Shown here piece after piece: positions 1-6,117 of a stretch of DNA of 6,117 nucleotides; the first letter of the stretch is position 1, and each line of letters begins with the position of its first letter. Position numbers and translations under genes: made by a program. The notes beneath the pieces are model-generated. The model had not been told where the DNA came from. It saw only the letters and a list, made by a program, of their open reading frames with translations, and searched no databases. The stretch is taken from the IMG/VR virus record IMGVR_UViG_2700989486_000022; one strand, written 5' to 3'. Origin of the DNA: a virus. Taxonomy: Duplodnaviria; Heunggongvirae; Uroviricota; Caudoviricetes.

Positions 1-171
1 ATTTCCCTCGTGGCTGTCAATCATGTAGCGACCATCAATAACAATCTTTCCGTCAGCGAGCTGCGGTACAGGCAGGGATTTCAGGTACATGTCATAACGA
101 TCACGCACGCGAGCGGCAAGATCACGCTCTGTGTTGAGCAGGTATTCAAGAAAGTCGTTGGCGAGAATCAT
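1..171 (-). CDS. hypothetical protein, N-terminal 57 codons only (gene continues past the left edge)
   Basis: ATG at 171-169 preceded by AAGAGGA about 8 nt upstream; reading frame open to position 1; uses preferred E. coli codons (CGT/CGC/CTG), unlike the overlapping + strand frame. N-terminus MILANDFLEYLLNTERDLAARVRDRYDMYLKSLPVPQLADGKIVIDGRYMIDSHEGN; no family recognised. Confidence 0.5.
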   Translation of the reverse strand, partial: MILANDFLEYLLNTERDLAARVRDRYDMYLKSLPVPQLADGKIVIDGRYMIDSHEGN

Positions 172-243
172 TGCGGCAATCCTCTTGTTACAGATGTGCG
201 AAGGCCTCCCGCCGCAAGGTGCAGGAAAGGCCCGGAACAGGAA

Positions 244-474
244 TTAATGGAGTTTGTTTTGCTGCTGGACGAGATCCTGAAGAGACAGGAGGTCTTCCGC
301 CAGATAGCTGAATACAGCGGCGCAGTAGTCGGCTGAAATAGTGCTGTTGAGTCTGTGCAATGTGTTGGATTGCATGATAAAGGCGATGTGTGCAGCGCGG
401 GTGAGTCTGCGATCGATTTCAGTCTGGATGTGACGACGTGCAGCGTATGCGCGCTGTTGTTTGCGGTTTGCCAT
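244..474 (-). CDS. hypothetical small basic protein (76 aa)
   Basis: ORF-track ORF; ATG at 474-472 with AGAGG about 7 nt upstream; good codon usage (CGC/CGT Arg); basic N-terminus (MANRKQQRAYAARRH); lies downstream of a - strand terminator so appears to be its own unit together with the gene at 1-171. Confidence 0.55.
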   Translation of the reverse strand: MANRKQQRAYAARRHIQTEIDRRLTRAAHIAFIMQSNTLHRLNSTISADYCAAVFSYLAEDLLSLQDLVQQQNKLH

Positions 475-484
475 GGTGTGGCCT

Positions 485-703
485 CTTTGGTTGTAAGTTT
501 TGAAAACTCACCATCCAGAGGTGGAAAACTCGGGGTGGTGAGACGTACAGGGTTTCCACAACCGGCAACCAAAGAACCCGGCCCGACCGAAGTCGGCCCC
601 ATACGCCCCACCATAATTCGTGTGCGAAAAAGACGTGGCGATACGGTACGCACAAAAAAACCGCTGGCGCGGTTGTGCGCTTTGGTTGTCAGCGGGGTGG
701 AAA
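485..703. repeat. Three copies of a bipartite motif CTTTGGTTG-(spacer)-GTGGAAA in a non-coding region: direct at 485-527 (27-nt spacer containing the palindrome AGTTTT-G-AAAACT at 496-508), inverted at 552-574 (6-nt spacer), direct at 680-703 (8-nt spacer)
   Basis: Read directly from the sequence: ctttggttg at 485-493 and 680-688, with its reverse complement caaccaaag at 566-574; gtggaaa at 521-527 and 697-703, with reverse complement gtttccac at 552-559. No convincing ORF on either strand in 475-794. Confidence 0.5.
652..676 (-). terminator. Candidate rho-independent terminator for leftward (- strand) transcription
   Basis: On the - strand: AACCGC-GCCA-GCGGTT hairpin (+ coords 659-674) immediately followed by a run of 7 T (+ strand A-run 654-660); located about 120 bp downstream of the stop of the 183-aa gene. 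Confidence 0.5.
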
Positions 704-794
704 TCCCGGCACCCGTTTTATGAGGTGCAGCGGAAATGTAACCTGACTGATTGCGGCATGGCAAGCGGTTTTTTTGTGTGTGCATAATGCTCAT

Positions 795-1346
795 TCAGTT
801 TGGAAGCAGCTCGTATAACAGGGCGTCGGCGGCGGTTCGGCGGTTGTAAAGCCACCATGCTGTGCTGTATGCCACCTGTATCCCTGTGATTTTGTATATA
901 TGTCTGCTTATTTCCCTGAATGGCATGCCGTGCCCATCACGCAATTCAGTTACCAGATGAACAATATGATCGTCGTATTTAGCAGCATGATGTATGCCTC
1001 CACACTTCATTGCGCTGTAACCACGATCGCGGAGTATTTTTTGTATGGTGCATTTGCTACATTTCATTTCCCGTGCCATATCCCTCTTACTTTTTCGGTG
1101 GCGGTTGCTGATTATTTCTGCTATTGCCTTTTCATCCAGCCGCTGGCGTTTCCGCCCAATCAGCCCTCGCTTGCGCAAGGTGATAATGCGCTGCCCCGTT
1201 GCATGAAATGAGCGATTAAGTCTGGATGTTATTTCCCTGATGCTGTGTTTCTGGTACATGCTTATCAGCAACGCATCTTCCTGTTTCGTCCATTGTTTAA
1301 CGTGTCTGGGTGCCTGACCGGGGATGCCCATTGGTTTGAGTTTCAT
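795..1346 (-). CDS. putative DNA-binding protein with three helix-turn-helix-like segments (183 aa); function unknown
   Basis: ORF-track ORF; ATG at 1346 with AAGGGAG about 9 nt upstream; three segments with HTH/Myb-like character (KQWTKQEDALLISMYQK..ITSRL; AIAEIISNRHRKSKRDMAREMKCSKCTIQKIL; MPFREISRHIYKITGIQVAYSTAWW); last gene before the terminator. Confidence 0.7.
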   Translation of the reverse strand: MKLKPMGIPGQAPRHVKQWTKQEDALLISMYQKHSIREITSRLNRSFHATGQRIITLRKRGLIGRKRQRLDEKAIAEIISNRHRKSKRDMAREMKCSKCTIQKILRDRGYSAMKCGGIHHAAKYDDHIVHLVTELRDGHGMPFREISRHIYKITGIQVAYSTAWWLYNRRTAADALLYELLPN

Positions 1347-1360
1347 TGTGATTTGCTCCC

Positions 1361-1660
1361 TTACTGGTTAAGGAAAAAATCAAAAACCTTGTCGATGCGT
1401 TGCAGCAACTCTTGTTGCATTGCTTCCGGCGTTTCTGGTTCGCCTAGTGACTCCAGCGGTGCGCAGAAATCCTCGATTTCATGGCGGAGTGTCAGGCGAA
1501 TGGCGAGAGGTGTGGTTCTGGAGTGCTCCAGCTCATCCAGTAGTGCCAACACGGCAGATGGCGAGAGCATTGCGCGAAACGCCAGTAATTTTTGATGCGT
1601 TGCCATTCGTTGCAGGTCAGTTGCCAGTTCGCGTAGTTCCTGGTGGTTGATGGTGCTCAT
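1361..1660 (-). CDS. hypothetical protein (99 aa), acidic, predicted helical
   Basis: ORF-track ORF; start ATG overlaps the stop of the upstream gene (ATGA at 1657-1660); AAGGAA about 11 nt upstream. Confidence 0.65.
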   Translation of the reverse strand: MSTINHQELRELATDLQRMATHQKLLAFRAMLSPSAVLALLDELEHSRTTPLAIRLTLRHEIEDFCAPLESLGEPETPEAMQQELLQRIDKVFDFFLNQ

Positions 1661-1902
1661 GCTCTGGCTTCCTTCAGTAGCTGGTTAAACATGTGAGTAA
1701 GTGGGTTGCCACACCCGAACGGCATCGGGTTTACCTGGTAAGAGAACCGACCGCCTGTTTTGCGCTCTTCTCTGATGACTAAGCCGTCACGCCAGAGTCG
1801 GCGCAACTCAGCATTAATGGCTGTGGTTGGGGTATTCAGCGCGGCGGCGATTTCTCCACCGCTACAACCCGGATTGGCTGTGATGTAGTCCAGAATGGTC
1901 AT
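1657..1902 (-). CDS. putative winged-helix DNA-binding protein (81 aa)
   Basis: ORF-track ORF; ATGA overlap with the upstream gene at 1899-1902; CAGGAG about 8 nt upstream of ATG; sequence pattern (GGEIAAALNTPTTAINAELRRLWRDGLVIREERKTGGRFSYQV) is typical of a winged HTH. Confidence 0.65.
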   Translation of the reverse strand: MTILDYITANPGCSGGEIAAALNTPTTAINAELRRLWRDGLVIREERKTGGRFSYQVNPMPFGCGNPLTHMFNQLLKEARA

Positions 1903-2156
1903 CTGCGTGACTCCTGTACCTGTCGGATAAGGTTCACCTGCACCACGTTGGTGGCGCAGAAGTAAGTGTCGTCAGTGAGATAAATGTGATGCGCGTCAGG
2001 TTGCGAACGGTGACGGTCGAGCGTTTTAATCAGCCGTTCGTCAACTTCGTATTCACGCCCTCTGGATGTGAAACGAATGACGGAAAAACGCTTATTGCCA
2101 TTGCGCCCCCTTTGTCCAGTAACCCTATGCGTTAAATACGGTGCGCTGTGCGTCAT
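1899..2156 (-). CDS. hypothetical basic protein (85 aa from ATG at 2156; the ORF track starts one codon earlier at TTG 2159)
   Basis: Open frame overlapping the 3' end of the 136-aa gene by about 30 nt; no clear Shine-Dalgarno; several rare Arg codons near the start, so less certain than its neighbours. Confidence 0.45.
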   Translation of the reverse strand: MTHSAPYLTHRVTGQRGRNGNKRFSVIRFTSRGREYEVDERLIKTLDRHRSQPDAHHIYLTDDTYFCATNVVQVNLIRQVQESRR

Positions 2157-2535
2157 CAATGAATGCGACTTGAGAGCGCTCTATCAGGCGGAGATTTGTC
2201 AGAATTTCTGATTCCCTTATGGGGTGAGGAGTGATCAGGTATTTATCCTGTAATCCGACGATAATGGTGTATTGCTGTGGCTCCGAGCCAATTGTGTAAA
2301 TAAGGCGTCCGGTGTTAGACAAATCCAGTCCGGTGACTGGTTGTGTTCTGAGAACCGTTAGTTCAGCATCCTGTTTTTCGATAATTTCGGCTGCTTCGGC
2401 GGTTACTCTTGCTATCATCATGGCTGTGGTGGCAGGCCCAATCATTCCTGCATTTGTTGCATCCTGAATGGCTCTGTTTGCGGTCTCCGATATATTTTTT
2501 AGCGCAGTTATAATGCCTTTTTCTTTTGCGTTCAT
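2125..2535 (-). CDS. hypothetical protein (136 aa)
   Basis: ORF-track ORF; ATG at 2535 with GGAGA about 6 nt upstream; no family recognised. Confidence 0.65.
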   Translation of the reverse strand: MNAKEKGIITALKNISETANRAIQDATNAGMIGPATTAMMIARVTAEAAEIIEKQDAELTVLRTQPVTGLDLSNTGRLIYTIGSEPQQYTIIVGLQDKYLITPHPIRESEILTNLRLIERSQVAFIDDAQRTVFNA

Positions 2536-2628
2536 TTTTGTATCTCCATTATTTACGTGTGTGAATGCCTCCGTTAATTCGGATGGTTTTCACGTTTTCT
2601 TATTTAATCTGGTGTTTTATTTGTGCTG

Positions 2629-2742
2629 TTATTCGTCAGAGAAAAAACGCTCAATCTTTTTCACTGAATGAATAATTCGCATAATGCCAATAGCGCAGAT
2701 CACCGAAATAATCAGAATAAGCCACGAAATAAATATACTCAT
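2629..2742 (-). CDS. candidate small hydrophobic (single-pass membrane) peptide, 37 aa: MSIFISWLILIISVICAIGIMRIIHSVKKIERFFSDE
   Basis: Not in the ORF track (too short). Hand-translated: ATG at 2742-2740 overlaps the TGA stop of the 80-aa gene (ATGA), GGGGAA about 6 nt upstream, TAA at 2631-2629. Hydrophobic core followed by a charged tail. Sits in a visibly AT-rich segment. Confidence 0.35.
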   Translation of the reverse strand: MSIFISWLILIISVICAIGIMRIIHSVKKIERFFSDE

Positions 2743-2981
2743 GCGATATTCCCCAGCTTATACGGTTCAATGTGTTCCCCGCATTCTGCGGCACAGATCA
2801 GCTCGGAAAGTTCGTTAAGTGCATCCAGATCATCAGCGTAAAAAGCAACGTCATACAAACTCCGGATTGCCCTGGTCAATGAGTCACGGGCTGCACGTTC
2901 AGCATGAGCGCCTGATGCACTTAAGCGAAAATAAAAACGCTCAAGTGCTTTGTTAATGAGAGTTTTATATTCTTTGCCCAT
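2739..2981 (-). CDS. hypothetical protein (80 aa)
   Basis: ORF-track ORF; ATG at 2981, AAAGGG about 8 nt upstream; 11-nt gap after the preceding gene. Confidence 0.6.
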   Translation of the reverse strand: MGKEYKTLINKALERFYFRLSASGAHAERAARDSLTRAIRSLYDVAFYADDLDALNELSELICAAECGEHIEPYKLGNIA

Positions 2982-2992
2982 CGCAACGCCCT

Positions 2993-3280
2993 TTAATCTG
3001 CTTTCTGAATTTCAGTTTCTGAATCCATACAAATAATTTCGATATAGGGTTTATCGCCATTAGCCTGGCGTGCCTTTTCAGCTTCACTAATGATTTCTCG
3101 TACGGTCTGGTACGGAAGTTCCACAAGCAGTCGCGTGCCGTTCAGATAAACGTAAGTGGCTTCGTTGGCTCCGTTTTTACCCGCCGGAGCCACTCCATCA
3201 ATAGCGGATGCGCGTAATAACAGTTCACCGCGAAAATCAATAAAACGGATAAATACACCTTGTGCATGCTCTTTGGTCAT
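2993..3280 (-). CDS. hypothetical protein (95 aa; start taken at the internal ATG 3280 rather than the ORF-track start 3340)
   Basis: ATG at 3280 has AGGTG about 6 nt upstream and begins 10 nt after the stop of the 116-aa gene; the longer ORF-track version would overlap that gene by 50 nt. Confidence 0.6.
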   Translation of the reverse strand: MTKEHAQGVFIRFIDFRGELLLRASAIDGVAPAGKNGANEATYVYLNGTRLLVELPYQTVREIISEAEKARQANGDKPYIEIICMDSETEIQKAD

Positions 3281-3290
3281 AACGCACCTG

Positions 3291-3641
3291 TTATAAATCA
3301 GCCTGTTTAATAAAACTTTGCCCGCGAAGCAGACGATCAACCGTGCGAAGTGCTTCGTATAATGTGAAATCCTGCCCGAATTGATTGTCGCCGCAGCTCA
3401 ATGCAAAAATGCGGTTTCCGGTAAACGGATTGCGTGGGCATTTGTGGACCACGATCCCGGCTTTCTCAATCAGCCAGGCATGCTCGCCGATTTGTTTTAC
3501 TGGGTAGCCATCCGGCGTTGCGTGTGTTTCGCTCAGGCTGTAGCGAGAGCTGCTACGTGATGCGCTGGTAGCGAAACGGTTAGCATGACGTTCCGCCCCG
3601 TTGCGGAATCGCTGCTGTGAAGAATTGCGCCGTTCCTTCAT
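3291..3641 (-). CDS. hypothetical protein (116 aa) with Arg/Ser-rich basic N-terminus
   Basis: ORF-track ORF; ATG at 3641 with GGAG about 12 nt upstream; 37 nt downstream of the cox-like stop; N-terminal 35 residues are low-complexity basic (RRNSSQQRFRNGAERHANRFATSASRSSSRYS). Confidence 0.6.
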   Translation of the reverse strand: MKERRNSSQQRFRNGAERHANRFATSASRSSSRYSLSETHATPDGYPVKQIGEHAWLIEKAGIVVHKCPRNPFTGNRIFALSCGDNQFGQDFTLYEALRTVDRLLRGQSFIKQADL

Positions 3642-3678
3642 ATCAAAATACTCCGCCTAAAATGAATTATGGTTTGAG

Positions 3679-4104
3679 TTATGCTGCTTTACCGCTGATA
3701 TTTCTGTTTCGTCTGCCACTTGTTGGCTTAAACAAAAACAGACGGTTTTCCCAGTCGTGCCATTCCTGAGGTGCGTTTTCGATGAGGCGATCGCATGCTT
3801 CATCCCACGCTTTTCTGTTGATGTAGAGTTCAGCGTTTCCGCCAGGTTTAAGAGGGTCCGCCATATACACCGCAGGTAGCTTTCCTGCTTTGGCCATGCT
3901 TACGATGGCATCAACGGTCTTTCCGATATACATCGCAAATCCTTCTTTTGACAGGAGATGCGAGGGATTTTCTGAAAGTCGAATTTCTTCACGTTCACGT
4001 GCTTTGCGTCCTGTTTTTTGATGCTCACCTTCTGGCATTTCTGACAGGTGATCGCATCGTGTTCCGCAAAGTGACTCAGGCGCGTTTTGAGTGCTTTCTT
4101 GCAT
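3679..4104 (-). CDS. cox: Cox-like excisionase / early-operon regulator with an N-terminal extension (141 aa)
   Basis: First gene of the leftward operon, divergent from the C-type repressor as in P2. The C-terminal 85 residues (FAMYIGKTVDAIVSMAKAGKLPAVYMADP...WHDW) resemble my recollection of P2 Cox (FAKLIGK...GKLPVIDMTDP...DGW). ATG at 4104 has a strong GGAGG 7 nt upstream. An alternative internal start at 3933 (AAGGA upstream) would give 84 aa. Confidence 0.7.
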   Translation of the reverse strand: MQESTQNAPESLCGTRCDHLSEMPEGEHQKTGRKAREREEIRLSENPSHLLSKEGFAMYIGKTVDAIVSMAKAGKLPAVYMADPLKPGGNAELYINRKAWDEACDRLIENAPQEWHDWENRLFLFKPTSGRRNRNISGKAA

Positions 4105-4219
4105 CTGATATCCTCCGCTATTGGTGCTCTCTTCTAACTAGCACCATTTAGAACTAGTTAGCGCAATTCGTTGTGTGTTAATTGATATATAAACTAAGTG
4201 AGTTAACTTACTATGTCAA
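4105..4219. promoter_or_regulatory. Lysogeny-switch control region between cox-like and C genes: candidate overlapping divergent promoters and an operator-like inverted repeat
   Basis: Seen in sequence: 8-bp perfect inverted repeat CTAACTAG (4134-4141) / CTAGTTAG (4154-4161) with 12-bp spacer; + strand extended -10-like TGATATATA (4183-4191) upstream of the C start; - strand TTGACA (4219-4214) spaced 17 bp from TAGTTT (4196-4191). Promoter assignment is inference. Confidence 0.45.
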
Positions 4220-4512
4220 CTACCGTAGCTATGAAAATTCGCATCATGCGGAAGTCAGAAATGCTTACACAAGAAAAAATGGCAGAGATTACTGGGCTTA
4301 CTCTTGCTGCATTAAGGCAATATGAGCAAGGACGAAATGAACCCAACCTTGAGTCAACAAAAAAGCTTCTGAAAGCCCCCATGTTCCGTAAGTACCGCGA
4401 CTGGTTTTTGTTTGATGAAGTTGAACCCAAGGCCGGGCAGGTTGTACCGGCTCTCGCACACATTGGGCAAGGCGAAGTGGAATCATCCCGCTCCGGCAAG
4501 AAAACTGGTTAA
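4213..4512 (+). CDS. P2 C-type immunity repressor (99 aa)
   Basis: ORF-track ORF; same length as P2 C and aligns with it along its length as I recall it (MS..KI.LMRKSE.L...A..TG......YE.GR..P ... P.F.KY..WF ... GQ..PALAH.GQ.E..S.SG.KTG); directly upstream of and co-oriented with the integrase. Confidence 0.85.
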   Translation: MSTTVAMKIRIMRKSEMLTQEKMAEITGLTLAALRQYEQGRNEPNLESTKKLLKAPMFRKYRDWFLFDEVEPKAGQVVPALAHIGQGEVESSRSGKKTG

Positions 4513-4578
4513 CGGTTCACCAGGCATTTATTTCCCAGAGCTGTGATCAAGATGATGTTTTCATTGGAGGGCTTCCTT

Positions 4579-5574
4579 ATGTCGATTAAGAAGCTCGCTA
4601 ATGGCAAATTTTGTGTGGACGTGCGGCCTGCTGGATCAGAAGGAAAGAGATTCAGGCGGCGATTTGATACTCGTGGTGAGGCTGTTTTGTATGAGCGTCA
4701 TGTATTGCAGCATTACCACGACAAAGACTGGGTTGATAAGCCAACAGAACGGCGGTCGCTGAGGGAGCTACTGGATTGTTGGTGGTTGTATCACGGTAAA
4801 AATCATCCTTACGGTGCGATGGAGCGAGTGCGTATTGCTGCGGTCATTAGTGATCTTGAAAGTATTAATGTTACACGCAGTGATCAACTTACTCGTAAAA
4901 ACATAATTAATTATCGGTTATTGTTGCTTAACCGCGGAATAAAACAATCCACGGTTAATCGTTATTGCGCAATGATGAGTGGTTTTTTCACAAAACTAAT
5001 TGACGCAGAGGAATATTCTGGGGCTAATCCGTTTCATGATGTGAAAAAACTTAATATCAAACAGCCTGAAATGGCTTATTTGTATCATGAAGATATTCCA
5101 CGATTACTGGAGTTGTTATCTGGTGATGAATTAAAAGCCGTCTTGTTGTGTCTGGCAACAGGTGGAAGATGGAGTGAAGTTGCAAATATCAAGGGGGAGC
5201 ATGTTATTAGCGGCAAAGTCATTTTTATGGAAACAAAAAATGGGAAGCGTCGCGTTATACCTATATCGTCAGAACTGGAGTGCATGATTAAGACGAAGGC
5301 TACTGGTCGTTTAATTTATCCGAGTTATGCCGCTGTCAGAACGGCTATCAGAAAGGTGAGACCCGATCTTCCTGAAGGGCAGTCGATACATGTTTTACGG
5401 CATACCTTTGCCACTCACTTCATGATTAATGGCGGGAATATCATCACTTTGCAGAGAATACTTGGGCATAGCACTATTCAGCAGACGATGACTTATGCCC
5501 ATTTTGCACCAGATTATCTGCAGGATGCTGTGCGCTTTAATCCTGTGGCTGAGTTGTCCAGATATTGCCCATAA
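4579..5574 (+). CDS. int: P2-family tyrosine integrase (331 aa from ATG 4579; the ORF track begins at an upstream GTG 4543)
   Basis: N-terminus MSIKKLANGKF..VDVRP matches P2 Int MAIKKLDDGRYEVDIRP; catalytic-region motifs HVLRHTFATHFMINGGNIITLQRILGH and YAHFAP are present; GGAGG 8 nt upstream of ATG 4579. Confidence 0.9.
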   Translation: MSIKKLANGKFCVDVRPAGSEGKRFRRRFDTRGEAVLYERHVLQHYHDKDWVDKPTERRSLRELLDCWWLYHGKNHPYGAMERVRIAAVISDLESINVTRSDQLTRKNIINYRLLLLNRGIKQSTVNRYCAMMSGFFTKLIDAEEYSGANPFHDVKKLNIKQPEMAYLYHEDIPRLLELLSGDELKAVLLCLATGGRWSEVANIKGEHVISGKVIFMETKNGKRRVIPISSELECMIKTKATGRLIYPSYAAVRTAIRKVRPDLPEGQSIHVLRHTFATHFMINGGNIITLQRILGHSTIQQTMTYAHFAPDYLQDAVRFNPVAELSRYCP

Positions 5575-5700
5575 AATAGGACTAAATAAGCCCATTTAAG
5601 ACTATGTGTATTAATGTAACTAATTGATATATCAAAGGGAGGCCAGTGTGCTCTGCCTCCTTCATGTCACCTTCGGGTGGCGTTGTTTTATGCGATGTAT
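5575..5700. other. Candidate attachment-site / element-chromosome junction region downstream of int
   Basis: Non-coding; AATAAGCCCATTTAAG (about 5585-5600) resembles the P2 att core as I recall it (..AATAAGCCCGTGTAAGG..); hairpins GGAGGC/GCCTCC (5638-5643/5655-5660) and CACC-TTCG-GGTG (5668-5679) followed by a T-rich tract. The exact core and junction cannot be fixed without the other end of the element. Confidence 0.35.
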
Positions 5701-5865
5701 CTCGCGATTTTTTTTTGTAACTTTTCCATCTTTTGCTTTTCTCTCCGAGCCGCTTTCCATATCTGCAATCGCATAAAAAACTCTGCTGGCGTTCACAAAT
5801 GTGCAGGGGTAAAACGTTTCCTGTAGCACCGTGAGTTATACTTTGTATAACTTAAGGAGGTGCAG

Positions 5866-6117
5866 ATGCGTATTACCATAAAAAGATGGGGGAACAGTGC
5901 AGGTATGGTCATTCCCAATATCGTAATGAAAGAACTTAACTTACAGCCGGGGCAGAGCGTGGAAGCGCAGGTGAGCAACAACCAACTGATTCTGACACCC
6001 ATCTCCAGGCGCTACTCGCTTGATGAACTGCTGGCACAGTGTGACATGAACGCCGCGGAACTTAGCGAGCAGGATGTCTGGGGTAAATCCACCCCTGCGG
6101 GTGACGAAATATGGTAA
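5866..6117 (+). CDS. chpS: ChpS (ChpBI) antitoxin of the ChpB-ChpS toxin-antitoxin pair, MazE/AbrB-type (83 aa)
   Basis: Protein MRITIKRWGNSAGMVIPNIVMKELNLQPGQ... matches E. coli ChpS as I recall it; AAGGAGG 5 nt upstream of ATG 5866 (the ORF track begins at GTG 5860); stop TAA at 6115-6117. Confidence 0.9.
   Translation: MRITIKRWGNSAGMVIPNIVMKELNLQPGQSVEAQVSNNQLILTPISRRYSLDELLAQCDMNAAELSEQDVWGKSTPAGDEIW
6111..6117 (+). CDS. chpB: First codons of chpB toxin gene (ATG GTA A.., M-V-K), overlapping the chpS stop; truncated by the window edge
   Basis: ATGGTAA at 6111-6117 gives the ATGnTAA overlap typical of coupled antitoxin-toxin pairs; identification relies on established knowledge that chpB follows chpS, since only 7 nt are visible. 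Confidence 0.35.

Follow-up and report, generated by a model that had tools for sequence, protein, structure and literature searches.

Among the closest described systems, the P4 immunity region (PLE, seqA, CI RNA, seqC, eta/kil, epsilon and alpha) is homologous to the cassette analysed here, and P1 immI and Gifsy-1 isrK–anrP are analogous to it. In P4, an arrangement equivalent to the eta-like open reading frame (ORF) described below lets upstream transcripts read through. In the immI region of P1 and P7 (c4 RNA, icd and ant), the c4 RNA provides a second layer of immunity beside a protein repressor and controls an anti-repressor, and the specificities of P1 and P7 differ through compensatory changes. 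Citron and Schuster reportedly described, in 1990, that the c4 patches a′ and b′ match a1 and b1 upstream and a2 and b2 downstream, with b2 lying over the ribosome-binding site of the first ORF. The early operon of P2 comprises cox, orf78, B, a terminator, orf80–83 and A; the terminator, annotated as putative, stands inside it and separates B from orf80. The Rfam C4 and isrK models pick up relatives of P4 CI and seqA, and P4 eta shows translational coupling with the gene upstream of it, its translation preventing termination (PMC10111431). For Gifsy-1, the short IsrK RNA is an activator and not part of a repressor circuit; Hfq binding by isrK and trans-activation of the read-through mRNA are known only for this element (PMC4825925).

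The window (the whole stretch of DNA that was analysed, 6,117 nucleotides) belongs to a P2-family prophage of the phage P88 or Xuanwuvirus type, in which the cassette occupies the early operon just upstream of gene A. The cassette is a pair of small RNAs related to those of P4 immunity, followed by a homologue of the P4 anti-repressor gene and then by a small, putatively P2-type gene. We consider it probable that minus-strand positions 1–794 form a second, RNA-based immunity and commitment switch that gates the epsilon-like gene, the Orf83-like gene and gene A, with the mechanism set out below taken as a whole. The features, in the direction of transcription, are as follows.

795–1346, minus strand: 183-aa helix–turn–helix (HTH) DNA-binding gene, the last before the cassette (ORF list, Pfam and PHROG)
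168–794, minus strand: eta-like ORF of 208 codons (Pfam Phage_ASH), missed by the initial annotation
735–764, minus strand: sigma-70-like promoter TTGCCA-18-TACATT, found by sequence scan and positioned like P4 PLE
654–728, minus strand: isrK-like leader RNA (Rfam RF01394), counterpart of the P4 seqA region
703–697, minus strand: target a1, UUUCCAC, in a hairpin loop of the isrK-like leader
688–680, minus strand: target b1, CAACCAAAG, in the isrK-like leader
674–654, minus strand: intrinsic terminator at the 3′ end of the isrK-like leader, hairpin AACCGCGCCAGCGGTT followed by T7 (U7)
531–618, minus strand: C4/CI-type antisense RNA (Rfam RF01695)
614–612 and 602–600, minus strand: two in-frame AUGs in the C4 segment, as in Gifsy-1 orf45
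574–566, minus strand: C4 loop b′, CUUUGGUUG, within the C4 RNA
559–553, minus strand: C4 patch a′, GUGGAAA, within the C4 RNA
527–521, minus strand: downstream target a2, UUUCCAC, by direct reading
493–485, minus strand: downstream target b2, CAACCAAAG, by direct reading, counterpart of P4 seqC
244–474, minus strand: 76-aa epsilon-like (‘derepression’) gene, by BLASTP and hhalign to P4 epsilon; Shine–Dalgarno AAGAGG at 487–482
1–171, minus strand: edge gene, the first 57 codons of a 121-aa gene (Orf83/DUF5405-like family); Shine–Dalgarno AAGAGGA at 186–180

The initial annotation had described a terminator after the 183-aa gene, a structured region, and two minus-strand ORFs with ribosome-binding sites of their own, one of 76 aa and one running off the edge. 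All of these are present, and its suggestion of a regulatory module holds. The structured region corresponds to two known RNA families, a point that the annotation had missed.

Like the window, P4 carries both Rfam families in the same order and with the same spacing (isrK family match at 8692–8615; the CI region scores 74.9 with RF01695), directly upstream of kil–epsilon–orf151–alpha. In both elements, the CI/C4 loop is complementary to one upstream site and to one downstream site at a Shine–Dalgarno sequence, a long Phage_ASH-family ORF takes in both promoter and RNAs and adjoins the gene upstream, and epsilon and, later, a replication gene lie downstream. The window differs from P4 in that its host is a complete P2-family phage rather than a satellite, and its replication gene is gpA rather than the primase gene alpha. 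It has no kil, its epsilon-like gene stands directly at the seqC-like site and is nested out of frame in the eta-like ORF, whereas in P4 the start of epsilon marks the end of eta/kil; nothing corresponds to orf151, and the specificity words are entirely different. P1 and P7 share with the window an antisense RNA from the same Rfam family, but the downstream proteins of the window are epsilon-like and Orf83-like, unrelated to Icd and Ant, and its cassette also stands in front of a replication gene. The isrK–orf45–anrP locus of Gifsy-1 (Salmonella) resembles the window in its isrK family leader with terminator read-through, in the paired AUGs at the 5′ end of a C4-like segment, in an AUGA stop/start overlap and in having an anti-repressor as its output (PMC4825925); it differs in its 45-codon orf45, large AnrP and trans-activator IsrK, compared with an ORF of 208 codons and an epsilon-like first product in the window. 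P2 shares with the phage of the window a P2-type C repressor and Cox, as well as a small, putatively DUF5405-related ORF immediately upstream of the Phage_GPA gene, but has neither isrK/C4 RNAs nor an epsilon-like gene.

Both RNAs pass their Rfam gathering thresholds: the isrK-like leader scores 64.3 bits (E = 2 × 10−12; RF01394, gathering 50) and the C4 RNA 80.5 bits across the full model, positions 1–87 (E = 3 × 10−15; RF01695, gathering 45). About 7 nt separate the promoter from the 5′ end of the leader downstream; in the alignment, the promoter hexamers are conserved and their spacer is replaced in a subset of loci. The equivalent promoter of P4, TTGCCT-17-TATAGT, is in the same place. Strong structure marks region 728–465, whose MFE of −105 kcal/mol gives z = −4.1 relative to 200 shuffles, and a terminator scan of positions 1–1400 identified 5 terminator-like sites, compared with 1.5 ± 1.1 in shuffles.

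As read from the sequence, patches a′ and b′ of the C4 RNA are complementary to targets both upstream and downstream, the downstream one at a ribosome-binding site: b2 (493–485) overlaps the Shine–Dalgarno sequence (487–482) of the 76-aa gene, and the b′×b2 duplex of the window itself has a calculated energy of −14.8 kcal/mol (RNAduplex). Across 52 distinct modules, hypervariability is confined to a1, b1, b′, a′, a2 and b2; b′ has 15 variants and a′ has 6, occurring in 25 combinations. Cognate pairs form more stable duplexes than non-cognate pairs at all of the targets (RNAduplex means in kcal/mol: b′×b1, −11.7 versus −4.6; b′×b2, −13.8 versus −6.2; a′×a1, −15.5 versus −10.0; a′×a2, −10.5 versus −5.5). 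Total duplex stability as observed was reached by 0 of 10,000 permutations, a significance that is overstated because related sequences are not independent, yet the 15 b′ and 6 a′ variants represent distinct events. The matching between C4 and its targets is not absolute, because the natural recombinants L024 and L082 carry a C4 that is mismatched to their own targets. The same target and loop geometry, with different words, occurs in P4 and in an Stx2a phage, and b2 abuts the Shine–Dalgarno sequence in all three. We propose CAACUACAG as an example of an altered word for b2 CAACCAAAG.

The eta-like ORF covers the promoter, both RNAs and the 76-aa gene, relative to which it is in frame +1. The stop codon of the 183-aa gene (TGA, 797–795) abuts its ATG (TGA ATG, 797–792), and its own TGA overlaps the ATG of the 121-aa gene (ATGA, 171–168). 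The protein encoded upstream, of 183 aa, matches PHROG 323 (‘transcriptional regulator’, E = 1 × 10−23), with Pfam HTH_32/HTH_38 matches below cut-off. Phage_ASH (PF10554) matches amino acids 19–113 of the eta-like ORF, the part over the RNAs, at 29.7 bits (Pfam cut-off 26). None of about 60 distinct loci interrupts the frame, and the stop/start overlap is kept among them onto three different types of downstream gene. Over the 296-nt RNA region, the three frames contain 155, 0 and 101 stop triplets, at 13, 0 and 15 columns, the frame with none being the eta-like one; the chance of its escaping all 28 stop columns is (2/3)^28, or about 10−5, a figure overstated, as are all of these frame statistics, by the same non-independence of related sequences. 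Where it overlaps the epsilon-like gene, the eta-like frame is stop-free in 33 of 33 sequences, compared with about 26% expected from synonymous shuffles, and of the three frames it has the lowest conservation of amino-acid sequence there. The eta-like ORF contains no kil-like segment and no same-frame C-terminal Kil that ends at the epsilon start.

The intrinsic terminator at 674–654 could simply be the end of the early operon, and the initial annotation had held that the operon ends there. A terminator-like site is indeed present, but the eta-like ORF runs through it, from the stop of the 183-aa gene to the ATG of the 121-aa gene, and the statement is probably only half true. The two leftward genes have a promoter-like site of their own at 764–735, downstream of the 183-aa gene, and the eta-like ORF ties them translationally to the genes on both sides.

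The 76-aa protein is 33% identical to P4 epsilon over 51 aa (BLASTP, E = 7 × 10−9), and its family aligns with P4 epsilon over 63 columns from residue 1 (hhalign, probability 96%, E = 3.5 × 10−9). The Pfam family Derepression (PF25738) matches at 22.3 bits (E = 1 × 10−4), below its cut-off of 27; most relatives at 57–79% identity have a precomputed match to PF25738. These matches identify the 76-aa protein as homologous to P4 epsilon, the helper derepression protein. We regard the ORF as a real gene because its variation is biased towards third codon positions (26, 28 and 46 variable columns at positions 1, 2 and 3; n = 33 distinct homologues) and because its product matches PHROG 3688 (E = 2 × 10−36). 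The AF2 model of the protein is a two-helix hairpin (pLDDT 82), a kind of fold whose structural matches are indiscriminate, and a PDB sequence search with the 76-aa and 121-aa proteins returned nothing significant. The repressor of the phage is of the P2 C type, with a full-length match to PDB 2xcj (E = 2 × 10−25). Variants of the epsilon-like protein showed no correspondence to repressor variants, in a comparison in which many loci have no repressor within the flank. Epsilon-like proteins 98–99% identical to that of the window co-occur with C proteins at 29–39% or 100% identity, and the epsilon-like cluster at 68% is accompanied either by C-type repressors or by a 134-aa regulator unrelated to them. 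Such an absence of matching speaks against the epsilon-like protein having its ‘own repressor’ as a tightly specific target. A P4 epsilon-like gene has been described in Sp13, a P2-like prophage of O157, and put forward tentatively as connected with the unexpected inducibility of Sp13 by mitomycin C (PMC2669165).

A 99.7% identical E. coli genome (L001) gives the full length of the edge gene product, 121 aa. The edge ORF is taken as a real gene because it encodes the N terminus of this protein, which matches PHROG 3237 (E = 1 × 10−53); divergent homologues fill the same slot. The protein itself has no DUF5405 match in Pfam; five of 11 family members match DUF5405 (best E = 9 × 10−6), the family aligns remotely with P2 Orf83 (hhalign, probability 55%, E = 1 × 10−4, 49 columns), and weak BFVD structural matches include a DUF5405 protein. 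By these comparisons, the protein is in a divergent family that touches DUF5405/P2 Orf83 and may be remotely related to them; it shows no similarity to P4 orf151. In P2, orf83 is the ORF just upstream of A and overlaps the start of A. In L001, a 940-aa gpA (Pfam Phage_GPA PF05840, E = 9 × 10−130; L001 8977–11799, outside the window) starts 6 nt after the stop of the 121-aa gene, and gpA is next in every related locus with enough DNA.

This extension contradicts the initial annotation where it supposed that the operon fails to continue into a replication gene, and supplies the A-like gene that it had proposed to look for beyond the edge. Its remark that the edge gene does not recall a P2 A-type initiator or a reverse transcriptase holds, neither gene of the unit being one. 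Its description of the two genes as unknown in kind does not, the first being a P4 epsilon homologue and the second touching DUF5405/P2 Orf83. It had named an ordinary P2-family replication protein at the edge, together with a conserved P2-family small ORF, as what would speak against a special module: an A gene does follow and the small ORFs are conserved, but the edge gene is not A and the 76-aa gene is P4-type, not P2-type. Two candidates for the edge gene were rejected. It is not the replication initiator, being a 121-aa ORF with gpA as the next gene; a retron or reverse transcriptase is also out, with no match to a retron RNA family and with epsilon-like, Orf83-like and gpA genes downstream.

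The functional consequences of the cassette in P88-type phages are extrapolated from P4, P1 and Gifsy-1. By analogy with these systems, the internal promoter (764–735) would be constitutive, producing a leader that mostly stops at the isrK terminator, and its read-through transcripts would give rise to a stable C4/CI-like RNA. Such a processed RNA would repress downstream expression or cause premature termination. Covariation points to pairing of C4 patches b′ and a′ with a1 and b1 in the leader and with a2 and b2 downstream. With b2 covering the Shine–Dalgarno sequence of the epsilon-like gene, pairing would block translation of that gene, and it would silence the Orf83-like gene and gene A in the lysogen through polarity or premature termination. 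The same silencing would be expected to act on superinfecting phages with matching RNA specificity. When the early promoter Pe fires, ribosomes finishing the 183-aa gene would, following the example of P4 eta, re-initiate at the adjoining eta-like ATG, translate across the terminator, C4 and the targets, and stop on the ATG of the 121-aa gene. The ORF is conserved; its translation, if it works as in P4, would make Pe transcripts resistant to termination and immunity, and would couple into the 121-aa gene and onward to A. In the weakest step, suggested by homology, the epsilon-like protein may inactivate the P2 C-type repressor, as P4 epsilon does, and reinforce lytic commitment.

A broader proposal is more tentative, and we rate it somewhat below an even chance. 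It holds that P88-type P2-family phages possess a complete RNA immunity system of the P4 type, its specificities numbering at least 25 by combination, and that this system rather than the C repressor alone decides superinfection immunity and gates A; that a long ORF is translated only to defeat termination and overlaps an anti-repressor gene out of frame; and that the P4 immunity region and epsilon are shared with, or derived from, the helper lineage.

Translation of anrP in Gifsy-1 increases about 140-fold when IsrK is supplied in trans, and orf45, with which IsrK pairs, starts at two AUGs 12 nt apart (+107/+119) (PMC4825925). A circuit of this type in the window would have a short IsrK-like RNA pair in trans with the C4-like segment of the read-through mRNA and open the ribosome-binding site, turning the downstream genes on under stress, and C4 would be mainly a cis-inhibitory structure rather than a free repressor RNA. 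The same AUG pair is found at 614–600, inside the C4 match, and in the MFE fold of the read-through RNA, a1 and b1 pair with a′ and b′ in cis. We nevertheless regard such an activator as an unlikely account of the locus: it leaves unexplained the covariation of a2/b2 with C4, which is as tight as that of a1/b1, and the position of b2 on the Shine–Dalgarno sequence, the classic repressor geometry of P1 and P4. The activator and repressor views can be reconciled by taking the leader as a C4 decoy, and the former is a refinement of the RNA-based immunity switch rather than its exclusive rival.

In 80 viral contigs, cassette and gpA occur in synteny (gpA identities of 50–98%), and matches covering at least 80% of the query occur in 1,135 of 5,426 complete E. 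coli genomes (about 21%). The cassette is also present in a degraded O157:H7 prophage. A scan of genome contigs with the 121-aa protein, by an exact-word method that detects close relatives only, returned a single locus, in E. albertii. The RNA cassette, 73.5% identical to that of Stx2a phages, moves between types of phage; it and epsilon are features that otherwise mark out P4; and UUUCCAC, one a′ word of P4-like type, reads as the reverse complement of the a′ of the window. These points would suit a cassette left over from a P4-like satellite, or a patch of recent recombination, captured by this prophage and either passive or used only in helper–satellite conflict, silencing satellites of the same RNA specificity or being silenced by them. 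We consider this origin very improbable. The prophage contains none of the other P4 genes sought (alpha, sid, psu, delta and a P4-type int), and the cassette keeps to a single position throughout a large and varied group of phages that are complete and have been isolated, P88 among them. Moreover, no b′ loop, a′ word or combination is common to 79 P4-like satellites and 59 P88-like loci, and there is therefore no sign of cross-immunity between the two groups. Least credible of all, and largely refuted, is the idea in the initial annotation of accessory cargo, an autonomous (moron-like) unit, or of a non-canonical replication module replacing the continuation into gene A: the promoter-like site, the terminator upstream and the lack of such a cassette in P2 itself speak for it, but gpA follows 6 nt after the 121-aa gene, the order of cassette, small gene and gpA is kept across the viral contigs and E. 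coli genomes counted above, the components are regulatory homologues from P4, and the eta-like ORF links the unit translationally to the genes on both sides.

Under the RNA-based immunity switch that we favour, two ‘hypothetical’ genes and an unannotated gap become a regulatory circuit open to testing, in a group of prophages that is very common in E. coli. Counterparts of three P4 hallmarks occur in complete P2-family phages too: the RNAs of CI/seqA immunity, a read-through ORF like eta and an anti-repressor gene like epsilon. This bears on where satellite P4 acquired those functions. According to the published view, no P4-specific gene other than delta/ogr has clear homologues in P2-like phages, and Pfam Phage_ASH has served as an ‘epsilon’ marker for satellite detection (PMC8628076). 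If the P4 immunity region and epsilon are indeed common to the helper lineage, the view that delta/ogr stands alone would be contradicted. At this locus, Phage_ASH matches the eta-like frame over the RNAs and not the epsilon-like gene, which bears on marker-based detection of satellites. The combinatorial a and b patches constitute a clean natural data set on how RNAs recognise each other and how immunity types diversify. The inducibility of some P2-like prophages (P88 and Sp13), P2 being non-inducible, may likewise be due to the cassette. On the opposite strand, the plus-strand ORF at 10–336, which the initial annotation had dismissed as an antisense shadow, has no family match and is broken in 4 of 31 distinct relatives, consistent with that assessment.

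The window takes in the attachment-site end of an E. coli prophage of the P2 family, which is integrated next to chpS-chpB-ppa; the landmarks are as follows.

5865-6117: chpS, at the right end of the window
4543-5574: integrase gene
4213-4512: repressor gene, its product aligning over the full length with P2 C, a protein of known crystal structure (E = 2e-25)
4104-3679: Cox gene, on the strand opposite to the repressor
1346-795 (-): 183-aa HTH gene, last member of a leftward run of small early ORFs

The prophage directly adjoins the chpS-chpB toxin–antitoxin locus; the full chpS ORF closes the window, with its stop codon as the final three bases. Among isolated phages, Citrobacter phage Shae_phiSM (96%) comes nearest, followed by Escherichia phage P88 (91%; Peduoviridae, Xuanwuvirus). 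A central question is whether the two leftmost genes, which the initial annotation took for a separate unit of unknown function, replace the replication gene A expected of a P2-type element. The sequence past the left edge can be read from a copy with 99.7% identity in E. coli BEC1-S17-ESBL-09 (locus L001): 6 nt after the 121-aa gene that begins in the window lies a gene for a 940-aa ‘replication endonuclease’ (Pfam Phage_GPA, E = 9e-130). The premise of a missing replication gene therefore fails, because the element continues into a P2 A-type gene; the edge gene itself is, as had been suspected, not A, being the start of a 121-aa protein that matches PHROG 3237. The gene order of L001 also occurs in P88 and an O157:H7 prophage, and gpA (50–98% identical) follows after exactly one small intervening gene in every locus with enough DNA among the 80 IMG/VR contigs retrieved with the 76-aa protein as query.

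Between the 183-aa gene and gpA we identified a cassette that resembles the immunity region of satellite phage P4.

794-168 (-): eta-like ORF of 208 codons, spanning the promoter, both RNAs and, in another frame, the whole 76-aa gene
764-735 (-): promoter-like TTGCCA-18-TACATT, just 5' of the RNAs
728-654 (-): isrK-like RNA (Rfam, 64.3 bits, above the gathering score)
618-531 (-): C4 antisense RNA (Rfam, 80.5 bits, above the gathering score)
474-244 (-): 76-aa epsilon-like gene, preceded by the ribosome-binding site AAGAGG
171-1 (-): start of the 121-aa gene, preceded by AAGAGGA and open at the window edge

Several local features had been recognized correctly: the ribosome-binding sites of the two genes, a terminator-like hairpin with a U7 tail after the 183-aa gene (674-654 (-)), and strong structure at 728-465 (-) (z = -4.1). 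No family matches the plus-strand ORF at 10-336, which is disrupted in 4 of 31 distinct relatives, in keeping with its dismissal as a shadow. P4 yields both Rfam matches in equal order and spacing (8692-8615 and 8507-8420), corresponding to its seqA leader and CI immunity RNA, directly 5' of kil, epsilon, orf151, orf106 and alpha; the two models are known to pick up relatives of seqA and CI (PMC10111431). P2 itself lacks both RNAs. The equivalent promoter site of P4 is TTGCCT-17-TATAGT, and the hexamers are conserved among aligned relatives, with the spacer swapped in a subset of loci. A Stx2a-converting phage (L004, 3340-4227, minus strand) also has the isrK–C4 cassette, with 73.5% identity, placed there at the start of a 283-aa ORF whose sequence resembles Rha-type anti-repressors; the RNAs thus move between phage families and are coupled to different anti-repressors.

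When 52 distinct modules are aligned over the 296 nt that precede the 76-aa ATG, the sequence is conserved save for six short hypervariable patches, which comprise the recognition patches of the antisense RNA (a', b') and their targets.

703-697 (-): a1, UUUCCAC, loop of the second isrK hairpin
688-680 (-): b1, CAACCAAAG, single-stranded stretch ahead of the terminator
574-566 (-): b', CUUUGGUUG, C4 hairpin loop
559-553 (-): a', GUGGAAA, just 3' of the C4 hairpin
527-521 (-): a2, UUUCCAC, downstream of C4
493-485 (-): b2, CAACCAAAG, overlapping the Shine–Dalgarno sequence of the 76-aa gene

The 52 modules show 15 different b' and 6 different a' words, combined in 25 ways, and the targets vary in step. 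RNAduplex energies favour cognate partners at all four pairings.

b' with b1: cognate -11.7, non-cognate -4.6 kcal/mol
b' with b2: cognate -13.8, non-cognate -6.2 kcal/mol
a' with a1: cognate -15.5, non-cognate -10.0 kcal/mol
a' with a2: cognate -10.5, non-cognate -5.5 kcal/mol

For 50 of the 52 modules no b1 is a better partner than the module's own, and for 49 the same holds for b2. The observed total duplex stability was reached by none of 10,000 permutations, a test that overstates independence because the sequences are related; despite this kinship, the many distinct patch variants are separate events. The analysis establishes two RNA families and four covarying pairings, one of them on a ribosome-binding site. 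P4 uses other words (UUCACAGG / CCUGUGAA; GUGAGAA / UUCUCAC) in the same geometry, as does an Stx2a phage, and in both b2 abuts the Shine–Dalgarno sequence of the first ORF. This layout is the a1b1 / a'b' / a2b2 design of P1 and the seqA / seqB / seqC design of P4. Two natural recombinants among the IMG/VR loci carry a C4 mismatched to their own targets (some 300 nt ahead of the epsilon-like gene, which lies at about 4001) and may be immunity-insensitive or hybrid-immunity variants: in L024 the b' loop matches neither its b1 nor its b2, and in L082 the leader (a1/b1) is of another type than C4 and the downstream targets.

Both genes downstream of the RNAs are genuine. In the 76-aa frame, the variable columns of 33 distinct homologues fall 26/28/46 on codon positions 1/2/3, and the protein matches PHROG 3688 over its full length. 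Over 51 residues it shares 33% identity with the ‘helper derepression protein’ epsilon of P4 (E = 7e-9), and hhalign of a 24-sequence family alignment against epsilon gives 96% probability (E = 3.5e-9) from residue 1. The protein of the window scores 22.3 bits against Pfam PF25738 ‘Derepression’, below the cut-off of 27; most relatives at 57–79% identity carry the domain and the NCBI name ‘derepression protein’. The AF2 model is a two-helix hairpin (pLDDT 82).

The 121-aa protein has no match of its own in Pfam, NCBIfam or PDB. Elsewhere its slot is taken by proteins of 129/139 aa and 137/138 aa that are distantly homologous to it over the full length (21–22% identity, E about 1e-6 to 1e-7), and 5 of 11 aligned family members match DUF5405, the family of P2 Orf83, whose ORF lies immediately upstream of gene A in P2. 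Comparison of the family with Orf83 by hhalign gives only 55% probability. The AF2 model (alpha2-beta4-alpha2, pLDDT 68) has no convincing PDB match and weak BFVD matches, one of them a DUF5405 protein. In our reading the protein takes the place of Orf83 in the P88 group and probably serves A as an accessory.

The eta-like frame links these elements. Its ATG directly follows the TGA of the 183-aa gene without a gap (797-792), and its own TGA overlaps the ATG of the 121-aa gene (ATGA, 171-168). It is open in all of about 60 distinct loci. Three types of gene occur downstream, and the frame ends on the ATG of the one present or 11 nt beyond it. Stop triplets occupy 13 and 15 alignment columns of the other frames in the 296-nt RNA region and none in the eta-like frame (155/0/101 occurrences by frame), which is stop-free even within the hypervariable patches (chance (2/3)^28, about 1e-5). 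Over the 76-aa gene it is stop-free in 33 of 33 distinct sequences, compared with about 26% expected from synonymous-codon shuffles. Of the three frames there, this one has the least conserved amino-acid sequence, so it seems to be kept open in order to be translated, not to make a particular protein. In P4, translation of eta prevents termination, so that those transcripts escape immunity (PMC10111431). In four loci (L010, L014, L022 and L032), a 1-nt indel ahead of the 121-aa gene fuses the eta-like ORF to it in frame (about 4300-4667; 336–346 codons), which suggests that the junction tolerates, or exploits, read-through translation. In five others (L048, L081 and L084–L086), the frame extends upstream to an ATG at about -805 (374–377 codons); these loci have another promoter spacer between retained -35 and -10 hexamers, and their RNAs are embedded in a longer protein-coding gene, as is the case in P4 and lambdoid Rha/Bro-type genes.

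Pfam Phage_ASH (PF10554), a family derived from the P4 ORF that spans CI, namely eta, matches this frame over its RNA part (455-740 (-); L001 12516-12785, where PGAP labels an ‘ash family protein’ pseudogene). A 2021 survey of P4 satellites used Phage_ASH as an epsilon marker (PMC8628076). Here it marks the eta-like frame and epsilon is PF25738, and cassette-bearing P2-family prophages would therefore score epsilon-positive for the wrong reason.

The sequences directly show an eta-like frame that is conserved as open, together with its junctions at either end, as well as homology to epsilon and synteny with gpA; the regulatory steps that follow are modelled on P4, P1 and Gifsy-1. In a lysogen, the internal promoter would yield the leader and C4 RNA. 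C4 would pair with a1/b1 and a2/b2, blocking translation of the epsilon-like gene and keeping the Orf83-like gene and A off through polarity or premature termination, and would act likewise in trans on incoming phages of the same a/b type. Once Pe is derepressed, ribosomes finishing the 183-aa gene would continue in the eta-like frame, overcome the terminator and RNA pairings, and reach the 121-aa gene and A. The epsilon-like protein might then inactivate a P2 C-type repressor, locking in lytic growth. This last step is the weakest. Variants of the epsilon-like protein do not track those of the repressor: nearly identical ones co-occur with C proteins of 29–100% identity, and another cluster co-occurs with an unrelated 134-aa regulator.

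A Gifsy-1-style arrangement, in which the short leader acts as an activator, is compatible with this model as a refinement, the leader serving as a decoy for C4. In Gifsy-1, ‘orf45’ starts at a pair of AUGs in a C4-like segment and its stop overlaps the anti-repressor start (AUGA; PMC4825925); the window has the same AUG pair (614-600). There is little support for a captured satellite fragment serving helper–satellite conflict: the prophage has none of the other P4 genes, and 59 P88-like and 79 P4-like loci have no a/b specificity in common. Accessory cargo, as initially suggested, is contradicted by the gpA synteny and by prevalence, the cassette (at least 80% of the query covered) being present in 1,135 of 5,426 complete E. 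coli genomes and thus an ordinary, conserved feature of the phage group.

Each component belongs to a described family, and an epsilon-like gene in a P2-like prophage is already known: one was noticed in 2009 in Sp13 of O157 Sakai and tentatively tied to its unexpected mitomycin C inducibility (PMC2669165). No description was found in the searchable literature of a complete P4-type immunity cassette ahead of gpA in complete P2-family phages, of its rich combinatorial specificity repertoire, or of an epsilon-like gene nested within an eta-like read-through ORF; according to the 2021 survey, delta/ogr alone among P4-specific genes has clear homologues in P2-like phages (PMC8628076).

CI specificities are also combinatorial in P4-like satellites (L088–L167; 7 b' by 3 a', 13 combinations). 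One of their a' words, UUUCCAC, exactly reverse-complements the window a' (GUGGAAA, 559-553), so the two immunity RNAs could in principle pair, although this may be coincidence. P2 has an annotated putative rho-independent terminator within its early operon, between B and orf80 (L087 2481-2508, P2 26980-27007); an internal terminator ahead of A-proximal genes is therefore not unique to the P88 group. In this P2-family group, genes for ParM- and ParR-like plasmid partition proteins lie directly 3' of gpA (L001 7622-8900, L003 625-1900 and L168 2451-3729), which hints at a plasmid-like maintenance stage, as in P4. Locus L168, a degraded P2-like prophage beside yecA in O157:H7, is cut off by an IS3 element after parMR; it retains the cassette, the Orf83-like gene and gpA, and has a different switch (a 134-aa regulator and an Apl-like protein). 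It fits the description of Sp13, the prophage reported as mitomycin C-inducible, and probably is Sp13.

Follow-up and report, generated by a model that had tools for sequence, protein, structure and literature searches.

A predicted IsrK-C4-type antisense RNA module overlapped by an "ash family" frame in a P88-like prophage

What is encoded at positions 475 to 794 of the window, the whole 6,117-bp stretch of DNA that was analyzed? The window comes from a P88-like prophage of the P2 family, inserted beside chpS in E. coli, and the element is a complete P2-like phage that encodes a 99-aa C repressor and Cox of its own. A sequence-only reading had noticed a bipartite motif in three copies within this region and had offered three explanations: an array of binding sites for one of the element's own HTH proteins, an origin-like or iteron-like region, or a structured noncoding RNA. 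The last of these is supported by the analysis reported here, and the first two are not. Judged from its sequence, with a probability of about 0.9, region 475–794 is an RNA control module of the type represented by immI of phages P1 and P7, the seqA-CI-seqC immunity region of P4, and the isrK locus of Gifsy-1, and it is placed in the leftward early operon. As such, it is an ordinary copy of a well-known phage antisense RNA switch and is already known. An "IsrK-C4 immunity system" has been described for P4, P1, P7, and N15 (PMC3632133), and IsrK is a structural homologue of P4 seqA, with the CI RNA pairing with both seqA and seqC (PMC4825925).

The two RNA genes and their target sites

A pattern search for CTTTGGTTG-N(5–30)-GTGGAAA returned three matches in the window, at 485–527 on the plus strand, 553–574 on the minus strand, and 680–703 on the plus strand, and none of 200 dinucleotide-preserving shuffles contained a match. 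The motif is therefore present as described, in two direct copies and one inverted copy; its half-sites are 27, 6, and 8 nt apart. An Rfam scan, which had been suggested as a check, matched isrK and C4 at full length, both above their gathering scores. The features of the module are as follows.

778–764, minus strand: 15-nt sequence CACAAAAAAACCGCU, directly upstream of, and touching, the -35 hexamer
764–735, minus strand: sigma-70-type promoter predicted by consensus scan, with -35 TTGCCA (764–759), an 18-nt spacer, -10 TACATT (740–735), and a predicted start near 728
728–654, minus strand: IsrK/P4 seqA-like leader RNA, made up of two hairpins, an unpaired linker, and the intrinsic terminator
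703–697, minus strand: a1-like target site with the sequence UUUCCAC, within the hairpin 2 loop of IsrK; half of the third motif copy of the sequence-only reading
688–680, minus strand: b1-like target site with the sequence CAACCAAAG, within the unpaired linker of the IsrK-like RNA
674–654, minus strand: intrinsic terminator of the IsrK-like RNA, a stem-loop (AACCGCGCCAGCGGUU) and then a U run (terminator scan and terminator hairpin of the Rfam isrK model)
653–619, minus strand: spacer from the IsrK terminator to C4, holding the 622–654 stem GUGCG...CGCAC, its middle variable in relatives
618–531, minus strand: C4/P4 CI-type antisense RNA, closed by a long stem and bearing two hairpins, of which hairpin 1 is at 596–583
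574–566, minus strand: b' recognition sequence CUUUGGUUG, carried by the hairpin 2 loop of C4 (predicted fold and Rfam alignment); half of the inverted motif copy
559–553, minus strand: a' recognition sequence GUGGAAA, within the unpaired C4 junction
527–521, minus strand: a2-like target site UUUCCAC, 3 nt past the 3' end of the C4 match (duplex, -8.7 kcal/mol)
520–494, minus strand: a2-b2 spacer, in which 520–507 (CUCUGGAUGGUGAG) complements the closing stem of C4 on its 3' strand (542–529) and 510–494 is the palindrome AGUUUU-C-AAAACU
493–485, minus strand: b2-like target site CAACCAAAG, overlapping AAGAGG (487–482), the Shine-Dalgarno sequence of the 76-aa gene

Both hexamers of the predicted promoter are invariant among 16 P88-like relatives, in which the spacer between them varies, and a TTGAC/TTGCC...TAnAnT pair is found at the matching position in all 10 phages compared, including the annotated P1c4 promoter of P1. 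The Rfam isrK match (RF01394; 728–654, minus strand; 64.3 bits against a gathering score of 50; E = 1.8e-12; model positions 1–77 of 77) has its 5' end 7 nt downstream of the -10 hexamer. On the other side of the promoter, CACAAAAAAACCGCU is the exact complement of the 3' half and U run of the IsrK terminator (665–651), and the wider pairing extends over 21 nt at 90% complementarity. This complement is limited to the P88-like group, F039 having a weaker 12-nt match with G·U pairs at that position, and it was thus ruled out as a general feature of the module.

Within the IsrK-like RNA, the a1-like site is the exact reverse complement of a' (duplex a':a1, -13.8 kcal/mol), and the equivalent site is annotated in P1. 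The b1-like site is likewise the exact reverse complement of b' (duplex b':b1, -13.9 kcal/mol). The Rfam c4-a1b1 model (RF03163), which does match P1 (51 bits) and Gifsy-1 (48 bits), has no match in the window at an E value of ≤1; isrK covers the region instead, and the a1 and b1 sequences themselves are present. The spacer that follows measures 35 nt in both the window and P88; it is shorter in lambdoid relatives (about 25 nt) and much longer in P4 (107 nt).

The C4 match (RF01695; 618–531, minus strand) scored 80.5 bits against a gathering score of 45 (E = 3.4e-15; model positions 1–87 of 87), and the minimum-free-energy fold of this RNA is the Rfam consensus (-43.2 kcal/mol; z = -3.4). The hairpin that had been pointed out at 583–596 is real and is hairpin 1 of this RNA; the stem GTGCG...CGCAC at 622–654 was also seen in the sequence, and the palindrome AGTTTT-G-AAAACT was located at 494–510. 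The b' sequence occupies the loop position in every homologue. A match to SNORD65 elsewhere in the window, at 2345–2423, was set aside as chance (E = 0.37; 21.7 bits against a gathering score of 41).

The duplex between b' and b2 (-14.2 kcal/mol) reaches into the Shine-Dalgarno sequence of the 76-aa gene. The gap between b2 and the ATG at 474 is 10 nt, equal to the gap between b2 and icd in P1. Pairing energies per site range from -8.7 to -14.2 kcal/mol; these are local duplex energies, which were used in place of co-folding, since co-folding C4 with these targets did not lower the energy significantly (ddG, -1.8 kcal/mol; z = -0.5) by a method that cannot model loop-loop pairing. With these sites in place, the positions of the motif copies can be revised. 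Two copies had been assigned to the presumptive promoter region of the 76-aa gene and one to the interval before the terminator. The terminator does have one copy upstream of it, and the 76-aa gene has one in its leader, but the two copies assigned to the promoter region of that gene are not there: the inverted copy is inside the C4 RNA, the first copy is in the untranslated leader, and the promoter-like site is farther upstream, at 764–735.

Covariation of the recognition sequences in related phages

Instances of the module in other phages (103 from IMG/VR) yielded 33 specificity types. The exact complement of a' is found downstream, as a2, in all 33 types and upstream, as a1, in 32 of them, and b2 abuts GAGG and an AUG in most. 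Complementarity is about twofold higher for cognate than for noncognate combinations, at 13.9 versus 7.5 for the a elements and 15.6 versus 9.1 for the b elements. These registered exact-complement tests and Watson-Crick-only runs replaced a G·U-tolerant matrix of longest complementary runs among 10 loci, which was too noisy.

The stems change in a similarly coordinated manner. In an alignment of 10 phages, 14 of the 27 C4 pairs have compensatory changes, i.e., both sides have changed. The a2-b2 spacer carries the complement of the cognate C4 3' strand in all 10 phages compared and changes together with the stem in P4, N15, and F039. Compared with P88, the closest relative (P88-type b', CUGUAGUUG), the window has two compensated changes, which are present in b', b1, and b2. 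Among the 16 P88-like relatives, variation is concentrated in the six recognition elements, and the rest of the region is highly conserved. The examination of relatives that had been proposed alongside the Rfam scan was therefore clearly positive, with respect both to compensatory stem changes and to recognition sites that change together. What was computed here comprises the assignment to the RNA families, the fold, the places where the sites lie, their covariation in all three copies, and the fact that b2 overlaps the ribosome-binding site.

The same data bear on whether the three motif copies are instead operators or iterons of a prophage HTH protein, or part of a replication origin. The bipartite motif in triplicate adjoins genes for DNA-binding proteins, and copies of a DNA site would also be expected to change together with their binding protein. 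However, the half-site spacing is unequal among the copies, and the inverted copy falls within the loop and junction of an RNA that is conserved and whose stems show compensatory changes. The sites are at the positions of experimentally defined RNA targets annotated in P1 (a1/b1 and a2/b2). Among the non-Watson-Crick positions inside helices, G·U outnumbers A·C by 33 to 14, an asymmetry which indicates RNA pairing on one strand rather than DNA sites. The module is also shared by unrelated phage backbones with differing DNA-binding proteins, and the region contains neither an iteron array nor an AT-rich unwinding element. A protein operator or iteron is thus highly improbable and was ruled out on the basis of the RNA fold context, the unequal spacing, and the excess of G·U over A·C.

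The RNA module, in contrast, recurs as a unit. The tandem of isrK followed by C4 on one strand is also found in P88, P4, N15, ST64B, Gifsy-1, PhiR49_2, and two Stx phages, and it is annotated as such in LC710660. Within E. coli, the region is present in about 21% of complete genomes, where it is labeled "ash family protein."

The downstream operon and the open frame across the module

The gene that would be controlled by the module is followed by a 121-aa gene and then by a gene for a gpA-type replication endonuclease. Two features are relevant here.

474–244, minus strand: 76-aa gene, a putative distant relative of P4 epsilon (helper derepression), predicted to be controlled by the module
438–325, minus strand: candidate Rho utilization site (C, 37%; G, 13%), the most C-rich, G-poor stretch of the leftward operon RNA in sliding 78-nt windows over positions 4110 to 1

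The 76-aa protein belongs to phrog_3688 (E = 1.7e-36), and its P88 homologue is annotated "derepression protein." Its similarity to P4 epsilon is weak (33% identity over 51 aa; BLASTP E = 7e-9 in a single comparison), and the match to the Pfam Derepression family (PF25738), at 22.3 bits, is under the cutoff of 27. The gene has an excess of substitutions at third codon positions (50/41/79; P = 0.001). A first gene of the Icd/Kil type after b2 was not found; the NCBIfam phage_ICD_like model has no match to the 76-aa protein but matches the P4 "cI" coding sequence with 73.9 bits.

By analogy with the characterized systems, the promoter-like site at 764–735 would fire leftwards, and the transcript would open with the IsrK/seqA-like leader, displaying a1 in a hairpin loop and b1 in the linker. 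The intrinsic terminator presumably stops most transcripts, and those that read through would carry the 88-nt C4/CI-like RNA. In P1 and P4, the C4/CI RNA is cut from a longer precursor by RNase P. If it is similarly processed here and acts in trans as in these relatives, its b' and a' sequences would pair with the second target copy, a2 and b2. This pairing would block ribosome binding at the 76-aa epsilon-like gene, given that b2 overlaps the Shine-Dalgarno sequence of that gene. Rho could then act on the untranslated, C-rich 76-aa gene and stop transcription ahead of the 121-aa gene and the replication endonuclease gene, a dependence suggested by the P1 and P4 mechanism. The a1 and b1 sites may compete for C4, as in Gifsy-1 IsrK, or may serve as a second pairing site that aids termination, as proposed for P4 seqA. 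The 76-aa protein may have an anti-repressor role, as in the characterized relatives.

Several observations point the other way: RF03163 does not match, the first gene is not of the Icd/Kil type, the epsilon similarity is weak with a Pfam score under the cutoff, and co-folding brings no gain. In addition, a long frame is open across both RNA genes and conserved, which suggests that translation also happens or matters here.

794–168, minus strand: 208-codon frame, spanning the promoter, IsrK, C4, and both targets and overlapping the whole 76-aa gene in the +1 frame

The sequence-only reading had seen no credible open reading frame on either strand. That statement does not hold, as the 208-codon frame spans the region, scores just above a Pfam cutoff, and is open in related phages. 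It starts at a TGA-ATG directly after the 183-aa gene and ends in an ATGA shared with the next gene's start codon. The 208-aa product matches Phage_ASH (PF10554) with 29.7 bits against a cutoff of 26 over residues 19–113, corresponding to DNA positions 740–456, so that the profile maps onto isrK, C4, and the a2/b2 targets. The same domain covers the C4 region of the P4 "cI" coding sequence and, in ST64B and PhiR49_2, the N termini of Rha-type genes. Of 16 distinct P88-like sequences, 14 have the frame open, among them indel variants in which it is shifted; the frame has no stops per subregion versus 15 to 47 in the other frames, and the probability of its being open, calculated from composition, is 4e-4. 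Furthermore, the +1 frame of the 76-aa gene is free of stops in all 15 homologues, in which 2 to 3.5 would be expected.

These findings support the possibility that the region is also a translated gene, an "ash"- or eta-like frame into which ribosomes from the 183-aa gene read through, overriding the RNA module. A domain shared with the reading frames of P4, ST64B, and PhiR49_2, a start and an end that abut the neighboring genes, the openness of the frame in relatives, and the stop-free +1 frame of the 76-aa gene all argue for it. So do two precedents. In P4, eta spans CI, and translation of eta prevents termination (PMC10111431). In Gifsy-1, orf45 begins at an AUG inside the 5' end of C4, and expression of anrP needs the translation of orf45 (PMC4825925). 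On the other side, the frame has no third-position excess over 475–794 (51/57/51; P = 0.81), i.e., no codon periodicity, whereas the 76-aa gene has such an excess in its own frame, where the 45% C at third positions alone would suppress stops in the +1 frame. Among the 33 wider specificity types, about half do not keep the 208-codon frame intact, and the ATG at 794 has no obvious Shine-Dalgarno sequence upstream of it. We place translation of the frame at somewhat less than even odds; it complements the RNA module and does not replace it.

A more specific proposal, which we offer tentatively and hold to be doubtful, is that in P88-like phages of the P2 family the IsrK-C4 module lies within a frame of about 200 codons that is kept open for the transit of ribosomes and not for a protein sequence. 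Translation of the transcripts from the early promoter would run across the module, letting them escape C4 and Rho, while transcripts from the internal promoter would be under C4 control. The 15-nt upstream complement of the IsrK terminator might help the early-promoter transcripts. If this is correct, it would extend the "nested gene" logic of P4 eta and kil to an out-of-frame overlap in a complete phage, and the "ash family protein" would be an open reading frame that is translated but unconstrained in sequence. A translated frame would mean that a single stretch of DNA acts as a promoter, as two RNA genes, as the leader of an mRNA, and as a read-through frame at once.

The annotation of the frame suggests a different interpretation. 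PGAP/RefSeq labels window positions 516–785 "ash family protein; incomplete; missing C-terminus," a label that is also used in other genomes, and on this basis the region could be a decayed "ash family" pseudogene with no function of its own. A homology search pointing to a decayed pseudogene had been named beforehand as evidence against a functional region, and the RefSeq label is formally such a result. However, the label is a translation of RNA genes: the Ash profile maps exactly onto isrK, C4, and a2/b2, both RNA models match at full length, and the frame lacks codon periodicity. Decay would bring stops and frameshifts, yet the frame stays open, and conservation is high outside the six recognition elements, which change coordinately. 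The pseudogene interpretation was rejected and has very little probability. Since the profile is the translation of isrK, C4, and a2/b2, in a region that is under RNA constraints and has no codon periodicity, the "ash family protein" label instead hides two RNA genes.

The module adds little to phage biology, as the IsrK/seqA-C4/CI system has been characterized in P1, P7, P4, N15, and Gifsy-1, and the Rfam models detect this copy directly. Its value is mainly for annotation. The RefSeq gene or pseudogene label masks two regulatory RNA genes in about one-fifth of complete E. coli genomes, as well as the control point of an epsilon-like gene and a replication gene in a common P2-like prophage. 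The diversity of the recognition sequences (33 types in a small sample and two compensated changes relative to P88) could also allow simple typing of RNA-level immunity groups.

Comparison with known systems

The order and spacing of the elements are those of immI in P1 and P7: a promoter, a1, b1, C4, a2 at 3 nt past C4, b2 at 10 nt before the start codon and over the ribosome-binding site, and the first open reading frame. The P1 c4 RNA scores 68.8 bits with RF01695 and likewise has b' in a hairpin loop and a' in a junction, and in both systems a few bases that differ between relatives set specificity. However, the recognition sequences differ, and the first open reading frame here is the epsilon-like 76-aa gene rather than the Icd cell division inhibitor. 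There is no anti-repressor of the Ant1/2 type; instead, the 121-aa gene and the gpA-type replication gene follow. The leader in the window passes the Rfam threshold as a full IsrK-type RNA, and that of P1 scores only 35 bits. The host phage is P2-like, not P1-like.

The immunity region of P4 has the same isrK and C4 tandem on one strand and the same long, Phage_ASH-bearing open reading frame over the RNA gene. In both, a promoter or promoter-like site lies inside the long frame, the constitutive promoter of P4 being internal to eta (PMC10111431), and a gene downstream is epsilon itself in P4 and a putative epsilon relative in the window, with replication genes farther on. P4 differs in the length of the spacer between seqA/isrK and CI (107 nt versus 35 nt in the window) and in its first translated gene after seqC, the Icd-like kil, which is in frame within eta and is followed by epsilon. 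In the window, the epsilon-like gene comes first and is overlapped out of frame by the long open reading frame. Furthermore, P4 is a satellite, while the element in the window is a complete P2-like phage.

The Salmonella Gifsy-1 isrK-orf45/STnc1160-anrP locus also has isrK (79 bits) followed by C4 (69 bits), with a short IsrK RNA that has an intrinsic terminator and with read-through into a gene of the anti-repressor type. In both loci, an AUG at the 5' end of C4 opens an orf45-equivalent frame (PMC4825925). In Gifsy-1, this frame ends after 45 codons at the start of anrP, whereas in the window it continues for 148 codons from that AUG, and the downstream gene is of another protein family. The outcome demonstrated for Gifsy-1 comprises trans-activation of the read-through mRNA by IsrK, Hfq binding, and AntQ toxicity (PMC4825925).

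RNA content and genomic setting of region 475-794

The window shares 99.4% identity with E. coli BEC1-S17-ESBL-09 and covers the left end of a prophage of the P88-like type (Peduoviridae, genus Xuanwuvirus, P2 family) that adjoins chpS-chpB. The rightward genes encode an integrase and the presumed C-type repressor, an HTH protein of 99 aa; the terminal stretch of the prophage, lying between the integrase gene and chpS (5575-5865), presumably contains the attachment site. The leftward operon opens with the Cox gene and several small genes, followed by an 81-aa winged-helix gene, an Ead/Ea22-like gene, the 183-aa HTH gene, region 475-794, the 76-aa gene, a 121-aa gene and, just beyond the window edge, a gene for a gpA-type replication endonuclease.

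The bipartite motif that the sequence-only reading had described in three copies is borne out: CTTTGGTTG-N(5-30)-GTGGAAA matches the window at 485-527 (+), 680-703 (+), and 553-574 (-), and never in 200 dinucleotide-preserving shuffles. The palindrome (494-510), hairpin (583-596), and stem (622-654) reported with it were each found, and an intrinsic terminator lies on the minus strand at 674-654. Among the explanations offered for this organization, a structured noncoding RNA proved right, as scanning the full window against Rfam gave two strong minus-strand matches within the region, both with full model coverage. The elements of the module are as follows.

764-735, minus: promoter-like site TTGCCA-18-TACATT, predicted start near 728
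728-654, minus: isrK (RF01394), 64.3 bits (gathering score 50), E 1.8e-12
703-697, minus: a1, UUUCCAC, in the IsrK-like leader
688-680, minus: b1, CAACCAAAG, in the IsrK-like leader
618-531, minus: C4 antisense RNA (RF01695), 80.5 bits (gathering score 45), E 3.4e-15
574-566, minus: b', CUUUGGUUG, loop of C4 hairpin 2, half of the inverted motif copy
559-553, minus: a', GUGGAAA, single-stranded junction of C4, other half of the inverted copy
527-521, minus: a2, UUUCCAC, downstream of C4
493-485, minus: b2, CAACCAAAG, downstream of C4, running into the Shine-Dalgarno sequence
487-482, minus: Shine-Dalgarno AAGAGG of the 76-aa gene (ATG at 474)

The C4 segment folds into the three-helix shape of its family (-43.2 kcal/mol, z -3.4), and when the window is aligned with nine further phages, both sides have changed in 14 of 27 pairs. 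The two direct motif copies are the reverse complements of b' and a' within one transcript. Directly past the U run of the terminator, GUGCG (654-650, minus) has two possible partners, both CGCAC, one upstream of the terminator stem (677-681) and one at 626-622 (minus); depending on the partner, the IsrK terminator would be extended in one of two ways.

Covariation of recognition and target sequences

Recognition and target sequences were taken from 10 named phages and from 103 IMG/VR instances, located by a conserved 16-mer of the C4 5' end, which represent 33 distinct a'/b' types. An exact complement of the 7-nt a' is present downstream in all 33 types and upstream in 32. Complementarity is about twice as high for cognate as for non-cognate combinations (a, 13.9 versus 7.5; b, 15.6 versus 9.1), and a GAGG-type ribosome-binding site and AUG adjoin b2 in most types. 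The b' of the window (CUUUGGUUG) and that of P88 (CUGUAGUUG) differ at two positions, both compensated in b1 and b2 (CAACCAAAG versus CAACUACAG). Thus, relatives show the covariation that the sequence-only reading had proposed to look for, in that a'/b' and their targets change together, alongside compensatory stem changes in C4. Local duplex energies are -14.2 kcal/mol for b':b2, -8.7 for a':a2, -13.9 for b':b1, and -13.8 for a':a1.

Among 16 P88-like sequences (77-95% identical), variation within 475-794 clusters in the six recognition elements and C4 hairpin 1, with almost no change in the promoter hexamers and stems. Non-Watson-Crick positions within helices are G.U in 33 cases and A.C in 14 (P = 0.008), which fits pairing of RNA of minus-strand sense rather than DNA sites. 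The suggestions of a binding-site array or an origin were wrong.

The recognition sequences are highly diverse. The a' and b' sequences reassort independently among instances, and elements with the same 76-aa gene family carry at least seven combinations. In ST64B, a' reads UUUCCAC, which reverse-complements the GUGGAAA of the window.

The ash label and the overlapping open frame

In RefSeq, 516-785 is annotated "ash family protein" and marked incomplete, and the region generally carries this label. The region is present in 1,138 of 5,426 complete E. coli genomes (≥80% coverage), in up to four copies per genome, and among the matches listed no ncRNA feature lies under these copies. The 208-codon frame 794..168 (minus) matches Pfam Phage_ASH (29.7 bits; cut-off, 26) across DNA 740-456, which is isrK, C4, and a2/b2. 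In P4, the historical "cI" CDS likewise has a Phage_ASH domain over the C4 region, followed by an Icd-like domain. The 208-codon frame has no codon periodicity over 475-794 (51/57/51), whereas the 76-aa gene is periodic in its own frame (50/41/79; P = 0.001). This rules out a decayed pseudogene, the outcome that the sequence-only reading had said would overturn its view, and indicates that the ash protein family largely mirrors translated RNA genes.

Deposited CDS crossing C4/isrK include the P4 "cI gene product" (locus L003, 8168-8584), sb41 of ST64B, a hypothetical protein of PhiR49_2, and gene 32 of N15, a "transcriptional repressor" (the last three at L007 883-2040, L005 928-1776, and L006 1306-1596); all four have the Phage_ASH domain. 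In lambdoid phages, the Phage_ASH frame is continuous with a downstream Rha-type gene.

The 208-codon frame begins at TGA-ATG directly behind the 183-aa gene, ends with ATGA on the next start codon, encloses the promoter, IsrK, C4, and both target pairs, and covers all of the 76-aa gene in that gene's +1 frame. Of 16 distinct P88-like sequences, 14 keep it open, among them variants frame-shifted by a b'-loop indel, and it has 0 stops per sub-region versus 15 to 47 in the other two frames; from composition, the probability of 208 open codons is 4e-4. The +1 frame of the 76-aa gene has no stops in 15 of 15 homologues (2 to 3.5 expected), possibly as a side effect of its C-rich third codon positions (45% C). 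The frame resembles P4 eta and Gifsy-1 orf45. In P4, eta spans CI and contains a constitutive promoter, and termination is prevented when eta is translated from upstream transcripts (PMC10111431); the Gifsy-1 orf45 begins with an AUG inside the C4 5' end, and anrP expression requires its translation (PMC4825925). By analogy, we tentatively propose, at rather less than even odds, that upstream transcripts would be translated across the module and thereby escape its control.

Like this conserved frame, two complementarities are side observations. Within the a2-b2 spacer, 507-520 (minus) is complementary to 529-542, which is the 3' strand of the stem that closes C4 (UGGUGAG), and the equivalent spacer changes along with the stem (P4, GGCGAUAGC; N15, GGUGGUAGC; Stx phage F039, GCGGUGG). 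The unprocessed transcript may thus pair in an alternative way, of which we found no description. Immediately ahead of the -35 hexamer, the 15-nt CACAAAAAAACCGCU (764-778, minus) is the exact complement of 651-665, the 3' half of the IsrK terminator and its U run. Being present only in transcripts begun upstream, it could counter termination. This complement is confined to the P88-like group, although F039 has a weaker match at the corresponding position.

Proposed mechanism and relation to characterized systems

The best-supported mechanism is, by analogy, that of the characterized relatives. Transcription would start near 728 from the promoter-like site and stop at the intrinsic terminator of the IsrK-like leader, and read-through would yield C4 RNA, whose b' and a' would pair with b2 and a2 and so mask the ribosome-binding site of the 76-aa gene. 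Judged by its sequence, the 76-aa protein is probably distantly homologous to P4 epsilon (33% identity across 51 aa, E 7e-9); it matches phrog_3688 (1.7e-36) and scores 22.3 bits, under the cut-off, against Pfam Derepression. Scored in 78-nt windows, the entire 4.1-kb leftward operon RNA is richest in C and poorest in G inside the 76-aa gene, at 325-438 (minus; C 37%, G 13%). This stretch may be a Rho-utilization site and is compatible with Rho-dependent termination when the 76-aa gene is untranslated; such termination would shut off the 121-aa and replication genes downstream as well. C4 processing, trans-repression, Rho dependence, and an anti-repressor role here are what we infer from those relatives.

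The element is an ordinary example of a known, curated system and, as it is detected by existing Rfam models, is already known. Weinberg et al. 2010 (PMC2864571) list both C4 and c4-a1b1 as RNA motifs. Published accounts present IsrK as a structural homologue of P4 seqA and CI RNA as pairing with seqA and seqC (PMC4825925), and an "IsrK-C4 immunity system" as common to P4, P1, P7, and N15 (PMC3632133). The isrK-C4 tandem is shared by P88, N15, ST64B, Gifsy-1, PhiR49_2, and two Stx phages, one of whose records already annotates both RNAs. In P4, isrK (8692-8615) and C4 (8507-8420) lie in tandem ahead of the epsilon "helper derepression" gene. For P1, GenBank annotates the experimentally defined immI region (promoters, a1, b1, c4 RNA, a2, b2, icd, and ant), and the window matches it in both order and spacing, with a2 3 nt past C4 and 10 nt from b2 to the start codon.

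Follow-up and report, generated by a model that had tools for sequence, protein, structure and literature searches.

In phages P1 and P7, the C4 RNA of the immI region acts by preventing the icd/ant operon from being translated. In Gifsy-1, which carries the isrK-orf45-anrP arrangement, IsrK plays a dual role, as a small RNA and as the leader of a read-through mRNA (PMC4825925). Among proteins, helix-turn-helix (HTH) modules joined by a basic linker are found in the Tc3 transposase and in Pax paired domains, which offer a model for reading an extended DNA site, and three imperfect HTH repeats make up Cbp1, the CRISPR DNA repeat-binding protein of Sulfolobus. We analyzed a 6,117-bp stretch of DNA, hereafter the window, in which a gene encoding a 183-aa protein with three HTH modules lies beside an IsrK/C4 module. 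The window corresponds to the left end of a P2-like E. coli prophage inserted beside chpS, and is 99.4% identical to NZ_AP022298; its integrase, C repressor, Pe/Pc region and cox are 97–100% identical to those of phage P88 (Peduoviridae, Xuanwuvirus). The early operon runs on the minus strand, with cox the first of the genes listed (4104–3679), followed by DUF4761, orf95, DUF4754, a 37-aa ORF, orf136, orf59 and a gene for a MarR-type winged-helix protein. The latter is followed by an Ead/Ea22-like gene (1660–1361) and by the triple-HTH ORF (795–1346, minus strand, stop codon at 795–797), whose product is recorded in RefSeq as a “hypothetical protein” (WP_044860298.1). On the same strand, 3′ of this ORF, we found the IsrK small RNA, the C4 antisense RNA, an ORF resembling P4 epsilon, orf121 and the gpA replication endonuclease gene, which is located beyond the left end of the window. 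An earlier note on this DNA had taken the triple-HTH gene for the last one before a terminator, a placement that this gene order contradicts; the only intrinsic terminator found shortly after the ORF (659–674, plus a U run) is IsrK's own.

The triple-HTH ORF starts 14 nt past the end of the Ead/Ea22-like gene, and is preceded by a Shine-Dalgarno sequence (AAGGGAG, 1356–1362, minus strand) located 9 nt before its ATG and overlapping the stop codon of that upstream gene. A search for a sigma-70-like promoter upstream of the ORF found none, suggesting that the gene is read from the early-operon transcript. The RefSeq name and the fact that every Pfam match falls below threshold would be compatible with a chance ORF or the remnant of a pseudogene, a reading to which we give practically no credence and which is refuted by the conservation data. 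Full-length homologues exist at about 33–97% identity, falling into groups of 96–97%, 45–55% and ∼33%, and conservation over the full length extends down to ∼30% identity across elements of four genera (E. coli, Citrobacter, Salmonella and Klebsiella). Comparison with the 97% identical allele gives a dN/dS of ∼0.27, calculated from only 14 differences, and the good Shine-Dalgarno site and the confident predicted fold point in the same direction. The ORF at 795–1346 is thus a real gene.

The suggestion, made from the sequence alone, that the protein is built from three HTH-like segments is borne out by structure prediction. An AlphaFold2 model built on an alignment of 22 sequences is all-helical (mean pLDDT 80.7) and displays three HTH bundles of three helices each, separated by linkers of lower confidence. 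The first module (residues 21–59; 1170–1286, minus strand) is of Myb/SANT/GcrA-like type, with the motif W19-T-x-x-E-D just before it; the second (residues 72–107; 1026–1133, minus strand) resembles HTH_38 and HTH_32, and is joined to the first via a conserved basic linker, RGLIGRKRQ. The third (residues 126–168; 843–971, minus strand) is preceded by a conserved K-C-G..H..A-K-Y-D-D motif and, in the E. coli clade, its turn contains a 6-residue insertion. The relative placement of the three modules is not predicted (pTM 0.45), as expected if they are not fixed with respect to one another. The protein is strongly basic, with a pI of 10.4 and a net charge of about +21 carried mostly by modules 1 and 2 and their linkers. 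It ends in a tail, RRTAADALLYELLPN (residues 169–183; 798–842, minus strand), which includes a helix predicted at residues 172–180. Given that this tail is the most conserved element of the family and yet has a low pLDDT, it is a candidate protein-contact peptide. A recent internal triplication was considered and rejected, since the alignment between modules 1 and 2 is in register yet weak (hhalign E 1e-3), and that of module 3 is not significant. Within the gene, an exact 12-nt direct repeat, TTATTTCCCTGA (plus strand), is present at 908–919 and 1229–1240, and encodes the R-E-I-(T/S) stretch common to the second helix of modules 1 and 3.

Each module resembles the DNA-binding domains of GcrA, Myb/SANT and Tc3, that of GcrA being the best structural match of a module. 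For the whole protein, a Foldseek search of the PDB placed the bipartite DNA-binding domain of the Tc3 transposase and Cbp1 at the top, followed by Pax paired domains and Mos1/SETMAR, all with weak E-values of 0.02 to 0.5 (1u78, E 0.018; also 1k78, 6pax and 1pdn). Among viral models, Foldseek returned uncharacterized multi-HTH phage proteins of Goslar and BcepSauron, as well as a Vibrio phage “D5 protein” (E 8e-3). The one strong family match is to PHROG 323, “transcriptional regulator, D5-like” (E 1.3e-23, 85 bits), which spans residues 2–162 and covers only positions 80–236 of the 319 in the profile; the Mu-like and Klebsiella homologues match the same profile at E 2e-58 and 5e-38. The PHROG label is an annotation and not a tested function; we class the triple-HTH protein as an uncharacterized member of the PHROG 323 multi-HTH phage proteins, predicted to bind DNA. 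Of the checks proposed in the earlier note, structure prediction gives HTH folds and the profile search gives PHROG 323. The Pfam HTH matches all remain sub-threshold: Myb (PF00249) reaches 15.5 bits over residues 18–34 only (gathering threshold 24.4), HTH_32 26.9 bits (33.7) and HTH_38 24.1 bits (27). Searching the PDB by sequence returned no meaningful match (best E 0.69), an NCBIfam search gave only HTH matches far below threshold, and a search of PADLOC-DB gave no defence match, the sole hit being a chance-level CARF-HTH of 14 bits.

Comparison with the individual systems shows both likeness and difference. As in Myb/SANT domains, each module is modelled as a three-helix bundle in which helices 2 and 3 form the HTH; unlike in c-Myb R1R2R3, the modules are not close mutual repeats, and the regularly spaced tryptophans of Myb are absent. 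As in the Tc3 transposase and Pax paired domains, HTH modules are strung on a basic linker, but the 183-aa protein has three modules instead of two and no catalytic domain, and the structural matches to these proteins are statistically weak. Membership in the Cbp1 family was rejected, the protein scoring 18 bits against a cut-off of 140 for HTH_Cbp1 (NCBIfam NF040595), and Cbp1 being archaeal, with no phage context. An Lrp/AsnC identity was also discarded, as the model has no RAM alpha-beta domain and no strands, and no AsnC_trans_reg match was found. The name “AsnC family protein,” under which NCBI lists many Salmonella members and the Klebsiella homologues, is a mis-annotation, because the RAM domain is missing; RefSeq copies from E. 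coli are named “hypothetical,” “DNA-binding” or “SANT/Myb-like.” No study of the triple-HTH protein came up in literature searches.

We then consider how this family is distributed. That the protein is not among the canonical P2 early proteins, as had been noticed from its layout, is confirmed: no homologue was found among the early proteins of P2 and 186 (Cox/Apl, B, CII, A and others), and a tblastn search of 50,697 phage records matched only three, Shae_phiSM and two Mu-like inserts. An exhaustive HMM search retrieved 2,274 representatives at E ≤ 1e-3, most of which are long proteins with 4–14 tandem HTH repeats and Pfam matches of the Myb, Sigma70_r4 and GcrA types. About two dozen clusters, many of them from Salmonella, consist of co-linear proteins of ∼180 aa with common motifs: LKPMGxPGxxPxH..W(T)xEED at the N terminus, followed by the basic first linker, then KxG..H..(T/A)(K/R)Y.D.DV.LIR.LRD and LTFREI, and YxxRxTAxD..xRELLP at the C terminus. 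A scan of one genome per species with the family alignment yielded no confirmed relatives. Members of the ∼180-residue family are widespread among enterobacterial prophages, namely those of E. coli, Citrobacter, Salmonella and Klebsiella (Enterobacteriaceae), and are inconsistently annotated. The window's own allele is rare: among 5,426 complete E. coli genomes, 11 contain it, and most of these come from swine. Column entropy within the E. coli clade peaks in the three recognition helices (1.33–1.47 bits); the linkers, N-terminal arm and C-terminal helix have the lowest values (0.44–0.74). Homologues at ∼33% identity occur in Klebsiella P2-like prophages, where the gene directly precedes gpA, and in E. 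coli Mu-like prophages, where it lies between gam and gemA/mor; isrK and C4 are absent from both. In the Klebsiella P2-like prophages (loci L029/L043, 6546–6549), the end of the triple-HTH gene and the beginning of gpA share 4 nt, ATGA, in which the stop and start codons overlap; this suggests a translational coupling of the two genes in these elements.

In the P88-type phages, the triple-HTH gene occupies a variable slot, delimited by the stop codon of the Ead/Ea22-like gene (window position 1361) and by ATGCACACACAAAAAAACCGC (at about 784). This slot is empty in vB_EcoM-705R2 and PhiR44_2; it holds a 67-aa ORF and an SPFH-domain gene in P88, an SPFH gene together with a triple-HTH gene in L013, and a triple-HTH gene together with a Dam-like methyltransferase gene in L022 (5329–6348). 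The slot loci also include L039 (3884–4914). Alleles that are only 45–55% identical lie between flanks which, where they can be aligned, are ∼90–98% identical; Citrobacter phage Shae_phiSM, for instance, is 91–96% identical to the window in the flanks and 48% in the triple-HTH gene. The swapped cassette comprises the ORF and ∼14 nt on each side, suggesting that it brings no promoter or operator of its own; an operator-like repeat travelling with the cassette was ruled out, the flanks being too small to accommodate one. P88 has the window's C, Pe/Pc and cox (an immunity region 98–100% identical) and an RNA block 98% identical to that of the window, yet no triple-HTH gene; conversely, at loci L004 and L007 the window's allele is accompanied by immunity regions unrelated to that of the window. 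Given that allele and immunity type assort independently, a link of the gene with the immunity switch was rejected. These comparisons indicate that the triple-HTH gene is an optional and swappable accessory cargo of P2-like and Mu-like prophages, not a core regulator, and they map in P88-type P2-like phages an early-operon cargo slot that is filled by a triple-HTH protein, an SPFH protein, a Dam-like methylase or nothing. This slot is not known to be one of the P2 defence hotspots.

Dam-like methyltransferase genes were also observed at most ∼1 kb from the triple-HTH gene in three lineages (L029, 4476–5429; L027, 4414–5379; and L022, at the position given above). GcrA recognizes methylated DNA, and the combination of a GcrA-like fold with a neighbouring Dam-like gene may be a coincidence, since P2-like phages often have dam upstream of gpA. 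We found no dam gene in the early operon of the window phage.

Downstream of the triple-HTH gene, positions 475–794 had been described as a non-coding region bearing repeated motifs. Rfam searches identify it instead as isrK and C4, both above their gathering thresholds. The Hfq-binding small RNA IsrK (RF01394) is encoded at 654–728 on the minus strand (64.3 bits, gathering threshold 50), and a sigma-70-like promoter (TTGCCA-18-TACATT, 735–764, minus strand), which begins ∼30 nt past the triple-HTH stop codon, is positioned such that the 5′ end of isrK would fall at 728. The C4 antisense RNA (RF01695) is encoded at 531–618 on the same strand (80.5 bits, gathering threshold 45), and its unpaired segments, CUUUGGUUG and GUGGAAA, constitute the antisense elements. 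These are complementary to CAACCAAAGAGG and TTTCCAC, which are found twice on the minus strand. One copy (TTTCCAC ... CAACCAAAG, 680–709) lies inside IsrK, and the other (484–533) lies in the leader of the next ORF, with CAACCAAAGAGG over the ribosome-binding site. The repeats seen on the plus strand of region 475–794, GGTGGAAA and CTTTGGTTG, are the complements of the single-stranded C4 segments. Because the motifs match these segments in the copies within IsrK and at the ribosome-binding site, we consider them to be RNA-RNA pairing elements and not an array of protein sites, an assignment that relies on direct complementarity together with a repeat finder.

The next ORF (244–474, minus strand) encodes a 76-aa protein resembling P4 epsilon (Pfam Derepression, E 1e-4, below gathering), and its orthologue in P88 bears the annotation “derepression protein.” C4 presumably controls this ORF, which would then be an antisense-controlled antirepressor inside a P2-like phage. 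The arrangement is akin to that of P1/P7 immI and Gifsy-1 isrK-orf45-anrP, in that C4 or IsrK is accompanied by complementary sites, one of which covers the downstream ribosome-binding site; it differs in that the downstream ORF is of the P4-epsilon type and not Ant or AnrP, and in that the module is embedded in a P2-type early operon, upstream of gpA. Region 475–794 can thus be re-read as an IsrK/C4 antisense module predicted to control an epsilon-like antirepressor in a P2-type early operon. Alleles of the 76-aa ORF show 72–80% DNA identity (96% in Shae_phiSM) and assort independently of their neighbours. In RefSeq, the IsrK/C4 stretch (L001, 15516–15785) is labelled an “ash family protein” pseudogene, incomplete; it seems that a protein was predicted where there are RNA genes. 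We also observed a 21-nt inverted repeat (761–781 and 648–668, 90% complementary), whose first arm, located immediately before the isrK promoter, is complementary to the IsrK terminator over the 3′ half and U tract of the latter, and could thus pair with it. In a transcript entering from the early operon, folding predicts a long-range helix (MFE −54.5 kcal/mol, z −4.2), a possible antiterminator conformer that would disfavour the IsrK terminator only in read-through transcripts.

Taking these features together, the reading that we favour, with a probability of roughly 0.6, is that the triple-HTH protein is an early-expressed, non-essential multi-HTH DNA binder that acts in trans, as accessory cargo with allele-specific targets. 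The gene is transcribed with the early lytic (Pe) operon of the Xuanwuvirus P88-type prophage and, in this model, its product would be arranged on double-stranded DNA like beads on a string, with the three recognition helices entering successive major-groove segments and the basic linkers running along the backbone or the minor groove. This putative binding mode is drawn by analogy from the Tc3 transposase, Pax paired domains, c-Myb R2R3 and Cbp1. The C-terminal helix could contact a partner or a second copy of the protein, and specificity would be set by the variable recognition helices. As the alleles differ mainly in these helices, allele-specific DNA targets are suggested, although the high divergence could just be the legacy of old mosaic lineages, with no selection for new specificities. 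The cassette leaves no room for an operator and moves independently of both the immunity region and the RNA module, so that a target in trans (in the host, in a competing element or at a distant conserved phage site) is more likely than IsrK/C4 or the immunity switch. The comparison of flanks on which we infer this trans-acting role, regulatory or competitive, covered ∼6 kb on either side of the gene, and a co-varying target could lie elsewhere in the phage genome.

This reading has to be weighed against three others, which in decreasing order of weight are a D5-like coating of DNA, a replication role beside gpA and a local regulation of the RNA module, each of them weakened by the comparative data. 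A protein so basic and rich in HTH modules could bind DNA non-specifically, in the manner of a nucleoid protein, and might take over the host by coating, silencing or remodelling host or rival DNA early in the lytic cycle, largely independently of sequence, like the D5 DNA-binding protein of phage T5. The pI, the “D5-like” label of PHROG 323, the Foldseek match to the Vibrio phage “D5 protein” and the fact that temperate phages of two unrelated types have the gene in their early operons all fit such an activity; we nevertheless regard it as unlikely, given that variation concentrated in the recognition helices agrees better with specific readout than with coating, and that PADLOC yielded no defence matches. 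The P2 B protein assists lagging-strand synthesis, and a comparable helper of gpA, the rolling-circle endonuclease, might for instance bind the origin or recruit a helicase, its C-terminal peptide docking a host replication protein. Such a role would fit the strong conservation of the C-terminal motif, the 4-nt overlap with gpA in Klebsiella and the position of the gene in P2-like phages, where it consistently comes last among the accessory genes, ahead of gpA or of the RNA module located upstream of gpA. P88, 705R2 and PhiR44_2 nonetheless do without the gene while their orf121 or gpA is the same where compared, and in Mu-like prophages, which lack gpA and are replicated by transposition, the gene is located between gam and gemA/mor, making this role improbable.

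The remaining alternative builds on the earlier note, which made the protein a candidate binder of the 475–794 repeats: it would bind these repeats or the isrK promoter and thereby control the IsrK/C4/antirepressor switch. Indeed, isrK and C4 lie downstream of the gene at every Xuanwuvirus-type locus examined from IMG/VR and GenBank, isrK being 60–70 nt past the stop codon at all loci but L022, with alleles ranging from 34 to 97% identity, and the isrK promoter-like site follows the stop codon closely. The repeats, however, are explained as C4 antisense and target elements, and the isrK-C4 block keeps 85–98% DNA identity at all loci, against 45–97% amino acid identity for the alleles. Next to alleles of 100, 54 and 48% identity, and at empty sites, there is no variation over the ∼50 nt that extend from the cassette boundary to the end of the isrK promoter; P88 has a 98% identical block and no triple-HTH gene. 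Moreover, in L022 the Dam-like gene separates the triple-HTH gene from isrK-C4, the Klebsiella P2-like and Mu-like homologues are found without isrK or C4, and 155 phage records contain isrK-C4, for the most part those of Stx lambdoids, N15 and ST64B, compared with three for the protein. Since the slot varies next to a conserved block, alleles assort independently, homologues exist without isrK/C4 and the two distributions are so unequal, these comparisons indicate that the adjacency is positional and not a functional coupling. Binding of the protein to the 475–794 DNA is thus unlikely, and a block that is conserved regardless of the allele, and kept in P88, leaves the proposal improbable.

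A more speculative extension of the favoured reading, to which we give little weight, though marginally more than to local control by repeat binding, is that the gene is an allelic “specificity cassette” aimed at rival elements or the host or, alternatively, a tuner of read-through into the IsrK/C4/epsilon module. The conserved gene ends, scaffold and linkers would allow recombination to swap sets of recognition helices between P2-like and Mu-like phages, each allele being directed at a different target, such as a heteroimmune prophage, a P4-type satellite or the host. If so, it would define a new class of factors for competition between elements or for host reprogramming. More generally, if the alleles do differ in DNA specificity, they would form a natural set of modular three-HTH binders, possibly serving phage-phage competition; on the present data, the importance of the finding is modest.

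Two further features of the window were observed. The integrase end of the prophage (5575–5865) abuts the chpS-chpB toxin-antitoxin locus, which places the attachment site just upstream of chpS, and more than 5,000 E. coli genomes match the window in this right-hand part only. In the early operon, the 37-aa ORF (2629–2742, minus strand) encodes a hydrophobic peptide (MSIFISWLILIISVICAIGIM...) and overlaps the DUF4754 stop codon; in P88, it is annotated as a membrane protein.

Follow-up and report, generated by a model that had tools for sequence, protein, structure and literature searches.

Layered small genes, including a frameshifted one, in the early lytic operon of a P88-like prophage

Do the small, overlapping genes that lie between the immunity switch and replication gene A of a P2-type prophage form one functional cassette, and what might they do for the phage? 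The stretch of DNA analyzed here (hereafter the window) comprises 6,117 nucleotides of the IMG/VR virus record IMGVR_UViG_2700989486_000022. A sequence-only reading of its interval 1361-2535 had proposed a tightly coupled, probably stoichiometric cassette of four genes, encoding 136, 85, 81 and 99 aa, with a possible function in host takeover or anti-defense. An annotated prophage that carries genes for a P2-type capsid, terminase, Cox, integrase and replication endonuclease shares 99.4% identity with the window, whose nearest phages are members of Xuanwuvirus. The window represents the early lytic operon on the Cox side of a P88-like prophage (Xuanwuvirus, Peduoviridae, P2 family) adjoining chpS. 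The interval is flanked by the immunity switch on one side and by gene A on the other, with its genes upstream of gene A in the same operon (Table 1).

Table 1. Positions of the genes and associated elements in the window.
Feature	Coordinates	Strand	Description
Leader before the swap slot	2536..2628	-	Conserved; small hairpin at about 2561-2593
g1	2125..2535	-	136 aa; from ORF list; phrog_9338
'85-aa' ORF of the sequence-only reading	1899..2156	-	Downstream g2 frame plus a chance ATG within the 3' end of g1
g2, native 67-aa gene, inactivated here	1899..2101	-	phrog_3459; from alignment with relatives
g3, minimal winged helix	1657..1902	-	81 aa; MarR_2, HTH_24; phrog_1687 and phrog_19053
g4	1361..1660	-	99 aa; phrog_4144; Ead/Ea22 N-terminal segment and family-specific C-terminal half
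183-aa helix-turn-helix gene (context)	795..1346	-	Fills a variable slot 14 nt downstream of g4; own GGGAG

The minus-strand ORFs of 136, 81 and 99 aa were confirmed at the positions listed, and their description as small co-directional genes of a temperate-phage early operon is supported. Profile searches returned full-length PHROG matches for the small genes (E 1e-39 to 1e-63), with individual values of 1e-63 for phrog_9338 (g1), 4e-40 for phrog_3459 (g2), 2e-31 and 8e-39 for phrog_1687 and phrog_19053 (g3) and 1e-58 for phrog_4144 (g4). All of these families are labeled 'unknown function' save phrog_1687, which is labeled by domain. Mean dN/dS values across 6-8 prophages are 0.42 for g1, 0.27 for g3 and 0.20 for g4. 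Since full-length PHROG matches are combined with dN/dS values of 0.2-0.42, g1, g3 and g4 can be considered real genes; all three are intact and conserved, and purifying selection acts on them. Hundreds of E. coli genomes carry annotations of the same genes, which are catalogued as hypothetical and are common rather than unusual. Profiles from Pfam, PHROG, NCBIfam and PADLOC agree with the earlier statement that a recognizable domain class is limited to the 81-aa protein. PDB sequence searches gave no significant match for any of the four proteins, and literature searches on their accessions, P88, CP-933T and Peduoviridae early genes retrieved no functional data on them.

The coding strand reads ATGA at both junctions for which start/stop overlaps had been described, with the g3 start codon overlapping the g2 stop at 1899-1902 and the g4 start codon overlapping the g3 stop at 1657-1660. 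Translational coupling from g2 through g3 to g4 is plausible on the basis of these overlaps; g3 additionally has its own GGAG 8 nt upstream. Such overlaps are not peculiar to the interval, as the upstream pair of a DUF4754 gene and a 37-aa gene overlaps likewise at 2739-2742.

Neither the 85-aa gene nor its overlap of 32 nt with the 136-aa gene proved to be native. In the phages P88, Shae_phiSM and 705R2 and in the EC958, O157 and O104:H4 prophages, g2 encodes 67 aa and begins at an ATG (in some relatives a GTG) that matches window positions 2101-2099, 23 nt past the g1 stop and behind AAAGGGGG. The window retains this ATG, preceded by a strong ribosome-binding site, GGGGG, at 2106-2110. An alignment of BEC1, Shae_phiSM, P88 and 705R2 shows that the window and strain BEC1 read ATGGCAA-TAAG where the relatives have ATGGCAATTAAG, i.e. 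one T is absent beside position 2094, a 1-bp deletion at codon 3. As a result, the frame from the native start closes after 23 codons (around position 2030), and re-insertion of one T recovers the 67-aa protein. The deletion allele occurs in just one of the 793 genomes that contain this junction, with g2 intact in the rest; g2 has thus been knocked out in the window by a rare event. The '85-aa' gene is an artefact, a by-product of this frameshift: its ATG at 2156 lies within g1 and has no ribosome-binding site upstream, the 67-position phrog_3459 profile covers only residues 23-86 of the long ORF, and the 85-aa call was found once in the protein collection (P0010). For BEC1, the PGAP annotation instead gives a 59-aa product from an ATT codon at the position corresponding to 2078 of the window.

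The native g2 has a mean dN/dS of 0.20, and AlphaFold2 predicts a five-strand all-beta fold (pLDDT 88) for which fold searches gave no confident match to a known fold. An exhaustive profile search recovered only 17 representatives, all short, among 1.84 billion proteins, and the matches to g2 in a scan of species genomes were confined to E. albertii, Salmonella and a single assembly of Vagococcus that is probably contaminated. The 246-position phrog_19053 profile matched both g2 and g3, hinting at a natural fusion. The longer proteins retrieved (P0067, P0073, P0076, P0069 and P0018) are all frameshift read-throughs with junk sequence, and phage 503458 encodes g2 and g3 as separate, intact genes. 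The fusion is unproven and probably an annotation artefact. Another lead came from weak structural matches in BFVD between g2 and proteins labeled 'flagellar and swarming motility', together with a weak FlbD match on the gene after the g3 homolog in Klebsiella phage RAH1; it was rejected, as a profile comparison indicated no relation (probability 0.4%).

The distribution of the genes shows three layers instead of one cassette. Among 5426 complete E. coli genomes, a marker of the operon backbone was present in 1396, g2 together with g3 in 1333, g4 in 1147 and g1 in 831. The g2-g3 pair is near-universal (about 95% of the operons of this prophage lineage), g4 is common and g1 is facultative. The idea of a single stoichiometric four-gene cassette is contradicted by the facultative and mosaic nature of g1 (831 versus 1396 genomes) and its absence from P88, which is viable and forms plaques (PMC5285337), as well as by the frameshift of g2 with intact neighbors in the window and by the lack of g4 in two phage records. 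Downstream of g4, the variable slot contains SPFH and membrane genes in P88 and an Ash gene in 705R2, and no annotated gene in the EC958, O157 and O104:H4 prophages.

At the upstream end, g1 occupies a swap slot behind a conserved leader, in that the same leader precedes g1 (in the window and EC958), a 106-aa gene that replaces it (in O104:H4) or g2 directly (in P88). For this leader with its small hairpin, the fold energy is -12.6 kcal/mol (z -3.6). Promoter-like and terminator-like sites in the region do not exceed their frequency in shuffled sequence, and no operator-like repeats were found in or around the genes. g1 has a ribosome-binding site of its own (GGAG) ahead of the ATG at 2535 and is represented by 91 protein clusters, which come from Escherichia, Shigella, Salmonella and Citrobacter. 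In its AlphaFold2 model (pLDDT 81.6), two helices form a hairpin at the N-terminus (residues 3-64), and a small beta domain comes after it. The gene is itself mosaic: compared with other alleles at the DNA level, codons 1-45 are 56% identical and codons 46-136 are 97% identical, and g1 is full length at the DNA level in only 57 of the 831 genomes that carry it. The divergent segment has a dN/dS of about 0.28 with saturated dS, which speaks for an exchange of alleles and against positive selection that is still at work.

The winged-helix assignment of g3 holds, as both MarR_2 (PF12802, 32.4 bits, cut-off 27) and HTH_24 (PF13412, 30.9 bits, cut-off 21.9) match residues 2-52 above their thresholds. 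The winged helix spans residues 2-60 and is followed by a tail of about 20 residues with a conserved C-terminal sequence, NPLTHMFNQLL. DNA binding is the most likely activity of g3, judging from this domain class. PGAP names the protein as a member of the MarR family, with which it shares the winged helix-turn-helix core. MarR proteins have about 140-150 aa, with N- and C-terminal dimerization helices; in contrast, g3 matches only the core of the 61-position model, and its 81 aa leave no room for such flanking helices. The MarR model proper (PF01047) scores 17.3 bits with g3, below the cut-off of 24.6.

Homologs of g3 with 30-47% identity were detected in Stx, Klebsiella and Serratia phages, in different genomic settings. 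In Stx phages, the homolog (46% identity) lies in the leftward early operon and is followed by a DUF4752 gene and a bona fide Ead_Ea22 gene; the flanking genes of 100 aa and 193 aa are unrelated to g4, g2 and g1. In Serratia phage Eta, the homolog follows bet. Klebsiella lambdoid phages (RothC/D, ST15-VIM1phi2.1 and RAH1) carry a winged-helix gene after replication gene P, and in three of them the g3 homolog begins exactly at the gene P stop. The RothD protein is 32% identical to full-length g3, including the C-terminal NP.T..FNQ.L tail, and its gene overlaps the next one by ATGA at the sequence level, while for two other records a 4-nt overlap is given by coordinates only. These Klebsiella genes differ from g3 in phage type and operon, in a length of about 100 aa, in the lack of a g2-like gene upstream and in a variable downstream gene. 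An 'Ead/Ea22-like' annotation in RothD was not reproduced by Pfam and has no BLASTP similarity to g4, and no Ea22-type neighbor of the g3 homolog was detected in the Serratia phages or in Klebsiella phage RAH1. The winged-helix/Ea22 neighborhood is recurrent, not universal, and could reflect that both genes live in accessory regions.

For g4, the relation to Ea22 concerns its N-terminal part. The Ead/Ea22 model PF13935 matches residues 22-47 only, with 22.5 bits (cut-off 27), and residues 1-43 share 63% identity (E 8e-15) with the N-terminal end of a Stx-phage protein for which the same model gives 40.6 bits; all PHROG and Pfam cross-matches of g4 fall within the first 67 residues or fewer. 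Both genes are early and non-structural, and in Stx phages Ea22 is preceded, at a distance of one or two genes, by a winged-helix gene of the g3 type. The Ea22 protein of lambda has 182 aa, with a central coiled coil and a C-terminal domain (PMC10834534), and the Stx-phage members compared have 217-221 aa, whereas g4, with 99 aa in total and N-terminal cross-matches, appears to lack both of these regions. Moreover, g4 sits in a P2-type operon, unlike Ea22 of the lambdoid exo-xis region. Ea22 has been reported to be pro-lysogenic (PMC7093339, PMC10834534). An Ea22-like activity is the most likely one for g4, as an extrapolation from about 45 residues that score below the Pfam threshold.

Among known phages, P88 provides the closest counterpart, as gp08-gp09-gp10 are orthologs of g2-g3-g4 in the same order, at the same operon position and with the same ATGA junctions. 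P88 differs in the lack of g1, in its intact g2 and in the SPFH and membrane genes after gp10 in place of the 183-aa helix-turn-helix gene. The same genes occur in Shae_phiSM, P884B11 and 705R2 and in the EC958, O157:H7 and O104:H4 prophages, with protein-level identities of 79-93% for g3 and 84-99% for g2. In P2 (orf78, B, orf80-83) and 186 (fil, dhr, CP80-84), the same position from the Cox/Apl switch to gene A is taken by ORFs that are likewise small and co-directional, several of which are non-essential according to the record annotations. BLASTP and phmmer comparisons of g1-g4 with 19 early proteins of these phages (orf78, B, orf80-83 and orf91 of P2; fil, dhr, gp31-34, orf84, tum and orf97 of 186) yielded no similarity (best E 0.09). 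As to whether these are ubiquitous conserved P2-family early ORFs with known roles, the answer is half yes: the ORFs are near-universal in their own prophage lineage, but have neither a relation to the P2 and 186 early ORFs nor a known role.

It appears probable that these layered early-operon genes, with g2 frameshifted in the window, act together early on to modulate the development of the phage or the physiology of the host, without being essential. g1-g4 would be expressed only from the early promoter, because they have no promoter of their own, and would be silent in the lysogen, their products being made once this promoter fires after infection or induction. In this scheme, g3 would bind DNA, g4 could bias the lysis-lysogeny decision in an Ea22-like manner, and g2 might be a lineage-specific partner translated in step with g3. 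In the P2 family, the set may correspond to the accessory genes of the lambdoid exo-xis and nin regions, and g3 and g4 would have a common ancestry with these. The near-universality of g2 and g3 in the lineage sits uneasily with the term 'non-essential'. A more specific version, which we regard as unlikely, is that g3 and an Ea22-type gene such as g4 travel as a two-gene unit that has passed from one phage type to the other, P2-type or lambdoid, and acts as one developmental modulator. In that case, g3 would be the missing DNA-binding partner through which Ea22-type proteins bias lysis versus lysogeny, g2 and g1 would be additions specific to the lineage, and the exchanged hairpin at the g1 N-terminus might follow a target that varies in the host or phage.

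That the genes encode small early proteins which counter host immunity or switch off functions of the host, perhaps as a complex, has no direct support and is judged rather unlikely. A position in the early operon, which in phage 186 includes fil and dhr according to the record annotation, and the small size of proteins without known domains are in line with such a role. The same holds for g1, which sits in the swap slot, has alleles that diverge deeply over the first 45 codons, as could fit a variable target, and shows the highest dN/dS of the four (0.42). This divergence, however, points to allele exchange, as described above, and none of the proteins is similar to a characterized one, including in the PDB searches. 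The PADLOC-DB models of defense proteins returned no match for g1, g2 and g4 and only weak ones for g3 (E 0.002 or worse, to the helix-turn-helix parts of CARF and Csa3 models), and nothing was found in the literature on an anti-defense role of these proteins. A complex of all four proteins is at odds with the g2 frameshift and with the way in which g1 and g4 are each present or missing independently.

An assignment as replication accessory proteins, in which g3, along with g2, would bind the DNA of the phage to support the replication module or regulate it, is improbable. The location upstream of gene A in the same operon, the g3 homologs that start at the gene P stop in three Klebsiella lambdoid phages and the occurrence of the pair in about 95% of lineage operons are all compatible with it, but the Stx-phage homolog lies in a leftward operon away from replication genes, the homolog in phage Eta follows bet, g1-g4 resemble neither P2 B, orf81 nor the other P2/186 early proteins compared, and two prophages that otherwise look intact can dispense with g2 to the point of carrying it frameshifted. 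It is highly improbable that g2 and g3 constitute a toxin-antitoxin or abortive-infection pair in which the upstream gene encodes a small toxin and the downstream gene a DNA-binding antitoxin. Their ATGA overlap, small sizes and putatively DNA-binding second partner resemble such modules, and g2 is lost by frameshift with g3 retained; yet Pfam, NCBIfam and PADLOC gave no toxin, antitoxin or defense match above noise, and the fold of g2 matches no known toxin fold confidently. Additionally, g2 shows ordinary purifying selection and is disrupted in just one of the 793 genomes, and the pair lies in a repressed lytic operon without a promoter of its own, whereas a maintenance or defense module is expected to be on in the lysogen. 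Non-essential early modulation is the most likely role.

These genes are present in roughly one in four complete E. coli genomes, with ST131, O157:H7 and O104:H4 strains among the carriers, and the results on them are mainly of corrective use. The '85-aa' gene should be corrected to a frameshift artefact of a 67-aa gene, labels such as 'MarR family' and 'Ead/Ea22-like' exceed what the sequences support, and the 'cassette' resolves into a backbone pair, a common third gene and a swap slot. As g2 and g3 are uncharacterized and occur in about 95% of a very common lineage, they are a reasonable and cheap target for deletion studies. Finally, the recurrent winged-helix/Ea22 neighborhood offers a concrete hypothesis for the Ea22 phenotype.

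Over its full 6,117 bases, the window matches the chromosome of E. coli BEC1-S17-ESBL-09 (BEC1) at 99.4% identity. The matching segment is the left end of a P2-type prophage, which is complete and encodes P2-family capsid, terminase, portal, Cox, repressor and integrase proteins as well as a replication endonuclease, whose gene spans 2.8 kb. The nearest sequenced phages belong to the genus Xuanwuvirus (Peduoviridae): P88, P884B11 and Citrobacter phage Shae_phiSM. In BEC1, the prophage directly adjoins chpS-chpB, and the distance of about 290 nt between the integrase gene and chpS places the attachment site in the chpS upstream region. The four small genes considered here, g1 to g4, are co-directional and lie within the repressor-controlled early operon. 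Cox is 141 aa in this element, with the Pfam Cox domain limited to residues 40-120. In the BEC1 prophage (L001, the BEC1 locus, 7622-8900), genes for a ParM segregation protein and a 'plasmid partitioning/stability' protein separate replication gene A from the portal gene, at a position held by tin and old in P2.

Early-operon features in operon order, followed by the plus-strand genes
Feature	Position	Strand	Remark
cox	3679-4104	minus	first in operon
DUF4761 gene	3291-3641	minus	after cox
95-aa gene		minus	between DUF4761 and DUF4754 genes
DUF4754 gene	2739-2981	minus	after 95-aa gene
37-aa membrane protein gene	2629-2742	minus	directly before g1-g4
g1	2125-2535	minus	136 aa
g2	1899-2101	minus	67 aa natively
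g3	1657-1902	minus	81 aa
g4	1361-1660	minus	99 aa
183-aa helix-turn-helix gene	795-1346	minus	after g4
C4 antisense RNA and isrK genes	531-618, 654-728	minus	between 183-aa and 76-aa genes
76-aa gene	244-474	minus	after small RNA genes
replication gene A	beyond window		last in operon
prophage integrase gene	4543-5574	plus	
chpS	5860-6117	plus	antitoxin of chpSB pair; window ends inside it

The sequence-only reading described genes of 136, 85, 81 and 99 aa as one coupled cassette. Three of these ORFs (136, 81 and 99 aa) were recovered exactly as positioned in the table, and the coding strand reads ATGA at both proposed junctions. That g1, g3 and g4 are real genes is established by full-length PHROG matches (phrog_9338, E 1e-63; phrog_1687/19053, E 2e-31/8e-39; phrog_4144, E 1e-58, respectively) and by mean dN/dS values of 0.42, 0.27 and 0.20 across six to eight diverged prophages. 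Further ATGA overlaps occur in the operon, for example at 2739-2742, so these junctions do not delimit a unit. A sensitive DNA search of 5426 complete E. coli genomes matched the backbone marker (the DUF4754 and 37-aa genes) in 1396, g2 and g3 together in 1333 (1183 near full length), g4 in 1147 and g1 in 831 (57 full length), indicating a near-universal g2 and g3, a common g4 and a facultative g1 in this lineage. These counts, the lack of g1 in P88, which is inducible and plaque-forming (PMC5285337), and the lack of g4 in phages 503458 and 520873, where g2 and g3 are present, refute a single cassette. A second swap slot follows g4. It holds the 183-aa gene in the window, SPFH/Band 7 and small membrane protein genes in P88, and an Ash gene in 705R2; in the EC958, O157 and O104:H4 prophages nothing is annotated at this point. 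The 183-aa protein shows weak homeodomain-like and HTH_38 matches and matches phrog_323 ('transcriptional regulator, D5-like').

The second gene, g2, is not natively an 85-aa gene. In every relative examined (P88, Shae_phiSM, 705R2, strain 54214, EC958, an O157:H7 strain and O104:H4) it spans 204 nt and encodes 67 aa; one base is lost in the window and BEC1, whose start region reads ATGGCAA-TAAGCG, whereas other relatives have ATGGCAATTAAGCG. The native ATG (GTG in some relatives) lies five bases behind AAAGGGGG and 23 nt past the g1 stop, so that the apparent g1/g2 overlap is not native either. This start corresponds to window 2101-2099, from which the frame now stops after 23 codons; restoring one T yields the 67-aa protein with only 2-3 non-synonymous changes from relatives. 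The 85-aa ORF (1899-2156) is the downstream portion of the g2 frame, accidentally uninterrupted as far as an ATG within g1 (position 2156), upstream of which no ribosome-binding site was found. Only its residues 23-86 align with phrog_3459 (67 positions). The deletion allele was found solely in BEC1 among 793 complete genomes carrying the g1/g2 junction, and the protein collection has one further instance of the identical 85-aa product (P0010), so the lesion is real but rare. Speculatively, re-initiation after g1 might still give some product from ATG 2156. For BEC1, PGAP calls a 59-aa protein (L001 13899-14078, window 1899-2078), which by coordinates has an ATT start codon and would be without beta strand 1 of the predicted fold; the annotation looks like a workaround and not a pseudogene call.

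The facultative g1 is a mosaic produced by an allelic swap within the gene. Codons 1-45 (window 2401-2535, minus) share 56% DNA identity with the Shae_phiSM/705R2 allele (dS ~1.7, dN/dS ~0.28), codons 46-136 share 97% with the same allele, and in most E. coli genomes with a g1 match, the match is limited to the 3' 296 nt. Ahead of any slot occupant lies a conserved leader of some 90 nt (window 2536-2628, minus), be it g1, the unrelated 106-aa gene that takes its place in O104:H4 or, in P88, g2 directly. The leader contains a small hairpin at about 2561-2593 (-12.6 kcal/mol, z -3.6, 0/200 shuffles equally stable), which is not an obvious terminator because no T-run follows. In the E. albertii g1 homologues P0202, P0203 and P0206, the linker from the helical hairpin to the beta domain is lengthened by one to three additional tandem copies of a seven-residue unit (DTGLNLS / DTRLNLP).

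None of the four proteins matched solved structures in a sequence search, NCBIfam, PADLOC defence models or the early proteins of P2 and 186. The g2 model (pLDDT 88) is all-beta with five strands and matched no viral structure at E below 0.01. An exhaustive profile search returned 17 g2 proteins among 1.84 billion representatives, and among species-representative genomes g2 is confined to E. albertii, Salmonella and a single assembly that is probably contaminated. An 84% identical gene lies on a 226-kb contig labelled Vagococcus sp. WN89Y, a Gram-positive genus (L014 4001-4201), and homologue P0040 is labelled Enterococcus faecalis; both records are probably enterobacterial DNA contaminating assemblies. 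The winged helix-turn-helix proposed for g3 stands, with MarR_2 and HTH_24 both over threshold; the MarR model proper falls below threshold and 81 aa make up the core only, so the label 'MarR family transcriptional regulator' is overstated. The 246 positions of phrog_19053 span both g2 (83-135) and g3 (162-243). No genuine g2-g3 fusion was found, the longer database proteins P0067, P0073 and P0076 being frameshift read-throughs. For g4, Ead_Ea22 scores 22.5 bits (cut-off 27) over residues 22-47, and residues 1-43 share 63% identity with the N-terminal end of a Stx-phage protein of 217 aa, which itself reaches 40.6 bits. The N-terminal segment of Ea22 is thus present in g4; the coiled coil and C-terminal domain, the defining parts of the studied proteins (PMC10834534), are missing.

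Homologues of g3 also occur in other temperate phages. Stx-converting lambdoid phages and PhiR49_2 carry one (46-48% identical) in the leftward early operon, between the immunity region and xis-int, followed by DUF4752 and a bona fide Ead_Ea22 gene. In Klebsiella lambdoid phages, a 30-32% identical homologue with the same C-terminal tail begins where replication gene P ends, at its stop codon, and has a four-base overlap with the next gene, read as ATGA in RothD only. This next gene is not always the same: ST15-VIM1phi2.1 has DUF4752 and a weak Ead_Ea22 match (20 bits) downstream. The depositors' 'Ead/Ea22-like' label for the RothD gene was not confirmed by Pfam. No Ead_Ea22-type neighbour was detected near the homologue in Serratia phages. 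The winged-helix/Ea22 neighbourhood is thus recurrent across phage types, not universal, and the proximity could conceivably be chance, since both gene types live in accessory regions.

Studied Ea22 family members favour lysogeny by a mechanism left unexplained (PMC7093339, PMC10834534). Promoter- and terminator-like sites in the region show no excess over shuffled sequence. From this result, early-operon membership, the DNA-binding domain of g3 and the kinship of g4 with the Ea22 N-terminus, we infer that the g1-g4 products would appear only upon infection or induction and would modulate phage development or host physiology as accessory early proteins, a proposed likeness to the lambdoid exo-xis and nin genes. 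By its domain, g3 would be the DNA-binding component, and g2 may be a partner whose translation is coupled to that of g3. An anti-defence or host-takeover role, as earlier suggested, fits the early-operon location and variable g1 but is unlikely, and its 'four-part complex' form is contradicted by the way the genes come and go independently of one another. Less probable still is a replication-accessory role: the genes precede gene A here and the homologue follows P in Klebsiella phages, but the Stx and Serratia contexts do not fit. A g2-g3 toxin-antitoxin pair, for which the gene layout is the sole fit, is very improbable. Prophage identity, layering, a g2 pseudogene and the accessory-modulator class, combined in one statement, are moderately probable; identity on its own is nearly certain, and the functional part is weak.

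The sequences and families, with their prophage context, can already be found in public databases and are abundant, including in ST131, O157:H7 and O104:H4 strains. The region is an ordinary piece of a common prophage, in which the frameshifted 67-aa gene needs correction and the winged-helix/Ea22 association offers a modest lead. Further along the operon, the C4 antisense RNA and isrK matches score 80.5 and 64.3 bits (gathering scores 45 and 50), and a promoter-like site (TTGCCA-18-TACATT, 735-764, minus) ends 7 nt upstream of isrK. In BEC1, PGAP overlays these small RNA genes with a partial 'ash family' pseudogene, and in 705R2 an intact 205-aa Ash gene replaces the region. The following 76-aa gene is named 'derepression protein' in P88 and O157 records, and the layout resembles the P1/P7-type arrangement of antisense RNA and antirepressor, here inside a P2-family prophage.

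Follow-up and report, generated by a model that had tools for sequence, protein, structure and literature searches.

A conserved 37-codon gene overlapping the DUF4754 gene in the early operon of P88-like Escherichia coli prophages probably encodes a small inner-membrane protein

Introduction

Small phage-encoded membrane proteins are a familiar group, and the peptide considered here is one of this kind. The closest named phage to the DNA under study is P88 (Xuanwuvirus, Peduoviridae), in which the corresponding gene product, gp07, is annotated as 'membrane protein' (YP_009113050.1). The operon position has a counterpart in phage 186, where two short overlapping genes, fil and dhr, stand after the switch genes and before the terminator tR1; according to the GenBank notes, fil blocks division and dhr inhibits host replication. 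Terminators are annotated at this same point of the early operon in both 186 (tR1, after fil-dhr) and P2 (a putative one, after gene B), and both consist of a 5-bp stem followed by GGGC(A)UUCUUUU, approximately 25–35 nt before the next gene. Searching the literature on phage 186 fil, dhr and tR1 brought up unrelated papers only, and searches on DUF4754, the peptide sequence, P88 and Xuanwuvirus gave no functional information.

Several better characterized groups of small proteins are comparable in size and character. The E. coli proteins AcrZ, MgtS, MgrB and CydX are 30–50 aa long and have one membrane helix, which makes helix-helix contact with a larger membrane protein, and the exclusion proteins Imm and Sp of phage T4 are made early. 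The type I toxins (Hok, Ldr, TisB, Ibs and ShoB families) are, like the present peptide, small and hydrophobic. Among phage proteins, Gp11 of PhiNM1 is a small early membrane protein that blocks division (PMC11237401), and gp56 of SP01, a small membrane protein of 9.3 kDa that acts during infection, does the same (bioRxiv 10.1101/2020.02.06.938217). Both bind the host inner-membrane division proteins DivIC/FtsL, and DivIC/FtsL and MurG are known targets of such small early membrane proteins of phages (PMC11237401; bioRxiv 10.1101/2020.02.06.938217).

Here we analyzed a 6,117-nt stretch of viral DNA, referred to below as the window, in which a 37-codon ORF had been picked out from the sequence as an unannotated gene for a small membrane-active peptide, lying in an AT-rich segment that might be an inserted moron or hold an internal promoter. 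By comparing this ORF with its relatives in other prophages and phages, we evaluated whether it is coding, what its product would look like and which function would fit it best.

Results

The window is the early operon of a P88-like prophage

The window covers the early (Pe) operon of an E. coli prophage of the P88-like type (Xuanwuvirus, P2-like; Table 1). A 501-nt query from it (2400–2900) matched with 100% identity a prophage beside chpS-chpB in E. coli BEC1-S17-ESBL-09, the gene layout is of the P2-family type, and the gene order matches that of P88. Beyond the gene for the 136-aa protein, more small genes follow on the minus strand, in the direction of a P2 gpA-type replication endonuclease.

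Table 1. Features of the window (positions in nt; strand as given in the analysis)
Feature	Position	Strand	Remark
Integrase	4543-5574	+	
ChpS antitoxin	5860-6117		beside prophage end
Helix-turn-helix repressor (C repressor), 99 aa	4213-4512	+	
Cox family protein	3679-4104	-	
DUF4761	3291-3641	-	
Hypothetical protein, 95 aa	2993-3280	-	
DUF4754 gene, 80 aa	2739-2981	-	Pfam PF15946, E=2.8e-54
Shine-Dalgarno-like GGGGAA	2749..2754	-	inside end of DUF4754 gene
ATGA start/stop overlap with DUF4754 gene	2739..2742	-	read from sequence; expected to give translational coupling
37-codon small ORF	2629-2742	-	
Predicted transmembrane segment, codons 3-21, IFISWLILIISVICAIGIM	2680..2736	-	mean hydropathy 2.84
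93-nt spacer	2536..2628	-	51% A on minus strand; longest spacer in this part of operon
Stem-loop GUGAA..CC.UCCG-AAUUAA-CGGA.GG..UUCAC	2561..2593	-	MFE -8.5 kcal/mol, z=-4.2
136-aa protein, next gene after spacer	2125-2535	-	

The small ORF overlaps the DUF4754 gene and is already present in databases

The small ORF consists of 37 codons and a TAA stop, and its product is MSIFISWLILIISVICAIGIMRIIHSVKKIERFFSDE. Its ATG (2742–2740) overlaps the TGA of the 80-aa gene (2741–2739), giving ATGA, and the ribosome-binding-like GGGGAA (2754–2749, minus strand) lies 6 nt 5′ of this ATG; both had been read correctly in the original prediction, as had the hydrophobic stretch (mean Kyte-Doolittle hydropathy of 2.84 for residues 3–21) followed by a charged tail, and the untranslated 93 nt between the ORF and the next gene. 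Since the start codon and the Shine-Dalgarno-like run are both inside the upstream gene, the small ORF has no 5′ UTR of its own. The description of the gene as unannotated was wrong, as RefSeq WP_044860301.1 (hypothetical protein) is the identical ORF (100%), and one member of the family is named 'Prophage membrane protein' in UniRef. The existence of the gene is therefore not new; it is already in databases as a hypothetical or membrane protein. Full-length similarity to annotated members places the peptide in the P88 gp07-like family: gp07 matches it at 33 of 37 residues, differing at four, and its gene likewise follows DUF4754 and overlaps it by ATGA.

The AT-rich segment was confirmed (GC of 0.33–0.35 over approximately 2500–2750, compared to 0.45–0.55 in the flanks). 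The GC contents of the small ORF at the three codon positions were GC1 0.32, GC2 0.29 and GC3 0.39, the last being equal to that of the neighbours (GC3 of 0.36–0.41 in the three upstream genes). The low GC is thus confined to the first and second codon positions, showing that the AT-richness reflects an amino acid composition rich in Ile, Phe, Lys and Ser. The AT-rich patch is not an insertion. Besides its base composition, which is not foreign, the ORF stands beside DUF4754 in 103/103 loci and in 14/14 phage records and is never absent, it has no conserved promoter of its own among the sequences scanned, and the hairpin downstream is common to the whole gene block, so that a moron is not supported.

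The internal promoter suggested for the spacer was not borne out either. The sole sense-strand match in the spacer, TTAACG-18-AATAAT (2577..2548), was found in the window only among the 11 representatives scanned, and we rejected it because the resulting leader would be approximately 6 nt long, without the ribosome-binding site of the next gene. Directly upstream of the small-ORF start the promoter scan gave no match, and the nearest sense-strand promoter-like match (2956..2928) was found approximately 190 nt upstream, inside the DUF4754 gene.

Comparative data indicate that the small ORF is coding

With 90 ORFs of 25 aa or more in the window, an ORF of 37 codons could by itself be due to chance, and its conservation has to decide. 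The frame was intact in 103/103 related loci, of which 85 copies were 37 aa, 11 copies 41 aa and 7 copies 45 aa in length. Among close relatives, the numbers of variable columns at the first, second and third codon positions of the small ORF were 9, 4 and 15, with a mean pairwise dN/dS of 0.17, whereas the spacer had 57 variable columns out of 93 without periodicity. Across all comparisons, dN/dS of the small ORF was 0.09–0.2.

More distant relatives were reached via diverged DUF4754 proteins and the 41-aa peptide variants. Between the window and the two most distant relatives (L096 and L099), 33–36 of 108 nt differed, 20–21 of them at third positions; for L096, 21 of 36 differences were at third positions (p = 0.002), and 12 amino acid changes were observed versus approximately 22 expected under random substitution. 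The dN values of the peptide against these two relatives were 0.22–0.26 with dS > 2, i.e. with synonymous sites saturated, compared to a dN of approximately 0.7 for DUF4754, which was computable for L099 only and not for L096 with its 81-aa DUF4754. Judging from these substitution rates, purifying selection acts more strongly on the small peptide than on the annotated DUF4754 gene beside it.

The signals for translation are likewise conserved. The ATGA overlap was kept in 11/11 diverse representatives, and it was also found in all called genes of the other fetched loci except L090, in which the gene caller missed the ORF, though it is present. The purine-rich Shine-Dalgarno-like run, located 6–10 nt upstream of the ATG, was kept in 11/11 representatives, including those with other residues at the DUF4754 C-terminus, and this speaks for selection on translation initiation. 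Comparison of the conservation of the ORF with that of the nucleotide sequence, to which the original prediction had pointed, thus favours coding, given the intact frames, the low dN/dS and the third-position bias.

Frame-disrupting differences, named beforehand as evidence against the gene, were found to a marginal degree only: in seven of the 103 loci, a 1-nt deletion in a T-run at codons 33–34 exchanges the four C-terminal residues and lengthens the product to 45 aa, leaving the membrane segment untouched. The T-run is at 2638–2645 of the window (codons 32–34), and the deletion, present in L031, L032, L057, L072, L073, L075 and L078, recurs on at least three sequence backgrounds. These alleles may result from slippage, tolerated variation, decay or homopolymer sequencing error. 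The extreme C-terminus of the peptide may be dispensable, or the 45-aa alleles may be decaying. On the whole of these data, the small ORF very probably encodes a real, translated small membrane protein. For annotation, the ORF should be kept as a gene for a small membrane protein, and it shows neatly how comparative analysis alone can settle whether a very small protein is encoded.

The family is narrow but widespread in E. coli

By nucleotide search, at least 80% of the ORF was found in 1343 of 5426 complete E. coli genomes, including O157:H7 strains, and 'hypothetical protein' was the annotation in every E. coli genome among the matches listed. About a quarter of complete E. coli genomes thus carry a gene that has no family name. 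By their database names, members occur in Escherichia, Shigella, Salmonella and a Citrobacter rodentium phage. A profile search against 1.84 billion representative proteins gave 18 matches, all of which were members of the small-peptide family or frameshifted fragments, indicating a narrow family; four full-length matches whose loci were fetched adjoin DUF4754, and the rest were fragments, frameshift fusions or unplaced. A protein search with the 41-aa peptide variant retrieved close relatives only, and the one-genome-per-species scan gave at least two loci. The peptide had no significant family match and no detected homology to characterized proteins in Pfam, NCBIfam, PHROGs and PADLOC; in Pfam and NCBIfam, neither a significant toxin family nor similarity to AcrZ, MgtS, MgrB or CydX was detected.

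Long DUF4754 proteins of 109–128 aa were considered as possible fusions with the peptide, but they turned out to be frameshifted reads or assemblies. Such frameshifted read-throughs from DUF4754 into the small-ORF region were seen in P0001, P0004, P0016, P0022, P0033 and P0037, which derive from draft or Logan assemblies.

Two of the loci deserve separate mention. L003 (NZ_JBQPOM010000071.1, a 226-kb contig labelled 'Vagococcus sp. WN89Y') carries both the small ORF and a P88-type DUF4754 gene (98% protein identity); given the Gram-positive label, the assembly is probably contaminated or mislabelled. L099 and L100 come from one genome (GCA_946062945.1) and represent two P88-like prophages with diverged DUF4754/peptide pairs, whose peptides begin with MNIFISWLILIIAIICAVG... 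and MSIFMSWVVLVLAIIFAIG..., showing that the family tolerates co-residence of diverged copies.

The product is predicted to span the inner membrane once

The AlphaFold2 model of the peptide is one continuous helix over residues 2–35 (mean pLDDT 88), and this helix, together with the hydropathy of residues 3–21, predicts a single N-terminal transmembrane helix. The basic residues R22, K28, K29 and R32 are all located after the hydrophobic stretch and none before it, so the C-terminus would be cytoplasmic by the positive-inside rule, which is the sole basis for the topology. The N-terminus is thus probably periplasmic, with residues 3–21 spanning the inner membrane and the tail, which is basic and amphipathic, in the cytoplasm.

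Across 59 distinct members, M1, S6, W7, L10, I23, K28, I30 and F34 were invariant and G19, I20, I24 and E31 nearly so, and positions 15, 25, 29 and 36 were the most variable. Variability along the helix had a period of 3.5 residues (permutation p = 0.003, for one of five angles tested), pointing to one conserved helix face, to which S6, L10, S13, A17, I20 and I24 belong. Such a face fits helix-helix packing, as far as a post hoc test on closely related sequences can be read.

The spacer contains a conserved hairpin at a mosaic junction

The first 50–75 nt after the stop codon of the small ORF are conserved in all relatives and are followed by a mosaic junction; similarity breaks 10–15 nt after a hairpin, at the start of differing downstream genes. 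The hairpin thereby marks the mosaic junction. In the window, the inner hairpin is at 2570–2583 (minus strand), and its 3′ arm continues into GGAGG. Over 20 distinct sequences, the family hairpin, UCCGC-N4-GCGGA followed by GG, had 99% of its cells paired with a freely varying loop; its closing pair was changed from C-G to U-A, i.e. in a compensatory manner, in four sequences, and two G-U variants were also found. The sole unpaired cell was the A.A of the window's own copy, a mismatch compensated by the outer stem GUGAA/UUCAC.

As in a terminator, a G+C-rich stem is present (the conserved 4–5 bp inner stem UCCG(C)/(G)CGGA), but in the window it is followed by GGCAUUCACAC and not by a U-tract, and the terminator scan does not flag it, so the window hairpin is not a canonical terminator. 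This sets the P88-type hairpin apart from the terminators of 186 and P2, with the exception of the most distant relative, L099, in which the same hairpin (3159–3172) is followed by the T-run GGGUUUUGUU and was flagged as terminator-like; the sequence after the L099 hairpin is GGGTTTTGTT. By analogy of position, we suggest with moderate-to-low confidence that the spacer hairpin is what P88-type prophages have in place of tR1, its U-tract having eroded. Weak termination, pausing and processing are its possible roles.

Discussion

We propose that the small ORF would be translated by coupling to the DUF4754 gene directly upstream, within the early lytic (Pe) operon, and that its 37-aa product would be a single-pass inner-membrane protein with the basic amphipathic C-terminal tail in the cytoplasm. 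Since the C repressor should silence Pe in lysogens, the peptide would be made after infection or after induction and derepression. The hairpin in the A-rich spacer would close this gene block, as a weak or eroded intra-operon terminator of the tR1 type found in 186 and P2. Once in the membrane, the conserved face of the helix may pack against a conserved inner-membrane partner, most likely a host protein, and in this way a host membrane process would be modulated. Changes accumulate far more slowly in the peptide than in the adjacent phage protein DUF4754, which favours a host membrane protein as the partner, and the conservation of the peptide above that of neighbouring phage genes points to a conserved membrane target; a general constraint on any membrane helix could, however, be an alternative cause of the slow evolution. 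Among specific outcomes, our leading guess is that late cell division or envelope synthesis would be blocked. The role as a host-directed modulator is put forward tentatively, at somewhat below even chances, and the reading as a whole, in which a real coupled gene of the Pe operon encodes a host-directed inner-membrane peptide and is followed by a tR1-like spacer hairpin, we regard as moderately probable.

The described systems resemble this arrangement in different respects. The operon position is that of 186 fil and dhr, and in both cases two short overlapping genes behind the switch genes end in a hairpin with a 5-bp stem, some 25–35 nt ahead of the next gene block. Neither 186 gene has sequence similarity to the peptide, however, and Fil and Dhr, unlike the peptide, do not begin with a membrane helix. 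A resemblance of the peptide tail (IMRIIHSV) to the C-terminus of 186 Fil (IIRIVHFV) was not significant and was dropped. Gp11 and gp56 belong to phages of Gram-positive hosts and have no homology to the peptide, and gp56 is larger; that our peptide might be a division inhibitor of the gp56/Gp11 type is a guess from analogy. AcrZ, MgtS, MgrB and CydX are encoded by chromosomal genes and have known partners, unlike the prophage-borne peptide. Going one step further, the peptide might be a specific transmembrane-helix ligand of an essential, conserved enterobacterial inner-membrane machine, for which FtsW/FtsI/FtsQLB, MurJ, YidC and FtsH are candidates, and arrest the process early in lytic growth. 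We consider this version speculative and its chance low; if true, it would account for the much stronger conservation of the peptide compared to neighbouring phage genes and would offer a 37-residue natural inhibitor and probe, useful as a tool or an antibacterial lead.

The partner could instead be encoded next door, with the peptide serving as a membrane anchor or stoichiometric partner of the DUF4754 protein and its short cytoplasmic tail holding the helical DUF4754. The small ORF directly follows DUF4754 with the 4-nt overlap in every locus examined, the two co-occur in all of the phage records, and no fetched locus had the peptide without DUF4754 beside it; translational coupling would also deliver both products together. 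The AlphaFold2 model of DUF4754 is helical, with two helices, and a fold search with it against PDB and BFVD (E ≤ 0.001) gave no match and no functional clue. A tightly co-evolving pair is expected to change together, however, and the dN of DUF4754 (approximately 0.7) is far from that of the peptide (approximately 0.25); moreover, the tail available for holding a partner is merely about 13–16 residues long. An anchor for DUF4754 is therefore doubtful, though it deserves to be kept in mind.

A host-directed role also has to be weighed against action on other phages, namely superinfection exclusion or injection blocking by an early inner-membrane protein that prevents their DNA entry. The size of the peptide, its single predicted membrane helix and its early expression fit such a protein, but the Pe operon would be shut off by the C repressor in lysogens and would give them no protection, no PADLOC defence model matched, and exclusion genes are usually variable, whereas the peptide is unusually conserved. 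We consider this explanation improbable.

The type I toxin named as a model in the original prediction is unlikely. In its broader form, a type I toxin-like or holin-like pore former that depolarizes the membrane and is checked by an antisense RNA, the idea draws on the small hydrophobic peptide with its charged tail and on weak 9/12 promoter-like matches that we found on the antisense strand of the ORF in most relatives. These matches are absent in P88, and their -10 elements lie over ATT ATT or ATT ATG (Ile) codons, which may account for them; the free variation of third codon positions further argues against a constrained overlapping antisense RNA, and a search of Rfam gave no match within 2536–2742. 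Unlike the Hok, Ldr, TisB, Ibs and ShoB genes, the present ORF is coupled within an operon, has neither a promoter nor a long 5′ UTR of its own, and matches no toxin family, so we give a pore former very little credence. Finally, that the ORF is not a gene at all, but a chance ORF in AT-rich DNA, where hydrophobic ORFs arise readily and 90 ORFs are present in the window, a product of nucleotide-level conservation, or a moron with its own promoter, is scarcely credible and appears largely refuted by the comparative data, namely the always open frame, dN/dS of approximately 0.1–0.2, the kept Shine-Dalgarno-like run and ATGA, the GC3 equal to that of the neighbours, the constant presence of the ORF and the failure to find a conserved promoter.

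Other features of the window

Outside the early operon, a stem-loop, GGGAGGCCAGTGTGCTCTGCCTCC, was found directly after the integrase stop, within 5575–5860 at the prophage end next to chpS. At the other end of the window, a search of Rfam gave two strong matches, C4 antisense RNA at 531–618 (80.5 bits) and isrK at 654–728 (64.3 bits), both on the minus strand and upstream of a 76-aa ORF at 244–474. The P88 homologue of this 76-aa ORF is annotated as 'derepression protein', and RefSeq names the window copy a hypothetical protein. RefSeq also places a partial 'ash family protein' pseudogene over approximately 516–785, which may be a mis-call of the C4/isrK RNA region. This region resembles a P1 immI-like RNA switch, here in a P2-like phage.

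Follow-up and report, generated by a model that had tools for sequence, protein, structure and literature searches.

The long Cox protein of a P88-like prophage and its predicted disordered, charged N-terminal tail

Where does translation of this prophage Cox protein begin, and what kind of sequence precedes its DNA-binding domain? The window that we analyzed, a 6,117-nucleotide stretch of a caudoviricete virus record (IMGVR_UViG_2700989486_000022), carries on its minus strand an open reading frame at 3679–4104 that encodes 141 amino acids plus a stop, with ATG as its first codon and an N-terminus that reads MQESTQNAPESLCGTRCDHLSEMPEGEHQKTGRKAREREEIRL. The initial annotation saw in it a Cox-like protein with an unusually long N-terminus whose cysteines and histidines might form a small metal-binding or regulatory appendage, and it set against this the option that translation starts internally at 3933. 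We consider it very likely that this frame is cox from a P88-like prophage (Xuanwuvirus, Peduoviridae), that its product starts at 4104 and combines a Cox winged helix-turn-helix (wHTH) domain with a disordered, two-part tail, and that the Cys and His residues in this tail are passengers.

The identity of the gene is supported by several labels. The product matches the Pfam family Phage_Cox (PF10743) with 97.1 bits (gathering score 27.5 bits) over residues 40–120 (profile positions 1–86/87), and it matches PHROG 1831, a 121-position profile separate from the classical Cox family PHROG 272, with E = 2.9e-53 over residues 21–134; none of the NCBIfam models matches it. RefSeq holds a protein of equal length, WP_001158283.1, labelled "Cox family DNA-binding protein", and, residue for residue, the product equals gp03 of Escherichia phage P88 (YP_009113046.1; 100% identity). 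The gene is present in 40 of 5,426 complete E. coli genomes. P88 itself emerged when E. coli K88 was induced with mitomycin C (PMC5285337) and is therefore viable; the paper that describes it (PMC5285337) does not discuss cox, but it does establish scarless mutagenesis for this phage. The 141-amino acid Cox is thus an entity already known, and only the descriptive account of its tail is new.

Gene order agrees with this identity. The window has the layout int-C-cox, with cox as the first gene of the early operon, opposite a P2-type C immunity repressor (4213–4512, plus strand, in a 99-amino acid reading; Pfam HTH_3 over residues 9–55) that RefSeq gives in a shorter form starting at 4261; P2-like C proteins are ~100 amino acids long (PMC1904263). 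A tyrosine integrase gene lies 3′ of C (4543–5574, plus strand; Pfam Int_N and Phage_integrase, 'phage integrase' in RefSeq), and genes for DUF4761 and DUF4754 proteins lie 3′ of cox. All four of these neighbors, the integrase, the C repressor and the DUF4761 and DUF4754 proteins, are shared with P88, and further along the early operon the match between this prophage and P88 becomes partial. The locus also resembles that of P2 Cox, which likewise lies opposite a P2-type C, adjoins int and has phased direct repeats in its switch region.

The folded part of the protein can be placed with some precision, although every structural statement made here is a prediction from an AlphaFold model built on a 33-sequence alignment. 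Codons 42–121 (3742–3981, minus strand) encode the Cox wHTH domain, as judged from AlphaFold, Foldseek, phmmer and a dN/dS of 0.01–0.02. Its predicted elements run in the order beta1-alpha1-alpha2-beta2-beta3-alpha3-alpha4 (strands at 50–52, 78–82 and 91–96; helices at 53–60, 64–72, 97–110 and 113–121), with pLDDT of 77–95 across residue blocks 51–120. The top Foldseek match for this core is P2 Cox (PDB 4lhf; TM 0.75, 31% identity), and phmmer aligns residues 53–118 with residues 14–81 of 4lhf (E = 3.6e-6). The predicted fold, in which two C-terminal helices come after a winged HTH, is the one seen in 4lhf. Codons 122–141 (3682–3741, minus strand) encode a basic, variable C-terminal tail, LFLFKPTSGRRNRNISGKAA, delimited by pLDDT (<50 at residues 133–141), by our alignment and by its dN/dS of 0.15–0.27.

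Within the Cox family, the 141-amino acid form departs from P2 Cox (91 amino acids) in several respects despite the shared Pfam family and predicted wHTH/alpha3/alpha4 fold. Relative to P2 Cox it has ~39–41 added N-terminal residues, disordered and acidic then basic, and ~15 added basic C-terminal residues, and identity is low outside the core. P2 Cox relies on two C-terminal tryptophans, W81 and W84, to drive filament formation (PMC3936717). W118 of the long form aligns with W81, and neither W115 nor W118 varies within the subfamily, but the position of W84 is taken by R121; the long form has PxEWHxW where P2 Cox has PKEIRDGWLMW, leaving W84 without a Trp counterpart. In size, too, the protein exceeds the ~80–91 amino acids of classical Cox proteins; at 141 amino acids, with homologues of 117–178, it therefore represents a long subgroup (PHROG 1831, 'group 2') rather than something outside the Cox family. 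Nilsson and Haggard-Ljungquist (2011) described, in the part of their paper accessible to us, a Cox 'group 2' of winged HTH proteins whose size exceeds that of the P2/WPhi group, with which they have only six residues in common (PMC3448106), and we infer from that part that the 141-amino acid lineage belongs there. Our homologues include a prophage protein of Pectobacterium atrosepticum SCRI1043 (P0093). Neither the accessible part of PMC3448106 nor PHROG 1831 says what kind of sequence the extra residues form.

How long is the extension? The initial annotation had the Cox-like region begin around residue 56, which would leave ~55 residues ahead of it. That estimate needs revision: the Pfam match begins at residue 40 and short Cox relatives begin opposite residues 39–44 in the alignment, and the extension is therefore ~39–41 amino acids long. 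On its own, the 39-amino acid extension matches no PHROG family.

The next question is whether these residues are translated at all. ATG 4104 is preceded by a Shine-Dalgarno (SD) sequence, GGAGG (4112–4116, minus strand), at a spacer of 7 nucleotides, so the strong ribosome-binding signal proposed from the first reading of the 141-codon minus-strand frame is indeed there. Upstream of this ATG the frame stays open for just 11 codons, which contain no ATG, GTG or TTG. We compared 18 non-redundant loci that span more than 10 enterobacterial genera, with E. coli, E. albertii, Salmonella-type genomes, Erwinia, Yersinia, Pectobacterium, Rahnella, Serratia, Scandinavium and Pseudescherichia among the sources, together with isolated peduoviruses, and in 18 of 18 the context of the long start, GGAG(G/A)ATA(G/T)CA(A/G)-ATG/GTG, is kept; in these loci a stop lies a few codons 5′ of the long start, and the coding sequence just 3′ of it is unalignable. 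Across 118 homologues, the conserved SKEGFA motif is preceded by a stretch of 11–85 residues (median 44) that is in frame in every case. A single open stretch of ~50 codons is, on its own, weak evidence. The recurrence of the start context together with an open frame across unalignable linkers, as read from these sequences, is not a chance pattern. Loss of the frame among homologues had been named beforehand as the observation that would speak against a genuine extension, and both the 118 homologues and the 18 loci keep it.

Substitution patterns point in the same direction. Between E. coli lineages that are ~80% identical in DNA, dN/dS is 0.24–0.30 for codons 1–39 and ~0.23–0.28 for codons 9–31, and the excess of synonymous change appears in the annotated frame only (pS/pN 2.5–2.7, binomial p = 0.005–0.013); the two alternative frames give pS/pN of ~0.9–1.2 and have stops in at least one compared sequence. 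The value for the extension, ~0.26, denotes weak constraint and is based on 12–14 synonymous and 17–18 non-synonymous substitutions. Constraint tightens toward the domain, with dN/dS of 0.04 in codons 32–49 and 0.01–0.02 in the core. Codons 1–8 show zero synonymous changes, and conservation at the N-terminus may for this reason be partly at the mRNA or DNA level. Initiation at 4104, with the N-terminal extension translated, is well supported by these comparisons.

The competing view, in which the true product begins internally at M58 (3933) or at M23 (4038) and the upstream frame is an annotation artefact, appears very improbable to us. ATG 3933 (3931–3933, minus strand) is codon 58, as first noted, and an SD-like AAGGA lies 6 nucleotides ahead of it; M23, for its part, is used as the start in some database entries of 119 amino acids (P0010, P0013). 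However, the AAGGA is accounted for by the codons of the conserved K53-E54-G55, and the M58 position is held by Leu in 82 of the 118 homologues, by Gln in 6 and by Met in the remaining 30, so that a methionine is replaced in 88 of them; at the M23 position, close relatives have Ile or Ala. M58 also lies inside the predicted helix alpha1, and a start there would therefore yield an 84-amino acid product without beta1, without the greater part of alpha1 and short of 18 positions at the N-terminal end of the PF10743 model. The suspicion that a start at 3933 would cut into the N-terminal part of the Cox fold is thus borne out by the AlphaFold model, in which beta1 spans 50–52 and alpha1 53–60. Frame-specific purifying selection 5′ of M58, with the dN/dS of 0.04 in codons 32–49, and an SD and start at 4104 that are kept across genera likewise speak against an internal origin. 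We rejected both M58 and M23 as starts of the main product, neither being conserved.

What, then, does the extension contain? C13, C17, H19 and H28 are all present in the window, as the initial annotation had it, and they recur in relatives with 93% identity or more, one of them a locus with 95% DNA identity (L019), which is what a small Cys/His module on Cox, binding metal or sensing redox state, would have in its favor. Such a module would call for four conserved ligands and a compact fold, and neither was found. Among the 118 homologues, extensions with at least four Cys and His residues occur only in a set of E. coli relatives with 93–99% identity to the protein of the window (P0001–P0007) and in one fragment, and any Cys at all occurs in 15 of 118 extensions. 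The E. coli lineage at 80% DNA identity (83–87% in protein) already carries A13 and Q19, and the homologues from Salmonella and from the other genera (Yersinia, Erwinia, Serratia and Pectobacterium) have none of the four residues. The structure prediction that had been proposed as a check for a metal site gives no compact fold, with pLDDT of 29–36 over residues 1–33 and no secondary structure around C13–H28, and the extension alone has no PHROG match. To our knowledge, the spacing CxxxCxH...H is not that of a classical zinc motif, which also counts against the idea. A metal-binding or redox module is therefore extremely unlikely; the best explanation of the sequences and the model is that these Cys and His residues are lineage-specific passengers and not metal ligands.

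A two-part organization emerges instead. The distal tail, codons 1–29 (4018–4104, minus strand), is acidic (net −5), variable and predicted to be disordered, as its pLDDT, indels and dN/dS indicate, and it holds all four of the non-conserved Cys and His residues. It is followed by a basic, charged patch, codons 30–41 (3982–4017, minus strand), KTGRKAREREEI, with five basic and three acidic residues, which abuts the Cox domain and has a consensus, RKxPEREE(I/V)RL, that is kept in E. coli and Salmonella homologues. In the AlphaFold model, residues 1–33 have pLDDT of 29–36, below 50 throughout, and no secondary structure. In the pooled homologues, Glu accounts for 18% of extension residues, Ala for 13%, Thr for 10%, Lys for 9% and Gln for 7%, and aromatics for ~0.3%. 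The distal part has a median net charge of −5, and the ~14 residues that lead into the domain have one of +3. In Salmonella, in-frame insertions lengthen the tail by as many as ~45 acidic, T/A-rich residues, and three distant proteins of unrelated sequence (P0131, 180 amino acids; P0132, 161; P0142, 182) share the layout of an acidic tail leading into a K/R patch and then beta1. Two further relatives, P0126 (112 amino acids) and P0127 (100 amino acids), have no tail, and the tail is thus dispensable for the basic Cox fold. Being polar and charged, rich in indels, low in pLDDT and evolving at a dN/dS of ~0.26 versus 0.01 in the core, the extension is best described as an intrinsically disordered, two-part charged tail, as far as modeling can indicate. 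The regulatory half of the original suggestion, that of an appendage that modulates Cox, is possible for a charged disordered tail of this kind and not for a folded Cys/His module.

We infer that the tail tunes DNA binding or filament assembly electrostatically. By homology with P2 Cox, the domain (residues ~42–121) would oligomerize on direct repeats that recur every 10 bp within the Pe/Pc switch, the oligomerized protein would shut off the C-repressor promoter Pc and Cox bound to attP would direct the adjacent integrase toward excision. The basic patch at 30–41 might then serve as an added DNA-contacting arm beside beta1 and the wing, and the acidic part at 1–29 as an electrostatic brake or solubilizing bristle that limits non-specific DNA binding or filament growth, both proposals that we make with low confidence. 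Taken together, the tail could be a built-in regulator of the Cox filament, whose acidic part mimics or competes with DNA or caps growth while the basic patch contacts DNA; we put this forward tentatively, as a possibility that is itself somewhat doubtful. If it is true, tail length and charge would set the thresholds for lysis versus lysogeny and for excision, a layer of control absent in P2 and 186 and one that evolves fast through indels.

That an N-terminal element can tune how a wHTH directionality factor oligomerizes has a precedent in RdfS, the excisionase of ICEMlSymR7A (PDB 8dgl), whose N-terminal addition modulates oligomerization and is needed in vivo (PMC11963761). The fold match of 8dgl to the Cox model is weak (Foldseek rank 32), and the two extensions differ: that of RdfS is a short, ordered alpha-helix (residues 3–12) packed into a neighboring protomer, whereas that of the 141-amino acid Cox is long, charged and predicted to be disordered, and the sequences are unrelated. 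A full-text literature search for disordered or acidic N-terminal tails in excisionases returned nothing relevant, the searchable literature holds no account of what the extra residues of long Cox proteins are or do and a 2026 survey of P2-like viruses leaves Cox unmentioned.

The same data can be read as those of a tail that is translated but neutral, a former 5′ leader captured when the start migrated upstream, in which frameshifts would be eliminated merely because they kill Cox and any conservation would stem from signals in the DNA or RNA, for instance the ribosome-binding region or Pc elements. The extreme spread in length (11–85 amino acids) over unalignable linkers and the existence of relatives of short form are in keeping with such an origin, and the lack of synonymous change in codons 1–8 and the conserved SD spacer suggest constraint at the nucleotide level. 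A neutral tail should nevertheless evolve at a dN/dS near 1 and not at the ~0.26 seen here in the coding frame only, and it would leave unexplained the steady acidic, aromatic-free bias followed by a conserved basic patch, as well as the layout shared with distant relatives of unrelated sequence. We regard neutrality as unlikely.

The first seven residues raise another option. They are conserved inside sublineages, as MQENAQN (n = 38), MQESTQN (n = 12) or MQEDTQN (n = 10), and a short cap ahead of a variable linker and a folded domain is the typical layout of a short linear motif, so that the MQExxQN cap could be a tethered motif or degron that recruits a partner (integrase, RNA polymerase or a satellite-phage factor) or a protease (Lon/ClpXP) and in this way times Cox. 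This cap, however, is conserved within sublineages only, others having MxxEAKT (Yersinia, Serratia, Pectobacterium and Rahnella) or MxxxSEI, and its conservation may be explained by initiation-region constraints, namely the needs of an A-rich initiation region. A motif or degron is, in our estimate, a distinctly unlikely account of the tail.

The leader between cox and C offers candidates for the sites on which a tailed Cox protein would act. Three direct repeats with 10-bp phasing, CTAACTAG, CTAAATGG and CTAGTTAG (4134–4161, minus strand), are candidate Cox-binding boxes in the presumed Pc region and form the sole cluster of this motif in the window. Across the 18 non-redundant loci, self-identity of the leader at a lag of 10 is 0.41 versus 0.25 for shuffled sequence (z = 11.8), with a second signal at a lag of 20 (z = 5.3). 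Repeats phased at 10 bp agree with known Apl and Cox sites, as given in the accessible part of PMC7498355, and are a signature of directionality-factor and Cox/Apl arrays (PMC3936717 and that same part of PMC7498355). The sequences thus contain a candidate cox-box array in the Pe/Pc region with repeats about one helical turn apart. In the att arm inside the window (5575–5860), the only box matches carry one mismatch and are at chance level; the other arm lies outside the window. We also considered the leader as a hairpin or palindromic operator (GGTGCT...AGCACC, 4146–4122; CTAACTAG...CTAGTTAG) and dropped this reading because the consistent signal in the cross-genus comparison was the array of 10-bp phased direct repeats. 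One locus, L025, has a compensating variant in the hairpin candidate.

Farther upstream, a candidate early promoter Pe (4191–4219, minus strand) consists of TTGACA at 4219–4214, a spacing of 17 nucleotides and TAGTTT at 4196–4191, with a predicted transcription start at ~4184, ~80 nucleotides 5′ of the cox ATG. A scan of 3600–4600 for strict consensus sigma-70 promoters returned no promoter, and the assignment of Pe accordingly relies on position and conservation: TTGACA occurs at a matching distance (−114/−115) in the heteroimmune variants L020, L022 and L025. Candidate C-repressor half-sites, AGTTAAC at 4208–4202 and AATTAAC at 4183–4177 (together 4177–4208, minus strand), flank the −10 element of Pe, and the heteroimmune variants have other repeats at the matching place, ACATATG twice, 21 nucleotides apart, in L020 and ATAATTTTT twice, 19 nucleotides apart, in L025. 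C proteins of the P2 type occupy a pair of direct repeats within the early promoter region (PMC1904263), and the variant-specific direct repeats around Pe show the arrangement expected of candidate P2-type C operators. Since the candidate Pe and the C half-sites lie 5′ of the long start, this start would fall inside the transcript. The Pc promoter found no convincing placement in the cox leader. We speculate that a conserved TTGCTA on the strand opposite the SD spacer is its −35 element; the window carries CTGATA where other loci have TTGCTA.

The practical consequence is that the database start of the 141-amino acid Cox is right, the internal start is wrong and the Cys and His residues are noise. 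More broadly, a subgroup of P2-family Cox proteins bears a fast-evolving, charged, disordered tail. Cox proteins govern the lysis/lysogeny switch and prophage excision, and P2 Cox also activates P4 satellites. Because Cox sets the switch and excision, and in P2 the activation of P4 as well, the tail could offer a way to tune these decisions, and P88 is a tractable, inducible phage that carries such a tailed Cox.

The Cox protein (3679-4104(-)) is extended at its C-terminus as well: P2 Cox ends sooner, whereas the Cox encoded here adds a basic, variable tail, KPTSGRRNRNISGKAA (3682-3741(-)), for which dN/dS is 0.15-0.27. With this basic extension, the two predicted disordered ends of the protein are opposite in charge.

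At the other end of the gene, two stretches beside the Shine-Dalgarno sequence are kept across genera (window 4105-4116 and the matching stretch of every locus): its spacer, ATAGCAA, and, 3-4 nt to its 5' side, a CCAA motif. This conservation exceeds the requirements of ribosome binding. The complementary strand of this spacer region reads CAT-TTGCTA in most loci and CTGATA instead in the window, and the opposite-strand TTGCTA may serve as a -35 element for Pc, the presumed C-repressor promoter. In phage pro483 (NC_028943, 1586-1957), the annotated Cox (MEDSKV..., 123 aa) has as its start an ATG with which the conserved Shine-Dalgarno sequence itself overlaps, and a GTG 5 codons 3' of this ATG has the conserved Shine-Dalgarno and spacer context; this GTG (118 aa) is the likelier start. 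The 'ribosomal protein S15P/S13E' note in the same record is spurious.

The cox leader also contains 10-bp-phased direct repeats (4134-4161(-); loose consensus CTAAnTnG), whose phasing is kept in 18 non-redundant loci (lag-10 z = 11.8, lag-20 z = 5.3), making them candidate Cox-binding boxes that would span the presumed Pc region. DNA homology between the window and L020, a variant locus from E. coli UPEC132 with an identical Cox protein and a different C repressor, ends at ~4161, with the repeat array on one side and the region of the candidate early promoter Pe and operator on the other. The Pe -10 element is flanked by a variant-specific direct-repeat pair in each of the window, L020 and a further variant, L025 (region ~4161-4215). 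Compared as sequences, the window and L020/L025 represent heteroimmune module swapping.

In RefSeq, the C repressor begins at 4261 and is 83 aa long, and an alternative reading (4213-4512(+)) gives 99 aa. Since the Pfam HTH_3 match to this longer form starts at its residue 9 and ~100 aa is the usual size of P2-type C proteins (PMC1904263), the 4261 start probably cuts into helix 1.

After int lies a GC-rich stem-loop (GGGAGGC...GCCTCC, ~5638-5661). The integrase end also adjoins an ORF (5860-6117(+)) recognised as a ChpS/MazE-like antitoxin by its likeness to E. coli ChpS; the prophage junction is therefore placed within 5575-5860. This prophage adjoins ppa rather than that ORF in strain 160-11H1.

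At the opposite end of the window, a 76-aa ORF (244-474(-); phrog_3688) has directly upstream, on the same strand, a C4 antisense RNA (Rfam RF01695, 80.5 bits; 531-618(-)) and an Hfq-binding isrK RNA (RF01394, 64.3 bits; 654-728(-)), and the homologous stretch of Escherichia phage P88 includes a CDS annotated 'derepression protein'. This arrangement resembles an antirepressor module under antisense control of the P1/P7 kind, set within a P2-family prophage, which, if true, might be a reason why P88 was recoverable upon mitomycin C treatment.
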